Of a stretch of DNA of 64,000 nt, positions 1 through 64,000 are shown piece after piece; the stretch's first letter is position 1, and every line of letters starts with the position of its first letter. This stretch comes from Planctomycetota bacterium. GTDB lineage: Bacteria; Planctomycetota; GCA-002687715; CAIWVZ01. The DNA lies in the NCBI GenBank assembly GCA_044222185.1, contig JBGANV010000003.1:1-64000 (forward strand), given 5' to 3'. Position numbers and translations under genes: made by a program. A model generated the notes under the pieces. It was not told where the DNA came from. It was given only the letters and a program-made list of their open reading frames with translations, and did no database searches.

Positions 1-90
1 CGTCGTGCATCCTCCGATCCCTTCGCGATCGCCACTGCGGCGATCCTTGAAGGGCGAACATCACGAGCGTCGAGGCTTGCCTCTACGACG

Positions 91-139
91 ACCGCCATAT
101 TTTCCGGAAATTACACCGCCATTTTTTCCGGAACCGACA
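91..139. mobile_element. Probable terminus of an IS21-family-like insertion sequence (body lies left of the window)
   Basis: Two 19-bp direct repeats, ACCGCCATATTTTCCGGAA (91-109) and ACCGCCATTTTTTCCGGAA (115-133), 18/19 identical, followed by CCGACA ending at 139 (TGTCGG on the minus strand). Tandem subterminal repeats with TG..CA ends are typical of IS21 ends. No transposase is visible in the window. Confidence 0.5.
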
Positions 140-353
140 CCCCCGGCTCTCCCACTCCGCGTTCAGCGACGAGACGCCCAGCGAGATCTACCACAGCACC
201 GCTGCCGATGCGCAGAAGAGGCCGAGCAAGCAGCGTGCGGGTGCGCGCACCAATCGCCTTGCCGCGAACCGATCTGCGCGCTGTGAGACCCGGACGAGTC
301 CCACGTCGGGGCCTGCAACGGATGCCGCCTGCCGGCCACCATTTCCATGAGCG

Positions 354-512
354 CTACGAAGCACGCCCCCAGGTTGAGACCGCCCATCGCACGATATCGA
401 CGACGACCGCCGAGCTGAGAAGGATGGATAGCAGACCCAAGGTTCGTGCTCGACGTCGTGCTTCAGCCAGTTCGGCGCGCAGTTGCGTCATCTCATCAGG
501 TTCGGTCGGCAT
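354..512 (-). CDS. Small (52 aa) coiled-coil plus single-TM protein
   Basis: Manual translation MPTEPDEMTQLRAELAEARRRARTLGLLSILLSSAVVVDIVRWAVSTWGRAS*, with AGGA upstream of the ATG. Too short for the ORF track. Confidence 0.4.
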   Translation of the reverse strand: MPTEPDEMTQLRAELAEARRRARTLGLLSILLSSAVVVDIVRWAVSTWGRAS

Positions 513-634
513 GAGTCCTGGCCATCGTAGTCTCCACGGAATGATGTCGCGACTGAGGGTCTGGGAAGGCGGCGCCGCCTCGCGTCACTGTGACGGGCTT
601 GAACGACTCCGTGGCCTTGAGGAGGCGCGACATG

Positions 635-1051
635 TCAACCATGGACTTCTGCGGAGAGGTGACAGCAGTATCCCATGCCGTACATCGCCGCCACGACCCC
701 AATGGCGGTCGCTGCGAGACGAACCACTACCACCAGCCCTGGCGCGATCGATGTTGTTCGACTCGGCCTCGTGGCTTCCCACACGCCAATTGCGCTCAAG
801 AGCAAGCAGAACGCGTACGCGCTGATGAACAACGGCGAATCTGAAACCAGACCCGTCACCATCGTGAGTACGAGAGCGGAAAGGGATCGGACGACGATTC
901 CGTGCAGAAGGCCGCCTTTCGCCTGCTCCCCATCGACTCGGCGCGGTCTCACGCGCCGCGCACACTCGCAGACGAGCACCCCACCCATGACTGAGCCCAG
1001 GCTCCAGATGAGGAACCAGACGGTCCCAACGATCTGTTCATCAGCGTCCAG
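635..1051 (-). CDS. Hypothetical membrane protein with about 4 TM segments
   Basis: ORF 635..988 stays open upstream to a CTG at 1051 preceded by GGAGG. The extension adds a hydrophobic stretch (IVGTVWFLIWSLGSVMGGVLV), and three more hydrophobic segments follow. Confidence 0.4.
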   Translation of the reverse strand: MDADEQIVGTVWFLIWSLGSVMGGVLVCECARRVRPRRVDGEQAKGGLLHGIVVRSLSALVLTMVTGLVSDSPLFISAYAFCLLLSAIGVWEATRPSRTTSIAPGLVVVVRLAATAIGVVAAMYGMGYCCHLSAEVHG

Positions 1052-1490
1052 GTTCGTCCCTCCGTGATGGCGCCGCGTCTTCAGGTTGCCGTTTCGGTTG
1101 CGAAGTGCCAGATCGGTCCGCGGTAATGGGGTTCAGGCTCTCGTCGCTCTTCATGGTTCCGTTGCCGGCGCCCTCCTGCGAAGCACGATCGCCGGAGGCG
1201 AGCAGCTTACACGCGAGAAGCGCGCAGAGGACACCCCAACGTCAACGCCCCTGTCGCGACCCGCAGCCATGTGATCGCGGCGTCAGCGCGCTCCTCCGCG
1301 GTGCTCTCCATCGGCCAATTGCTCCTGGTTTTCGACACGATCGACGTCTCCACCATGCGGTGTGCCAGGTCAACGCGGTGATCGCGCGCCGGAAAGTTGG
1401 CGCCCCTGATCGGACAGCGAACCCTTACGGCACCGACGGACACCGCTCGCCTCAACCCACTCGTGTTCGAAGTCGATACGGCTGCGACGA

Positions 1491-3662
1491 TCATTCGCCG
1501 ATCTGGAAGACGCGCCCTCCCGTGAATGCGAAGCCTGGTGTTGGGCCGAGCGGGTCCTCGACTGCCGCCTGGGTCCAAACCGACACGCCGCGAAGCGCCG
1601 GGTCGATGGGGATCGTCAGCTTGAGCGACGCGAATCCGAACGGATTCGCGACGACTTGAAGGATGAGGAAGGGATCGTCGATGTAGAGGACACACCCTCC
1701 CCCGGCGGGACTCGAGGCTGGCGCCGTTGCGAAAGCCAGATGACAGGTGGCGTTTGGTGGAGCGAAATACACGTCGACCACCGAGGCCCTCTCTCCGATC
1801 CGCGGTATCGATTCACGGAGAGCAGGCGGCGTCGCACGAAGCGAGCATGCGGTGCCGACATCCTGCCCCGGAACGGCCGCAATGTCGGCCCCGCTGAGCC
1901 ACGTGTCGGAATTGGCGGTCACCACCCACACGTCCGGTCCCCATGGCGGATTCGGCGTGAATACTGCCTGAACCCCTCCGATGAAGAGCATCCGGCCGCG
2001 CGCGGCGTCGTAAACCATGCCGCCTCCGGCGAACTCAGGGAACGTGCCCTGCGTCAGCACCCACGACGAGCCATCCCATTCCCAGGCGGAAACGAAGTTG
2101 CCTCCATAGGGTCCCCCGCCCCCGACCACCTGGCCTCCGATGAACAGCATCCGCTGGCGCGCGGGGTTCCACGCCATCGTGCCCTCATGGGCGGGACCGT
2201 TGCCTTGCCACCGGAGGACCCAGTTCACCCCATCCCATTCCCAGGTGTCCTGAAAGACGTTCGGTCCGTCGTGTCCGGAAGCGATCACGACGCGGTTCCG
2301 CACCGGGTCGAACGCGCACACCGCCTCCCAACGCGCCGGTGGACGCGTCGTCGGGAAGATCTGCGTCCAGTTCGTGCCGTCCCACTCCCAGGTGTCGTCG
2401 AGCGTGACATCCAAGTTGAGCCCGTCCAGACCAAGCCCTCCGAAGAGGACGACGCGGCTGCGGTGAGCGTCCCAGACCATGCACGGAGCCTCTCGCATCG
2501 GAGGGGACGAACTGGGGAACCGCTGAACCCAGGCCACTCCGTCCCATTCCCAGGTCTCGCCCTGGAACGTCAGGACGACAGTCCGCTGTCTCACGGCATC
2601 GAACGCCATTCCCACGCCGTAGACAGCCGCACTTGGACCGGGGTAGGACCAGCCGAAGCCATCCCATTCCGTGACCGTTCCGTGATAGGCGGCGACGACC
2701 TTCCCGCGGGTCGCGTCATACGCGACGAGCTGCCCCCACGAGAAGCTCGGCATGAGCTCGGGCGTCCGTCGTAACCAATCGACGTTGTCGAACTCCCAGA
2801 TCGCTCCACCGTCGTTCATCACGAGCCGGTCGCGCCACAAGTCGTAGACCATCGACTGCTCGGGAGGCTGGTTGGCCGTCAGCACGGGGTTCCAGGTCGA
2901 TCCGTCCCACTCCCACAATCTGTTCTGATTCGCTCCGCCGAGCTGTACGAGTGCGACGACCCGCTGGCGCGAGAGTGAGTATTCGAGGGTCTTGACCGCT
3001 GGCGCCTGCCCCGGCAGGTTCGTCCATGTGGCGCCGTCCCATTCCCACATCGTCCGGTCGCCACCGATGGCGAAGACGCGCTGGCGGAGGATGTCGTATG
3101 TCATGAGCACGACGCCCTCGGGTGGGTGTACCGGAGTCGCGTGCTGCGTCCAGGATTCGCCGTCCCAGCTCCAGGTGTCGGAGAGCTGGGTGGTCGGGCC
3201 GGGCCAGTTGGAATCGTCGGCCCCTCCAAACAGCAGGGTTTGTCGACGCGCCAGATCGTAGGTCGCGGCATATCGGGTTCTCGACGGCGGATGAACCGAG
3301 GGATTCCTGATGAACCAATGGACGCCGTCGAACTCCCTGGTGGTTCCATTCACGTCGAGGACGACCTGGCGCTGGCGGGCGATGTCGTAGACACCGCCAC
3401 CCCACCGCGACGTGCGGATCAAGTCGCTGCCGTCCCATTCGAACGAAGTCGTTCCACGGAAGAACACGGAGCGACCCCGTGCGACGTCGTAGTACGAGCT
3501 GACGGCAGGCGGCATTCCGCTCCGTCGAGTCCAATCCACGCCTTGGGCGGCAGCAACGGCCGCGAGCAGCAAGACGATCACGGAGAGACGCACGCGGGAC
3601 GAACACCACCTGCGTATCGGTGCGATCGATCGAGGACCGTGGTCCTGTGCGATGGTCTGCAT
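1491..3662 (-). CDS. Exported Kelch-like (W-repeat) beta-propeller protein with C-terminal beta-rich domain
   Basis: AAGGAG before the ATG at 3662; signal peptide (VIVLLLAAVAAAQ); more than ten repeats of YD..R.R.vlFGG...TWEWDG..W; C-terminal TIPIDPALRGVSVWTQAAVEDP. Confidence 0.8.
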   Translation of the reverse strand: MQTIAQDHGPRSIAPIRRWCSSRVRLSVIVLLLAAVAAAQGVDWTRRSGMPPAVSSYYDVARGRSVFFRGTTSFEWDGSDLIRTSRWGGGVYDIARQRQVVLDVNGTTREFDGVHWFIRNPSVHPPSRTRYAATYDLARRQTLLFGGADDSNWPGPTTQLSDTWSWDGESWTQHATPVHPPEGVVLMTYDILRQRVFAIGGDRTMWEWDGATWTNLPGQAPAVKTLEYSLSRQRVVALVQLGGANQNRLWEWDGSTWNPVLTANQPPEQSMVYDLWRDRLVMNDGGAIWEFDNVDWLRRTPELMPSFSWGQLVAYDATRGKVVAAYHGTVTEWDGFGWSYPGPSAAVYGVGMAFDAVRQRTVVLTFQGETWEWDGVAWVQRFPSSSPPMREAPCMVWDAHRSRVVLFGGLGLDGLNLDVTLDDTWEWDGTNWTQIFPTTRPPARWEAVCAFDPVRNRVVIASGHDGPNVFQDTWEWDGVNWVLRWQGNGPAHEGTMAWNPARQRMLFIGGQVVGGGGPYGGNFVSAWEWDGSSWVLTQGTFPEFAGGGMVYDAARGRMLFIGGVQAVFTPNPPWGPDVWVVTANSDTWLSGADIAAVPGQDVGTACSLRATPPALRESIPRIGERASVVDVYFAPPNATCHLAFATAPASSPAGGGCVLYIDDPFLILQVVANPFGFASLKLTIPIDPALRGVSVWTQAAVEDPLGPTPGFAFTGGRVFQIGE

Positions 3663-4144
3663 GTTCGACTCCTTCTTGCCGCGCGCCATGCGCGCATTCG
3701 GGCGGTCGGCCCGACGTCGGTCTCGGCCGCCGTGTCGTCCGGCCTTGCTATGCACTCGTGTCCGGGCACCTTCATGCGGCTGGAAGACCGACTCCGCCTG
3801 ACGTCATCGAAGGGGTTTCGAGAGATGCGGCGTTCACGCGCGGATCTCCAGGCGAATCCTCTGCATTCGCGACTCGATGCCCGCTTCGAATCTGGCTCGC
3901 GCACGCCATCGCTGCCATACGCAGTCGAGCCCACTCCGTGAAGCGAAGCCGGATCGAGCGTCGGCAGCGAAGAACCGCGAGGTCCCGGCCACGAACGAGA
4001 CGCGTGGCGACAACTTGGGGTCGAGCCGCCGCGTCGAGGAATGAGAACCAACGACGGCGCGCGACGTCCTGGCCCGCGCCCCGCGGATCGGACTCGTGCC
4101 TTCCCGCGATGCCCACGAAACGCCGACGGTGTCGCGCGCGACCG

Positions 4145-5905
4145 TCAGAACGAGATCTCGGCCAGGGTCGTTTGCCCGGCCGCCACGGTGATCCACTGCG
4201 TGACGGTCTGGTCGTTCGCGATGGCAACGAGTTGATGAATGCCGGGAGCGATGACCCCGCAGCCGCGGGTGGAGGCGGCGGCTGCTGCCCGCGCGGAGGC
4301 GACCCGGTCTGACGTCGAGGTCGGCTCGGAGGCCGAGGCCCCGAGGCCCCCACGGCCGACGACGATGCTGCCCACCGAGAAGCGGATGCTCGCGAGGGGA
4401 GCCCGCGACAGGGCGGTGCCGGACGCGACCATCGCGCCCGATGCGTCGCGCAGCGACCACGCGGCGGTCTCCGGCGAGCGATCTCCCTCGGCAAGCTGAA
4501 CGTCCACGCGTCCACCGAGCATCGCATCCACGGTCGCTCGCACGAGACCGCTTCGCGGAAGCTCGACCGTCGTCTGCGTGGGAAGGAGCCATGAGTCGGT
4601 CGCCGCCGGAAGGATCGCCACGAGGTATTGGCCTGGCGGATACGGGACGACGGGCAGGACGAATTCCTCGTCGGAAATCGCGGTTGCGCGGAGCCGGAAG
4701 CGAAGCTCTTGAGTCAGCTGCGACCCAGCGGCGTCGGCGGCGTCGGCGCGGAAGAAGCGCAGCGCGACTTCCTTCAGCGCGAGTGCAGCCGCGCCGCGAA
4801 GGCGGAGACGCAGCTCGGCGTGCGGGGCTCGTTTCAGCTCCAGGTTCACCGCGCGCGTCTCGCCGCCGGCGAGCGGTGGGACGACGCATTCCGCCTGCTC
4901 GAATCCAAGACACGTGGCCTGAACCGTGTGCTCGGTCCGCGCCAGGACGCGCACGGACCAGGGCTCGCCCAGTCGTCCCCGGATGGCCGTGCCGAGCGCG
5001 TCCTCGAGCGACGCGATCGAGTCGCGAAGCAGTGCGCCACCGCCGTCGACGACACGGAACTGGATCGTCGCGGTCGCCGCTCCCAGTTCGACTCCCGTCG
5101 ATGGAGCGACGACGTCCGTCGACCACTCGTTGATCAGGGCGCGTGCCCCAGGAGCCTGTCCCAGTTGAACGGTCACTGCATACGTCGCGCGCGCCAGCCC
5201 CCGAAGGACGAACCGGCCGCCGGCATCACAGACGGTGGATGCGACCTTCGCCTCGAATGCACCCGCCTCCCACCAGAGCTCGGTCGTGTCGACGAGGTGG
5301 CCGGGCGTTCCGAAGCTCCGGTCGGCGAGGAGCGAGGCGTGTGCGCTCGGGTTCTCGTTCTCCTTCACGGTGCCCGAGATGGTCGCCCCCTCACCCAACG
5401 TCAGTGCAACGGGCGGAATCGGCCCGCCGCCGATCGTGAGTCGCGCGGTCGTCGGTCGCCGCTCGGATCGGAAGGCGACGATGGCGCGGTCGCCTTCTTG
5501 GAGCGGTGCGCTGAAACGGAACGCGCCATCGACGCCGGTCCGAGTGGACGTGAGCGCCTCCTCCGCGGGCGTGTCGCCATCCATCGCGAAGATGGCCACC
5601 ACGACGTCCGACGCCGGGGTCCTATCGAAGTCCAGCACGATGCCCGTCAACGCGCCGGCGTCGTCCGCGGGGCCGGCTTGCGCCGCCGCGTCTTCGACGA
5701 ACGGCTTGGGCCGAAGCACCCCCCCAGGTGTTCCGTGAACGGACGCTGCGGTTCCGCGGGATTCGACGCTCGGCGCAGGTCCCATGACATCCAACCCGGG
5801 CGCGCGGTCTCCGCGGGCGACAGGCTCGTCCAGGATCCAGCGGGCGGCGAATCCGATCCCGAGGATGAGCAACAGGAGGCCCATACCAACATGAGATCGC
5901 CGCAT
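4145..5905 (-). CDS. Membrane-anchored protein with carboxypeptidase-regulatory-like (beta-sandwich) repeats
   Basis: N-terminal TM (GLLLLILGIGFAARW); repeated LTGIVLD...TGVDGAFRF and ISGTVK...CDAGGRFVLRGL patterns. Confidence 0.7.
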   Translation of the reverse strand: MRRSHVGMGLLLLILGIGFAARWILDEPVARGDRAPGLDVMGPAPSVESRGTAASVHGTPGGVLRPKPFVEDAAAQAGPADDAGALTGIVLDFDRTPASDVVVAIFAMDGDTPAEEALTSTRTGVDGAFRFSAPLQEGDRAIVAFRSERRPTTARLTIGGGPIPPVALTLGEGATISGTVKENENPSAHASLLADRSFGTPGHLVDTTELWWEAGAFEAKVASTVCDAGGRFVLRGLARATYAVTVQLGQAPGARALINEWSTDVVAPSTGVELGAATATIQFRVVDGGGALLRDSIASLEDALGTAIRGRLGEPWSVRVLARTEHTVQATCLGFEQAECVVPPLAGGETRAVNLELKRAPHAELRLRLRGAAALALKEVALRFFRADAADAAGSQLTQELRFRLRATAISDEEFVLPVVPYPPGQYLVAILPAATDSWLLPTQTTVELPRSGLVRATVDAMLGGRVDVQLAEGDRSPETAAWSLRDASGAMVASGTALSRAPLASIRFSVGSIVVGRGGLGASASEPTSTSDRVASARAAAAASTRGCGVIAPGIHQLVAIANDQTVTQWITVAAGQTTLAEISF

Positions 5906-6103
5906 GACCGCCAGATCCTACACCCCCTCGGATCCGCTTCTTTCCTGGCGCGGGCCCACGACTGGTCGCCGCGCCGAGCACCGGACGTCGTCTCGGGGCA
6001 CCAGACTCGACGTGAAATCGAGCCGGTCCGGGCTCCGTCGACGGCACGCGAAGTACCATGCGGCCCTCGACCTTCGTCCACGCGGAACACATCGGAACGA
6101 CCC

Positions 6104-6835
6104 ATGCATCCCGAACCTCCTGCTCAACAGACCTCCGTGGACCGAATCACCGACGACATCCATCGGATCTCGACGGCCGTCCAACTTCCGGACGGCGCCG
6201 CCTTCAACTTCAACCAGTACCTCATCGTCGACGAGCACCCGCTGCTCCATCACACGGGGCCACGCAAGTTGTTCGCCGCGACGCGACGGGCCATCGAAAG
6301 TGTCATGCCGATCGAGCGGCTGCGTTTCGTGTCGTTCTCTCACTTCGAAGCGGACGAGTGCGGCGCGTTGAACGAGTTCCTCGCCGTGGCACCCGATGCG
6401 CAGCCGTTGTGCGGTGAGGTTGCGGCCCTCGTCTCCGTCGAGGACTTCGCGGATCGCCCGCCGCGCGCGCTGAAGGACGGCGAGGAGATCGTTCTCGGTC
6501 GGCGTCGCGTCCGCTGGTTCTCGACCCCACACCTGCCCCACGGATGGGAGTGTGGCCACCTGTTCGAATCCACGACCGCGACGTTGTTCTGCGGTGACCT
6601 TTTCACGCAGGGCGGCGACGGCAAGCCTGCCGTCACGACCGGCGACATCCTGGATTCGAGCGAGGCGTTCCGCGCTCAGATGGACTACTACGCCCACACC
6701 CTCGGCGCGCGACTGAGCTTCGAGCGCCTCGCATCCGTCCGTCCCCGCATCCTCGCCTGCATGCACGGCAGCGCGTGGATGGGCGACGGCGCGGCGCTTC
6801 TGCTCGCGCTCGCCGACCGCGTCGGGGCGCGGTAG
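6104..6835 (+). CDS. Metallo-beta-lactamase-fold di-iron protein (FprA/ODP-like, no flavodoxin domain)
   Basis: FNQYLI, SHFEADECG (HxExD), TPHLPH, FCGDLF and CMHG motifs. Real start is the ATG at 6104; the upstream part of ORF 4628..6835 is an antisense shadow. Confidence 0.85.
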   Translation: MHPEPPAQQTSVDRITDDIHRISTAVQLPDGAAFNFNQYLIVDEHPLLHHTGPRKLFAATRRAIESVMPIERLRFVSFSHFEADECGALNEFLAVAPDAQPLCGEVAALVSVEDFADRPPRALKDGEEIVLGRRRVRWFSTPHLPHGWECGHLFESTTATLFCGDLFTQGGDGKPAVTTGDILDSSEAFRAQMDYYAHTLGARLSFERLASVRPRILACMHGSAWMGDGAALLLALADRVGAR

Positions 6836-7130
6836 CGCCGGGCCACACCGTGCCGCATCCCGACGCCGCGGCACCTGCCGATGGAGGGACAGTGGTCAAG
6901 CGCCAGGGTCCCCCGCTTGGCGCGACCGCGTGAGCGAACGCGCTGATCGGACGACACGGGGCGCGGATTTCACGCGTCCGGCCCGGCCGACCTCGGACGC
7001 GGGCATGGGCAGGCGCGTCGAACCCGGCGGCTGACAGCTGGAAAAAAGCGCCACGAACGGACCGCCCTGTAAGGAACGTGGCACTCGCCCCATTTCCAAC
7101 GCACGGCGCAGGTCGCGTCCGGAGAACGAG

Positions 7131-9122
7131 ATGAATCCTTGCATGAAAGCTGGCACTGCGGTTCTTACCTGTTGGCTCGGCATCGCGGCCGGGCGCGCGG
7201 ACGGCCAGTCGATCCTGACGTTCGTGAACGAGGTCGTGACGAGAAGCGGAACGCCCGTGCCTGGGATCCCCGGGGCGTCTTTCTCCGGTGCGGCGGGGCT
7301 CAGTCGCCCAACCATGCAAGACGACGGGCGAGTGCTCTTCACGGCGCAATTCTTCGGCGGCGGAGCCCAGTTCGGAGTGAACGATCGCGCCTTGTTCTGG
7401 GGCGACAGATCCAATCTCCAGAAGCTCGTGCGCCTCGGTGACACCGAGCCGTCGGGGTCGCTTCCCGGCGCGACGATCACGCAGATCTTCCCGGACCACG
7501 CACTCGGCGCGAACGGGACGATGATGTTCGGCGGCCGAGTCGCGGGTCCGGGGATCACGTTCTCCAACGACGGGGTGCTGTATGCCGGAACTCCTGGAGC
7601 GTTCCAGATCATCGCGCGCGAGGGCAGTCAGGCGCCCGGCTGCCCCCCGGGAACGACCTTCGTGGGACAGGACTTCGGCCAGACCCAGGGCATCCTCAGC
7701 GTCAACGCCCAGGGCCACGTCGCGTTCACGGCCACGGTGACAGGAGCGATCACGGGCACCGCGGTGTTCGCCGGCCCGCCGAATGCCCTCGTCCGAGTGT
7801 TGTCGGAGGGCGAAGTCGTGGGCCCCAATCTGACCGTGAACGCCCTCCCCACGAACGTCCAGATCAACTCCGCCGGACAGGTCCTCGCCGACCTCGTCAA
7901 CTACCAGTCGGTGGTCATCAACAACCAGAGCATCGTGGGGCCGGACAACAACGCATCGGTCTGGCTGTATACGCCAGGTGCGGGGAAGCAGCAGGTCATC
8001 CGCGAGGGTCAGACCTCGCCGATCGCCGGAGCCAAGTACGCGGACCTCTTTCACGGAGGGACGACGTTGAAGTGCAGCTTCAACGCCGCAGGTCAGACCT
8101 TGCTCCGGAGCGGGCTCGCCAACATCGGCACCGGCACTGCAGTGACGGCGGGTGTGAACGACCAGATCATCCTGCTCGTCTCGCCGACGAGCCAAGCGCT
8201 CGTTGCGCGCAAGGGAGATCCGGCTCCGGGGATCCCGGGAGCGACCCTGCAACTCGTCAACGGGGACATCGAATTGCGGCTCAACGACGCCGGATCGATC
8301 TGCTTCAGCAGTCCGATCGGCGGTGTCGGCGTGTCGAACTCGAACGACACGGCAATGTGGATGGGCGTCCCCGGGAACCTCACGCTCGTCGCGCGTGAAG
8401 GGAACGTCGCCCCCGGAACGGGTGGACTCACGTTCGGCGACATGCCGGATTCGAAACTCCTGAACGCCAACGGTCAGGTCGTTTTCCTCAGCAACCTCAA
8501 CGGCGGCGGGTCTTCGCCAACGCCATCCCTGTGGAGCTGGGACGCCGTCGCCGGACTCCAGCTCGTGTGGCTCTTCAGCGACGCCCTCGTCGTAGGCCCT
8601 GGGCCCGTCCAACCGGTCGGAGGGGTGCAGTTCCTCGCCCACACGAACGGAGATGCGCGGTCGGCCGCGTTTGGCGATGACGGGACTCTCGCTTTGCTCG
8701 CCGACTTCGGTGTCGTGAAGACGCGCATTGGATCATTGACGGGAGCGCCGAAGACCGTCTCGGCTGCGGTCGGAGGAACGCACACGTTGTTCCTGAACGC
8801 GACGGCGGCGCACGCGGGCGAGCCTTACTTGCTCGTCGGGTCCGCGAGCGGAACCACCCCTGGCTTCAACGTGGGACCCTTCCACGTCCCGCTGAATCTC
8901 GACTTCTACACGGACCTCATGGTCGCCGGCCCGAATGCGCCGCCGTTCGGAAACAACGTCGGAGTCCTCAACTCCTCGGGCAGAGCGGTCGCGACGGTCA
9001 CGATCCCGCCGGCAATCCCGGGAATCGCTGGCGTGGTTCTCAATCACGCATTCGCCTCCGTGAACGGAGCGGGCGCGCTCTCGTTCGTCAGCGAAGCCGC
9101 GTCGCTCACGATCGTGCCGTGA
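7131..9122 (+). CDS. Exported NxxGxxAF tandem-repeat (beta-propeller-type) protein with C-terminal domain
   Basis: Signal peptide; repeats NAQGHVAF, NSAGQVL, NAAGQTL, NDAGSICF and NANGQVVF alternating with AREG..APG; C-terminal GRAVATVTIPPAIPGIAGVVLNHA. Confidence 0.8.
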   Translation: MNPCMKAGTAVLTCWLGIAAGRADGQSILTFVNEVVTRSGTPVPGIPGASFSGAAGLSRPTMQDDGRVLFTAQFFGGGAQFGVNDRALFWGDRSNLQKLVRLGDTEPSGSLPGATITQIFPDHALGANGTMMFGGRVAGPGITFSNDGVLYAGTPGAFQIIAREGSQAPGCPPGTTFVGQDFGQTQGILSVNAQGHVAFTATVTGAITGTAVFAGPPNALVRVLSEGEVVGPNLTVNALPTNVQINSAGQVLADLVNYQSVVINNQSIVGPDNNASVWLYTPGAGKQQVIREGQTSPIAGAKYADLFHGGTTLKCSFNAAGQTLLRSGLANIGTGTAVTAGVNDQIILLVSPTSQALVARKGDPAPGIPGATLQLVNGDIELRLNDAGSICFSSPIGGVGVSNSNDTAMWMGVPGNLTLVAREGNVAPGTGGLTFGDMPDSKLLNANGQVVFLSNLNGGGSSPTPSLWSWDAVAGLQLVWLFSDALVVGPGPVQPVGGVQFLAHTNGDARSAAFGDDGTLALLADFGVVKTRIGSLTGAPKTVSAAVGGTHTLFLNATAAHAGEPYLLVGSASGTTPGFNVGPFHVPLNLDFYTDLMVAGPNAPPFGNNVGVLNSSGRAVATVTIPPAIPGIAGVVLNHAFASVNGAGALSFVSEAASLTIVP

Positions 9123-9403
9123 TTCCGGTTCGGAACACGTCGCGCTCCAAGAAGCGAGCGCCGCCTGAAAACCCCGGAGGGCGCGCGGGCCGGCCGAGAC
9201 GCGCGTGAGATGCAACAGCCGCGGCGACCGGGTCGGCGGCCGCGCCGAGCGAGATCGCCAGCGTGTTCGATACAGGGGCGACGGACCTGCGCCGCTGGCG
9301 TCTCGGAACACAGTCCATCGCGCGCATCGCGGTTCCGGAGTTTCGCGACTCCGCGAGAATGGCCGCGATCGACCGCGGAGCTCCGGGCTCGTACGCTTTT
9401 GGA

Positions 9404-9835
9404 ATGGTTGATCAAGAAACCGAGCAAGGCCTGGAGCGATCGCCGGAGAACTACCGCGAACTTCAATCGATGGTCCACTATGCGGACCCGCTCTTCATCG
9501 GGCGGAACAGCGCGTGGATCGGCTCCCAGGCCGTGATCCTCGCGCTCGCCATTGCGCAGTTCGAGCGCGTGCCGACGGGCATGCTCCTGACGCTGGCGTC
9601 GACCGGAGTGCTCGTCTCCGTGTTCTGGCTCCTCATCGCCAAGTCGCTGGGAGGCCGGATCACCTGGCTGGACGACGAGCTGTGCAGGTACCCCGGCTCG
9701 ATTCACGCCCGCTACCTCGGCGATCACCGGTCGGCGATTTCGCGCCGCACGAGCTTTCGCCTCATGATCTACGCCCTGCCTGCCACATTCGCGGGAACGT
9801 GGATCATGCTGGGAATCATCAAGTGCAACCTGTAG
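9404..9835 (+). CDS. Small 3-TM membrane protein (RipA-like pattern)
   Basis: About 143 aa: helix with Y..R.N, a TM hairpin ending GVLVSVFW, a soluble helix, and a final TM with LPATFAGTW. Start position uncertain. Confidence 0.6.
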   Translation: MVDQETEQGLERSPENYRELQSMVHYADPLFIGRNSAWIGSQAVILALAIAQFERVPTGMLLTLASTGVLVSVFWLLIAKSLGGRITWLDDELCRYPGSIHARYLGDHRSAISRRTSFRLMIYALPATFAGTWIMLGIIKCNL

Positions 9836-10052
9836 TTCGGCGAACGACGATCGCGACGAGATCCGCGGTGTCGCGGGGCGATCACCGAAACCGGACGGGC
9901 TGAGGCCGGGCGGCAGCGGCGCGAGCCGCTTGCCGCGTTCAGTGCGGGATTTCCGGGCGAGCGCAGCGCGCGGCTGCGGCGATCGACGGGACGTCGACGC
10001 CGTCGCGCGCGGGTGCTGCCTTCCGCGAGGCGACCCACCGCGCGAGCCGCGA

Positions 10053-12419
10053 TCAACCTCCGAAACGATCCAGGCTCATCACCTTCGCCCACGCAGCGAC
10101 GAAGTCATCCACGAACTTCTGCTTCGCGTCGTCGCAGGCGTAGAACTCGGCGAGCGCGCGAAGCTCGGAGTTGGCGCCGAAGACCAGATCCACGCTCGTC
10201 CCCGTCCACTTGACGGCACCGGTCTTTGGGTCCCGCCCTTCGAACACGGTGGCGTCCTTCGCCGACCGCTGCCACCTGGTGCTGCCGTCGAGCAGGTTCA
10301 CGAAGAAGTCGTTGGTCAGAGTCCCCGGTCGCGATGTGAACACCCCGAGCGCGGACTGGTCGAAGTTGGCGCCGAGGGCTCGCATCCCGCCGAGGAGCAC
10401 GGTCATCTCCGGCGGCGTCAGCGTCAGGAACCGTGCGCGCTCCACGAGCAACGCCTCCGCAGGACGCGAATTGTCTCGACCGACGAAGTTGCGGAAGCCA
10501 TCAGCCGTCGGCTCGAGCACGGCCATCGCCTTCGCGTCGGTCATGTCCTGCGTGGCGTCGGTGCGCCCCGGGGTGAAGGGCACGGTGACGGAGAACCCGC
10601 CCTTCTTCGCCGCATCCTCGACGGCCGCACAGCCGCCCAGGACGATCAGATCGGCGAGCGAGACCTTCTTTCCGCCGGATTGCGCGGCGTTGAAGTCCTG
10701 CTGGATCTTGGCCAGCCCCTCCAGGGCTTTCTGGATACCGGCGGATTGGTTCACCGCCCAGTCCTTCTGCGGCGCGAGGCGGATCCGAGCTCCGTTCGCG
10801 CCGCCGCGCTTGTCGGTCCCGCGGAACGTCGCTGCGGAGGCCCAGGCGGTCGACGCGAGTTGCGAAGTCGTCAGTCCCGAGGCCAGGATCTTGCTCTTCA
10901 GGTCCGCGACGTCCGACTTCGAGATGAGCTCATGGTCGACGGCTGGGACCGGGTCCTGCCACAGTTGCGGCGGTGGAACGAGCGGCCCGAGGCAGCGCGA
11001 GTACGGCCCCATGTCGCGATGCGTGAGCTTGTACCAGGCCTTCGCGAACGCGGCCTCGAACTCCGCCGGCTTCTCACGGAAGCGCTTGGAGATCTCGCCG
11101 TAGATCGGGTCGAAGCGCAGCGCGAGGTCGGTCGTGAACATCATCGGCGCGTGCGACTTCGACGGGTCGTGCGCATCCGGCACGCCGCGGACCGACTCGT
11201 CCTTCGGTGTCCATTGCGTGGCACCGCCCGGCCCCTTGACCTGTTTCCACTCCAGGCCCAGGAGGTTCTCGAAGTAGTCGTGCGACCACTTCGCGGGACT
11301 GAACGTCCACGCGCCTTCGAGGCCGCTGGTGATCGTCTCGCCGGCGTTCCCCTTGCCGAGGGTATTCCGCCAGCCGAGGCCCTGCTCTTCCATCGCGGCG
11401 CCCTCGGGAGACTCACCGAGATACTTGCTCCCTGCGCCCGCGCCGTGGGCCTTGCCGAACGTATGTCCGCCGGCGATGAGAGCGACGGTCTCCTCGTCGT
11501 TCATCGCCATCCGGCCGAACGTCTCGCGGATGTCGCGCGCCGCAGCGAGAGGATCCGGGTTGCCGTTGGGACCTTCCGGGTTGACGTAGATCAGCCCCAT
11601 CTGCGTGGCACCGAGCGGGTTCTCGAGCTTCCTGTCGCCCGAGTGACGCTTGTCCGCGAGCCACTCGTTCTCCGGTCCCCAGAACGTGTCGGCGTCGGCT
11701 TCCCACGCATCCTCGCGGCCGCCCGCAAACCCGAAGGTCTTGAATCCCATGGACTCGAGGGCGACGTTGCCGGTGAGCACCATGAGGTCGGCCCACGAGA
11801 TCTGACGCCCGTACTTCTGCTTGATGGGCCAGAGCAGCCGGCGCGCCTTGTCGAGATTGACGTTGTCCGGCCAGCTGTTCAACGGCGCGAACCGGATCGT
11901 TCCCGCGGCAGCGCCACCCCGCCCATCGGCGACCCGGTACGTGCCAGCGCTGTGCCAGGCGAGGCGAATGAAAAGTGGCCCATAGTTTCCGTAGTCCGCG
12001 GGCCACCAGTCCTGGGACGTGGTCAACAACCCCTGGATGTCCTTCTTCACAGCCTCGAGGTCGAGCTTCTTGAACTCCGCGGCGTAGTTCGAGCCGTCGC
12101 CCATGGGGCTGCCCGCGGACGCGCGACGACGGAGGACGTCGAGATTCAGCCGGTTCGGCCACCAATCCTTCTTCACGGGTGCCTCCTGCAATGAAGTCCC
12201 GGCGGCGCCGCCCATGACTGGACACCGCCCGAGGACCTCGGCCTCGTCGGGCGAGGTCGTCCCCGAACTCTGCAGCCCGGGAGCATGGCTCGCCGCCTCA
12301 CCGTCCGATTTGACGCGAGGGCCGAAGCCAGCGTCCTGGGCCTGCACGGCGCTCAGCACGCTCGCCACGGTGAGACTCACGACGGCGATCATGAATCGAC
12401 TCGAATGTGTTCCACTCAT
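10053..12419 (-). CDS. katG: Catalase-peroxidase with N-terminal signal peptide
   Basis: WWPNRLNL, distal [18 protein letters not shown], proximal [11 protein letters not shown]-terminal [14 protein letters not shown]; AAGGAG before the ATG at 12419; hydrophobic leader ending AVQA. Confidence 0.97.
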
Positions 12420-12613
12420 CAGACGCTCCTTGTGCCTTCGCACGGTTGTGGAACCCGCGGTCCACGGGGCACGCGAGTCCGAGACGTCACGCGACGAGAG
12501 TACGGGTCGCGCCGACACGCGACCAATCCGAGTCCGTTATGTGCGCGATAAGGCGTAGCGATGGTCGCCGACGACGACCGCGGCGCGCCACGCATCCGTC
12601 GGTTGCGCTTGCG

Positions 12614-14167
12614 TCACTGAATCGCAATGCGCGTCACGCTCGACGCGCACCCGAGCGTTCCCCCGGTGAAGTCGAAGGCGACGACGTCGATCAGGACGCC
12701 GGGAGGAACGAAGTAGGGACCGAATGCCGCATCACCCGCGACCGCCGCAAAATGAAACGGAGCGGTGCCGATCGGCGCGAGGGCCTGGTCGATCAAGGCG
12801 TTCGGACTGCTCGAGCACAGGCCGAGGTACGGGCCGCTCCCCGCGACGGCGCAGGGCTCGGCGCTGAACACGTTGCAGTATTCGCGACCGGGAATCAGTT
12901 CGCCGTTGCGGATCGTCCCCGGTCCGCCCGGTCCTGACTGCGTGAGGCGGAGCACGGGTGCGGCCCTCGTCCAACGGACGAGCCTGGGCCCATTGACGGA
13001 GTTGTCGTTCGTGCACCAGGCGAAGAGCGCCGGACCGTTCCCCTCGTCGAAACTGATGAGCTCGTCCACACGCGTCGTCACGCTCGGCGGTGGTGTGGGA
13101 ACGCCTCCGCCGAGCGCGCTCCAGGTCGTGCCGTTCCAGCGTGCGACGTTCCTCACTGCGGGGCCGCCCGCGATGTTGAAGAGGCCACCCGCAAACAGCG
13201 CGAGACCCGCCCCATCGTCGTGCAGTGCGAGCGACGCTCCGATGGGAAACGAGAAGGGCGCGCCGGCGACGAATCCCCCGCCGACCGACGACCATGCGGT
13301 GCCGTTCCAGCGCGCCATGCACGACGTGCCAGCGACGCCGCCAGCCGCACCGAAGGTGCCAGTGACGAAGAGCGCAGGCCCGTTGCCGTCGTCGAAGCTC
13401 ACGAGCCCGGCGACGCTGGGTGCGAGGAGTCCGCCCGTCAAACCGGACCCCACGGCACTCCACGCGGAGCCGTTCCACCGCGCCACGGCGCCACCGGGCG
13501 ACAGGAACGAGCCGCCGGCATGGAGCTCTGGACCCGCGCCCGAATCATGGACGGCGAGAGTGGTGACGCTCGGGCAGAGCAGGCCGGTGCATCCGGCGCT
13601 GCCGAGCCCCGCGCCCACTGCCGACCACCCGGACGCATCGAAGCGAACGATCGCCTGTGGAAACGTTCCACCGAGGTAGAGGCCCATCGGCACGGGTCCC
13701 GGTGGATCGTAGACCGCACACGCCTGGAAGGCGGTCCCCGTCGTGCCGGGCGGCGTGGAGCAACAGGGCGCGCCAGACGGGAGCGGCGACCAGCTCGCAC
13801 CGTTCCACCGCGCAATCCCGTTCGCGGGTGACGTGAAATTGCCGGCAGCATAGAGCGCGGGCCCGCTCCCGGCGTCGAAGACACAGAGAGCATTCACGGC
13901 TCCACCGAAGACTCCGGCTCCGACGGGCGACCACTCGACCCCGTTCCACCTCGCGACGTTTCCCACCAGGACGGAGCCCGAGACGGTGAAGGTCCCGCCC
14001 GCGTAGAGTGCAGGCCCCGTACCGTCGTCGAACGTCGCGAAACACCGCACCGCCCCGTTCAGCGACGAGAGAGTGGGTGCGAAGACCCACGACGAGACGC
14101 ATTGTGCCGCCGCCGCGGAACCGAGGACCGCGAGGACGAACGCGAGGCGTCGTTTTGGTGTCGTCAT
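12614..14167 (-). CDS. Exported beta-propeller repeat protein (FDDG.GPALYAGG.F...ARWNG..W repeats)
   Basis: GGAGG before the ATG at 14167; signal peptide (LAFVLAVLGSAAAAQ); about 6-7 repeats; distinct C-terminal beta domain. Confidence 0.8.
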   Translation of the reverse strand: MTTPKRRLAFVLAVLGSAAAAQCVSSWVFAPTLSSLNGAVRCFATFDDGTGPALYAGGTFTVSGSVLVGNVARWNGVEWSPVGAGVFGGAVNALCVFDAGSGPALYAAGNFTSPANGIARWNGASWSPLPSGAPCCSTPPGTTGTAFQACAVYDPPGPVPMGLYLGGTFPQAIVRFDASGWSAVGAGLGSAGCTGLLCPSVTTLAVHDSGAGPELHAGGSFLSPGGAVARWNGSAWSAVGSGLTGGLLAPSVAGLVSFDDGNGPALFVTGTFGAAGGVAGTSCMARWNGTAWSSVGGGFVAGAPFSFPIGASLALHDDGAGLALFAGGLFNIAGGPAVRNVARWNGTTWSALGGGVPTPPPSVTTRVDELISFDEGNGPALFAWCTNDNSVNGPRLVRWTRAAPVLRLTQSGPGGPGTIRNGELIPGREYCNVFSAEPCAVAGSGPYLGLCSSSPNALIDQALAPIGTAPFHFAAVAGDAAFGPYFVPPGVLIDVVAFDFTGGTLGCASSVTRIAIQ

Positions 14168-14371
14168 GAGTCCTCCGGTGCCGGGTTGAGCCCGGATCAT
14201 AATCCCGAAGGCCACCCTCCACCGACGGGTCCCGTGACCGCGCTCAGGGTCGGGCACCGCTGAACGGCGTTCCGCCCTGTGTCGTACGAACGGCGCCTCC
14301 CGTTCGGATATGCACGGTTCCGCAGGCGGCACGCCGCCTGCCGCGCGTGTCCGGAACGTAAGCTGAAGGCG

Positions 14372-16063
14372 ATGCTTCACGAGATCACGGGTTCGCACTC
14401 ACGGCGGCTCATCGGGTTCACGCAGCGCTGTCTTGCGGTGGCATTCGTCGCCTGGGCGGTCACGGCCTCCGCGTCCGCTCAGGCGGACGACCAGACGCTG
14501 CGAGTCTTCATCTTCGCGGGCCAGTCCAACATGGTCGGGTCGGACTCGAAGGTGAAGGACATCGATCTCTTTCCGCCATTCATCGGGCTCGACAAACCAC
14601 AGGATGGGGTGAGGTTCAGCTACTGCATCGGCCGCGAGGACAAGCTCAAGTCCGACGGTTGGGTGAAGCTCCAACCGGTCGACGGCATCGTGGGCCCCGA
14701 GCTGAGTTTCGCCCGCAAGGTCACCCGGACGATCAAGGCGCCGATCGCCATCATCAAATGCGCCGCGGGCGGCACGCACCTGGGCGGAGACTGGAACCCC
14801 GACGAACCGAGCGGCTTCAAGATGTACCCGTTGACGCTCGAGTGGGTCCGCACGGCGCTCGCGGATCTGAAGCGGAGGAAGATCGCCTACCGGATCGAAG
14901 GCTTCATGTGGCACCAGGGCGAGAACGACATGTTCGACGACCGCTTCCTGGCGAGCTACGGCCGGAACCTGAAGAACTTCGTGGCGCGGTGGCGGAAGGA
15001 CCTCTCCACACCAACCCTGAAGTTCTACGTCGGCGAGCTATGCACGAAGACGATCTGGGGCATGGACCTCCGTCCGAAGATGTACGCGATCAGTCTGGGC
15101 CAGAGAGAGGTCACCAACTCGGATCCCCTGGCGGAGTTCGTCCCCACCTCCCACGTGGGGGTGGAAATCGGAGGGGATGCCGGCCTGCACTATCACTACG
15201 GAACTCTCGGCCAGCTCGAGCACGGAGTCAACTATGCCGACGCCTACCTGCGGACGATCGGCAAGGCAGCGAAGGTCGTGCGTCCGCTGAAGCCGTGGCC
15301 CTACGCGAACGGCAGCCCGATAAGACTGTTCGTGCTGGCGGGGCATCGCAACATGGAAGGAGAGCGGGCGTTCGTCTCGGAACTGGCTGCACTGAAGGGC
15401 AGGGAGGGACTGAAGAGAGACAATCCCCGGATCGCGTTCCGCTACAGCCTCGGGGGCGGGTTCAAGATCTCGGATGGATGGGAACCGCTCGGCCCGACGG
15501 GCTTCTACGAGACGTTCGGACCAGAATTGAGTTTCGGCGCCACCCTCGCACACAAGTCGCAGGACAACGTCGCCGTCGCCAAGTTCACGCACAGCGGCTC
15601 GCAGATCATCGATTGGACGCCAGCCGGCAGCGAAGCGACCTCGCGCAACCTCTACCCGGGTTTCGTCGCGTTCATCCGAGAGTCGCTGAAGGACCTGACG
15701 GATCGAGGGCACCCCGTCCAGCTCGCGGGCATCTTCTATCACCTCGGTGAAAACGACATGTCGTTTGCCCCCTACCGGAAGCAGGCGGCGGAGCGCCTCG
15801 CATCCATCGTCGCACAAAGCCGCAAGGATCTGGCCCTGCCCGACCTCAAGTGGTTCGTCAGTCAGCAATCCCCTACTGACGACAAGAGCGTGAATGCCAT
15901 CGACGTCACCGCGGATCTCGACAGACTCGCCGCCGCGGACGAGGCCCTCATCCATGTGAAGGCCTTCGATCTCCCCGGCCGAGATCAGAAGCTCGTCATC
16001 AGGACCGCGGGCATCGTCAGCCTCGGCGAGGCACTCGCCGGCGCCTACCTGAAACTGCGATAG
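14372..16063 (+). CDS. Sialate O-acetylesterase (SASA/SGNH) family protein with two tandem domains
   Basis: Signal peptide (ASAQA). Domain 1 has AGQSNM, GPELSF and WHQGEND; domain 2 has AGHRNM, GPELSF and YHLGEND. Confidence 0.85.
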   Translation: MLHEITGSHSRRLIGFTQRCLAVAFVAWAVTASASAQADDQTLRVFIFAGQSNMVGSDSKVKDIDLFPPFIGLDKPQDGVRFSYCIGREDKLKSDGWVKLQPVDGIVGPELSFARKVTRTIKAPIAIIKCAAGGTHLGGDWNPDEPSGFKMYPLTLEWVRTALADLKRRKIAYRIEGFMWHQGENDMFDDRFLASYGRNLKNFVARWRKDLSTPTLKFYVGELCTKTIWGMDLRPKMYAISLGQREVTNSDPLAEFVPTSHVGVEIGGDAGLHYHYGTLGQLEHGVNYADAYLRTIGKAAKVVRPLKPWPYANGSPIRLFVLAGHRNMEGERAFVSELAALKGREGLKRDNPRIAFRYSLGGGFKISDGWEPLGPTGFYETFGPELSFGATLAHKSQDNVAVAKFTHSGSQIIDWTPAGSEATSRNLYPGFVAFIRESLKDLTDRGHPVQLAGIFYHLGENDMSFAPYRKQAAERLASIVAQSRKDLALPDLKWFVSQQSPTDDKSVNAIDVTADLDRLAAADEALIHVKAFDLPGRDQKLVIRTAGIVSLGEALAGAYLKLR

Positions 16064-16071
16064 CCTCTCCC

Positions 16072-18492
16072 ATGCTCCACTGCACAACCGCTTGCCTCGC
16101 AGCCTTCGCCGCGGTCGTCATCCTCGTCCCATCGGCGGCCCGCAGCCAGGACAAGATCCCGCCCGTCCCCGACCTCACCAACGGCGGCAAGCCGGACAAA
16201 TGTCACGACTGGACGCTGGGCCCCACGGGCGCACGTGGGTGGATCTGGGGCTACGAGGGCCAGACGACGAACGCGCGCCAGATCCTCGTCACCGAGGTTG
16301 CCCCGGGATCGCCGGCGGAGGGCGCGCTCGAGAAAGGCGACGTCATCCTCGGCATCGGCGGTGAGCCATTCACGGACGACGCCCGCAAGGTTCTCGCACG
16401 AGCGATCACCGAGGCAGAGAAGCCGGAAAACGAAGGCCGGCTGCGGCTGCTCCGCCGGCGCGGATCGAGGACGGACCCCATCGTCGTGAAGGTGACGCCG
16501 CTCGGCGCCTTCGCCCCGACGGCGCCCTACGACTGCAGGAAGTCGAAGAGGATCCTCGACCTCGCCTGTCGAGCGATTGCGAAGAAGGGTTTCAGGGCCA
16601 GCCGAAAGCAGTTCGCCATCTCGATCGAGAACGACCTCAACGCACTCACGCTTCTGGCGTCCGGCAACCCCGAGCATGTGCCGATGGTTGCCGAGTACGC
16701 GAGAGCCGTGGCAGCCTCCCAGCCCGGCGGATACGTTTCGTGGACTTACGGCTACGAGACGCTGTTCCTCGCCGAGTACGCCCTCGCCACTCGCGACCCA
16801 ACGGTGATGGCCGGCCTGAAACGCCTCGCGACGGACATCGCCGAGGGCCAGAGCAGTGTCGGCACCTGGGGGCACGGGTTCCGGCGCGAGGTCGATGGTG
16901 ATCTGCACGGGTACGGGAACATGAACCAGCCCGGGATCGTCCTGACGCTGGCGATGGCCATCGCACGCGAGGCCGGCGTGAAGAGCCGCGTCGTGGACGA
17001 CGCGATCAGGCGGAGCGCCTCATTCCTCCGCTGGTACGTCGACAAGGGCGCGATCCCCTATGGTGACCACGACCCGTGGCCGTGGCACGAGGACAACGGC
17101 AAGTGCTCGAGCGCAGCCGTGCTCTTCGATCTGATCGGTGACAAGGACGCCGCGACGTACTTCTCGCGCATGGCGGTCGCCGCGCATGCGGAGCGGGAGA
17201 GCGGTCACACGGGCAACTTCTTCAATCACCTCTGGGCGATGCCCGGCGTCACGCGGGCAGGGCCGGCAGCCACCGCCGCGTACTTCGCGGAGGCTGGCTG
17301 GGAGCTGGAGCTCGCTCGCGGGTTCGACGGCTCGATGCGATATCAGCCCACGCCAGGCGATTGGGGCGGCGACTCCTACGACAAATGGGACTGTACCGGT
17401 GCCTATGCACTCGCGTTTGCGATGCCGCTGAAGAAGACGATCCTCACGGGTCGGAGGCCCTCGGTCGTCACCGCTCTCGAGGGCGACGTGCTCGTCGAAA
17501 CCATCTCTGCCGGGCGCGAGTTCACCTACTGGACCGAGAAGACGGCCTACGTGCAGCGGCCAGTCGACGCGCTGTTCGCGGGTCTGTCCTCCTGGTCACC
17601 CGCGGTCCGCACGCGATCGGCACAGGCGCTCGCGACCAAGGAGGGAGACTTCACGCCCAGGCTCATGGCGCTGCTTGCGAGCACCGACCAGCGAACGCGC
17701 TACGGAGCCGCCGAAGCCCTCGCTCACCTCGGCAAGAAATCCGATCCCGCGGGCGACGCGCTCCGAGCCCTCGTGGACGACGCGGACCCCTGGCTCCGGA
17801 TCCTCGCCGCCCACGCTCTCGCCGAACTCGGGCCCCAGGAGCGCCTGAAGTCCGTGCCGGCGCTCTTGCGCGCGACAGGACGGGACGATCCTCTCGACCC
17901 GCGCCGCCGCGTCGCTGGCGCGCTCGGTGAAGCACTCTTCTGCCCCAGTCCGGGAACGAGCGGCCCCCAGGCCATCCTGGGACGATCCCTGGAGGGCGTC
18001 GACCGCCCAGCCCTCCATGCAGCGATACGCGCATTGCTCCGGAACCAGGACGGCCGGATCCGGGGCTACGTCGCACCCATGCTGCCTCTCCTCACGGACA
18101 CGGACCTGTCGCTGCTCTTTCCCGACATCATCGAATCCGTCGCCCATCGCCCCGCGAGCGGTGAGATGTTCGCCTACGAGATCCGGATGGCAGGTCTGGA
18201 GTTGCTCGCGAAGCACGGGATCAAGGAAGGACTCGATCTGGGCGTCGGACTCCTGAACGAGAACGAATGGGGTCGCGATTTCGACCGCGCGGGGCGCGCC
18301 CTGCTGCTGTACGGCGCGGCAGCCAAGGCCGTCCTTCCCCGCCTGGAGAAAGAGACCCGACCGATCGCCGAGAAGGACGAAGGGAAGATGAAGGCGTCGC
18401 TCGCCACGCTCATCACGAAGATCCAATCGGCTCCCGCTGGGAAGCCGCTCCGGACCGTGGCCGAGTTCCAGGCCGCCTCCGGGCACAAGTGA
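16072..18492 (+). CDS. DUF6288-like protein with PDZ domain, alpha/alpha-barrel region and HEAT repeats
   Basis: WTLGPTGARGW N-terminal motif; PDZ-like V.PGSPAEGALEKGDVILG; GQSSVGTWGH; GAIPYGDH; DNGKCS; C-terminal HEAT-like repeats. Starts 8 nt after the esterase stop. Confidence 0.75.
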   Translation: MLHCTTACLAAFAAVVILVPSAARSQDKIPPVPDLTNGGKPDKCHDWTLGPTGARGWIWGYEGQTTNARQILVTEVAPGSPAEGALEKGDVILGIGGEPFTDDARKVLARAITEAEKPENEGRLRLLRRRGSRTDPIVVKVTPLGAFAPTAPYDCRKSKRILDLACRAIAKKGFRASRKQFAISIENDLNALTLLASGNPEHVPMVAEYARAVAASQPGGYVSWTYGYETLFLAEYALATRDPTVMAGLKRLATDIAEGQSSVGTWGHGFRREVDGDLHGYGNMNQPGIVLTLAMAIAREAGVKSRVVDDAIRRSASFLRWYVDKGAIPYGDHDPWPWHEDNGKCSSAAVLFDLIGDKDAATYFSRMAVAAHAERESGHTGNFFNHLWAMPGVTRAGPAATAAYFAEAGWELELARGFDGSMRYQPTPGDWGGDSYDKWDCTGAYALAFAMPLKKTILTGRRPSVVTALEGDVLVETISAGREFTYWTEKTAYVQRPVDALFAGLSSWSPAVRTRSAQALATKEGDFTPRLMALLASTDQRTRYGAAEALAHLGKKSDPAGDALRALVDDADPWLRILAAHALAELGPQERLKSVPALLRATGRDDPLDPRRRVAGALGEALFCPSPGTSGPQAILGRSLEGVDRPALHAAIRALLRNQDGRIRGYVAPMLPLLTDTDLSLLFPDIIESVAHRPASGEMFAYEIRMAGLELLAKHGIKEGLDLGVGLLNENEWGRDFDRAGRALLLYGAAAKAVLPRLEKETRPIAEKDEGKMKASLATLITKIQSAPAGKPLRTVAEFQAASGHK

Positions 18493-18840
18493 TCGGGCGC
18501 CAGACGCGTTCGAGCGACGACGGGAAGATTCCCTCGTCATATATATGAGCCCGGCACCGGCGACTCGACCGCCGGCAACCGACCCGAGCTCGCAAGAGCC
18601 CGCCGGTTCGCGGAAGTGAGCGCATCGAGTGCTCGTGGTCCTCGTCCGGGCGAACCACCGGGACGCCATTCCCGATGAAGCGCGCAGCGAACGTGGTGTT
18701 CCTCGCGCGGTCAGGCCTGATGTCGGTGGCAGGCGCGCACGCTCGGAGGGAACTCGGAATCCTCATTCGCGTGCCTCCTCGGCAGACCGAGAGTGTGGTG
18801 GTGCGACTCCGCCAGGACGCGACGCCGAGGCGCGGACGAA

Positions 18841-18874
18841 CAGACCCGGGTCCCCCGACGGGAACCCGGGTCTG
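18841..18874. terminator. Strong hairpin between convergent genes
   Basis: CAGACCCGGGT ... ACCCGGGTCTG, an 11-bp perfect stem with further inner pairing, between the DUF6288 (+) and PRC-barrel (-) genes. No long U-tract. Confidence 0.55.
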
Positions 18875-19014
18875 ACGGAGGTGACGGCGCCCGCTGAGAG
18901 CCGCGCGCGTCGTCACTTCGGACCTGGCGTCGGCCCGTGAATCACCACGGGAGGCCAGGTGACGATGATCGTTCTCACCGCGCCGACGTCACGGGTCGCG
19001 CGGAGCGTTCGCGG

Positions 19015-20250
19015 TCACTTCACCGGCTTCGTCGCGTTGTAGTGATCGCAGATCTGCCGACACCGCTCGGCGTCGTCCGAAAGCCTGGCGAGGTCGCCGT
19101 CGGCGACGCCGGGCGACGACTTCACCGTTTCGACGGTCGTCGCGACCTGACAGCGACCTTCGGGGTTCATCTTGCAGATCGACAATGGGACGACCCGCAT
19201 CTGGTTCGACGTGTCGCGAACGTCGACGACGACGAAGGAGTTCTCCTCGTCACCAGGTATCAGGATGAGGTCACGCACGACTCCCGCCTCGGCCTGATCG
19301 GAGTCCGTCATCGTCGCGCCGATCAGCTTGGTGGCGCAGATGGTCCGCCTTCCCAGCCGCGACGAATCAGAGCCGTCCGGTCGCGCCGGATCACCGGGAG
19401 ACTTGGCGCTGCCGACGGGCGACGCAAGCCGGGACGAATTCAGATCGGCATTCAGGTCCCGTCCGAAGTGACTGTAGACCTGCATCAGGTACGCCTCGGT
19501 CAACTCCGGCCACGCCTTTTCCTCGAAGCTCGGTGTCGACGTCAACAGGGCGCGTTCGCCGCCGTAGACGAAGCTCTTGTCCTTCGGCATGCCCGTGCAA
19601 GACCCCCACGGAATCGCGATGTAGCGATCTTCCAACTCGCGGAAGAGCTTGGCCTCCGGGCTGACGACGATGAGCGGCGTGAAGCCCGCGTCACATGCGA
19701 TCACCAGGTCCTTCGTCTTCGCGAGTTTCTCGCCGAGCTCGTCCTTGATGCTTGCCGATGCGAGCTCGGACAGCCGACCGGCGAACGGCGCGTTCGCGAC
19801 CGGTGGACTGCCGTAGTACGTGTCGACTCCCGCGCTCCACTGGGGATCGGCCATGTTGGGCCAGTTCTTCTTGTCGAAGCCCGGCGCCTTCTTGATCTTG
19901 TCTTTCGAGACCTCGAGGACGTACGCCTTGCCGTCCGCCGAGAGCTTCAGCGACGACCATGGGATCGCGAACAGCTTCTCCTTGAGTCCGAGGAAAGTGC
20001 TGAACGACAACACGGCGTAGGAGATTCGTCCCTTCGAGTTGACGACGATGTCGTCGATCTCACCAAGCGACTCGTCGCTGGAGTTCTTCACGTTCTTGCC
20101 GAGGATCTCGCTGGACCTGGCGATCCGTCCGAGCGGCGTCGTCGCGATGGTCCCGATCGGGGTCGACGGAATGCGCAGCTCCTGGGCCACGCACGGCAGT
20201 GCCAGCAAGGCCACGAGGTGAGCCGCGAGAATCGGTCGCTTCAGGTGCAT
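19015..20250 (-). CDS. Exported PRC-barrel domain protein (three barrels)
   Basis: GGAGAG before the ATG at 20250; signal peptide. Barrel 1: SEILGKNVKN..ESLGEIDDIVV...YAVLSF..FLG.KEKLFAIPW...KKAPGFDKKNWP. Two more divergent copies follow. Confidence 0.85.
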   Translation of the reverse strand: MHLKRPILAAHLVALLALPCVAQELRIPSTPIGTIATTPLGRIARSSEILGKNVKNSSDESLGEIDDIVVNSKGRISYAVLSFSTFLGLKEKLFAIPWSSLKLSADGKAYVLEVSKDKIKKAPGFDKKNWPNMADPQWSAGVDTYYGSPPVANAPFAGRLSELASASIKDELGEKLAKTKDLVIACDAGFTPLIVVSPEAKLFRELEDRYIAIPWGSCTGMPKDKSFVYGGERALLTSTPSFEEKAWPELTEAYLMQVYSHFGRDLNADLNSSRLASPVGSAKSPGDPARPDGSDSSRLGRRTICATKLIGATMTDSDQAEAGVVRDLILIPGDEENSFVVVDVRDTSNQMRVVPLSICKMNPEGRCQVATTVETVKSSPGVADGDLARLSDDAERCRQICDHYNATKPVK

Positions 20251-20662
20251 GGTTCTCTCCATGATTCGACGTCCCATGACGTCGGCCGCTCGACGAGCAA
20301 CTCGCCGCACGGCGGGTCTGCGTGAATCGTGGGCATCGCCTCGCCACACGTTCGACCCATCAGGCGCCGAAGCGGTCGGATCGAGGCGACGTTCTGCCCG
20401 TGGGGATCGATTCAGGAGCATGCCTCTCGCAGAGCAATCGTCGGGCCGCGCCCGTCGCGTTGGAGGGCCCCAGCTTCGAAGCCCCGGATCCGCCGACGGT
20501 TCTGCGTTCACCTCGTCGGTCGTCGCATTCCGATCGCCGCTCCCACGGATGACGATGCTCAGCCATGAGGTGAATCCATGCCGCGTCACGCCATCGTTCT
20601 TGCCGCCCCACGGTAGGAATTTCGTGCGCTCGATCGGCGAGCCAGCGGCGAACCGTCGATCG

Positions 20663-23600
20663 TCACGACCGCGGACCACCGCCGTCGCCCACCGCCGACG
20701 CCTCGGGCGCGCGCGGCGACTGCGCCGCCGTGAGGTGAACGACGAGCGCGTGCCTTCGACCATCCGAAACGATCGGAATCGCCGTGCTCGGGACCAGGAT
20801 GCCGTCGAGCCGCGCCTCGACGACTTCCATGCCTCCGCCGTCGTTGAACACCTCGATGTCATAGGAGGCCCCGCCCGTTCGCCAGCTGATGATGAACGCG
20901 GGCCAGGCGCTCGGGATGCAGGGCGCGATCTCGAACGTGTCCCCCCGGCGACGTAGCCCGAGTATGCGCTCGACCGCGAGGCGCAACGTCCACCCGGCAG
21001 CGCCGGTGTACCAGGACCACCCACCGCGACCGACGTTCGGCGGCTGGCTCATGATGTCCCCCGCGATCACGTACGGCTCGATGCGGTAGCGGGCGACGTC
21101 CTTCGGGGTCGCGGCGCGGAGGATCGGATTGAGGAACTGGAACACGCGCAGCGTCTGAGCTGCATCCCCGAGCAGGCTCCAGGCCCAGCCGAGCCAGGTT
21201 GCCGCATGGCTGTACTGGCCGCCGTTTTCGCGGACGCCAGGGAGGTAGCCGCGGATGTACCCCGGGTGCTGCGGCGCGTTGTCGAAGGGCGGGTCGAGCA
21301 GGAGCACCAGCCTCGATTCATCGCGGACGAGGCGATCCGTGGCGGACTGCAGAGCCGTCACCGCGCGATCGGAGCGAGCCGCTCCCGAGGCCATCACCGA
21401 CCATGCCTGCGCGACGAGATCGATCCGGCACTCACGCGCGCCGGCCGATCCGACCGGATTCCCCTGGTCGTCGAACGCCCTCGACCACCAGGCACCGTCC
21501 CAGCCGTGCGCATCGAGACTCTGGGAGAGCCGTCCGGCACGATCGCGCCAGGCCTCGGCCCGACCCAGATTGCCGCGTCGCTCCGCGATCGCCGCGAACC
21601 GCCGCAGGACGTCGTGGAGGAACCATCCAAGCCAGATGCTCTCACCGATCCCTCGATCGCCGATGCGGTCCATGCCGTCGTTCCAGTCTCCGGTGCCCAT
21701 CAGCGGAAGTCCGCGGGACCCGAGCGCCGAACCCCGTTCGATCGCCGCCACGCAGTGGTCGAACAGCGGCGTCGCCTTCTCGACCACGGTGAACACGTCG
21801 ACACGATCCCGCTCGTCGGGCTCGAGGCGCGCGCCCGTGAGCCAGGTCACGGGCGCGTCGAGCAGCGTCGCGTCCCCGGTCGTTTGCAGGTACTCGGAGA
21901 CGACCCACGGAAGCCAGAGCATGTCGTCCGAGCAACGCGTGCGGACTCCGCGCGACGTCGGCGGATGCCACCAGTGGAGGACGTCCCCATCGACGAACTG
22001 GTGTCGCGCGGCATCGAGGATGCGCTCACGCGCGAAGCTCGGGTCGTGGAGGCACAGCCCCAGCCCGTCCTGAAGCTGGTCGCGGAATCCGAACGCTCCG
22101 CCGGGCTGATGATGCGAGCTTCGCGCCCAAAGCCGGCAGGTGACGATCTGATACGGAAGCCACCGGTTCACGAGGAGATCCATCGCGGGATCGGGAGTCC
22201 GCACCACGATGCGCTCGCAGAGATCATCCCAGCGTTCACGAACCGCCTCGCGGGTGTGGTGGACCATGCGCAGATCGCGGAACCGCGCGGCGAGCTCCAG
22301 CGCGGACGCCTTGTCGCTCCCCTCTCCCAGAATGAAGCAGAACTCCAGCCCCGTGCGCGGCGAAAGCTCCACCGCGACTTGGTATGCGGCCGCCGGATCC
22401 GCCGCAGCGTGTTCCGCCCCGGTGAGACCGCACCGCTGCAGACCGTCCGGCCGAGAGAGGTCGCCACCGTATCCCAGGAACTCTGCGCGGTCGCAGGTGA
22501 CGCCATGCGGGGCCCGGTCCGACGCCAGGAACGCCACCCGCTCGCGGTAGTCCGCCGCGAACGGATTCCGCGCGAGCAGGACGCCGTCGGAGTAGGCCGT
22601 CAGGATGTGGCGCCGAGTGAGCGTGCGCGACGTGCCGAGGACCCATTCGGTGAAGCACGTCGCCGTCAAACGGCGCGCCCGATCGCCGGGATTGTCGACG
22701 TGGAGCAGGATCACGAGCACGGGGGCATCCGGAGCGACGAACACGTCGACCTGTTGCCGCAACCCGTGACTGTGCAGCCGGTACTCCGATTCCCCGGCGC
22801 GATGGCTCACCTGGTAGGGCTGCCCGGCCGGCGCTGGTTCCGGCATCGGGGACCAGACGTCCGCGTTCTCCTCGTCGCGCAGGTAGACGGCGACGGACGG
22901 CGAATCCGTCACGGCATCGTTGCGCCAAGGCGTGATGCGGTGCTCCGAGCTGTTGATCCCATGGACGCATCCGATTCCTGAATCCGACACGAGGCAGCCG
23001 AACTGGGGATTGCCGATGACGTTCACCCACGGAGCCGGCGTCCGGACTCCCGGAGGCAGGTGAATGACGTAGTCGCGGCCATCAGGCGAGAATCCGCCGA
23101 TGCCGTTGTCGAACAGGAGATCCCGCGGACGCTCGAGCGGAGCGACGACCGACGGGGTTGGCGCGACACGGGACGTCGGCACGAACGCCGGCAGCAGCGC
23201 GACGGGGCTCCTGGCAGAACGGAGAAGCGCGTCGAGATCCGCGGTGGCGGCGGGAATCACGACCGATGCCGCGTGCTCGAGTGCGCGAACCGTCGCCGAC
23301 CCGGCACGGCCCGAGTCGACGAAGAAGACTCCCCGCGAGGCATCGGGTTCGGGCGCCAGTGCCGCGGTGTGGCGGTGGAGCCAGTCCCGGAACGGCTGTC
23401 CGTATCCACCAGGCCGATCATCGAGCACGACGAGGTCGACTCTCGCTCCTGCGCTCCACCAGTACGCTTGTGCACGCAAGCAGAACGCGACGCAGGGCGC
23501 ACTTTCGGCCGCTGCGACCTTCACGAGCAGAATCGGCAGATCGCCCGAGATCGCGAGCGGCCACAAGTCGGGCTGCGCAGGCAGATCCGACTCGATGGCC

Positions 23601-26600
23601 GCGAGTGGGCCGCGGACGCTTCGATGGGCGTTGAGCACGGCGGACAAAAGCCGGTTCGCGAACGGCAGCTCGTCGGTCGCGAACCCGGCGCCGCGGATCA
23701 TCCGCTCGGCGCGGGCGTGGGCCGACGTCGTCGCCCACGAGGCCGCATCACTCACGGTAAATCGCCCGATCAGCCGGCGGACCTGCGCCGCGGACGGGGA
23801 CGCGGCCCACACGAAGACGATTTCGGCCGACTCGTAGGCCGGGAGATCCAGGCGGACGGCGAGCGCCGCGACGGGGTCGATGGGCGCGCGATCCCCGGCG
23901 CCTGGAAGCTCGCCCGTCACCATCGCGGCCGGCCGCCGCCAGGTGCCTCCGCGACCGAGGAATCGATCACGGCTCGTCGCCGCGATCTCCACGCGGCCGT
24001 CTCCCGCGATGACGTGCGCCCCGTGGCCGAAACACAGGCGACGATCCGCCGACGATCGCGGGCGGCGCCGGAACAACAGGATCGGTGCGGCCGACCGCAG
24101 GTCGCATTCGACGAACAGCTTGGCGAACGCCGGATGCCGACGCGCCTCCGCCGGCGCCGCCAAAACGACCTCCGCGCAACTCGCGACGACCACACGACGA
24201 TCGACGCCGGTCTCGTTCGTGATCCGCACGCGACGAATCTCCACGTCGTCGTCGGCCGAGACGCTCACCTCGACGCGCGACCGAATCCCCTGCTCCGCGC
24301 GCTGGAACTCCGCCCTATGGGGGGCGAAGGTCACGGTCGAACCGGCGCCACGACCGCCCGCGGGAGACGTCGTCGCGGACCAGAACTCGCCGGAAACGTC
24401 GTCGCGGACGTAGATCCACGACCCACCTTCGTCGGCGGTGGGATCCCAGGCGCCCTGCGTGAGTGCAACCCCGTCGAACGTCGACGTGCCGCCGCCCCTG
24501 TTCGACAGGAGTACCTGATAGCGACCGTTGCCGAGCAGGTTCACCTCCGGAAGCACCTCGCCGACGGGTGCAGCCCACTCGACCACGGCCGCCGCCTGCG
24601 CCGAGACCGCGACGCGTCGCGCCGCACGGATGGGCTCGGGAATCGATGCGCCGTTCACGCCCTCGTGGAGGAAATGTTCGATGGTCGCCATGCGGCGGTT
24701 GCGATGGAAGCGCGCAACCATGCGGCCGTCGTCCAACCGACTCGCGATGGACAGGAGGCTCATTCCCTGGTGATGCGCCATGTACGACTTCACGATGGCC
24801 CCCGCTGGCGGAGCCCGGGACGTGGTGAAATCCACGGCCTCGTAGATCCCGAAGCTGCCGAGCATGCCCATCCCTTCGAAACGCTCGAGCGCGTCGAGAA
24901 CCTCGTGCGGGGCGAACGGCAACGCCAGCATCGTGGCGTAGGGGGCGATCACGCAGTCCTCTCCCAGGTCACGTCGAAGGCCCAGTCCCGGCACCCCGAA
25001 GGCCCGGTACTGGTACGAACCACTGGGATCGAAGGCGTGGAAGCCCGACTCCGACACTCCGAACGGAACGCGCCGTTCGCTCGCCCACGCGATCTGGCGC
25101 TCGACCGCGGCCCGGGCGCTCTCCTCGAGGAGCGTCCCCGACGGGTGGCGCATCAAGAGGACGGGCATCAGGTGCTCGAACATCGTCGCCCCCCAGGACA
25201 GGAGTGCCTGGCGCGATCCCACCCGCGTGAACGGCCGCCCCAGGTGCATCCAGTGAGAGGGCGGAGCGTCCCCCTTCGCGATCGCGAAGTAGCTCGCGAC
25301 GCGCGCCTCGGAGGCCAGGAGGTCGTAGTAGCTCGGGTCTGGCTCGCCCTTCGTGACGTCGTGGCCGATCCGCATGAGGCTCCGGGTGGGATCGAACAGG
25401 AACGAGAAGTCCATCCCCAGCGCGAGCGCCTCGGCCGTGCGCGAAAGTGCCCGGCTTTCGGCCACGAATTCCGTTGCCGACTTCATCCCCTGCTCGAGGG
25501 AACGGCGGAGTTCGTCGACGAGCGTCCGTTCCCGATCAGCGCTCGCGGCAGCCTCCTCGAGTTGGTTCGGCTCTCCGTCGAGCCGGTCGAGTAGCGCACC
25601 GAGCGCCGTGGCGCGCTCGCTGGCGGCGTCCAGCCCCATCGGCTCCATCGCCAGCTGGTGAATCGACCGCCAGACCTCGGCGCGGCGAGGCTCGGCGGCG
25701 GCGAGGAGCGCCGGGATCCGCGACGCCGGGAGGAGCCACGGACACAGTGTCTCGGCGTCACGAACGAGCACCGACATGTGATGCACGACGCGCTCGACCC
25801 ACCGGCCGAACTCGTCGACGTCCTCTGGCTCGGCGTCGTCCGTCAGCGCCTCAGCCGCGGCGCGGACGCGGGCGTCGGTCTCCTGCAACCACTTCGACGA
25901 GACCTCGGCGATGAAGTCGACCCAGAATGCTGGGGTGAAGTCTCCGTCGATCCGACGCAAGAGCGATTCCAGATGCCGCCCCAGGGCTGCCATGGGCGGG
26001 GCCGCCTGCGGCAGGCGCTCGACGACCCCGAGCAGGACGATCACCGTGTCGCGAAGGCCCTCACGGCGGCGGGACCGGAGCACCGGCGCACGCGCCACGT
26101 CGCCCAGTCCCTCCGCGAGGATGATGAGACACGCGGCAAGGTTGCCACTGTCGACCGTCGACACGTACCGCGGAACGAGCGCCGTCAGGTCGCGCGTCGA
26201 GTACCAGTTGAGGAAGTGCCCGCGGTACGTCTCCATTCCGCGAAGCGTGTCGAGCGTGTTGCGGATCCGCGCCACGAGCCCGGCCCTCGACAGGTATCCG
26301 AGGTCGTAGCCCGCCAGGAGCGAAAGCAGCGAGAACCCCACGTTCGTCGGAGACGTCCGGTGAGCAACGCCGGTCGCCGGGGATTCCTGGAAGTTGTCGG
26401 GCGGCAGCCACCGTTCCTCCGGGCAGACGAACGTCTCGAAGAAGTGGAACGTTCGGCGGGCGAGGCGGTGCAGGCGGGATGACTCCTCCACCGAGAGGCG
26501 CGCCGGTCGAGCCGTACGTGGACGTCCGGTGAACGACGCGACGAGAGGCGCCGCGAGCCAGCCGAGGAGGAGCGGGGATGCCGCTGGGACGGCCTCCTGG

Positions 26601-29182
26601 CGAAATGCACACAGCGCGAACAGGACGACGACGGCTGTCGCAGGCGCCGCAGCCGTCGCGCGGAGCGTCGCCCACGGGATCCCGGATCGGGCCGGCCCCT
26701 CACCGGCGTCGGAGGTCACCCATTCGAGCATCCGCCGACGTCTCACGAAGAGCCGCACGAGCGTCCGCACGATCGCGGTCGTGACCGCCACGGCTTCGCA
26801 CGGGAGGAACACGAGGCCCAGGCCCGCGCGCGGGAATGGTGCGAGCGCATTGCGGGCGGCGAAACGCAGGTTCGCGAGGTGTCGCAAGCGCCGCGCACCG
26901 GCGACCGCGACTCCCGCGAGCGCGACGAGCGCCGGCAGGATCCATGCCAGGACGACCGCTGCCGTCCACGCGAAGGGCGGGGCCGGCACCGCCATCCAGC
27001 CGAGGACGAGGAGCCCGAGGACGCAGGGAGAGTGCAGGCTTCGCCGAAGGTTGTCGAGGATCTTCCACCGAGCGAGCACCGAGAGCGGGTTTGGACGCGC
27101 CTCCCCGCCCTCCCCCGGCACGCGTCGGCCGAGCCATGGGAGGAGCTGCCAATCGCCACGCACCCACCGCGCATGACGCTTGAGCCAGCCCACGAACGTG
27201 GATGGGAACCCGTCGAAGAGCACGATGTCCGTGGCAAGCGCGGCGCGGCCGTGGATCCCCTCGAAGAGATCGTGGCTCAGGAGCGCGTTCTCCGGAACGC
27301 GCGAGTCCAGTGAGTGATGGAATGCCTCCAGGTCGTAGACACCCTTGCCGGCGTAGATCCCCTCGCCGAAGAGGTCCTGATACACGTCAGATACCGCGTG
27401 GCTGTAGATGTCGAGCGTGGAGTCACCGGAGTAGACCCGAGAGAACGTCGTCCGTGTCGCGCTCGCCGGGTCCGTGGCGATCCGCGGTTGGACGACGGTG
27501 TAGCCCGCCATCACTCGGCCGGAAGCAGGATCGGCGATCGCACGATTCAGCGGGTGAGCGAGCGTTCCCACGAGGCGGGCCGCCGAACGCGCCGGGAGCT
27601 CCGTATCCGCGTCGAGCGTGATGACGAATCGCACCGAGCCGGGAGCGGGAACGGCGCCTGCGCATGTCTCGAACGCCGTTCCGGACTCCCCCCGCAACCG
27701 TCGATTGAATTCCTCGAGCTTCCCGCGCTTGCGTTCCCACCCCATCCAGACGCCTTCGGTCTCGTTCCACCGACGCGCGCGATGCAGCAGGAAAAACGGC
27801 TGCGAGAGCTCGGAGCCGTACGCGGCGTTGAGCTGATCGACGAGAGCCCGAGCCTCTTCGACGACGGACGCATCGTTCGGCGTCACCGCGGCGTCGGCGT
27901 CGGGCACGTCCGTGAGCAACCCGAACGAGAGCGCCTGATCGGAGTTGCCGAGGTAGTTGGTCTCCATGTTCGCGACGAGCGCGTGAAGAGTCGCTCGAGA
28001 CGAGAGCATGCATGGGATCACGACGGCGGTCCTGAACTCCTGGGGTATGCCGTTGGAGAAGTCCATCTTCGGGAGGACTCGCGGAGTCGTGAGCGCGACG
28101 ACGAGGCGGTTGACGATCTCGACGGCGATCGCGCTCGCCGGGACGCACGCCAGCAGGCCCACGAGGCCCTCCACCCAAGCGTGAGCTCCGAGCCGCCAGA
28201 GGGCGATCTCGGTGCCGGCGACGAGGAGCCCCGTCACCGCGAGGATCGACGACAGGTAGACGGGGAGCCTCATGGGCCTGAGCACGGCGACCAGCGCTTG
28301 CGCGAACGGTCGCCGGTAGCCGATGGAACGTTCGAACGCACGTGTGGCGAGGCCGACGAGCGCGCCGCCCACGTGCCGCACCGGCTCGCCCGCGACGATT
28401 GCGTGCTCCGCGAACGCCACCGCGCGCTGAGCGACGTCCTCCTCGCGGAGGCCCGATCCCGCCGCCAGCCGCTCGACGGCCTTGCGATATCGATCCCGGC
28501 TCGACTCGTCCATCCCCGCATAGATCCCGCAAGGGTCGCGGAGCAACGCGTCCTCCACGAGGGACGCCCGACGGAACACCACGGTCCAGTCGCACGCCTG
28601 GAGCCGGCGCAGCGTGGTCATCGACGCCGCGATGCGCCGATCGCTGTCCTGCGTGGTCGACGCGACGTTGGCATCGTCGGATGGGAGCTCGGCCGACGTC
28701 AGCGCCGTGGCACCTGCGATCAGCCCTTCGAGTGCGGCAACGCGCAGGGCGGCTCCGAGGGCCCAGATCTCGCCCGTCGTCAAGGGCGCGATGCGCTGGA
28801 ATTCGGTCAGGTACGCAACGCAGGTGTCGACGTCGAAGCGATCCTCCGCGTTCGCGAGGATGGCGCGTGCGACGGTGAGCACCCGCGGCTCACCCCGGCT
28901 GGAGTGCCGGCGACTCAGCCCTGGAAGCTGGGCGAAGAACTCCGGTGGCAGGCTCTCGGCGACCTGGCGGAGCGCATCGCGGGCGATGAATTCGTTGTCG
29001 AGGAACCACTCGACCCCTGGTGATGCGACGAGACTTCCCTCCGCTCGCGACGTGATGGCGGCAGCGGCCGCGTCCAGCCCTCGCTCCAGCATCGCGACGA
29101 GGCGCCGCGGCGACCGCGCGCGCGCCCGGCGCGGGCGGGCCGCCGGCTGCCACTGGCGGGCGAGGGTGGTTGCGTCCTGCAT
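20663..29182 (-). CDS. ndvB: Cyclic beta-1,2-glucan synthase (GT84 plus cyclization domain plus GH94 phosphorylase)
   Basis: About 2840 aa; WMGWERKRGKLEEFN, ITLDADT, LLSHDLFEG, RWVRGDWQL, PPDNFQE, HRTSPTN, YDLLASEAR, GAFGFRDQLQD, GDWNDGM, ENGGQYSHAA and GRGGWSWYTG; GGAGG before the ATG at 29182. Confidence 0.93.
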   Translation of the reverse strand: MQDATTLARQWQPAARPRRARARSPRRLVAMLERGLDAAAAAITSRAEGSLVASPGVEWFLDNEFIARDALRQVAESLPPEFFAQLPGLSRRHSSRGEPRVLTVARAILANAEDRFDVDTCVAYLTEFQRIAPLTTGEIWALGAALRVAALEGLIAGATALTSAELPSDDANVASTTQDSDRRIAASMTTLRRLQACDWTVVFRRASLVEDALLRDPCGIYAGMDESSRDRYRKAVERLAAGSGLREEDVAQRAVAFAEHAIVAGEPVRHVGGALVGLATRAFERSIGYRRPFAQALVAVLRPMRLPVYLSSILAVTGLLVAGTEIALWRLGAHAWVEGLVGLLACVPASAIAVEIVNRLVVALTTPRVLPKMDFSNGIPQEFRTAVVIPCMLSSRATLHALVANMETNYLGNSDQALSFGLLTDVPDADAAVTPNDASVVEEARALVDQLNAAYGSELSQPFFLLHRARRWNETEGVWMGWERKRGKLEEFNRRLRGESGTAFETCAGAVPAPGSVRFVITLDADTELPARSAARLVGTLAHPLNRAIADPASGRVMAGYTVVQPRIATDPASATRTTFSRVYSGDSTLDIYSHAVSDVYQDLFGEGIYAGKGVYDLEAFHHSLDSRVPENALLSHDLFEGIHGRAALATDIVLFDGFPSTFVGWLKRHARWVRGDWQLLPWLGRRVPGEGGEARPNPLSVLARWKILDNLRRSLHSPCVLGLLVLGWMAVPAPPFAWTAAVVLAWILPALVALAGVAVAGARRLRHLANLRFAARNALAPFPRAGLGLVFLPCEAVAVTTAIVRTLVRLFVRRRRMLEWVTSDAGEGPARSGIPWATLRATAAAPATAVVVLFALCAFRQEAVPAASPLLLGWLAAPLVASFTGRPRTARPARLSVEESSRLHRLARRTFHFFETFVCPEERWLPPDNFQESPATGVAHRTSPTNVGFSLLSLLAGYDLGYLSRAGLVARIRNTLDTLRGMETYRGHFLNWYSTRDLTALVPRYVSTVDSGNLAACLIILAEGLGDVARAPVLRSRRREGLRDTVIVLLGVVERLPQAAPPMAALGRHLESLLRRIDGDFTPAFWVDFIAEVSSKWLQETDARVRAAAEALTDDAEPEDVDEFGRWVERVVHHMSVLVRDAETLCPWLLPASRIPALLAAAEPRRAEVWRSIHQLAMEPMGLDAASERATALGALLDRLDGEPNQLEEAAASADRERTLVDELRRSLEQGMKSATEFVAESRALSRTAEALALGMDFSFLFDPTRSLMRIGHDVTKGEPDPSYYDLLASEARVASYFAIAKGDAPPSHWMHLGRPFTRVGSRQALLSWGATMFEHLMPVLLMRHPSGTLLEESARAAVERQIAWASERRVPFGVSESGFHAFDPSGSYQYRAFGVPGLGLRRDLGEDCVIAPYATMLALPFAPHEVLDALERFEGMGMLGSFGIYEAVDFTTSRAPPAGAIVKSYMAHHQGMSLLSIASRLDDGRMVARFHRNRRMATIEHFLHEGVNGASIPEPIRAARRVAVSAQAAAVVEWAAPVGEVLPEVNLLGNGRYQVLLSNRGGGTSTFDGVALTQGAWDPTADEGGSWIYVRDDVSGEFWSATTSPAGGRGAGSTVTFAPHRAEFQRAEQGIRSRVEVSVSADDDVEIRRVRITNETGVDRRVVVASCAEVVLAAPAEARRHPAFAKLFVECDLRSAAPILLFRRRPRSSADRRLCFGHGAHVIAGDGRVEIAATSRDRFLGRGGTWRRPAAMVTGELPGAGDRAPIDPVAALAVRLDLPAYESAEIVFVWAASPSAAQVRRLIGRFTVSDAASWATTSAHARAERMIRGAGFATDELPFANRLLSAVLNAHRSVRGPLAAIESDLPAQPDLWPLAISGDLPILLVKVAAAESAPCVAFCLRAQAYWWSAGARVDLVVLDDRPGGYGQPFRDWLHRHTAALAPEPDASRGVFFVDSGRAGSATVRALEHAASVVIPAATADLDALLRSARSPVALLPAFVPTSRVAPTPSVVAPLERPRDLLFDNGIGGFSPDGRDYVIHLPPGVRTPAPWVNVIGNPQFGCLVSDSGIGCVHGINSSEHRITPWRNDAVTDSPSVAVYLRDEENADVWSPMPEPAPAGQPYQVSHRAGESEYRLHSHGLRQQVDVFVAPDAPVLVILLHVDNPGDRARRLTATCFTEWVLGTSRTLTRRHILTAYSDGVLLARNPFAADYRERVAFLASDRAPHGVTCDRAEFLGYGGDLSRPDGLQRCGLTGAEHAAADPAAAYQVAVELSPRTGLEFCFILGEGSDKASALELAARFRDLRMVHHTREAVRERWDDLCERIVVRTPDPAMDLLVNRWLPYQIVTCRLWARSSHHQPGGAFGFRDQLQDGLGLCLHDPSFARERILDAARHQFVDGDVLHWWHPPTSRGVRTRCSDDMLWLPWVVSEYLQTTGDATLLDAPVTWLTGARLEPDERDRVDVFTVVEKATPLFDHCVAAIERGSALGSRGLPLMGTGDWNDGMDRIGDRGIGESIWLGWFLHDVLRRFAAIAERRGNLGRAEAWRDRAGRLSQSLDAHGWDGAWWSRAFDDQGNPVGSAGARECRIDLVAQAWSVMASGAARSDRAVTALQSATDRLVRDESRLVLLLDPPFDNAPQHPGYIRGYLPGVRENGGQYSHAATWLGWAWSLLGDAAQTLRVFQFLNPILRAATPKDVARYRIEPYVIAGDIMSQPPNVGRGGWSWYTGAAGWTLRLAVERILGLRRRGDTFEIAPCIPSAWPAFIISWRTGGASYDIEVFNDGGGMEVVEARLDGILVPSTAIPIVSDGRRHALVVHLTAAQSPRAPEASAVGDGGGPRS

Positions 29183-29198
29183 CAAGCCTCCGATCCGC

Positions 29199-30188
29199 TC
29201 ACGCGCTCGGTGGCCGCGCGGGCGCCCGTGGAGGCATCGTCGCCTGGCCCGCGGATGACGGCCCGCCTGATGGAGCATCCTGGAGAACGAGGGTCGGCCG
29301 GCCGGGGTGCGAGATCATCGCTTGCGCGACGCTGCCCATGTGCCAGCAGGCCTGCAACGCTCCGTTCATGCCCGCTCCGTGAGCCGACATCACGATGAGG
29401 TCCACGTCCTCGTCGTTCGCGAGTTCCGCGAGCCTGGGGCCGACCTGCCGCGACTCGACGATGTGGCAACGCGACGTGATGCCGTCGGCATCCAGCTCGG
29501 TCCGGATTCCGTGGAAGTACCGTGCCGCCGTCTCGAGGTTGCGCTCGACCACTTCACGGGAGAGCCGGCGGGACACCTCTTCGAGCGGAAGGTCGCCGTA
29601 GGAGAGGAGCGGGGTTGCGACCACGTGAGCGAGCACGACGGCGGCGCCGTGGGTGCGGGCGATCGTAGTCGCGGTGCGAAGCGTCCAGTGCGAGCGTTTC
29701 GACCCATCGAGTGGGACGAGGATTCGCGCGTAGCGGCGAGGCTCCAACGCGACGGCGTCGTGGTCCCGCGTCGGGACGACCATCACGGACGAAGCCGCGG
29801 CACGAAGGGCCGAGTGCGTCGCGCCGCTCAGCTCGAAGTCGGGCGCGGACTCGCGGCCGTGGCTCGCGATCACGAGCAGTGGGTCGCGCACCTGGAGGCA
29901 GACCTCGGAGATCAGCCCGGTCGACGTGCCCTCCGAAACCTCGACGTCCACGACGATCCCCGACGACGCCAGTCGCTCGCGAACGCCGGCCAGGTGAGTG
30001 GCCGCACGCGTCCGGTGCAACGACCACTCCACGGCGTCGACGGGCGGGTGCCCGGCCGCGCCGCTCGGGCTCAACACGTGAACGACGCGGATCGGAACCT
30101 CGATCGCACGGGCGATGCCCGCCGCGTGAGGCAGAGCCGCCTCGGCATGCGGCGACCCGTCGATGGCAACGACGACACTCGAAAGCAT
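29199..30188 (-). CDS. Universal stress protein (tandem UspA domains)
   Basis: VVVAIDGS...VIASHG and ILVPLDGS...DLIVMSAHG...GSVAQ. Confidence 0.9.
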   Translation of the reverse strand: MLSSVVVAIDGSPHAEAALPHAAGIARAIEVPIRVVHVLSPSGAAGHPPVDAVEWSLHRTRAATHLAGVRERLASSGIVVDVEVSEGTSTGLISEVCLQVRDPLLVIASHGRESAPDFELSGATHSALRAAASSVMVVPTRDHDAVALEPRRYARILVPLDGSKRSHWTLRTATTIARTHGAAVVLAHVVATPLLSYGDLPLEEVSRRLSREVVERNLETAARYFHGIRTELDADGITSRCHIVESRQVGPRLAELANDEDVDLIVMSAHGAGMNGALQACWHMGSVAQAMISHPGRPTLVLQDAPSGGPSSAGQATMPPRAPARPPSA

Positions 30189-30218
30189 GAGATCTCCAGG
30201 TATCGGGTTTTGCGAACG

Positions 30219-31223
30219 TCAAACGGGTTCGGGGTCGAGCCGTCCCGGCAGGCTGGGAGCGAGGTCTTGGAGGCACGGCTCGGTTTCCGGCGGCTGGGCC
30301 GCCGGAGCGAGAGCCGCATGAAGCGCCAGGGGCGGAGGAGCGGCCGACGAAGGGGAGACGATGGCGACCACCGCGGCGACGCCGTCGGTGTCTCCACCAG
30401 CGGAGGCCGCGTCGACGAGATTCGCGCACGCCTCCACCGCCGTCGCTGCACTCGCAAGCAGGTCTCGGACGCGGTCGTTCGTGAGTCGCCGAAGGAGTCC
30501 GCTCGAGCAGAGGAGGACCCGATCCGCCGGCTGAATCTGCCGATGGATGACGTCGGTCCGGTGATGAGCGTTCGCGCCCAACGCGTTCCAGAGGACTTCC
30601 CTCGTGGCGGCGGCGTCCTTCGCACCCCGGCTGGGCTCTCGAGGCACGGCCGGCTCGGTCGTCGTGTGGTCGACCGTAAGCTGGCGGAGTTCGCCGGATC
30701 GCAACAGGAACGCACGCCCGTCCCCCGCGTGCGCCAGGACGAGGTTCGGATAGGCGACGAGTGCGCACGTGAGCGTCGACTGCAGATGAATGGGTTGCGG
30801 TACACCGCGCGCCGCGGCCTCGATGGCGACCCCCGAGAGCGCCACCGCTTCGCGGAGCAGTGCTTCTCCCTCGTCGTCCAGTGGCGAGTCGAACCGTCGC
30901 GCGAACGCCGTTCGGTGAATCGCCTCGTGGACCAGCGTCCGGAGCGCAGTCGCGGCCGCGAGTTCCGCCGCCGCCGAATCGCCCATGCCTCGGGCGACCG
31001 CCAGGAGGAACCGGGGGGCCGGGTGCGAGGTGAGCCCTTCGGGCAGATCGATCGAGACGGACGCGTCGACGACGGTCGCCTCGCCGATCCGGGCGATCGC
31101 CCAATGGTCGTTGCTCCGCCTGCCGTCCATTTCGCAATCCGTGGCACCGGCCAGGTCGAGCGGAGGCGGGTCGCCTCGGATCGCGCCCACCATGGGGATT
31201 GCCGCATCGGTCGGTGGCTTCAT
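30219..31223 (-). CDS. PP2C-family phosphatase homologue with degenerate metal-binding residues
   Basis: STLT, AHAGDGRAFLLR.GELRQLTVDH and DRVLLC motifs are present, but VADGMG reads VARGMG and CSDGL reads CSSGL. GGAGG before the ATG at 31223. Confidence 0.8.
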   Translation of the reverse strand: MKPPTDAAIPMVGAIRGDPPPLDLAGATDCEMDGRRSNDHWAIARIGEATVVDASVSIDLPEGLTSHPAPRFLLAVARGMGDSAAAELAAATALRTLVHEAIHRTAFARRFDSPLDDEGEALLREAVALSGVAIEAAARGVPQPIHLQSTLTCALVAYPNLVLAHAGDGRAFLLRSGELRQLTVDHTTTEPAVPREPSRGAKDAAATREVLWNALGANAHHRTDVIHRQIQPADRVLLCSSGLLRRLTNDRVRDLLASAATAVEACANLVDAASAGGDTDGVAAVVAIVSPSSAAPPPLALHAALAPAAQPPETEPCLQDLAPSLPGRLDPEPV

Positions 31224-31635
31224 GGTCCGGACCTCCGCACCGCGGTGGCGCCAGCGTCCCGACGTGAGTCGCGGGCTAGATGCAACCACGGCAAGGGCAC
31301 GACGCCGACGACTTCGTGGGGCCCGGAGACATCGACGTGCAAGGCGTCGTCGCAAACCCTGTTCCCGCAGGTGCCACGCGTGCGATCTGCGCTGCGCGAA
31401 GGCGCGGTTCTCAGCGGTCTCGTGGGGCGAAAGGCCAAACGGTGTCGCGACGAAGCGCGCGCAGCTGACGCGGATCTTGCGACGGGCATCGGCATGCCTT
31501 GCCGGACCGGCCCCAGGAGCACCGCATTCCGTGCCGCAGGTCCGGCCCGTCGGAGATGCGGGCTCGACGCGACTCGACCTGGGTTCCGGCGGCTGGGATC
31601 GAACGCTTCCTGCCGCGATTCCCCCATCGATCCGA

Positions 31636-31653
31636 TTGGAATGGGGTTTGCAA
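31636..31653 (+). promoter_or_regulatory. Sigma-54 (-24/-12) promoter candidate
   Basis: TTGGAATGGGGTTTGCAA: GG (31638-39), N10, GC (31650-51), about 78 nt upstream of the PA2169-like start. A sigma-54 activator is encoded next door. Confidence 0.65.
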
Positions 31654-31728
31654 TTCGCCGAGACGTCACGGTCGAACGTTCCCCGCTTCCCCTGCGGAAC
31701 GGATCCGACGTCTGAGCGGAGGCGACAG

Positions 31729-32184
31729 ATGACGAACGAGCTACTCGAGGCGACCACCTGCACCCTGAACGAACTCATGGCCGTGTGCAGGGAATGCGAG
31801 GAGGGTTATCGGACCGCTTTGGAACTCGTCCGCGACGCACCCCTGCGACGCCGGTTGGAGGGGTACGTCGGCGAGCGACGGGCGTTCGCCATCCAGCTCC
31901 AGGCGGCGGTTCGCAGCCTGGGCGGGACGCCTCCAGATGCAGCCACGCTGATGGATGCCGTCCACCGCGGCTGGAAGACCGTTCATGCCGCGGTGGAAAT
32001 CGGGACGATCGACGCCGTCCTCGGTGCGTGCGAGCACAACGAGGACGCCGCGATCGATCGCTACCTGCGTGCCCTTGGGACGCCGCTGGCGACGCAAGTC
32101 CGCGACGTCGTCGAAGCCCAGGCCGTGGCGATCCACAAGGCTCGGGCGCGGATCCGCGAGCTCCACGACTCCGCAACGCAGTGA
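31729..32184 (+). CDS. PA2169/DUF2383 family ferritin-like four-helix-bundle protein
   Basis: LNEL.....E.EEGY..A...ERRAFA..LQ..V..LGG.P, HRGW and CEHNEDAAIDRY..AL; GGAGG RBS. Confidence 0.85.
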   Translation: MTNELLEATTCTLNELMAVCRECEEGYRTALELVRDAPLRRRLEGYVGERRAFAIQLQAAVRSLGGTPPDAATLMDAVHRGWKTVHAAVEIGTIDAVLGACEHNEDAAIDRYLRALGTPLATQVRDVVEAQAVAIHKARARIRELHDSATQ

Positions 32185-32230
32185 GGACGCGGTGGACCGC
32201 CGACGGTACACCGCGTCTCGCCACCGTCGA

Positions 32231-33577
32231 TCACCGCGCCGGCTGCACGACTCGGTACTCGACGAGACGGTTGTAGAGCGTCTTCGGGCTGATCCCGAGA
32301 AGTTCCGCCGTCTTGCGGCGGTGTCCACCGCAATGATCGAGGGTGGAGAGGATCACCCGTTTCTCCGCATCCGCCAGGGGTGCCCCCAGGGGAATCTTCA
32401 GGTGGAGGCCCGTCACGACGTCCTCCACGGCGCGCGCCGGGAACAGGACCTCGGCGCCGATGGCCTCGTCCGCCAGGATGAACGCACGCCGAATCGTGTT
32501 CTTGAGCTCGCGGATGTTGCCGGGCCACGGATGAGCCTTCAGCGCATCGCGACATGCCGGAGCCAGGGACTTGGTCGTCCCCTCCGCCGCATTGAGATCC
32601 GCGAGGAAACTCTCCGCGAGGAGGATGACGTCGTCACCGCGATCTCGCAGCGGCGGCAGCGTGATCGGGAACACGCTCAATCGATAGAGCAGATCTTCAC
32701 GGAGTTTCCCATCGTGGACTGCCGCGAGCGGATCCCGGTTCGACGCTGCGATGATGCGGACGTCGACCTTCGACTCCACATCGCCGCCGACCCTGACGAA
32801 CGTCCCCGTCTCGAGGAGACGCAGGAGCTTCGGTTGGAGCTCGATGGGCATCTCCGTGACCTCGTCGAGGAACATCGTCCCCTTGTCGGCGCGCTCGAAG
32901 TACCCGTCGTGCCGGCGATTCGCGCCCGTGAAGCTCCCGCGTTCGTGGCCGAATATCTCGCTCTCGAGGAGGTTCGGAGAGAGTGCCGAGCAGTTCACGG
33001 CGATGAGCGGCTTGGTGTTCCGCCCGCTCCGCGCGTGGATTTCCGCCGCCACGAGTTCCTTGCCCGTGCCGGTCTCGCCGGTGATGAAGACCGTCGCGTC
33101 CGTCGGCGCGACGCGAGCGATGATCTTCTTCACTTCCAGGATCGCCGGCGATTCGCCGAGCAGCTCCGAATCCACGACACCTCCGCGCGGACGCGCATCG
33201 CCGTCCTCAGCCGGGATGCCCAGGAGCGTGGCGACATCCGAAAGAATCCGCTGGAGCTTTCCCGCGCCGAGCGGTTTGACGAGGAAGTCGTGTGCGCCGC
33301 GCTTCATGGCAGCAACGGCCGTTTCGACGCAGGCCTCATCCGTGAGTACGACCACCTTGCAGTGCCGTGGTTGACAGATGGGCGTCAACATCGCCGCGCC
33401 GTTCTCGTCCAGCAGCGTGAGGTCGACGAGCACGACGTCGGGCGCGTGCTGGGATGCGCAGCGCTGCGCGTCACGCAACGTCTCGACGGTATCGAGCCGG
33501 AAACCAGCCTCGCGGGCGGCTCCGGTCACCGTCGCGATGACATGCCGGTCCTTCTCGATCAGCAGGATGCGATGCAT
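32231..33577 (-). CDS. Sigma-54-dependent response regulator (NtrC/AtoC family: receiver, AAA+, Fis HTH)
   Basis: Receiver VVLVDL..FLVKP; Walker A GETGTGKE; ESEIFGHERGSFTGA; FLDEV; REDLLYRL; WPGNIREL; TAELLGISPKTLYNRL. Confidence 0.95.
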   Translation of the reverse strand: MHRILLIEKDRHVIATVTGAAREAGFRLDTVETLRDAQRCASQHAPDVVLVDLTLLDENGAAMLTPICQPRHCKVVVLTDEACVETAVAAMKRGAHDFLVKPLGAGKLQRILSDVATLLGIPAEDGDARPRGGVVDSELLGESPAILEVKKIIARVAPTDATVFITGETGTGKELVAAEIHARSGRNTKPLIAVNCSALSPNLLESEIFGHERGSFTGANRRHDGYFERADKGTMFLDEVTEMPIELQPKLLRLLETGTFVRVGGDVESKVDVRIIAASNRDPLAAVHDGKLREDLLYRLSVFPITLPPLRDRGDDVILLAESFLADLNAAEGTTKSLAPACRDALKAHPWPGNIRELKNTIRRAFILADEAIGAEVLFPARAVEDVVTGLHLKIPLGAPLADAEKRVILSTLDHCGGHRRKTAELLGISPKTLYNRLVEYRVVQPAR

Positions 33578-34705
33578 CAAGGTTCCCTTTCTCTGATTTG
33601 GATCAGAAGCCTCGACGGGGTGCGCTGCGCAGTGTTCGTGGCGCATCGTCCGGTGCTGCGACTTCCACACCGGGCCGACCAGTCGCGCCATCGAGCGCAG
33701 GCATCGCCGTGCGATGCAGATGTCGGTCAGGGCTCTCTCGTGGTGTCCATCCGAGATCCGATCAGCTCCTGCCCATTCATAGACCGCCCTCGACGATCAA
33801 ACTGACTCGACGCCCCCGCATCACGCACGGTTGCGTAGAAACCCGCGGCAATTCCGGGAAAGGAACTCGCGACCTGGTGGGAAAAAAAGACCGCTGGGCC
33901 AGCCGGCTCGAAAAACCCAAAGCACGCGAATGCCGCGCGAGTGAAATTTCCCCCGCCGATATTCGATGGACCCACCGCCGCGATACCCGCCGAGAATGCG
34001 GCGCTCGATGCGCCGTGGCCGGTGGGAACGCCGAGTTCGGAAAACTCGGACTGCGGTCGTCGATCGAGTTCCTCGGCCCAAGCCTTCGCGGCGGTCGCGC
34101 ATGACCTTCCGCTCCGGTTTCGATCGTCGCGCTCACGCGTGCGGCGTGACGGGGGCGCGGTGCACCCACCCGTCGGATCAGCACCGGCGAAGAACGCGCC
34201 CGGTCGGCGACGATCCAGGCGGGACTCCGCGTCCCTGCACGGCCGGAGTCCAGGCGGATCGGTCGACGGTGGGTCAAGGACGTCTGGCGCGATCGACCCC
34301 CGGCGTCGCGCGGCACGAATTCGATGGACGCGCCGCTCGTCCGATCGTTCCTCCGCCTTTCCCTGCGGAAGGCGCGCCGGGGGCGCCACGGGATCGGCGA
34401 TGACCGCCCCCCCACGACCACGGAGATCGCCGGGCCGGCGCTCGCCCCTGCCCGGTGAAAACCTCGAACGAACCGGGCTGGTGGCGAGGGTCCGACGACC
34501 GACCTCGATCCGATCCAGCCGCGAGCCGTAGGGGACGCTCGGCCCCCACCCCGCAGGCGCATCGCGGCCGGCTCCGCGCCAAATGGCTGGCGCCGCTGGC
34601 GGGAGGTCGCCGCCGGGGGGCTGGCGACGCCCTGCCCGTCCCCGGTACGATCGCCGCCGAGTTGGGGATCGGCATGGTCTTGGATTTCGGAATCGGAGGC
34701 CAGGC

Positions 34706-37426
34706 GTGGCGCGTGACGGGAACGGTACGAGCGACGACGCGCAGTTCGCGGAGACGTACAAGGCACGGGGTGGGGTCGGGCGCGATTCCGCCGTATTGAG
34801 ACCTCCCGAGGTCCTCGGGCGGTACCGCATCGTCGACCTCATCGGCCACGGGCAATATGGCGCCGTCTTTCGGGCCGTCGACGTGGACACGCATGCGCGT
34901 GTGGCCATGAAGGTCGTCCGTTCGTCGGACATCGAGCGGGTGTTCGCACTGCAGACGGAAGCTCGTTGGCTCGCGAAGCTGAACCGTCCCAACGTCGTGA
35001 AGCTGTTCGGGCAGGGTGAAACGGACGAGTTCACGTGGCTCGCCATGGAATTGGTGGAGGGGCGGAGCCTGCAGCAGATCGTCGCCGACCAGCATCCGAT
35101 CGACGCGGGACGGGATCAGCGGCGCACGCGCTCGGAATCCGATGTCTACATCCGTCGCGCCATGACGTGGATGCGGGACCTCGCACGCGCGCTCGATGCG
35201 CTCCATGGCGTCGAAGGTCTTCACCGTGACATCAAGCCCGCGAACATCGTCATCCACGAGAGCGGAGCGCCGTATCTGATCGACTTCGGCCTCGGGATCG
35301 GAAGCTACGAGACGGACGAACAGACCTCCTACCTCGCGGGCACGGCGGCGTACATGAGCCCCGAGCAGGCGAGCTTGCTCCCCGTGGGCCCGAAGAGCGA
35401 CCTCTACAGTCTCGCCGTGACCTTCCACGAAGCCGTCACCGGCCGCCGTGTCGTGAAGGCGTCGACCCTGCATGGGGCACGGCGGGAAGTCCTGGGCGAC
35501 CCCGTCGCCGCGCCCTCCACGGTCAACCCCGACGTGCCGCCGACGCTCGATGGCGTCTTCGCCAAGGCGCTGTGCAAGAAGGAGGAGGCTCGGTATTCGA
35601 CCGGGGCGGAGCTCGCCGACGACCTCGACGCGTGGCTCGAGGGGCGGCCGACCCCGAACGCCGGGCCGGCTGAACCGCAGCGCCGGCAACGGCGTCGCCG
35701 GCGTGTGACCGCCTTCGGAGTGGGGCTCGCCCTGGTCATCGCCGCCGCATGGCCGCTGAAGGGCTGGGCAGAGCGTGCGAGGCTCTCGTCGGATCGCGAG
35801 GCGGCGATCGCGGCGATTCGGGAGTTGCAAGAAGCCGGAAGACTGGACGAAGCGCAGAACGAATGTGCTCATTTTGCCGAGCGATTCGGCGACGCGCGAC
35901 CAGTCCTCGACCTGTGGAGGAACATCGAATCCGATTGGCGCGGCACGGCGATCGAGGCCACGTTGAATTGTCTCGTCGTCGCCACCCCGGGTCGGACATC
36001 CACCCGCCTGCGCCAGCACGCCGAGCAGGCAGAGGCGAACCTCCGCTGGGCCGACCTTCCGACCTACCGCTTTCGCGCTGCACTGGGACGGTACTTCGGC
36101 GTCCACGACGACGACGCGTCGGACGTCCGCGCGACCCGGGCACTCCAGCTCCTCGCCCCCGCCGCGTCGAGAGCCATCGGCGTCGAGGACGAGCTCCGTG
36201 CACTCTGTTTCCTCGCCCTCGGTGACGGCGCGGGGTCCGATCAGATCGCAGCACAGACGGCAGCACGGCTCGCGACGTCCAACCGGAACGGCCCCAATGA
36301 GGTCGTGATGATCGCCTACCGAGAACTCGCCGCCGCGAAGTTCGCCCTGGCGGCGGCGCCCCGGCTCAGACCGGAGTCCCGGCCGGCGGGCGGACCGCGG
36401 GGCCCTTGGTGTGATCGGTTCGACCGTGCGGAGGCCCTGCTGGTTCCGATCGTCGGTCACCGCGGGAAGCCAGGAGATGATCCGCCGGCAAACGTTGCGA
36501 ACCCTCTCCCGTTTCGGCCCGAGGCCGCAGCGCTCCTCGCGAACGTCTATCTCGAGCACGGTCGGCATGACGCCTCGGGCGGACACGAGCCGCGGTTCAT
36601 CGAAGCCGCCGAGACGTACGAACGGGTCAACGTCACGCTCGCGAAAGACCGGCCCGCCGACGAACGCGACGGGACGCGCCTCATGAGCGCACTCAGCCAC
36701 CTGCTCGTGGCGTTCCATTCGCCCGGCCGACGTGAAGAGGCGTCGGGTCGGGCACGCGCGTATCTCGACGAGCTGCTGAGCCGTTCGCCGCCATTGGCGA
36801 CGTTCGTAGCCTGCCGCCTTCACGAACTCGGCGGATGGAAGGCCGCACGCGACTGGATGGGAAGCGCGCCCCAGCGTCCGCCGAATCTTCCGTGCGCCAC
36901 GTCCACCTACACCCTCGCGCAGTTGGCCGCGAACTCGCTCGCCGAGTGCAAGTCCGACGAAGCGATGGAGGCGCTGAACGCCTTCGCCGACCTTGCCATC
37001 GAGGTATCCAGAGGATCCACCAGCGGGGACGTCGCGGACGCCGTCCGCGCCGCGCAGACCCATCGCCTCTACGGGGCGTGGCTGCTCCTCGATGGGGCGG
37101 AACCAACGGAAAACGCCATCCGCCTCGCCGCCCACGTCGTGACGGGCGGCGAGAACGTGTTCGAACGTTTCAAATCCCTCGAGCCGGACGGTGAGCTGGA
37201 GTGGGCTTTCGCCGTAGCATTCCTCTCTCGTTACGATCCCGCGACTCCGGAGTCGCAGAGGACCGCCGCTCGAGTGGCGCGGGCGATCGAGACGCTTCGC
37301 AAGGCCGCAGCGGATCGTGTCGTCGAGGAGACGAAGGACCCGAACGTGCGCGCGTTCCGTGACAAGATCACCCGGTCGACTGCCGCGCTGCTCGGCGTCG
37401 ACATGAATGGAGAAGCGAAGAGATGA
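34706..37426 (+). CDS. Hanks-type Ser/Thr protein kinase with TM segment and helical C-terminal region
   Basis: GHGQYGAV, VAMK, HRDIKPAN, DFG, GTAAYMSPEQ, SDLYSL; TM VTAFGVGLALVIAAAW; GTG start after GGAGG. Confidence 0.9.
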   Translation: MARDGNGTSDDAQFAETYKARGGVGRDSAVLRPPEVLGRYRIVDLIGHGQYGAVFRAVDVDTHARVAMKVVRSSDIERVFALQTEARWLAKLNRPNVVKLFGQGETDEFTWLAMELVEGRSLQQIVADQHPIDAGRDQRRTRSESDVYIRRAMTWMRDLARALDALHGVEGLHRDIKPANIVIHESGAPYLIDFGLGIGSYETDEQTSYLAGTAAYMSPEQASLLPVGPKSDLYSLAVTFHEAVTGRRVVKASTLHGARREVLGDPVAAPSTVNPDVPPTLDGVFAKALCKKEEARYSTGAELADDLDAWLEGRPTPNAGPAEPQRRQRRRRRVTAFGVGLALVIAAAWPLKGWAERARLSSDREAAIAAIRELQEAGRLDEAQNECAHFAERFGDARPVLDLWRNIESDWRGTAIEATLNCLVVATPGRTSTRLRQHAEQAEANLRWADLPTYRFRAALGRYFGVHDDDASDVRATRALQLLAPAASRAIGVEDELRALCFLALGDGAGSDQIAAQTAARLATSNRNGPNEVVMIAYRELAAAKFALAAAPRLRPESRPAGGPRGPWCDRFDRAEALLVPIVGHRGKPGDDPPANVANPLPFRPEAAALLANVYLEHGRHDASGGHEPRFIEAAETYERVNVTLAKDRPADERDGTRLMSALSHLLVAFHSPGRREEASGRARAYLDELLSRSPPLATFVACRLHELGGWKAARDWMGSAPQRPPNLPCATSTYTLAQLAANSLAECKSDEAMEALNAFADLAIEVSRGSTSGDVADAVRAAQTHRLYGAWLLLDGAEPTENAIRLAAHVVTGGENVFERFKSLEPDGELEWAFAVAFLSRYDPATPESQRTAARVARAIETLRKAAADRVVEETKDPNVRAFRDKITRSTAALLGVDMNGEAKR

Positions 37427-37956
37427 GGGTCCCCACCAAGGTGCGACTGTCCCGGCTGCGTCTGACCGGAGCCACCCTTCTCAGCATCGTCGTTCTCACG
37501 TCTTGCCTGTCTGACGGCGGTCCAGTCGTGGCGGCAGGTCCACCGCCGCCCGTCAGCTCCATCCTCCCAACGAACGGCGTGATGAACGACCCGCTGCGAA
37601 TTCGATTCACCGTCGAGCATCGGGGATTCCGTTACCACGCCAACCACCACGCGAGCGAGGCGCTGCACCTTTACCGATATGAGGGCGGGCAATGGAAGGA
37701 CCTGGGAGTGGTCCGACGCTGCGACAACCACCTGACCGGGGCGCTCAATCACGACGGCCTCGACGGGGATACCGACTGGATCAAACTCGGCGGCAAGCTC
37801 GACGAGAACTTCGCGTATCGACTGGACTGCACGTTCTACGGCGAGGGCGAGAGCGGGGCGGAGCAGTACTGCGAACGCTTGAAATACGTGTCCGGCCCGG
37901 ACCCATACTGGTCGGCTACGAAAGTCCCATGGGACGCGCGCCGTGATGCGCCATGA
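37423..37956 (+). CDS. Hypothetical lipoprotein
   Basis: Basic N-region, hydrophobic core and lipobox LTSC; ATGA overlap with the kinase stop. Confidence 0.65.
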   Translation: MRVPTKVRLSRLRLTGATLLSIVVLTSCLSDGGPVVAAGPPPPVSSILPTNGVMNDPLRIRFTVEHRGFRYHANHHASEALHLYRYEGGQWKDLGVVRRCDNHLTGALNHDGLDGDTDWIKLGGKLDENFAYRLDCTFYGEGESGAEQYCERLKYVSGPDPYWSATKVPWDARRDAP

Positions 37957-38210
37957 CCGCGTCGTGAGAGCGTCGTAAGCCAACGAGCCTGGTGGTGCCT
38001 CGTGCGGTGCCGAGGCATCCGGCGTCGGCCGCTGCCAATTCACGGCGCTCGACGCAGATTCACACGCGACGGGCTCGGAAGCCCGCGCGCCGTCACGCAG
38101 GGTCCGAACGACGCGCCGCCGCCGCCGCCAGGTGATACCCTCGCGCACACCCAACCCGGTGAGCCGACGCCGCGCATGCGGCAGCAGACCACCTCTGACG
38201 GAGCAACGCC

Positions 38211-41200
38211 ATGGATCCGGACCGCGCCCGCACGATCCGGGCGCGCATCACCGCCGACATCGCACGCGGCGAAGCGCGCACGCTCGCGGACTATGCGGCC
38301 GCGTTCCCCGGTGAGGACGCGCTCGTCGCACGGACCTACGCCGACGTCCACGCCGCAGGCGGCGAGCGCGGGTCGACCGGCGGTGCGGGAATGATCGCCC
38401 ACTACCGGATCCTGCGCACGTTGGGTCGCGGCGGGCAGGGCCTCGTCCACCTCGCCGAGGACACGCACCTTCGCCGCAAGGTCGCCCTGAAAGTGCTGAC
38501 GGGAGTGGGCGTCGGATCGACCGAGGCCGTCCAACGTTTCCAACGCGAGGCCGAGCTGGCATCGAAGCTGGATCACCCGGGGATCTGCCGCGTGTTCGAC
38601 GCGGGGGTCGCCGACGGCGTCCCCTACATCGCCATGCAGTACGTCGAAGGAACGACGCTCGCCGAGCGGGTCACGGCGGCGCGCAACTCCGGATCGACGG
38701 GCCAGACGGCCATGGTGATCACGTTCTCCGACGAATCCACGAAGCCGGCGACGGCACCGACCCGATCCGATGGAGAGCGGAAGAGCCCGGACACCGTTGC
38801 CGAGCCCGCGATCGCCCTGCCCGACAAGGCGGAGATCGCGCGCCTCGTGACGATTTTCGCGAAGGCGGCGGCCGCCCTTCACGCCGCGCACGAAGCTGGC
38901 ATCGTCCATCGCGACATCAAGCCCGGCAACATCATGGTGACGAAGGACGGCGAACCCGTGATCCTCGACTTCGGGATCGCGCGGGCCGACGATGGCGACC
39001 TCCTCACGCTGACCCGGACCGGTGACGTGTTCGGCACGCCCGCATACATGGCTCCCGAGCAGCTCTCTGGGCAAGGCCGCGTGGATCGACGCGCCGACGT
39101 CTATGCGCTGGGGGTTTCACTGTACGAGTGCCTGACCCTGCAGCGCCCCTTCGATGGGGCGACGCGTGAGGGGCTCTATCAGGCCGTGCTGACGAAAGGC
39201 ATGCCGGATCCGCGCCGGCTCAACCGTTCGATCTCGAAGGACGCGGCACTCGTGCTCGAGACCGCGATCGAGCGGGATCTCCACCGCCGTTACGCCAGCG
39301 CCGAGGCGCTGGCGTTCGACCTCTCGGCCGCCCTCGACGGGCGACCGCTTCGCGCGCGGCCCCTGGGCCCGATCGGAAGGTTCACCCGCTGGACGAGGCG
39401 CGAGCCGGCGAAGGCGGCGCTCCTGTTCGTCCTGTTGACGGCGCTGCCGACCATCGCCGCACTCGTGACGTCGCACGTGAAGGACCTCCCCCAGATCGAA
39501 GCCGCGCGCAAGGCGCAGATCGAAGTCGAGCGCGACGCGATCCTGTCGGAAGCGGGCTACGAATTCTCGGAGGGCGACGGCGAGCGGGCCGCCGAGCTCT
39601 ACCGGCAGGCGCTGGCGCTCGAGGGCAGTTCTCCGGAAGCCGTCGGCGGACTCGTCTTCACGTCGATACGCCTCCAGCAGAACGACGCGGCCGCGCGCCT
39701 GCTCGACGTCCACGGTGCGGTTCTCGGGGACGGCTCCGCTGCGCGCCACTTGCGCGCTCAGCTCCTCGCCGGGCAAGGCCGCACGGACGAAGCCGCGGAG
39801 TTGCGCAAGTCCGCGCCTCCGCCGCGCACGGGCTTCGAACACTACATGATGGCGCAACGCGATCTCTCGCGGGGCGAGAAGGGCGACCGCGACGCCCTGG
39901 CGCGCGCGTTCCGCCATGCGACCGCGGCCCTGCTGCTGTCTCCCCTCCCGCGTCTGTCGATCTGCACGCTACGGGCACACGTCGCCGCACACCTGGCGGA
40001 TCGCGAGGCCGTCGTCGATGCCGTCGCAGCCCTGCAGCACCATTGGCCGAGGTCGTCGGACGCCCTGTATTGGTGCGGGATCTCCATGGGCGCACTCGGC
40101 GACGACGCATCGATCGAGCAGGCCGTGTCGTTCCTGCGAGCGGCCGCGGCGATTCGTCCCGACGACGCGCGCGCGCATTCCGCCCTGGGCGGGTACCTCG
40201 GCCGACAGAACCGATTCCAGGACGCCATCGCGTCGCTCCGCGAAGCGATTCGCCTCCGCCCGAGCGACACCACGGCGCGCGTGAACGTCGGCCGGGCCTA
40301 TCGGGGCCTTCACCGCGATTCGGAAGCCATCGCCGAGTTCCGCGAGGCTGCGCGGCTCGACCCCGAACGCGGAGACCCGCACGCCGCCCTGGGCTCGGTC
40401 TTTTCAGACAACGATCGGATCGACGACGCCGTCGACGAGTTCAGGAGGGCCGTGGCGCTCGATCCCGATGACGCGGATTCGCACTACAACCTCGCCGTGC
40501 AACTGGTGGCACAAGGCCTCCTGGACGAGGCGCTGGAGCACCTCCGCGAAACCATCCGCTTCAAGCCGGACTTCGCCCAAGCGCACTGCAACGTCGGAGG
40601 CATCCTGAAGGAACAGGAAAGCTACCGCGAGTCTCTCGACGCCACGCGCCGGGGTCACGCCCTCGGCTCGAAGACGCCGGGATGGGCGTTCCCGTCCCGA
40701 GCATGGGTCGCGGAGGCCGACGCACTCGCGAAGGAAGAAGCACGACGAGAAGCCGACGTGCGCCGTCACGTCGACGCCGGCACGAAGCCCGACGAACCCG
40801 AGAGTCTCGCCGCGCTGGCTCGCGTCGCCTGGCGAACGGGTCACGCCGCCACCGCCGTCGACTGGTACCGCATCGCATTCGAGGACGCGCCGGATCTCGC
40901 CGAGGTCATCGAGGCCGGGCATCGTCGAACGGCAGCGAAGGCGGCTGCCCAGGCATCCGCGGCGTCGGGACTCGATGACGCCACGCGCGCGCGTCTTCGC
41001 GGACAGGCGCTCGAGTGGCTCGAGGGCGAGCTGGCGCGGCTGCGCAAGCTGCTGATCGACGAAGGTCCGCAGCCCCGGGTCGTCCGCCTCGTTCTCGCTC
41101 CCCCCATGCGCGGGTCGGAGTTCGCTCCCATGCGCGAGCCCGGCGAGCTGGAGAAGCTGCCGGAATCCGAGCGGGCGCGCTGGAAGGCCTACTGGGATGC

Positions 41201-41249
41201 TTCCGCCGCGCTGCTGACGGGACTTCGGGCAAAACCCTCCGCGCAATAG
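38211..41249 (+). CDS. Ser/Thr protein kinase with TPR repeats
   Basis: GRGGQGLV, VALK, HRDIKPGN, DFG, GTPAYMAPEQ; hydrophobic segment; multiple TPRs (AH.ALG...A...fREA.RL.P, HYNLA). Confidence 0.92.
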   Translation: MDPDRARTIRARITADIARGEARTLADYAAAFPGEDALVARTYADVHAAGGERGSTGGAGMIAHYRILRTLGRGGQGLVHLAEDTHLRRKVALKVLTGVGVGSTEAVQRFQREAELASKLDHPGICRVFDAGVADGVPYIAMQYVEGTTLAERVTAARNSGSTGQTAMVITFSDESTKPATAPTRSDGERKSPDTVAEPAIALPDKAEIARLVTIFAKAAAALHAAHEAGIVHRDIKPGNIMVTKDGEPVILDFGIARADDGDLLTLTRTGDVFGTPAYMAPEQLSGQGRVDRRADVYALGVSLYECLTLQRPFDGATREGLYQAVLTKGMPDPRRLNRSISKDAALVLETAIERDLHRRYASAEALAFDLSAALDGRPLRARPLGPIGRFTRWTRREPAKAALLFVLLTALPTIAALVTSHVKDLPQIEAARKAQIEVERDAILSEAGYEFSEGDGERAAELYRQALALEGSSPEAVGGLVFTSIRLQQNDAAARLLDVHGAVLGDGSAARHLRAQLLAGQGRTDEAAELRKSAPPPRTGFEHYMMAQRDLSRGEKGDRDALARAFRHATAALLLSPLPRLSICTLRAHVAAHLADREAVVDAVAALQHHWPRSSDALYWCGISMGALGDDASIEQAVSFLRAAAAIRPDDARAHSALGGYLGRQNRFQDAIASLREAIRLRPSDTTARVNVGRAYRGLHRDSEAIAEFREAARLDPERGDPHAALGSVFSDNDRIDDAVDEFRRAVALDPDDADSHYNLAVQLVAQGLLDEALEHLRETIRFKPDFAQAHCNVGGILKEQESYRESLDATRRGHALGSKTPGWAFPSRAWVAEADALAKEEARREADVRRHVDAGTKPDEPESLAALARVAWRTGHAATAVDWYRIAFEDAPDLAEVIEAGHRRTAAKAAAQASAASGLDDATRARLRGQALEWLEGELARLRKLLIDEGPQPRVVRLVLAPPMRGSEFAPMREPGELEKLPESERARWKAYWDASAALLTGLRAKPSAQ

Positions 41250-41478
41250 TCCCGTCGACCGCGAGCCGACCGAATCGCAATCGCGGCGCGCCGGCTTCGC
41301 CACGTCTTCTTCACGCGCTCGCCCGGCCGCGAGCCCGACCTTGGTCTCGCTTTCGGGTCGACCGATATGCGATGATCCGCCCCTGTCGACCTGTTCCCGC
41401 GCCTTGAAACGGTGGCGTCCCCGGCGCGATTTCAACGGGAGCAGGTGCGCGACGGACCTTCGGAAGGAAGCCACCGGC

Positions 41479-42405
41479 ATGACGGTCACCAGTACGTACC
41501 GAGACGGACTCACGCCCCCGGCCGCGCGCGCCCGACTCAGCGCGATGGAAGCGTCACGCGGCGACGTCCGCATGCTGAAATGCGTCCTGGGCGACGCCAG
41601 GATCTGGGAAGTGTTCTACTCGCTCCTATCCACCAGCGACCCCGAGATGCAGGCGTTGTTTCCCCCGATCCCGCCGGAGACGCTGCGGCGCATCGTTTCC
41701 GACTGGCAGACCGAGATGTTCCTGTGGACGGGTTTCGTCGACGTCGAAACGTTCATGGGCATCGCCGACGAGCATCTTCCGCGCATGACCGCGGACCATC
41801 GCCCGCGCATCCTCGACTTCGGAGGAGGCTGCGCGCGCCTCTCTCGGTTCCTCGACGTGGACGGAGCTCCATGGGACGCCGAGCTCTGCGACGTCAACGA
41901 CCGCATGGTGACGTGGTGCGACAGGCACCTGCATCACGTGAGGAGCTTCCGCAACGAAGCCCTGCCGCCGCTCGCCCGGGAGTCCGGCTCGTACGACCTC
42001 GTCCTGAGCCTCTCCGTCTTCACGCACCTCGACATGGACGGCATCACGGCATGGCTCGCCGAGCTCTGCCGCATCGTGAAGCCCGGTGGACTCGCCATCG
42101 TCACGACCCATGGCACGCGCGTCCTGGACACGCTGAAACACCACGCCGATCTCCGTGAATGGTTCCGCATGACGCCGACCGTCGTCGAGGCCGTCCGGGC
42201 CCGATTCGACGACGGCGGATTCGCGTTCGTCCCCTACGAACCCGACGTCCTGGAAACGGCTCGTGCCGGCGCGTCGTACGGGACGACCTTCTTGAGCCCG
42301 CAGCGGTTCGCCGCCCTGGTGGAGCCCAGCGGCTTCGAATGGGTCGAATTCCGCCCGGCGGGTCTGCGCGGCTGGCAGGACATCGTCGTGCTCCGCAGGC
42401 GATGA
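41479..42405 (+). CDS. Class I SAM-dependent methyltransferase
   Basis: ILDFGGGCAR, CDVN, YDLVLSLSVFTHL and WLAELCRIVKPGG. Confidence 0.88.
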   Translation: MTVTSTYRDGLTPPAARARLSAMEASRGDVRMLKCVLGDARIWEVFYSLLSTSDPEMQALFPPIPPETLRRIVSDWQTEMFLWTGFVDVETFMGIADEHLPRMTADHRPRILDFGGGCARLSRFLDVDGAPWDAELCDVNDRMVTWCDRHLHHVRSFRNEALPPLARESGSYDLVLSLSVFTHLDMDGITAWLAELCRIVKPGGLAIVTTHGTRVLDTLKHHADLREWFRMTPTVVEAVRARFDDGGFAFVPYEPDVLETARAGASYGTTFLSPQRFAALVEPSGFEWVEFRPAGLRGWQDIVVLRRR

Positions 42406-42540
42406 CGCCCAAGGGGACGAACGCCGCCCCGTGATCGTCGACGCTGGCGACGCGGCGGACGTTCGAAGCGGCGCCGCGCGGCCGAGTCACCGCCCAACCC
42501 GGCGTGCCGCGCGGAAGGCGAGGCTCCGTTAGCATGCGCC

Positions 42541-43611
42541 ATGCGCGAAACCGCCATCGTCCTCACCGACGGCCTCTATTCGACGTCATCCGCAAAGACC
42601 GCGCACGGCCTGATCCGCGGGCCAAGCCGCTTCGAGATCCTGGGGCTCGTGGACGAGCCGACCGCCGGGCGGGATGCGGGCGAGGCGTTGGACGGCATCC
42701 GACGTCAGATCCCCACCTTCGCGAGCGTTGATGCGGCGCGCGCCGCCGTCGGGCGTCCCGTGCAGTGGTGCATCGTCGGGGTCGCCACGTCCGGAGGCGT
42801 CCTGCCCGACGGCCTCCGCGCCACCTTGCTGCGTTCACTCGAACAGGGACTGGGCGTCGTGAACGGGCTTCACGAGATCCTCTCGGAGGATGGCCAGTTC
42901 CAGGAGGCCGCCAATCGGGGCGGCGCGCGCATCATCGACGTTCGTCGGCCCAAGCGCCGCGCGGAGCTCCACTTCTGGACCGGGGCGATCGCCGAGGTCC
43001 GCGCGCCGCGCATCGCCGTGCTCGGAACCGATTGCGCGCTCGGCAAGCGCACGACCTGCCAGGCGATCGCGACCGCACTTCGGTCGCGCGGCCTTCGGGC
43101 CGAGATGATCTACACCGGCCAGACCGGTTGGCTTCAAGGCTCCGCGTTCGGCTTCGTACTCGACGCCACACCCAACGACTTCGTCTCCGGTGAGCTGGAG
43201 CATGCGATCGTCTCCTGTGATCGCGAAGCGCGACCCGACGTGATCCTGCTCGAGGGGCAATCCGCGCTCCGCAACCCGTCGGGTCCGTGCGGCGCCGAGC
43301 TGATGCTGTCGGGCGGCGCTCGCGCCGTCATCCTGCAACACGCGCCGGCCCGGCGCTTCTTCGACGACCAGGAGCACCTGGGCAACGAGATCCCACCGGT
43401 CGCCTCCGAGGTCGCGCTCATCGCCATGTACGGACGTGAGGTGCTGGGAATCACGCTGAACCACGAGCACCTGCCGGAGGCCGAGCGCGCGGCGGCGCGT
43501 GCACGGATCGCGGACGAGACCAGGCTGCCGGTCGCCTACCCGCTTTCGGGTGGCGTCGACGCTCTGATCCCGACCATCGAGCGCTACATCGACCGCGAGA
43601 GAGCGCGGTGA
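42541..43611 (+). CDS. dgcN: DUF1611 family protein, D-glutamate N-acetyltransferase-like
   Basis: AKTAHGLIR, NGLH, GTDCALGKRTT, TGQTGWLQG, DFVSGELEHA and EGQSAL; adjacent to an enolase-family epimerase. Confidence 0.85.
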   Translation: MRETAIVLTDGLYSTSSAKTAHGLIRGPSRFEILGLVDEPTAGRDAGEALDGIRRQIPTFASVDAARAAVGRPVQWCIVGVATSGGVLPDGLRATLLRSLEQGLGVVNGLHEILSEDGQFQEAANRGGARIIDVRRPKRRAELHFWTGAIAEVRAPRIAVLGTDCALGKRTTCQAIATALRSRGLRAEMIYTGQTGWLQGSAFGFVLDATPNDFVSGELEHAIVSCDREARPDVILLEGQSALRNPSGPCGAELMLSGGARAVILQHAPARRFFDDQEHLGNEIPPVASEVALIAMYGREVLGITLNHEHLPEAERAAARARIADETRLPVAYPLSGGVDALIPTIERYIDRERAR

Positions 43612-44672
43612 GGATCGCCGGCATCCGTACACGCACGGTGCGCGTTCCGCTGACGCGGCCGTATTCGATCGCGGGTGGCAGCTGGGATCAGGCCGAATTC
43701 GTCGTCGTCGAGATCGAGGCGAGCAACGGCATGGTGGGTTTCGGCCACGCGTCCCCCGCGGTCGAGGTGACCGGCGAGGATCTCGCGGCTTGCGAACACG
43801 CCCTGGATCCACGGAAGCTGGCCTGGGTCACCGAGCTCGACGCTCGCGATCCGCGCGGCGCCGCCGCGATCATCGAACGCCGGATTCCCGGGCCCGCCGC
43901 ACGCGCCGCCATCGACGGCGCGCTCTTCGATCTCGACGGGCGGATCGCCGGCGTCCCCGTCGTCGCGCGGCTCGGCCGGGTCCACGACACCTTCCCGACG
44001 TCGATCACGATCGGTGTGAAGGACACGGCCGCCACGGTCGCCGAGGCGTCCGAGTACCTCACCCGGGGATTCCGCGCGCTGAAGGTGAAGACGGGCGTGG
44101 ACGTCGACGACGACATCCGACGATTGACGGAACTGCGACGGACGTTCGGGCCGCACTTCCTCCTGCGAGTCGACGCCAACCAGGGCTGGGGGCCGAGCGC
44201 CATGGAGACGTTCCTGCCCCACATGGACCCGTTGGCCGTGGAGATCCTCGAGCAACCGTGCGCGCCCGCTGACGACGATCGGCTGCGCGCGCTGCCAGCC
44301 TCGATCAGGAGGCGAATCATCGCGGACGAAAGCGTCCACGACATCCGAGACCTCGAACGCCTCGCGGGACCCCATTCCCCGTTCGGCGGCATCAACGTCA
44401 AGCTCATGAAATGCGGCGGGATCGCTCCAGCGCTCCGCCTCGCAAAGAAGGCCGGCGACTTGGGCCTGTCCGTCATGTGGGGCTGCATGGACGAGAGCGT
44501 CGCGGGCATCGCCGCCGCGCTTCACGCCGCCTTGGCATCACCCGCCACGCGATACCTGGACCTCGACGGCAGCCTCGATCTCGGCGAGGATCCGTTCATC
44601 GGGGGATTCGACCTCCGCGACGGATGCCTCCATCCGCTCGCAACACCCGGGTTGGGAATTCGACCGTCATGA
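43608..44672 (+). CDS. dgcA: Enolase-superfamily (MLE subgroup) dipeptide epimerase / N-acetyl-D-glutamate racemase
   Basis: LKVKTG (KxK), RVDANQGW, EQP, ADES, NVKLMKCGG, GCMDES and DLDG; GTGA overlap with the dgcN-like gene. Confidence 0.85.
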   Translation: MRIAGIRTRTVRVPLTRPYSIAGGSWDQAEFVVVEIEASNGMVGFGHASPAVEVTGEDLAACEHALDPRKLAWVTELDARDPRGAAAIIERRIPGPAARAAIDGALFDLDGRIAGVPVVARLGRVHDTFPTSITIGVKDTAATVAEASEYLTRGFRALKVKTGVDVDDDIRRLTELRRTFGPHFLLRVDANQGWGPSAMETFLPHMDPLAVEILEQPCAPADDDRLRALPASIRRRIIADESVHDIRDLERLAGPHSPFGGINVKLMKCGGIAPALRLAKKAGDLGLSVMWGCMDESVAGIAAALHAALASPATRYLDLDGSLDLGEDPFIGGFDLRDGCLHPLATPGLGIRPS

Positions 44673-46342
44673 CCAACGAGCCCATCGACCGCCGCCGGTT
44701 CCTCGCACACGGTGCCATCGCCACTGCCGCCCTGGCCGGACTGGGAATCTCCGCCTGTGCAGGCCGGAGCACGTCGGGCGACCTCGACGTGGTCGTTCGT
44801 GGCGGAACGGTTTTCGACGGCGGCGGCAAGCCGGGATTCGAAGCCGACGTCGGGATCCGCGACGGGCGCGTCACGGAACTGGGAGCGATCGATCGGTCCC
44901 GCGGTCGCCGCGTGATCGAGGCACGGGGCTCGTGCGTCGCCCCGGGATTCATCGACATCCACACGCACAGCGACAACTCGATCTTCGAGTGGCCGACTGC
45001 CGACAGCCGGATCCGCCAGGGGTGCACGACGGAGGTCACCGGCAACTGCGGAGGCTCGGCGGCGCCACGCGATCCGGCGCACGCGGACGACGACGACGAG
45101 GACTCGATCCACGTCCACTGGACGGACATGAAGTCCTACGTGGAGGCTTGGAAGGCCAACGCCCCCGCACTCAACCAGGCGATGCTGATCGGTCACGGAA
45201 CGCTGCGTCGCGCGGTGATCGGCGAGGTCGATCGCCGAGCAACCGCCGCCGAACTGGCGGAGATGACCCGCCGCCTCGAAGCCGCGCTCGAAGCGGGGGC
45301 GCTGGGCCTTTCCACGGGGCTGGAATACGTCCCCGGGATCTACGCGCCGCCCGAGGAAATCGAGACGCTGGCACGCGTGGTCGCGCGGCGGGGCGGTCTC
45401 TACGCCACCCACATGCGCAGCGAAGAGGAGAAGCTGATCGAGGCCATCGACGAAGCACTCGCCGTGTCTCGCAGCACCGGAGTACGCCTCCAGATCTCCC
45501 ACCTGAAGGCGTGCGGTCGCGGAAACTGGAAGCTGCAGGACGCGGCCATCCGCCGCATCGAGAAGGCGCGCAGCACGGGCCTGGACGTGATGGCAGATGC
45601 CTACCCCTACACGGCCTACTCGACCACGCTCACGATTCTCCTCGAGAACTGGTCCCGAGAAGGCGGCGGCGCGGCCGTCGTCCGCCGGCTCCAGGATCCG
45701 GCGACGCGCGCGCGCATGAAGAGCGAGCTGGCGCCGCACGTGGAGCGCGATCCCGGAGCGTTCGACCTCATCGTCATCAGCTCGGCCGACGGACCGGGCC
45801 TCGAGCCCTGCATCGGCAAGAGCCTCGTCCAGATCGCCGAGATGTGGAACGTGGATCCGGCCGAGGCGACACTCCGCCTTCTGGAGGCGGCCAAGGCCGA
45901 CGTGGGCTACGTCGGACACGGCATGAGCGAGGAAAACGTCGAACGGGTACTCGCGCTCCCGTGGGTGATGATCTCGTCGGACGGTCGGAGCATGGCGCCG
46001 ACGGGGAGTGCCATCGGCAAGCGACCCCACCCGCGGTCCTACGGGACGTTCCCGCGCGTGCTCGGGCACTATTGCCGCGACCGCAGGCTGTTCGACCTTC
46101 CGACCGCCGTCCGCAAGATGACGGGGATGCCCGCCGAACGCGCGCGGCTGAGCGGCCGCGGCTCCATCGCCGTTGGCGCCGCCGCCGACCTGGTGGTGTT
46201 CGATGGGTCCACCATCGCCGACGGAGCCACTTTCGAGGACCCGCAGTCCTACCCGATCGGGCTCACGCACGTGCTCGTGAACGGCCTCGTCGTGGTCGAC
46301 GGGGGACGGCCGACGGGGGCGCGGCCGGGGCAGTGGCTGTAG
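44669..46342 (+). CDS. N-acyl-D-amino-acid deacylase (D-aminoacylase) with Tat-lipoprotein signal
   Basis: DRRRFL Tat motif and ISAC lipobox; PGFIDIHTHSD, GNCG, GLSTGLEY, HMRSE, ISHLK, SSDG and HPRSYGTFPR; ATGA overlap with dgcA. Confidence 0.9.
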   Translation: MTNEPIDRRRFLAHGAIATAALAGLGISACAGRSTSGDLDVVVRGGTVFDGGGKPGFEADVGIRDGRVTELGAIDRSRGRRVIEARGSCVAPGFIDIHTHSDNSIFEWPTADSRIRQGCTTEVTGNCGGSAAPRDPAHADDDDEDSIHVHWTDMKSYVEAWKANAPALNQAMLIGHGTLRRAVIGEVDRRATAAELAEMTRRLEAALEAGALGLSTGLEYVPGIYAPPEEIETLARVVARRGGLYATHMRSEEEKLIEAIDEALAVSRSTGVRLQISHLKACGRGNWKLQDAAIRRIEKARSTGLDVMADAYPYTAYSTTLTILLENWSREGGGAAVVRRLQDPATRARMKSELAPHVERDPGAFDLIVISSADGPGLEPCIGKSLVQIAEMWNVDPAEATLRLLEAAKADVGYVGHGMSEENVERVLALPWVMISSDGRSMAPTGSAIGKRPHPRSYGTFPRVLGHYCRDRRLFDLPTAVRKMTGMPAERARLSGRGSIAVGAAADLVVFDGSTIADGATFEDPQSYPIGLTHVLVNGLVVVDGGRPTGARPGQWL

Positions 46343-46516
46343 GCACGCGAGGGGCGTTTCGCCCCCGTTCCGTCCGGCGCGGCACCAAACCCCCGCTGGG
46401 GTGGCCCGGAAGCCGCGTTTCCGTGTGGCCGCCCCGCGACAAAGGGCTTCTCGTACCGTAGGCTCTGTCCCGGCGCGGCCACTTCGGCCACGCCTTACCC
46501 AAGCAAGGAAGTGACC

Positions 46517-47659
46517 ATGCGAAAATCGCTGATCGCGGCCGCGCTGCTGGTGTTCGCGATCCCGATCCCCGCTCAAGAGCAGGGAGGGAAGGCAGCACCG
46601 CAGACGCCGGCGGCCTATCGAGAGCTGGTCGCCGAGTTCGCCGCATCCGATGCCAAAGCCAAGGCAGCGATGAAGGCCCTCACGGCGTCAGACGAGTACA
46701 AGAAGGCCGTGGCCGACAAGGACACGGACGGTCTGAAGAAGCTCCGTGCCACGGTGCCCACCGTCGATCGCGCCGGGCTCGCGCAACGCGCGTTGAAGCT
46801 CGCGGGCGAGTCGAAGGGCGATGACGCCGCGCGGTACTACGCGTGGGTGATCTCCATCTCGGCACCCAAGGACTCCCTCAACACGGCGTTGGATGCGCTC
46901 ATCAAGGACCACGTCAAGTCTCCCGTCATGCTCGAGGTGCTGGAGGCTCCGTCGTTCACGAGTGCCATGTTGACGTCGGACGCGTCGAAGGCCGGCGAAC
47001 GTCTCGCCGCCATCGAGGCCGGGTCTGAGCTGCCGCTCGCGAAGGCCTATGCGATCTACTACGACGCCATGCGGTTGACGCGCGGCAAGGACGTGAGCGA
47101 GGAGAACAAGAAGAAGTCCGCGGAACTGATGACGAAGGCCGAGAAGCTCGCCGCCGGTACGGCGCTGGCTGATCAGATCGCCGCTCCCCGCTTCGAGAAG
47201 GAGCATCTCCAGATCGGCATGGCCGCGCCTGACATCGAGGGCGAAGACCTGGAAGGCGTCAAGTTCAAGCTCTCCGACTACAAGGGCAAGGTCGTCGTCG
47301 TCGACTTCTGGGGGAACTGGTGACCGCCCTGCCGGGCCATGTACCCACACGAGCGGTCGCTCGTGGCAAGACTGAAAGACAAGCCGTTCGCTCTCATCGG
47401 CGTGAACAGTGATGCGGACAAGGTCGAGCTCAAACCTCACCTCGTCGAAGAGAAGATCACCTGGCGATCGTTCTGGAACGGACCCAAGGGGACCTCAGGA
47501 CCCATCTCCGGGAAATGGAACGTCCGTAGCTGGCCGACGATCTACGTCCTCGACCACAAGGGCGTGATCCGCTTCAAGAACGTCCGAGGCGAAGAAATGG
47601 ACAAGGCCGTCGACCAACTCCTCGAGGAGATGGCGAAGGACACGGGCGCGAAGAAGTAG
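46517..47659 (+). CDS. Exported TlpA/redoxin-family selenoprotein (UxxC motif, in-frame UGA at 47321-47323)
   Basis: Signal peptide MRKSLIAAALLVFAIPIPA. The frame reads APDIEGEDLEG..FKLSDYKGKVVVVDFWGNW-TGA-PPC-RAMYPHE and continues without a shift to WNVRSWPTIYVLDHKGVIR; SECIS-like hairpin downstream. Confidence 0.88.
47321..47367 (+). promoter_or_regulatory. Bacterial SECIS-like stem-loop
   Basis: CACGAGC (47348-54), loop GGTC, GCTCGTG (47359-65): a 7-bp perfect stem with a GGU-containing loop starting 31 nt after the UGA. Confidence 0.75.
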
Positions 47660-47839
47660 CGTCCCGAACCCGCGCGGCCCGTGCCTCCGGCCGTCGCCAG
47701 CATGGCGAGGCCTGCACGGCGCCGCGCGGTCTCGCGCGCACCGTCGCGCCGCCGCGTCGCACTCTCAGCGACGCCGAATCCGCCCTGTGGGGTGTTGAGA
47801 CCCGATGAGCACGGGGCCAGACTCGCCTGGAGGTGCCCC

Positions 47840-49489
47840 ATGCGCATCCCAAGCCTTCGCATCGCGCTCGCGTGCGCGTTCGTCGTCGGTCTCGCAGGCG
47901 GCCAGGCGCTCCCGCCGGTCCCCATCCCCGGGGAGAACCCCCTCACTCCACAGAAGGCGATCCTCGGGAAGATCCTGTTCTGGGACGAGCAGCTCTCCGC
48001 GGAGAACACCACGGCCTGCGGCACCTGCCACATGCCGGAGGTCGGAGGGGGCGACCCGCGCGCGTTCACTCCGCGCAACCTGCATCCCGGGCATGACGGA
48101 ATCCTCGGAACAGCCGATGACGTTCGCGGCTCACGCGGCATCACGCCATGCGATGCGGTGGGTGCGTTCACGAACGACGGCATGTTCTACCCCGAGCCGT
48201 TCGTCACGAATCGCAAGGCCCCCGGGGTCATCGGTGCCCAGTGGGAGATGGAGCTGTTCTGGGACGGGCGCGCGAAGACGACCTTCCGCGACCCGGTGAC
48301 GCAGCAGGTGCTGATCCTGATGGGGGGCGCCTTGGAGAACCAGGCGCTCCAGCCGCCCGTCACCCGTGAGATGGGGTGCGACGGCGCATCGATCGTCGCC
48401 GTGGCGGCGAGGCTGGCGCAAGTCAGGCCGCTTCGTCTCGCCGTGAATCTGACGCCGGACATCCAGTCGGCACTCACCCAGCACCCCACGTACACCGAGC
48501 TGTTCGCCGCCGCGTTCGGCGATCCCGCCGTGACGCCGGCGCACATTGCCATGGCGATCGCCAGCTACGAGCGCACGCTCGTTCCCGACCAGACGCCCTG
48601 GGACCTGTGGCACGCGGGGAACGCAGCCGCCCTAACGCCCCAGCAACTCCACGGGCTTCAGCTGTTCAACACGACCTCGAGCTGCGGCACGTGCCACCCC
48701 TCCCCCCGTTTCACGGATTCGTGGTTCCACAACACGGGCCTGCGTCCGCCGGCGGAGGACATGGGCCTCGCCGCCATCACGGGCACGTGGGCCGATCGCG
48801 GGAAGTTCCGCACGCCCACGCTCCGCAACGCCGGGCTTCGCGCACCGTTCTTCCACACGGGATCGCTCGCGACGCTTGCGGACGTCATCGAGTTCTACCG
48901 GCGCGGCGGCGACTTCTCCGAGAATCGGGACGCCCTCATGTTTGCGCTTCCCCTCACGCCGTCCGACGCGGCCGACCTTCTGGAGTTCGTGCAGGTCGGG
49001 CTCACGGATCCGCGCGTGGCGCAGCGACTGCCGCCGTTCGATCGCCCGACGCTTCGCTCCGAGCTCGGACAGAACCCGGAGTTCCTGGGAGCGGGTTCGA
49101 CCGGCAGCGGCGGGCTCACTCCGCGCATGCTCGCATCGATCCCCCCTGCGATCGGAAGTCCGCGCTTCGGCTTCGGACTCGCCCACGCCGTCGGCGGAAC
49201 GACGGCCCTGCTCGGCGTGTCGTCCCGCGCGGCGCCGCCCGGAACGACGATCCTCGGCGCGCCCGTCTACCTGGACCTCGACCCGCAGGCGTCGATCCTG
49301 ATCCCGTTGGCGACCGGCGGCCAACCCGGCGCCGCGGGAGCCGGCCGGGGCTCCGTGATGGTCACGATCGCCGAGACCCCCGCGCTCTCAGGGCTGTCGC
49401 TTTTCGCCCAATGGGCCGTCCTCGACCCGTGGGCAGGAGCCGGACTCGCCGTGTCGTCCGGGGTCCGATTCACGTTCTTCGCGCCCTGA
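47840..49489 (+). CDS. Di-heme cytochrome c peroxidase/MauG family protein with extra C-terminal domain
   Basis: Signal peptide; LGKILFWD.QLS; two CxxCH motifs (both CGTCH); FWDGRA; AIASYERTL; FRTPTLRN; GGAGG RBS. Confidence 0.9.
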   Translation: MRIPSLRIALACAFVVGLAGGQALPPVPIPGENPLTPQKAILGKILFWDEQLSAENTTACGTCHMPEVGGGDPRAFTPRNLHPGHDGILGTADDVRGSRGITPCDAVGAFTNDGMFYPEPFVTNRKAPGVIGAQWEMELFWDGRAKTTFRDPVTQQVLILMGGALENQALQPPVTREMGCDGASIVAVAARLAQVRPLRLAVNLTPDIQSALTQHPTYTELFAAAFGDPAVTPAHIAMAIASYERTLVPDQTPWDLWHAGNAAALTPQQLHGLQLFNTTSSCGTCHPSPRFTDSWFHNTGLRPPAEDMGLAAITGTWADRGKFRTPTLRNAGLRAPFFHTGSLATLADVIEFYRRGGDFSENRDALMFALPLTPSDAADLLEFVQVGLTDPRVAQRLPPFDRPTLRSELGQNPEFLGAGSTGSGGLTPRMLASIPPAIGSPRFGFGLAHAVGGTTALLGVSSRAAPPGTTILGAPVYLDLDPQASILIPLATGGQPGAAGAGRGSVMVTIAETPALSGLSLFAQWAVLDPWAGAGLAVSSGVRFTFFAP

Positions 49490-49612
49490 CGTGTTGGCGC
49501 GAGGTCGGCGCGAGGCCACGATCCTGACCTCGGGGTCCTCGCCCGCCGAGCACTGGTGACGCGTGCGGCGCGGCGGTGTCGGCGCTGCGCCGCCCGCCAT
49601 CGGTTCGTGCCG

Positions 49613-52600
49613 TCACGCGGTGGGCTGGCGCCGGCGGAAGAGGCGCCCGAACACGCGCGCGAGATCGTCCAGGAGCGTGTAGACCACCGGCACCACGATC
49701 AACGTGAGCAGCGTGGAGGAAACCAGCCCGCCCACGATGGCGACGGCCATGGGCTGGCGGGATTCCGAGCCCTCGCCCGTGCTCATCGCCACGGGCAGCA
49801 TGCCGGCGATCATGGCGACCGTGGTCATGAGGATCGGGCGCAGACGCACCGGCCCAGCCGCGAGCAACGCCGACCGGGCATCCCGTCCGTCCTTGCGCCG
49901 CAGGACGTTCGCGAAGTCGATGAGGAGGATGGCGTTCTTCGTCACGAGTCCCATGAGGAAGATGAGTCCCATGGAGACGTAGATGCTCACCGTCATCTTG
50001 AAGATCACGAGCGATGCCAGAGCTCCGACGAAGGCCAGCGGTAGCGTCAGCATGATCGTGAACGGGTGCACGAATGATTCGAACTGTGATGCGAGCACCA
50101 TGTAGATGACGATGACGGCGAGGATCAGCGTGATCTTCATGTTGGCCGTCGTCTCGTTCATGGTGTCGGCAAAGCCGGTCCAACCGGTCGTGTAGCCGGG
50201 GGCCAGCCCCAGTTCCTTCGTGAACGCCTCGATCTCCGTCGTGGCTTCGCCGAGGACCTTCCCGTTCAGGTTCGACAAGACCGTGATCTGCCGCTGCCGG
50301 TTGTAGCGGGCAATTTCCACGGGAGCCCCGATGGTGTCGACGCTCGCGACGTTGCGCAGCTCGGCGAGGCCTCCGCGACGGGCGCGCACCTTCAACGCGC
50401 CGATCAGGTCCACGCGATCCCGCGCACCCTCGAGCAGACGCACGGCGACGTCGTACCGATCGCCGTCGGCCTTGAACGTCGCCACGTCCAGTCCACCGAT
50501 GCCGATGCGCAGCGTCCGCCCGACGTCCGCCGGCGACACGCCGATCTCGGCGGCACGCTCGCGCGCCACGTGGACGTCGGCCTCGGGCTTGCCCGTCTCG
50601 AACGTCGTGTCCAGGTCGACGTAGCCGCCAGCCTTCCGCATGCGGTCCATCAGCCCCTTCGCCACGCGATCGAGCTCCGTGAAGCTCTGGCCCCGGAGTT
50701 CATACTGCACCTGGGCCCATCGGCGCCCGCCGCCGGAGACCCGCGGCACGATCTGCACGGAAACGACCGCGTCCTTGACGTCCGCGAGAAGTCCGCGAAC
50801 GGTCTGCATCACCTCTTCCTGAGTGCGCGCGCGCTGCGCCTTGGGGAGGAGCTTCACGTAGAGCGAGCCCTCGTTCGACCGTGCGAGTTCGTCGGCTCCG
50901 ACGGCATAGAAAGAGTAGACGCGCTCGGGCAGATCCTTGATCCGCGCGGAGATCGAGTCGAGGATCCGCGACGTCTCGCTGACCGAGGCACCCAGCGGCG
51001 CGCGCACCTTGACGTTGAATTCGCTCTGATCCTCCACGGGGATGAATTCGAAGCGCAGCTTCCCGCCGAGCGACCCGATGGACGCGAAGGCCAGGATCGC
51101 GAGCAGCACGACGGCCCAGCGGAAGCGCAATGCCGCCCGCAACGTGCCGCCGTAGAGGTGCTCGAGGCCCGTGAACAGCTTGTCCAGCCCCCGAAAGAGG
51201 ACGTTCATTCGTCCGGGCTTCTTCAGGATGCGCGAGGAGAGCATGGGGTCCAGCGTGAAGGACACGAACATGGACAGGAGCACGGCTGCGGAGACGGTGA
51301 GAGCAAACGACTGGAAGAAGCGTCCGACGAGCCCACCCATGAAGGCGACGGGGACGAACACGGCCACGACGGACAACGTCGTTGCAACGACGGCGAGCCC
51401 GATCTCGTTCGTGGCGAACTCGGCGGCCTCGCGGGCCGGCATGCCCTCCTCCACGTGGCGCATGATGTTCTCCTGGACCACGATGGCGTCGTCGATCAGG
51501 AGCCCGATCGCGAGCGTGAGGCCCAGGAGCGTCATCATGTTCAGCGTGAACCCCAGCGCGGACATCAGCATGAACGTGCCGACGACGGATGCGGGAAGCA
51601 CGAGCGCGCTGATGAACGTGCTGCGGACGTTCAGCAGGAAGAGCAGCACGATCAGCACGGCGTAACCACCGCCGTACACCAGGTGATGTGTGACTTCACC
51701 GACCGCGCGGCGGATGAACGGAGCCTGCTCCTCGGCCATCTCGATGCGGACCCCGCGGGGCGCAAGCTCGACCTTGAGCTTCTCGACCTCGGCCACGACG
51801 GCGTCAGCCACCTCGACCGTGTTCGTTCCCGCCTGGCGGCGCACGGGCAGCGCGATGCAGGGCTTGCCGTCCAGTCGAGCCCGCGAATTCTCCTCCTCCA
51901 AGCCGTCTTCGGCGTGGCCGATGTCGCGGAACTTCACGGCGGCGCCGTTCTTCTCCGAGACGACGAGTTCGTCGAACTCCTCGGCGGACGCAAATTCGGC
52001 GGCGAGCTTGGTGACCACGTCCTTCGCACCGAGCTGGATCTTGCCGCCGGGCATCTCGACGTGCTGGCGTTTCAGGGCATCCACCACGTCGAGCACCGTC
52101 AGTCCGTACTGATCGAGCTTCTTGGGGTCGAGCCAAAGCCAGATCTTGCGGTCGCGAAACCCGATGAGGCGCGCCGACCCGACGTTGCGAATCCGCTGGA
52201 GTCGCTCCTTGACCGTCTTGTCGGCGATCCGCCCGAGCTCGCGGTAGGGCATGTCACCGGCGATGACGACGGAGCAGATCGGCGCCGAGTCGACGTCGAA
52301 CTTCTCGATCACGGGCTCCTCGACGTCGTCGGGCAGGTTCGCGCGGATCGCGGCCACCTTCGCGGTGATCTCCTGGAACGCCACGTCGATGTTCTTGCCG
52401 AGCTCGAACTCGATGACGACCTGCGAGACGGAATCGGCGCTCGTGGAGCGCAGGTGCTTGATTCCGGAGATGGTGTTGACCGCCTCCTCGATCGGATCCG
52501 TGACGGTCGTTTCGATCGTCTCCGGATCGGCGCCGGGGAGCTTCGTCACGATCGTGACGATCGGAAACTCGACGCGTGGAAACAGGTCGACGCCAAGTCG

Positions 52601-52690
52601 CTTGAAGGAAACGGCGCCGAACACCACGAGCGACGCCACGAGCATCGACGTGAACACCGGGCGCGTGATCGCCACACGAGAAAGAAGCAT
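49613..52690 (-). CDS. RND efflux transporter permease (AcrB/AcrD/AcrF family)
   Basis: 1025 aa; GLLIDDAIVVQENI, GLVTKNAILL, RLRPILMTT and GGLVSST. Confidence 0.96.
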   Translation of the reverse strand: MLLSRVAITRPVFTSMLVASLVVFGAVSFKRLGVDLFPRVEFPIVTIVTKLPGADPETIETTVTDPIEEAVNTISGIKHLRSTSADSVSQVVIEFELGKNIDVAFQEITAKVAAIRANLPDDVEEPVIEKFDVDSAPICSVVIAGDMPYRELGRIADKTVKERLQRIRNVGSARLIGFRDRKIWLWLDPKKLDQYGLTVLDVVDALKRQHVEMPGGKIQLGAKDVVTKLAAEFASAEEFDELVVSEKNGAAVKFRDIGHAEDGLEEENSRARLDGKPCIALPVRRQAGTNTVEVADAVVAEVEKLKVELAPRGVRIEMAEEQAPFIRRAVGEVTHHLVYGGGYAVLIVLLFLLNVRSTFISALVLPASVVGTFMLMSALGFTLNMMTLLGLTLAIGLLIDDAIVVQENIMRHVEEGMPAREAAEFATNEIGLAVVATTLSVVAVFVPVAFMGGLVGRFFQSFALTVSAAVLLSMFVSFTLDPMLSSRILKKPGRMNVLFRGLDKLFTGLEHLYGGTLRAALRFRWAVVLLAILAFASIGSLGGKLRFEFIPVEDQSEFNVKVRAPLGASVSETSRILDSISARIKDLPERVYSFYAVGADELARSNEGSLYVKLLPKAQRARTQEEVMQTVRGLLADVKDAVVSVQIVPRVSGGGRRWAQVQYELRGQSFTELDRVAKGLMDRMRKAGGYVDLDTTFETGKPEADVHVARERAAEIGVSPADVGRTLRIGIGGLDVATFKADGDRYDVAVRLLEGARDRVDLIGALKVRARRGGLAELRNVASVDTIGAPVEIARYNRQRQITVLSNLNGKVLGEATTEIEAFTKELGLAPGYTTGWTGFADTMNETTANMKITLILAVIVIYMVLASQFESFVHPFTIMLTLPLAFVGALASLVIFKMTVSIYVSMGLIFLMGLVTKNAILLIDFANVLRRKDGRDARSALLAAGPVRLRPILMTTVAMIAGMLPVAMSTGEGSESRQPMAVAIVGGLVSSTLLTLIVVPVVYTLLDDLARVFGRLFRRRQPTA

Positions 52691-52726
52691 GTTGGGTTCT
52701 CTGCGGGTTCGGGCCAGCCGGGACCG

Positions 52727-53962
52727 TCAGCGCGACTCGGGTGCTGGAGCGTCGTCCTTCAACTTCTCGGGAGGGCCGACGGCGACGAAGTCCTTCTCCG
52801 TGAGACCCTCGCGCACGACCACGCCGTCGCTGAGGTTCTCGGCCACGTTCACGACGAGCCGTCGCAGGACGCCGCCGCGGGCGACGTAGACCACGGCCTG
52901 CCCGCCCTCGGTCGACAGGGCACGCCGAGGCACCACGACACCCGACTCGCTGCGGCCGAGAGTCACGACGCCCTGCACGAATGCACCCGGGATCAGGCGC
53001 CCGCGCCGCGCCGGAGGGATCTTGGCGCGGAAAGCGAAGACGCCGTCGTTCGGGTCCACGGTTCCCGTCGTGCGGTCGACGGTCAGATCCAGCGGCCCGT
53101 CCACCAGCGGCGACTCGAGCGTCACCGTGGTCGTCCTGGCCACCATCCGCTTCAGGTCAGACTCGGGCAGTCGAAGCTCCGCCTCGAGGTCCGTGTCGGA
53201 GACGAGCGTGAGCACCTCGGTGAACGGCGCGTGGTTGACGTAGTCCCCCAGCGTCCGATGGCGTTGGACCACGACGGCCTCCCGCGGGGACTTCACGACC
53301 GTGTCGCGAAGATCCACCTCCGCGAGTTCGAGTTGGGATCTGGCCTCGGCGACCGTCGCGGAGGCCACGGCCAGCTCCGTCGCCGTCGCTCCGGCCTTCG
53401 CCTCGTCGAGCCGGGCCGCCGCTGCGGCGCGCTGGGCCTCCGCCACGGCGATCTGCGCCCGCACCTCTTCGAGCTTCTTCGCCGGCATCGTGTGGTCCTC
53501 CTCCACGAGTCGGCGGAAGCGTGCCTCGTCGCGGCGCAGGTCGTCGAGGCGCGCGTCGATCTCGGCGAGCGCGGCGGCGAGCACGGCCACGCGTTCGGGG
53601 CGAGTACCGGACTTCAGATCCGCGAGCCGGGCCTCCGCGGTCGCGAGCATGGCCTTCGCCGTGGCGACGCGGGCCTGGAACACGGTCGGTTCGACCCGAA
53701 AAAGCTCGGCGTCCTTCGCCACGTGCGATCCCACGTCGATGGGCGCGCCGGCCGCGTCCACGCCCCAGACCGTGATGCGCCCGGCGACTCGCGCGCCGAT
53801 CTGCGCCTGCCAGGCGGGAATGACCCGACCGGACGCGCGAACGGTGGAACTCCCGAGGGGCTTCAGGGGAAGGAGGCGGAAAGTCTCGTCCTGCGCCGTA
53901 GCGACTCCGAAGGTGACGACGGCGGCGAAGACGAACGGCAACGATTGGAGCGCTCGATTCAC
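52727..53962 (-). CDS. RND efflux periplasmic adaptor (membrane fusion protein)
   Basis: IGARVAGRI, VGSHVAKD.ELF, long coiled coil, VKSP, LIPGAFV and VVVPRRAL. Confidence 0.9.
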   Translation of the reverse strand: MNRALQSLPFVFAAVVTFGVATAQDETFRLLPLKPLGSSTVRASGRVIPAWQAQIGARVAGRITVWGVDAAGAPIDVGSHVAKDAELFRVEPTVFQARVATAKAMLATAEARLADLKSGTRPERVAVLAAALAEIDARLDDLRRDEARFRRLVEEDHTMPAKKLEEVRAQIAVAEAQRAAAAARLDEAKAGATATELAVASATVAEARSQLELAEVDLRDTVVKSPREAVVVQRHRTLGDYVNHAPFTEVLTLVSDTDLEAELRLPESDLKRMVARTTTVTLESPLVDGPLDLTVDRTTGTVDPNDGVFAFRAKIPPARRGRLIPGAFVQGVVTLGRSESGVVVPRRALSTEGGQAVVYVARGGVLRRLVVNVAENLSDGVVVREGLTEKDFVAVGPPEKLKDDAPAPESR

Positions 53963-55473
53963 GGGTGGTTCTCCCCCGACGCGGGTCGACTGGAAGCAGA
54001 GGGTTCGACGACGACCGGTGCCGCGAGTGTCTCGGCCTCGTCATCCGCCGTGCCGGCGACGTCGTCGGCGATGGCGGCGCGCAGCTCGTGCCAGGCCACG
54101 TGGACGTCCACGCGCGCCCGGTTCAGTTCGCGTTGCGCCGCCGACCGATCGGCGATCGAGCGAGCGACGTCGGCGCCACTCGCGAGGGCCTCTCGCTGGC
54201 GCGCGCGCGTCTGCTCGAGGAGGCGATCCTGCGCGGCCACGAGGCGCTCGCCGGCGACGATGGCGTCGTACGCTCGAACGAGATCCAGCACGCGCAGGTC
54301 CACCTCGTAGACGACGCCCATCGCGACGAGGAGAGAGCGTTCCCTTTCCACGTCGACCTGTTGGCCAGCCGCGTGGTACTTCCAGAGGGTGCGCGACCCG
54401 TTCAGCAGCGCGTGCGCAACGGTGATTCCGCCCGTGAAGAAGGACGGATTCACGACGTGCGAATTGGACGTCCACTCGAAATCGAACGTGGCGTCGAGCC
54501 GCGGGAAGAACTCGGCGAAGATCTGTCGGACGCGCGCTGCGGCGATTCCGCGCTCGAGATCCTGCGCGCGGACCTCGGGCCGCCTCATCAAGGCCGCCTG
54601 CTCCAGGTCGCGGACCGCCGCTGCCGAGCCGGGCGGCGTGGGCGGCGGCGGCACCGTGGTGTCGATGCGGAACTCCGTCCAAACGGGAAGAGACATGGTG
54701 CGAGCGAGGGCCGAGCGCGCCACGAGCACGTCGCGGCGTGCAAGCGTCTCATCGCGTTCGGCGCGTGCGAGTCCGGCTTCGACGAAAGCCGTGTCGGCGC
54801 CCGCCCCCACGCCTTCCCGCTCGAGCGCGCGGGCGACGCGGACCGCCTCGCGGGCGGATGCAACCTCCGCCCCCAGCAGCTCGGCGTCACTGACGGCTCC
54901 GGCGAGGTGGACGTAGGCCACACGCACGTCGCGGATCAGGGCCTGGCGTGCCCGAAGCGCGGCGAGGCGCTCCTGCATGCGCTCGTCCTTGGCGATCCCG
55001 TAGGCGAACCACGTGGCACCGAAGTCGAAGATCGGAAGGACGAGCCCCAGGGTGAACCGCTCGGTCTCCTTGTCGTCGAAGGCTGCGACGCCCGCCGCCG
55101 CCTTCACGAGCGGATCGTTGTTGCGCTCCTTCACGACGAATCTCGCGTCGCCCTGCGGAAGGAACGCCGCGAACGACGCGCGCACCTGATCGTCGCGGAG
55201 TTGGGTCTGGAGCAGCGTCACGCGGTACGCGAGGTTGTTGCGGAGGGCGATGGATTCGCAGTCCGCGACCGAAAGGACGCGTCCGCGCGCGAGCGCATTC
55301 GTGACGAGGTCGATCCCCCCGGCGGGGGTGACGTCCATGGCGTCGAGGCCCTCGGATGCAACCCGGTCGGCGACCGTGGAGTTGAAGCGGTCACGCTCGT
55401 CTTCGCGCTCGAAGCGCTCGGCGGTGCAGGCGACGAACGACAGCAGGAGAAGGGGTGCAAGCCGTGCATTCAT
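53959..55473 (-). CDS. TolC family outer-membrane efflux lipoprotein
   Basis: Lipobox FVAC; ALRNN, FLPQ, LPIFDFG, ALMRRPEV and FFPRL; ATGA overlap with the tetR stop. Confidence 0.88.
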   Translation of the reverse strand: MNARLAPLLLLSFVACTAERFEREDERDRFNSTVADRVASEGLDAMDVTPAGGIDLVTNALARGRVLSVADCESIALRNNLAYRVTLLQTQLRDDQVRASFAAFLPQGDARFVVKERNNDPLVKAAAGVAAFDDKETERFTLGLVLPIFDFGATWFAYGIAKDERMQERLAALRARQALIRDVRVAYVHLAGAVSDAELLGAEVASAREAVRVARALEREGVGAGADTAFVEAGLARAERDETLARRDVLVARSALARTMSLPVWTEFRIDTTVPPPPTPPGSAAAVRDLEQAALMRRPEVRAQDLERGIAAARVRQIFAEFFPRLDATFDFEWTSNSHVVNPSFFTGGITVAHALLNGSRTLWKYHAAGQQVDVERERSLLVAMGVVYEVDLRVLDLVRAYDAIVAGERLVAAQDRLLEQTRARQREALASGADVARSIADRSAAQRELNRARVDVHVAWHELRAAIADDVAGTADDEAETLAAPVVVEPSASSRPASGENHP

Positions 55474-56144
55474 CGCGCCGGCTCCCTCACGCCGAGGCCG
55501 CCGGAGATGAGCCGCCACAGGAGGTCGAACTGAGTCTCCGCCGGAGGCGCCTGGTCGGCCGTCGCCCAGCGCGCGAGGGTCACCACGAGCACGGCGTCGA
55601 TGAACTCCACCAGCTCCGCGGCGGGAACGTCGCTCCGAACCGATCCCTTGCGCTGGGCGCGCCGGAACGCCTCGACGTCGTGTCGCTTCGCGGCGAAGTA
55701 GGCCTCCAGAGCGTCGCCCCGAAGATTCGAGGGGATGTGCGCGCGGCCGCCCGGGCTTGCCGTGTAGAACGTGCGAAAGAACTGGCGATGGGCGTTGAAG
55801 TACTCGAGGTAGGAGCGCAGGGCCGTCCGCAAGCCGTTGACGGGGTCGGGTTCGTCGTCGAACGCGCGGTGGTGCGCCACCGACAAGGCCGCGCAGTGTT
55901 TCGACACCATGGCGCTGAAGAGATCCTCCTTGCTCTTGAAGTAGAGGTAGAGGGTCCCAGCGGCGCAGCCAGCCTCGCGAGCGACGTCCTGCATGGTCGA
56001 GCGCTCGAAGCCGTTCCTTCCGATGACGGCCTCCGCCGCGTCGACGAAGGCCTCCGCCGTCGCGGCACGCCGGCGCGAGCGGAAGTCGTCGCGCGCCGGC
56101 GCGCGTGCGGGCGCTCGGCGGGATGAACGGCTGTTCATTTTCAT
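55470..56144 (-). CDS. TetR/AcrR family transcriptional regulator
   Basis: AAEAVI..NGFERSTMQDVAREAGCAAGTLYLYFKSKEDLF HTH; first gene of the efflux operon. Confidence 0.93.
   Translation of the reverse strand: MKMNSRSSRRAPARAPARDDFRSRRRAATAEAFVDAAEAVIGRNGFERSTMQDVAREAGCAAGTLYLYFKSKEDLFSAMVSKHCAALSVAHHRAFDDEPDPVNGLRTALRSYLEYFNAHRQFFRTFYTASPGGRAHIPSNLRGDALEAYFAAKRHDVEAFRRAQRKGSVRSDVPAAELVEFIDAVLVVTLARWATADQAPPAETQFDLLWRLISGGLGVREPAR
56123..56138. promoter_or_regulatory. Candidate TetR operator palindrome
   Basis: ATGAAC-GGCT-GTTCAT inverted repeat overlapping the tetR start region. Confidence 0.6.
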
Positions 56145-56338
56145 GATCCGCCGTTTTACGACGCGAGTCGGTGATCTCAACGACGGGGGTCGTGCCGAAC
56201 GCCGCGACCGGTGACCTACCCCCGAAAACCTGCGTGAGCGGCCAGGGCCTCCGCACGACGGGCCGCGATGTCCCCCACGCCGGTTACCCTCCTCGCCGAC
56301 CCTCGACGGAAAGGTGAGGCACAGCCTGTGCGAGTCAC

Positions 56339-56794
56339 ATGATCATGCAAACGCTATTCGACACGGACGCTTATCGGTCCATCATCACGAGGATCAACGC
56401 GCTCACTCCCACGTCTCCGCGCCAGTGGGGCAAGATGGACCCGGCTCAGATGCTCGCGCATTGCGTCGTCGGGTTCGAGTTCGCCACTGGCGATCGCCGC
56501 GGCAAGCAGGCCCTCATCGGCAAGCTCCTCGCCCGCTTCGTCAGGGCGGGCATTCTCGGAGACAAGCCCGTCGGGAAGAACTCGCCGACCGACAAGGCGT
56601 TCATCATGGACACGCCTCACGACTTCCAGGTCGAGAAGGAGCGCCTGCTGGCCATCCTCGCCCGGTTCCACCAAGGTGGGCGCGCGAAGGTCACCTCGGA
56701 CGCCCACGTCTTCTTCGGCAAGCTCTCCGCCGACGAGTGGAGCCGACTCATGCTCCGCCACGTCGATCATCACCTGAAACAGTTCGGCGCGTGA
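56339..56794 (+). CDS. DUF1569 (DinB-like) family protein
   Basis: RINALTP....QWGKM..AQMLAHC and H.FFGKLS..EW......H.DHHLKQFG. Confidence 0.88.
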   Translation: MIMQTLFDTDAYRSIITRINALTPTSPRQWGKMDPAQMLAHCVVGFEFATGDRRGKQALIGKLLARFVRAGILGDKPVGKNSPTDKAFIMDTPHDFQVEKERLLAILARFHQGGRAKVTSDAHVFFGKLSADEWSRLMLRHVDHHLKQFGA

Positions 56795-56809
56795 CGGCGT
56801 CGCCGCCAG

Positions 56810-57553
56810 TCAACTCCGCCAGGCGACGACCTGCGAGAGCAGGGCGATGCACGCCGTCTCCACCCGGAGGATGGACGGGCCCAGCGACACGGCCACGACG
56901 CCCGCGGACCGGAGGGTCTGGACCTCCGACGGCGTGAATCCGCCCTCGGGGCCGACGATGACGATCGCCAGGGGGAACGTCCGCCCTGCCGTCTCGAGAG
57001 CTGTCCGGATCGGCGTCGCCTCCCCGGCGGTGGCCCCGACGCACGCAAAGGCCCCGACCGGAATCACCGCATCGGAAACCGAGAGCGGCTCGTCGAAACG
57101 CGGCAGGAAATCGCGTCCGCACTGCTTCAGGGCGGCGACGGCAACCTTCTCGAAGCGAGCGCGCCGTCGCTCGGCGCGCTCGTTCTCGGGTTGCCAGACG
57201 CCGCGCTCCGTCACCAGCGGGCGGATCGCGGTCGCCCCGACCTCCACGGCCGACCGGACGACGTCCTCGGCCGCACCGGCCCGCGGCAGCCCGCACCACA
57301 GTTCGAGGTCGAACGACGGCGGCCGGGCGGAGGCGACCGCCTGCACGGTCGCACCAAGCACCCGATCACGCATCAGGGCCGTCACCCGAACTCGCGCGGA
57401 CCTGCCCGACCCGTCGAATGCCGTGACCTCGTCGCCCACGCGGACGCGGTTGACGGCCGCGAGATGCCGCGCTTCCTCGCCCTCGAACACGACGTCACCC
57501 TCGTTCAGGGGCGCGGCGACCTTGAATCGCATCAGGCTCATCGGGGCCACCAT
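56810..57553 (-). CDS. rsmE: 16S rRNA (uracil1498-N3)-methyltransferase
   Basis: ARHL..V.R, EVG...I.PL.TER, AALKQCGR, VGPEGGFT..E and LG..ILRVETA. Confidence 0.93.
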   Translation of the reverse strand: MVAPMSLMRFKVAAPLNEGDVVFEGEEARHLAAVNRVRVGDEVTAFDGSGRSARVRVTALMRDRVLGATVQAVASARPPSFDLELWCGLPRAGAAEDVVRSAVEVGATAIRPLVTERGVWQPENERAERRRARFEKVAVAALKQCGRDFLPRFDEPLSVSDAVIPVGAFACVGATAGEATPIRTALETAGRTFPLAIVIVGPEGGFTPSEVQTLRSAGVVAVSLGPSILRVETACIALLSQVVAWRS

Positions 57554-57561
57554 AGCGAAGG

Positions 57562-58977
57562 ATGACGGACCTGTCCGACGGGGCCCGGCGCAGCCATAAT
57601 CGGCCCATGCCGAACGCGAACGACGCGCAACCGAAGTCTCGGAAGATCACGAAGCTCGACATCGACAGGCGGCTCTTCACCGAGGCTCCACCGGCGCACG
57701 GCCCCAAACGGACGCTGATCCAGCTCGGGCGTTTCGTGTTCCTTCTCATGCAACGGTTCCGGCGCGATCACGGATTCCAACGCGCGTCGGGCCTGGCGTT
57801 CTCGACGATCATCTCGCTCATTCCGCTCGCGGTGCTGTTCTTCAGCTTCGCCGGGATGCTCGGGGGCGGAGACCGGATCATCCTGTACGTGCGCGAGAAG
57901 GTGTTCCCCCTCGTCGCACCGGACTTCCAGGCGCAGCTCTCCACGTGGCTCGACGAGTACATTTCGACCACGGCGTTCCACCAGGGACCCACGGGGGTCG
58001 TGAACGTCGCCGCCATCGTCGGCTTGCTACTCGCCGCGTTCGCCGTGATGGCGACGGCCGAGCGCTACATGAACGCCATCTGGCATGCCGAGGGCCGCCG
58101 CGGCTACCTGAAGAAGCTCATGAGCTTCTGGGTGATCCTCACCGTCAGTCCGTTCCTGATTCTGCTGTCGATGTACGTCAGCGAGTTCCTCGTGCCGCGC
58201 GGCGGCGCCGTCGAGCAGCTCGTCGACCAGCACTGGATTCTCAGTTCGGCCTATCGCTTCATCGTGCCAGTGCTCATCGGCTTCCTCGGCTTCACGACGG
58301 TCTACGCCGTCCTTCCGGCGACGCACGTCCGGATCACGAGCGCGGCCACCGGAGGGCTCGTCGCCGCGATCCTCTGGGAAGGCTGCCGCCAGGCATTCTT
58401 CCTCTACGTCCACCGCGCGACGGCGATCACGAGCTTCTACCCCAAGCTGGCATCACTCCCCCTCTTCCTCATCTGGATCTACCTGAACTGGGTCATCGTG
58501 CTGTTGGGCGCTGAGATCGCCTACGTCCACCAGTGCTTCACGGCCCTCGTGCGTCAGCACGACCGGGACCGCGACGGCAACCGCTACTCGCGGATCTACC
58601 TTGGATTGGGCCTTCTCGCGCGCCTCGCCAACGCCTTCGACCGCGGCACGACGCCGCCATCGCTCGTCCACGTCGCCGACGCGATGACCGTCGCACCGGA
58701 GACACTGGAACCGATCGCCGAGATCCTCGTCGCCGACGGAATCCTGATGGAGGACGGGCGCAAGCCCGGCCACTTCGGGTTGGCCATCGCCCCCAAGGCG
58801 ATCCGGGTGCGGGACGTGGCGACGCGGCTGCTCGTCACGGAGTTTGGCGTCGAGTCCTCGACGGCAAACCTGGATCCGACCCGCCTCGGCGTCCACGACG
58901 CGTGGGTCGCGGACGCGTGGTCGGCGTTCCTCGCGCGGCTCGATGACCGAACGTTCGCGGGCGAGGCATCGCGCTGA
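57562..58977 (+). CDS. YihY/virulence factor BrkB family inner-membrane protein with C-terminal winged-helix-like extension
   Basis: ASGLAFSTIISLIPL, E..MNAIW, SLPLFLIWIYLNWVIVLLGAEI; soluble tail (L...GIL....G.F.LA..P..I.V.DV). Confidence 0.88.
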   Translation: MTDLSDGARRSHNRPMPNANDAQPKSRKITKLDIDRRLFTEAPPAHGPKRTLIQLGRFVFLLMQRFRRDHGFQRASGLAFSTIISLIPLAVLFFSFAGMLGGGDRIILYVREKVFPLVAPDFQAQLSTWLDEYISTTAFHQGPTGVVNVAAIVGLLLAAFAVMATAERYMNAIWHAEGRRGYLKKLMSFWVILTVSPFLILLSMYVSEFLVPRGGAVEQLVDQHWILSSAYRFIVPVLIGFLGFTTVYAVLPATHVRITSAATGGLVAAILWEGCRQAFFLYVHRATAITSFYPKLASLPLFLIWIYLNWVIVLLGAEIAYVHQCFTALVRQHDRDRDGNRYSRIYLGLGLLARLANAFDRGTTPPSLVHVADAMTVAPETLEPIAEILVADGILMEDGRKPGHFGLAIAPKAIRVRDVATRLLVTEFGVESSTANLDPTRLGVHDAWVADAWSAFLARLDDRTFAGEASR

Positions 58978-59046
58978 TGCCTGATGCCGTCGCGCCAGGC
59001 GGGACCGCCGCCACCGCAGCGATTCCGTGTTGCGCCGGCGCGCGGC

Positions 59047-62000
59047 TCAGCCGCCCTCGGCCGCGCGCTGCTTGACGCGGTCCTTGTTGTCCTTGTAGGC
59101 CTTCGTCTTCTTGTACTTGTCGGCGAGTTGCTTGTAGAGCTTCGCCGCGTCGGCCTTCTTGCCGTCCGTGTACAGCTTGTCGGCCTCCGTCAGCACGTCC
59201 TTGGCCTTCTTCTCGTCCTCGCCACCGAAGAGACCTCCGAGGGCGTCCTTGATCTCGTCCTCGGGCTTCTTCTGCGGCGGCGGCTGGTTGCCGGGCTGGG
59301 CCCCGGGCTGCGGAGGTGTGTTCCCGGAGGTGGCCGGCTGCGACGTCGGCTTCCCGGGCGCCGGCGGATTCACGGGGTTCTGTCCCCCCTGCGGCGTCGG
59401 CGGTGGCGTCGGCGGAGGCTTGGGCTTGCCACCGAGGAGATCGCCGAGGCCGGGGACCTTGTTGCCGAGCTTGTCCCCGATGGCTCCCGTGAGCTGCTTG
59501 GTCGCGGCCTGTTTCGCCAGGTCCGCGAGCACGTCCTCGGCCTTGAGCTTCGGCGCGGACGAGCTGCCCGTCACCGGGATCTTGATGACGTTGCCTTTCA
59601 TCACGTTGAGGAACGCATACTTGGAAACGAGAGCGTCGGTCACCGGCACGTTCCACGAGAGGTCGAGCGACTTGTCGAGGCCGATGGAGCCCGTCCAGGT
59701 CGTCTGCTGTCCGGCGATCGCCATGGGGATTGCCTTGTCGTAGAAGAGGCGCCCCTGTTTGATCGTGAACTCGATCGGATCGAGCTGCATCGCGCCCGGG
59801 TCGGCGGCGCCCAGCATGGAGAGGAGCTGCCCGACCATGTTCGTTCCCTTCACCGCCAGGTCGTTGATGGCGATTCGGCCCGAGCCATCGATTCCCTGTT
59901 TGGGCAGTGCGTCCCACCCGCCGTTCAACGTCTCGTTCGTGATCTGGCCCTTGTAGGACATGTCCAGCTTGACGTCGAGGAGGCCTTGGATCAGGCCTCC
60001 CGCACCGGCCTCCGTCACGGCGAAGATCGGATTGATCAACGCGAGCAGCGGGGCCATCTCCTTGTTCGCGCTCCCCTTCGCCAGTGTCAGGTTCAACGTC
60101 GACGTGGCGTCGGCTTGCGGCCGCAGGTCGACCTTGCTGGCGGCAACGAGCGTCCCACCATTCAGCGTCATGTTCGAGTTCGCGGTGATCGCCTGGTTCT
60201 TCACGTCGAGCGTGGTGTCACCCGCCGTCTGGAAACCGGCGAAACTCACCTGCCCCAATCCGACCTTGCCCTCGGCGAGGGTGGCGCGCAGCGAGCTGAC
60301 GAGGTCATCCTTGTTGATCTTCCCGTTCAGCAAGAAGGTCACCTTCCGTTCCTCGCTCCCGCTCATCGTGCCGCTCATCCACGGCTTGATGACGGCGCCG
60401 AGCAGGTCGGGGATGTACGTGAAGTCGCCCTTGAGCTGCTTGAACTCGGGGGCCGTCTTCATGTTGTCGATGCCACCCGTGACGCCGCCGTGGATGATCT
60501 TGGAGTCGAGCTGCGTCTTGCCGATGGCGAGGCTCTGCGTCTCCGTGTCGATGTCGGCGTTGGCGACGAGGGAGATCCTTGGGTCCGTGATCGGCACCTT
60601 CTCCCCGGGGTTCTTGCCGGGCACGACGAAGCGGAACCCGTCGATGGTGGTCTGGCTGTCGAGCTTGAGCTTCCCGCCGCTCCCCTTCAGCCCGATGTTC
60701 GCCACGGTCTTGCCAGCGGCTTCGTAGCCCACGAGATTCATGGCTGCGCCGAGATCGCGGACGACGTTGGCCAGTTCGCCGTCGACCGTGACCTTCAGGT
60801 CCGCGTTCATCTTCTCCTTGCCCGTCGTCTTCCCCGTCACGGTCGCGGTCGCCGTGTTGCTCGTGAACTTGCACGTGCGGAAGTCATTCGTCTCCGCGCC
60901 AGGCGTGGAATCCGCGACGACGTCCAGGTCGATGACGGCATTCTGTTGGGTGACGACGCGGGAGGCGCCGCCAGCTTCGGCCGGCGGCATGGTGACGGTG
61001 AGGTTCGGTGCGCGGACCTGCCCCTTCACTGTCGCGCGCTTGCCCTGCATGGCGACGTCCATGCCCGTGGTCACCTGCTCGCCGGCGAGCGCGTAACCCA
61101 TGAGAAACGCCGACAGACGCCGCGTGATCTCGTTGGGCTCGATCTTCCCGTCGAGACGGAGCGTCGTGGAAGGTTGCGCGCCTTCACCGAGGAATCCCGA
61201 GGACGTTCCCGTCACGCCCACGTCGGCGCCCGGCGCCTTCAGCGCGCACTGCTTGATGTCGGCGCGCCCCGTACCCGAGCTGTTCACGAGCACGTTCGCA
61301 TCGAGGCTGATGTCCGCGCTCTGCACGCTCAGCGGCTTGTCGGCGGGTCCGTAGCCGTCGAGGGTCATCTGCTGGACGCGAAGCGATGGCACGAGTTCCA
61401 GGTCCTGGCCCTTGGACCCCGCGGTCGCGACGAGCTCCCAACGGCCCGAACCGCGGGCATTCTTCAAGTCCTCGCTGAACGGCCGCGCCATCTCGATGAG
61501 TGGAGCGACGTCGCCGTCGATCTTCAGGTTGCCGTTGGCCGTCATGCCCTCCTTCATCAGTTTCTTGATGGAGGCCGAGCCGGTGCCGTTGGCGATGTTG
61601 CTCTTCAGGTCGAACGTCCTCAGTTCGACGTCGTCGCCGAGCTTCGACGCAACGCCCTTGAAGACGAGATCCGACAGGTGGGAGGGTTTCGCCGCATCCT
61701 TTCCGCTGATGTCGAGGGAGCGGCACGAGACGGTCACGTCGCGGACGTCCGCCTCCTGCGTCGCGGATTTCATGGTCGCGTCCCACGCAAGACGCGTGTC
61801 CTTCATCACGGCGCCCGCGGGGCCGAGCGTGGGTCCGTTGACCCGGAGGTCCGGTGCTCCGAGGTCGCCCTTCACCGTCAACGCGTCGGGCGTCATCTCG
61901 AGCGTGCCCTTCGAGGTCACGTTGCCTCCGGCGAGTTGGTAACCGGCGAGCCAGTCGCCGACCTTCGCCTGGAGTTGAGCCAGGTTCGCGGTGAGGTCGT

Positions 62001-63825
62001 AGCTGACGTTGGTCCGTCGCGCGGCGGCGTCCGAAGCGCTGGCGATCGTGCCGGTCGCGTTCAGGTCGACGAGACCGGACTTGAAGTCCAGCTTCTGGAG
62101 TTTGCTCACTCCGCCGGGTGACAGGTCCAGCGTGGCGTCGTGGGACAGGCGCACGTCCAAGGGGCCCAGGTTCTTCGCGTCACTGGTGCGCAGGCGCAGT
62201 CCCGTGACGACGGCGTCGCCGGTGGTGCGTCCCGACTGCCCCTGCCCTGCGTAGCGCGCGTCCACCTTCACCTGTCCGCCGAAGGAGACCGGCAGATCCA
62301 TGAACGACGAGAGCTTCTTGGCGAGGTCGTCCAGGTTTGCGTCGACCTTCAGGAACGAGTCGGCGATCGCGCTGGATTTCGCGTCGTACCCGCCACCCGC
62401 CTTCACGGTCACGGAGCCGGCCTTCAGATCACAGGACTCGACCTTCGATTGTCCCTTGGCGTCGTACTGGGCGACGAGGTCGAGTGTCATCTGGGGGTCG
62501 ATCGGGAGCGGCTTGCCCTTGTCGTCCGTCGCCGAAAGCTGTTCCAGCTTCATGCCGATGGTCGCAGCGGCGCGCGCGAGGCCGTCGGCGTCGAGGTTGC
62601 CCTGGATGCGACAGTCGGACGTGGCGCGTCCCCCGATTCGATATCCCTGCTTCAGCTTCAGAAGACCGCCCGCAGACGCGCTGAACTTCTTGAGGTCCGC
62701 ATCCAGCAGCACCTTGGCGTCGAAGGTCCCGTCGGGCGAGGTCAATCGCTCGACGGACGCGTCCACGCCGAGCGTGAGGAAGTCGTCGACGGCGAGTGTG
62801 AGCCTGGGTTTGCCGGTCCCATTGGCGTCGAGCGTCAGATCGTCCGTGAGCTTGATCGCGTTGAAGGTGATCGGCTCGGTACCCACGGCCGGACCCGTGA
62901 CGCGCAGGCGATCGATCGTGAGGTCACCCTTGCCGCTGATCGCGCGCATGGATGCCATCTCGTACTTGCCCGAGCCGTTGGCGACGCCGCCCAGACCGGT
63001 CACCTGGGAGAAGGCGCCAGCGATGGCCGCGATGTTGTCGAAGACGAGCCGCTCGACTGCGTACCCGATCGTGCCGTGCATGCGATCGAGGTCGAGGATG
63101 CCGTCCGTCGCCACCGTGAGGTCGGCATCGACCTTCACCCCGCCGTTCGCCGAGTCCATGGCGGAGGCGCGGATGTGGATCGGCTTGTCGAAGGTGTCGA
63201 TGACGATCTCGGCTTGCAGGCTGTCGAACGTCGAGCGCCGGCCGTCCCTCGCGAGGAACGTCAGCCTGCCGTCGCGAATGGCGACGTTGGCGTGCACCAC
63301 CGGGAGCTTGGTCGGCGCCGACTTCTGTGGCGCCGGGCGCGGCTCTGCCGGCGGGGCCGAGGGCGCAGGCTTCGGCTGGGGCGGCGCCGACTGCGGTTGC
63401 GCCGGCTTCCTCTGAAGCTGCGCGATGTTCAGCGTGCCGTCCTGGTTCTGGCGCACGGAGATCTCGGGACGATCGACCCGCACCGTCGCCGAGTAGTTCC
63501 CCGACGCGGCTCCAAGGAGCCCTGCATCGACGGTGACCTGCGGGAGGCTCACGACCTTCTCGCCGTTGCGGTCGCGGATGGCGAGCCCGTCGACCTTGAC
63601 GGACGCCGGCCAGGAGAACGAGAAGTCGCCGAGCTCTGCCGACCCGGCGAGTTGCTCGTTCAACGCATTCGGGATCAACGTCCGCCCCATGGACGAAACG
63701 ACCATGGGCCCGACCACGACGACTGCGCCGATGATCACCACCAGGATGATCAGGATCCACCGCAGAACGCGGCTCTTCTTGCGGGCTGGAGTTTGGGATG
63801 CGGCTGGGTTTTTCGAGTCGATCAT
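59047..63825 (-). CDS. Large AsmA-like (bridge-type) envelope protein, 1592 aa
   Basis: N-terminal TM; chorein-N-like region (V.VDRPEISV.QN.DGTLNI..L); long amphipathic beta-strand repeats; C-terminal G.IGLD.SLDL...IPVTGS.SAPK, Pro-rich linker and helical tail. Confidence 0.8.
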   Translation of the reverse strand: MIDSKNPAASQTPARKKSRVLRWILIILVVIIGAVVVVGPMVVSSMGRTLIPNALNEQLAGSAELGDFSFSWPASVKVDGLAIRDRNGEKVVSLPQVTVDAGLLGAASGNYSATVRVDRPEISVRQNQDGTLNIAQLQRKPAQPQSAPPQPKPAPSAPPAEPRPAPQKSAPTKLPVVHANVAIRDGRLTFLARDGRRSTFDSLQAEIVIDTFDKPIHIRASAMDSANGGVKVDADLTVATDGILDLDRMHGTIGYAVERLVFDNIAAIAGAFSQVTGLGGVANGSGKYEMASMRAISGKGDLTIDRLRVTGPAVGTEPITFNAIKLTDDLTLDANGTGKPRLTLAVDDFLTLGVDASVERLTSPDGTFDAKVLLDADLKKFSASAGGLLKLKQGYRIGGRATSDCRIQGNLDADGLARAAATIGMKLEQLSATDDKGKPLPIDPQMTLDLVAQYDAKGQSKVESCDLKAGSVTVKAGGGYDAKSSAIADSFLKVDANLDDLAKKLSSFMDLPVSFGGQVKVDARYAGQGQSGRTTGDAVVTGLRLRTSDAKNLGPLDVRLSHDATLDLSPGGVSKLQKLDFKSGLVDLNATGTIASASDAAARRTNVSYDLTANLAQLQAKVGDWLAGYQLAGGNVTSKGTLEMTPDALTVKGDLGAPDLRVNGPTLGPAGAVMKDTRLAWDATMKSATQEADVRDVTVSCRSLDISGKDAAKPSHLSDLVFKGVASKLGDDVELRTFDLKSNIANGTGSASIKKLMKEGMTANGNLKIDGDVAPLIEMARPFSEDLKNARGSGRWELVATAGSKGQDLELVPSLRVQQMTLDGYGPADKPLSVQSADISLDANVLVNSSGTGRADIKQCALKAPGADVGVTGTSSGFLGEGAQPSTTLRLDGKIEPNEITRRLSAFLMGYALAGEQVTTGMDVAMQGKRATVKGQVRAPNLTVTMPPAEAGGASRVVTQQNAVIDLDVVADSTPGAETNDFRTCKFTSNTATATVTGKTTGKEKMNADLKVTVDGELANVVRDLGAAMNLVGYEAAGKTVANIGLKGSGGKLKLDSQTTIDGFRFVVPGKNPGEKVPITDPRISLVANADIDTETQSLAIGKTQLDSKIIHGGVTGGIDNMKTAPEFKQLKGDFTYIPDLLGAVIKPWMSGTMSGSEERKVTFLLNGKINKDDLVSSLRATLAEGKVGLGQVSFAGFQTAGDTTLDVKNQAITANSNMTLNGGTLVAASKVDLRPQADATSTLNLTLAKGSANKEMAPLLALINPIFAVTEAGAGGLIQGLLDVKLDMSYKGQITNETLNGGWDALPKQGIDGSGRIAINDLAVKGTNMVGQLLSMLGAADPGAMQLDPIEFTIKQGRLFYDKAIPMAIAGQQTTWTGSIGLDKSLDLSWNVPVTDALVSKYAFLNVMKGNVIKIPVTGSSSAPKLKAEDVLADLAKQAATKQLTGAIGDKLGNKVPGLGDLLGGKPKPPPTPPPTPQGGQNPVNPPAPGKPTSQPATSGNTPPQPGAQPGNQPPPQKKPEDEIKDALGGLFGGEDEKKAKDVLTEADKLYTDGKKADAAKLYKQLADKYKKTKAYKDNKDRVKQRAAEGG

Positions 63826-63899
63826 GGTCGGTGTCTCCGCCCGGAGGCTGCAGGTGTCGTGCCAGGCCTCACGGTGCCGAGTGGAATCTGCGTCTGCCT

Positions 63900-63939
63900 A
63901 ACAAACCGGCGCTGCGTCCGCGGACCGGAGGCAGCGCCG
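63900..63939 (-). terminator. Intrinsic terminator candidate on the minus strand
   Basis: CGGCGCTGC (63907-15) pairs with GCAGCGCCG (63931-39), with inner TCCG/CGGA pairing, followed on the minus strand by GTTTGTT. Confidence 0.55.
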
Positions 63940-64000
63940 ATTCAGCAATTGGAGTGCCGGCGCGCGCGATGCGCGCCGGGCTCACCCTTGCGGGTGATCA

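Follow-up and report, generated by a model that had tools for sequence, protein, structure and literature searches.

A probable exported TlpA/ResA-like selenoprotein with a U-P-P-C redox motif in a member of the Planctomycetota

TlpA of Bradyrhizobium, ResA of Bacillus subtilis and CcmG/DsbE of E. coli are Cys-based extracytoplasmic thiol-disulfide reductases. Selenoprotein counterparts have been described: Prx-like thiol:disulfide oxidoreductases with a UxxC or UxxU motif (PF00578) are catalogued in the accessible text of Zhang et al. (2006; PMC1794560) and of a 2026 review (PMC13188914), and a table row of that review lists a thiol-disulfide isomerase-like selenoprotein (cd02966 TlpA-like, UxxC), a prediction based on metagenomic sequence from the Sargasso Sea (Zhang, Fomenko and Gladyshev, 2005). 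A further family, NF041054, comprises ResA-like selenoproteins with a WAxxUGC motif. For the Planctomycetota, the available part of PMC4807772 reports selenoproteins in two planctomycetes, itemised in its S9 Table. Our literature search found no paper on the selenoproteome of this phylum, and the terms “Planctomyc,” “TlpA,” and “thiol” are absent from the main text of the papers on BSepDB (PMC13326102) and deep-Sep (PMC12013277).

Here we examined a stretch of 64,000 nucleotides (the window) from the genome of a Planctomycetota bacterium (contig JBGANV010000003.1). Positions 46517-47659 very probably constitute one gene, which encodes a TlpA/ResA-like thiol:disulfide oxidoreductase that would be exported and that uses selenocysteine (Sec) as the nucleophile in a U-P-P-C motif. 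Its features are as follows.

46517..47659, forward strand: the entire gene of the selenoprotein; 380 codons when started at ATG 46517, one of them for Sec, and stop codon TAG at 47657-47659.
46511, forward strand: alternative GTG start of the same gene; ATG 46517 is likelier.
46505..46511, forward strand: Shine-Dalgarno-like AAGGAAG, 5 nt ahead of ATG 46517, as read from the sequence.
46517..46573, forward strand: probable Sec-type signal peptide MRKSLIAAALLVFAIPIPA, judged by eye, with a guessed cleavage site.
46610..47206, forward strand: all-alpha helical-repeat N-terminal domain in AF2 models (residues 34-232 of P0001).
47213..47644, forward strand: TlpA/ResA-like thioredoxin-fold (redoxin) domain by Pfam and Foldseek (residues 235-378 of P0001).
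47321..47323, forward strand: UGA read, almost certainly, as Sec; residue 269 counted from ATG 46517, aligned with the first Cys of W-C-x-x-C.
47321..47332, forward strand: U-P-P-C redox motif in the context DFWGNW-U-PPC.
47348..47365, forward strand: hairpin of the bacterial SECIS type (loop GGUC 47355-47358 between the stem arms 47348-47354 and 47359-47365), lying inside the codons of H-E-R-S-L-V.

With the Prx-like selenoproteins this protein shares AhpC-TSA (PF00578) as best Pfam match, a UxxC motif with Sec in first position, a thioredoxin-like fold and a Sec-decoding bacterial host, a comparison made by description (PF00578, UxxC). The members listed in the accessible text of PMC1794560 are Deltaproteobacteria (Geobacter, Syntrophus), whereas our gene belongs to the Planctomycetota and encodes, in addition, a probable signal peptide and a helical-repeat N-terminal domain of ca. 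200 aa. The thiol-disulfide isomerase-like selenoprotein, compared by its row in the table of the review, is likewise a computational prediction that combines a TlpA-like redoxin domain with UxxC. To TlpA, ResA and CcmG the protein is similar in fold (Foldseek matches 1st9, 2b1k, and 4nmu; target TM 0.75-0.85), in its motif of the W-x-x-x-C type with the preceding Trp and in the cis-Pro motif WPT, and an extracytoplasmic location would be expected for it as well; it differs from them in having Sec in place of the nucleophilic Cys, an extra helical domain and no gene context of cytochrome maturation. NF041054 shares the TlpA/ResA-like character and the Sec in the active-site region, but membership was rejected at 31.4 bits vs. 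300 required and with W-U-x-P-C (U-P-P-C) here instead of UGC. The gene may, judged by such shared features, be counted among the UxxC thiol:disulfide-oxidoreductase-like selenoproteins already catalogued.

The initial annotation had noted two ORFs in the same frame, 46511..47323, which ends with TGA (47321-47323), and 47339..47659, and had read them as a single 380-aa product that gene callers would split. Both ORFs are indeed present, 15 nt apart (CCG CCC TGC CGG GCC), the frame is open once the TGA is read through, and alignments with homologues cross the TGA unbroken (e.g., over query residues 21-374 with 58% identity). The splitting was also encountered, i.e., public protein collections store the gene as ended at the TGA (P0002, P0013, P0016, and P0076), P0002 being 268 aa long and the other three ending exactly at DFWG.W. 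ATG 46517 is the likelier start because AAGGAAG (46505-46511) stands upstream of it; a scan with the sigma-70 consensus found no promoter in 46200-47900. The downstream neighbour encodes a di-haem cytochrome c peroxidase. A functional link to the neighbouring genes was considered and dropped, as tblastn with both neighbours on 39 loci (L021-L059), most of them with flanks of just 1.5 kb, detected the peroxidase in L050 alone and did not detect the other neighbour, the amidohydrolase.

The proposed order of signal peptide, helical N-terminal domain and redoxin domain agrees with Pfam, AF2 and Foldseek for the two domains and with inspection by eye for the signal peptide. The N-terminus is basic and then hydrophobic, with a pLDDT below 50 in the model, and homologues also have hydrophobic N-termini; the selenoprotein would probably be exported. 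On the redoxin domain the Pfam families AhpC-TSA (65.4 bits), Redoxin (61.5) and Thioredoxin_8 (48.3) all score above their gathering scores, and Foldseek retrieves thiol-disulfide oxidoreductases, ResA and CcmG at E values of 2.9e-10 to 2.4e-7, with a target TM of 0.67-0.85 for the single-domain matches and 0.44 for 4yod, in agreement with a thioredoxin fold that includes the additional insert of the TlpA/ResA type. W-U-P-P-C is W-C-x-x-C with Sec for the first Cys. The more specific NCBIfam models stay below their cut-offs (TlpA NF047696, 56.7 vs. 230; ResA NF002854, 75.1 vs. 170; DsbE TIGR00385, 36.7 vs. 123), and the TlpA-like assignment is by Pfam and Foldseek. The N-terminal domain of ca. 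200 aa, which is common to Sec and Cys homologues, has no specific known relative by Pfam (no family up to E = 10), Foldseek (best E just 0.12) or VIA-align. The best VIA-align match, to designed helical repeats and TPR proteins, has a Z of 9.9 and an rmsd of 4.9 over 176 residues, which is below the meaningful level for helical repeats, and the domain is, therefore, identified as a helical repeat only.

Modelled alone with AF2, the N-terminal domain reaches a pLDDT of 95.3. In bacteria, Sec insertion has to compete with termination at UGA, and the initial annotation had suggested that selenium supply could act as a switch. In such a case, limitation by selenium would lead to termination and to a stable helical protein of 268 aa that has its own function, and two products would be toggled. 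The predicted autonomous folding of the helical domain would fit this idea, but the shortened product would keep ca. 35 residues (235-270) of an incomplete thioredoxin fold, no homologue consisting of the N-terminal domain only and ending at a stop other than TGA occurs among the 120 proteins listed outside the length class “shorter”, and the idea fits any bacterial selenoprotein equally well. We consider such a switch improbable.

The TGA itself is widely conserved. A homologue at E ≤ 1e-10 occurs in 33 of 41 related genomes, and each of the 58 best genomic matches contains one in-frame TGA; it stands at the codon of the first Cys in the 28 fetched loci that have the motif. The alternation of Cys and TGA expected at this codon was encountered as well: the 37 motif matches in L020-L049 comprise 29 with TGA and 8 with TGC or TGT, the Cys-bearing matches in the fetched loci being mostly distant homologues. 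Cys occupies the position in eight of nine full-length homologues of A1 (P0038 lacks it), and full-length Cys homologues with the same N-terminal domain exist (P0008, P0121, and others). At least 120 metagenomic stretches carry TGA at this codon. In a tree of 51 rows, in which L055_+1 has a very long branch, rows with Sec are intermingled with rows with Cys, in a polytomy that lies within a clade supported at 98/93; the starred branches force at least three changes, although the tree has no root and gives no direction of change.

These distributions bear directly on the possibility that the TGA is a real stop, in which case the locus would be a pseudogene or split gene, yielding a helical protein of 268-270 aa, with the downstream ORF of 106 aa separate or dead. 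Gene callers indeed gave exactly such a product (P0002, 268 aa), TGA is the commonest stop in the genome, and on contig C7 it terminates 596 of 704 long ORFs, i.e., it is otherwise the normal stop, a fact that also enters the case for Sec. Furthermore, in the metagenomic relative L083 a further TAG follows in frame seven codons past the TGA, and the genomic match G019:C231 also has a TAG, so that some copies may be decaying. However, both the genomic motif matches and the metagenomic set have preserved the TGA at one and the same codon, the protein is conserved in frame on both sides of it, and homologues have Cys there. Since the Pfam redoxin match (residues 235-367) spans the TGA, neither half would be a complete fold. 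A split gene is, therefore, very unlikely, and we continue with the reading of the TGA as Sec.

The hairpin, too, conforms to what had been proposed, a 7-bp stem with a GGUC loop 31 nt past the UGA: CACGAGC-GGUC-GCUCGUG folds in this way, its stem beginning 24 nt after the UGA and its first loop base being nt 35 when the U of UGA is nt 1. On its own it has a free energy of -10.5 kcal/mol. A stretch of 80 nt is not more stable than expected by chance (z = 0.46; 134 of 200 shuffles fold equally well or better), so that stability alone was not counted as evidence, and an Rfam scan of the window at gathering thresholds gave no matches, so that the element belongs to no curated family there. The loop of E. 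coli fdhF itself reads GGUC. In that element, according to the accessible text of PMC8659212, the loop bases G23 and U24 contact SelB, and our hairpin is similar to it in being a stem-loop that lies in the coding sequence immediately downstream of the UGA, with an apical loop of G and then U. It is different in that its loop follows the UGA after 31 nt vs. about 18 (13 nt further) and in that it is a perfect helix of 7 bp, without the bulged U17 and without a conserved lower stem. The bSECIS constraints given in the available part of PMC13188914 are a loop of 3-9 nt, an upper stem of 4-16 bp, a G in the first two loop positions, a distance of 16-37 nt from the UGA and an MFE ≤ -7.5 kcal/mol, and our element falls within all of these with a loop of 4 nt, a stem of 7 bp, G as first loop base, 31 nt and the free energy given above.

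That the RNA and not only the peptide is conserved is evident from the freezing of synonymous codons in both genomes and metagenomes. In 18 distinct genomic homologues, whose matches share 36-58% identity when almost the full protein aligns and up to 69% when the alignment is confined to the redoxin domain, each of the hairpin residues H, E, R, S, and L uses a single codon in 18 out of 18. Of 20 further invariant residues with degenerate codons, only 1 behaves in this way. The same 17-mer is kept in 86 of 88 metagenomic HERSLV sequences, obtained with a scan pattern that did not contain the hairpin. When the metagenomic rows are taken with the window's own, Arg+11 is CGG in 88 of 89 rows, while Arg+16 is spread over five codons. 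In one HERSLV variant Arg is encoded by AGG, at the cost of two stem pairs. Compensatory changes were observed (two of GC to AU and one each of CG to UA and CG to GC), and 4 of the 7 stem pairs have changed on both sides, a number reached by none of 500 shuffles; the covariation is thin, with 5 cells in 120 sequences and a covariation score that 21 of 500 shuffles reach. The peptide pattern, validated in its TGA form on G000 (three matches), had in its Cys version no match in 401 Planctomycetota genomes. We also noted a Cys homologue, P0073, that retains the HERSLV peptide.

Within the 7.08-Mb genome the 17-mer of the hairpin occurs in four copies, each 27 nt after an in-frame TGA of the same motif. 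A genome-wide scan for stems capped by GGTC at 24-37 nt after an in-frame TGA was rejected as a detection tool: it gave 15 matches vs. 20 and 26 in the TGG and TGC controls, an unspecific result in this GC-rich genome, and only the four redoxin paralogues and a single CMD-like gene were credible (SelD was missing because of the open-frame filter).

The machinery for Sec insertion, whose presence the reading demanded, is encoded in the genome, with tRNA-Sec, selA, selB and selD all above curated cut-offs. The tRNA-Sec scores 74.7 bits (cut-off 47), is called SeC(tca) by ARAGORN and adjoins selA; selA, selB and selD score 487, 330, and 370 bits, respectively. The selD gene carries an in-frame TGA of its own (GGG-U-ACK). 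Both SelD and a CxxU gene of the CMD family have GC-rich stems with a GGUC cap 25-33 nt after the UGA. These data are relevant for another alternative, namely that a near-cognate tRNA inserts, e.g., Trp or Cys at the UGA and that the hairpin is a generic stimulator of read-through. That the hairpin has no bulged U, unlike the E. coli element described in the accessible text of PMC8659212, could be taken in favor of this alternative. Against this stand the full Sec machinery, the replacement by this codon of a redox-active Cys (a classical Sec/Cys pair), the same GGUC-capped hairpin after the SelD UGA at a canonical Sec position, and the fit of the element to the bSECIS model as given in the available part of PMC13188914. 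Read-through of this kind is highly improbable, and decoding of TGA 47321-47323 as Sec is almost certain.

The sequence at this codon also withstood the test for a sequencing error, as four runs with depth at 47321-47323 have no other letter there. A contig from an RNA library, X4 (47310-47542), shows no differences, TGA included; as it extends only 11 nt to the left of the TGA, it is not counted as bridging that codon, and the RNA library is no proof of transcription, nor can run depth rank expression. All runs are represented by contigs, so uncovered parts and the contig breaks at 47301-47310 carry no meaning; a depth spike and contig ends occur near the motif region, where contigs break because this region is common to many organisms. 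A true codon TGC or TGT, for which no evidence was found beyond the metagenome-type assembly and the breaking of contigs at the motif, is scarcely credible given that four paralogues in the genome and dozens of other genomes share TGA and hairpin, that the RNA-library contig includes the TGA and that no run has an alternative letter.

Taken as a selenoprotein, the gene product can be given a tentative mechanism. The UGA at 47321 would be decoded by Sec-tRNA(Sec) brought by SelB, which the hairpin CACGAGC-GGUC-GCUCGUG would recruit, and the protein would then leave the cytoplasm by the Sec pathway. Once in the periplasm-like compartment, its selenolate may attack the disulfide of a client, with the helical N-terminal domain probably serving to bind a partner or substrate, and the resulting mixed selenenylsulfide would be resolved by the C-terminal Cys of the motif. 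Re-reduction of the Se-S bond could be performed by a membrane shuttle of the CcdA/DsbD type; the genome contains one DsbD_TM/CcdA gene (C7:834867-835496; 93 bits).

Our results leave unchanged what is known of Sec insertion and of what such enzymes do. They do correct the annotation: the gene and many of its relatives are stored as 268-aa forms that end at the Sec codon, and the redox-active half is consequently lost from the collection entries. They also add the Planctomycetota and an architecture with an N-terminal helical repeat to the catalogued UxxC selenoproteins. The 18-nt hairpin, which is shared with SelD and the CMD-like gene, provides a signature that is usable for annotating the selenoproteome of this lineage.

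The genome holds seven UxxC genes, and up to six TGA-bearing matches were found in a relative. It is conceivable, though rather doubtful at this stage, that this order of Planctomycetota possesses an entire set of paralogous exported reductases of the TlpA type with Sec for Cys, together with at least three SECIS solutions after U-x-P-C, each with its own compensatory changes. The candidates for these solutions are the GGUC loop at ca. 31 nt, a form with two hairpins and a loop of the CGUGA type at ca. 38 nt, and a CGUGCC loop at ca. 17 nt. If true, much of the extracytoplasmic thiol-reducing network would be selenium-dependent, and the HERSLV peptide would be dictated by the RNA and not by the protein. 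The paralogues would then also form a natural series for the tolerance of one SelB lineage to changes in SECIS position, and the family would be suited to asking whether a shortage of selenium affects the decoding of some paralogues more than that of others.

Two open reading frames on the forward strand, 46511..47323 and 47339..47659, lie in the same frame and are separated only by the TGA at 47321-47323, which ends the first, and the 15 nt CCG CCC TGC CGG GCC. When this TGA is read as selenocysteine (Sec, U), a single frame results, of 382 residues from the GTG at 46511 or 380 from the ATG at 46517; the latter is the likelier start, judging from an AAGGAAG close to its 5' side. The initial annotation had proposed a hidden exported selenoprotein here, and its two split frames and 380-residue read-through product agree with these coordinates. 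The UGA also occupies, as it had proposed, the place of the first Cys of a W-C-x-x-C motif (DFWGNW-U-PPC), a codon that is Cys in homologues. The prediction that gene callers would split such a gene was likewise correct: in a collection of 5.8 billion proteins the window gene is represented by its own 268-aa call (P0002), and the homologous entries P0013, P0016 and P0076 end exactly at DFWG.W.

Residues 235-367 of the read-through protein match the Pfam families AhpC-TSA, Redoxin and Thioredoxin_8. In the AF2 model (pLDDT 85.9) residues 1-27 are disordered, thirteen helices span residues 34-232 and a thioredoxin fold follows at 243-378, for which Foldseek retrieved thiol-disulfide oxidoreductases, ResA, CcmG, Etrx2 and StoA (E 2.9e-10 to 2.4e-7). 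No NCBIfam model reached its cut-off, the ResA-like WAxxUGC selenoprotein model scoring 31 versus 300 bits. Modelled alone, the helical domain reaches a pLDDT of 95.3; it matches no Pfam family and its structural neighbours are generic helical-repeat or TPR-like proteins only. The proposed fusion of a helical N-terminal domain to a redoxin domain is thus upheld by AF2, Pfam and Foldseek, while the proposed export was judged by eye: the protein begins with MRK and then fifteen residues, most of them hydrophobic, resembling a Sec signal peptide. The genome encodes one CcdA/DsbD-type membrane protein, which could supply electrons to the redoxin protein.

The gene is flanked in the window by the following features.
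42541-46342, forward strand, upstream: in a row, DUF1611 (198 bits), a mandelate-racemase/muconate-lactonizing-type enzyme (144 bits) and an amidohydrolase (99 bits)
47681-49489, forward strand: di-haem cytochrome c peroxidase (CCP_MauG, 117 bits), its ORF beginning 21 nt past the selenoprotein stop
49613-56256, reverse strand: RND efflux operon with AcrB-type pump (938 bits), HlyD-type adaptor and outer-membrane factor
The upstream row resembles a small cluster for the salvage of peptides or amino acids. The peroxidase may be co-transcribed with the selenoprotein gene, but a peroxidase homologue adjoins the redoxin gene in only one of 39 other loci (L050) and, therefore, nothing is concluded from the adjacency.

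A sequencing error hiding a TGC or TGT is contradicted by independent data. Twenty public runs, labelled bioreactor, sludge, wastewater metagenome or plain "metagenome", contain part of the window, and in the four compared, all with depth at 47321-47323, no alternative letter occurs there. A contig from an RNA library (X4, 47310-47542) shows no differences to the window, although it has just 11 nt left of the TGA and its origin is not proof of transcription. In another run (X5) contig depth rises from ca. 3 to 150-265, confined to the motif and hairpin region (47246-47386), and many loose ends diverge on both sides; this conserved stretch is evidently common to many organisms of that sludge community, so that assemblies break there.

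Reassignment of the codon can be dismissed as well, since TGA is the usual stop, terminating 596 of 704 long ORFs on contig C7, which carries the window; recoding is thus site-specific. The 7.08-Mb assembly (16 contigs, 93.8% complete) contains the complete set of genes that the initial annotation had suggested looking for: selA (487 bits), directly followed by tRNA-Sec (74.7 bits, gathering score 47; SeC with anticodon tca according to ARAGORN), selB (330 bits, whole model covered) and selD (370 bits, with one in-frame TGA of its own). From its gene content the genome is, therefore, predicted to decode Sec. Homologues that carry names assign the organism to Planctomycetota.

With the read-through protein as query, 33 of 41 related genomes gave matches at E <= 1e-10, and each of the best 58 matches (94 bits or more) has exactly one in-frame TGA. 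One of these 58 (G019:C231:13780-14868) has an in-frame TAG besides, as does metagenome contig L083, seven codons past its TGA; decay of the copy or a sequencing error may account for either. The anticipated alternation of Cys and TGA at this codon was found when 30 fetched loci (L020-L049) were scanned for [DNEH]-x-[WF]-x-x-[WF]-U-x-x-C, with TGA or Cys allowed at the first Cys position: of 37 matches in 28 loci, 29 have TGA and eight TGC or TGT, the latter mainly in more distant homologues of the same phylum (WATW-C-x-P-C). Cys homologues that are full-length and share the two-domain architecture (P0008, P0022 and P0121 among others) occur in the protein collection. Another full-length homologue, P0038, has EFWGNW-VIASQ in place of U/C-x-x-C, possibly because it is redox-dead or because its gene call is frameshifted. 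In a tree of 51 redoxin-domain rows, 32 Sec and eight Cys rows form one clade (98/93 support) with a poorly resolved interior; given the branches with good support, Sec and Cys must have been exchanged at least three times, in a direction that the tree does not give.

RNAfold reproduces the hairpin reported earlier, a perfect 7-bp stem with a GGUC loop at 47348-47365, the loop 31 nt past the UGA (-10.5 kcal/mol in isolation). The 80-nt stretch is no more stable than its dinucleotide shuffles (z = 0.46; 134 of 200 fold at least as well), and an Rfam scan of the window gave no matches; the structure was, therefore, judged by comparison rather than energy. Among 18 distinct genomic homologues sharing the peptide PHERSLV (36-58% identical to the window protein near full length, up to 69% for redoxin-domain-only matches), the codons CAC GAG CGG TCG CTC are invariant, and the sixth hairpin codon, Val, is GTG in 14, GTT in two and GTC in two. 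Elsewhere in the 75 codons compared, 20 further residues are invariant but have degenerate codons; a single codon is used for just one of them (Ile -29), against four each for Leu -17, Gly -3 and Pro +8 and five for Ser -16. A scan of metagenome contigs for D-F-W-G-x-W-TGA-x-P-C, which leaves the hairpin unspecified, gave at least 120 stretches, with 119 distinct 66-mers among the matches listed; of these, 88 encode HERSLV and 86 of the 88 keep the exact hairpin 17-mer. With the window's own row added to those 88 listed matches, Arg +11 is CGG in 88 of 89 rows and Leu +13 is CTC in all 89; Arg +16 is CGG in 15, CGC in 14, CGA in nine, CGT in eight and AGA in three, and Leu +17 has five codons. 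The hairpin is thus conserved among homologues, and this codon freezing argues that it is under selection as RNA.

The rare variants are informative in the same respect. Among the matches listed, two replace a G-C by an A-U pair at the cost of Leu-to-Phe, one has U-A for C-G together with a G-U wobble and Val-to-Met, and one has G-C for C-G along with His-to-Asp; a counter-example is a HERSLV variant with AGG for Arg, which loses two pairs. Over 120 rows among the matches listed, 89.5% of cells are paired, against 15-41% with the partner shifted by 1-3 columns, and four of seven pairs change on both sides; each value was attained by none of 500 shuffles. Since there is little variation in the helix, the covariation score for these listed rows is weak, and 21 of 500 shuffles attain it. 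A second class within this U-x-P-C family, homologues with H-E-K-x-L-V (L040, L041, L042, L068, L087, L092, L111, L133, L157 and L160), lacks the GGUC hairpin and has two others, at nt 12-31 and 35-53 past the UGA, both varying compensatorily (e.g., GGCGCU/AGCGCC versus GACGCU/AGCGUC); the second has the loop CGUGA/CGUGC, beginning 38 nt past the UGA, just beyond the consensus range of 16-37 nt. A third class, with P-H-L-[KN]-E-L-H (L089 and L139), has a 6-bp stem with the loop CGUGCC ca. 17 nt past the UGA, and the stems of its two members differ by a compensating G-C to A-U change.

The source genome holds seven UxxC redoxin genes, the window gene included, and four copies of the 17-mer (C7:47348, C5:71337, C12:29481 and C14:22116), in each case 27 nt past the U in a TGA that lies in frame within this redoxin motif. 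The related genes outside the window are as follows.
C5:71310 (forward), C12:29508 (reverse) and C14:22143 (reverse): W-U-x-x-C redoxin genes with the identical GGUC hairpin
C1:395665 (forward), C1:1682722 (reverse) and C4:240737 (forward): [FY]-W-U-x-P-C redoxin genes with different downstream sequence
C14:427704-428624: SelD, with its TGA at C14:427734, the canonical GGG-U-ACK position
C4:172037-172612 (locus L180): CMD/AhpD-like gene (PF02627, 46 bits), with its TGA at C4:172280
The C5 copy may be degraded, as a crude frame extension reads through several TGAs and its match is limited to residues 233-298. SelD is predicted to be a selenoprotein itself; past its UGA comes a GC-rich stem whose loop, at nt 36-39, is GGUC, or GUC if the closing G-C pairs. 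The CMD-family gene has the known CxxU selenoprotein motif (NGCFY-U-TVAHG) and, 25 nt past its UGA, a stem of 9 bp with a GGUC cap; it is a second candidate selenoprotein, which gene callers would cut short. A GGUC loop at similar spacing is thus common to three unrelated genes (redoxin, SelD and CMD), as expected if a single SelB recognises a single loop.

The hairpin lies within all four limits set by the consensus bSECIS model (PMC13188914), which bears out its proposed SECIS nature; compared with the E. coli element (PMC8659212), it lies 13 nt farther downstream and lacks the bulged U. We conclude that the observation is real and the main interpretation of the initial annotation right; its selenium supply switch for this gene is speculation. 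Predicted selenoproteins of this kind are already known, and in this respect the case is ordinary: Table 1 of PMC13188914 has four relevant families, one being the "Prx-like thiol:disulfide oxidoreductase" (PF00578; UxxC, UxxU), on record since 2006 from Geobacter, Syntrophus and others (PMC1794560), and Sec machinery and selenoproteins have been reported for planctomycetes (PMC4807772). Literature searches found no paper naming the redoxin selenoprotein subfamily or its helical domain, and BSepDB may well contain this subfamily. The gene described here adds to this known kind a member from Planctomycetota that bears an extra helical-repeat domain.
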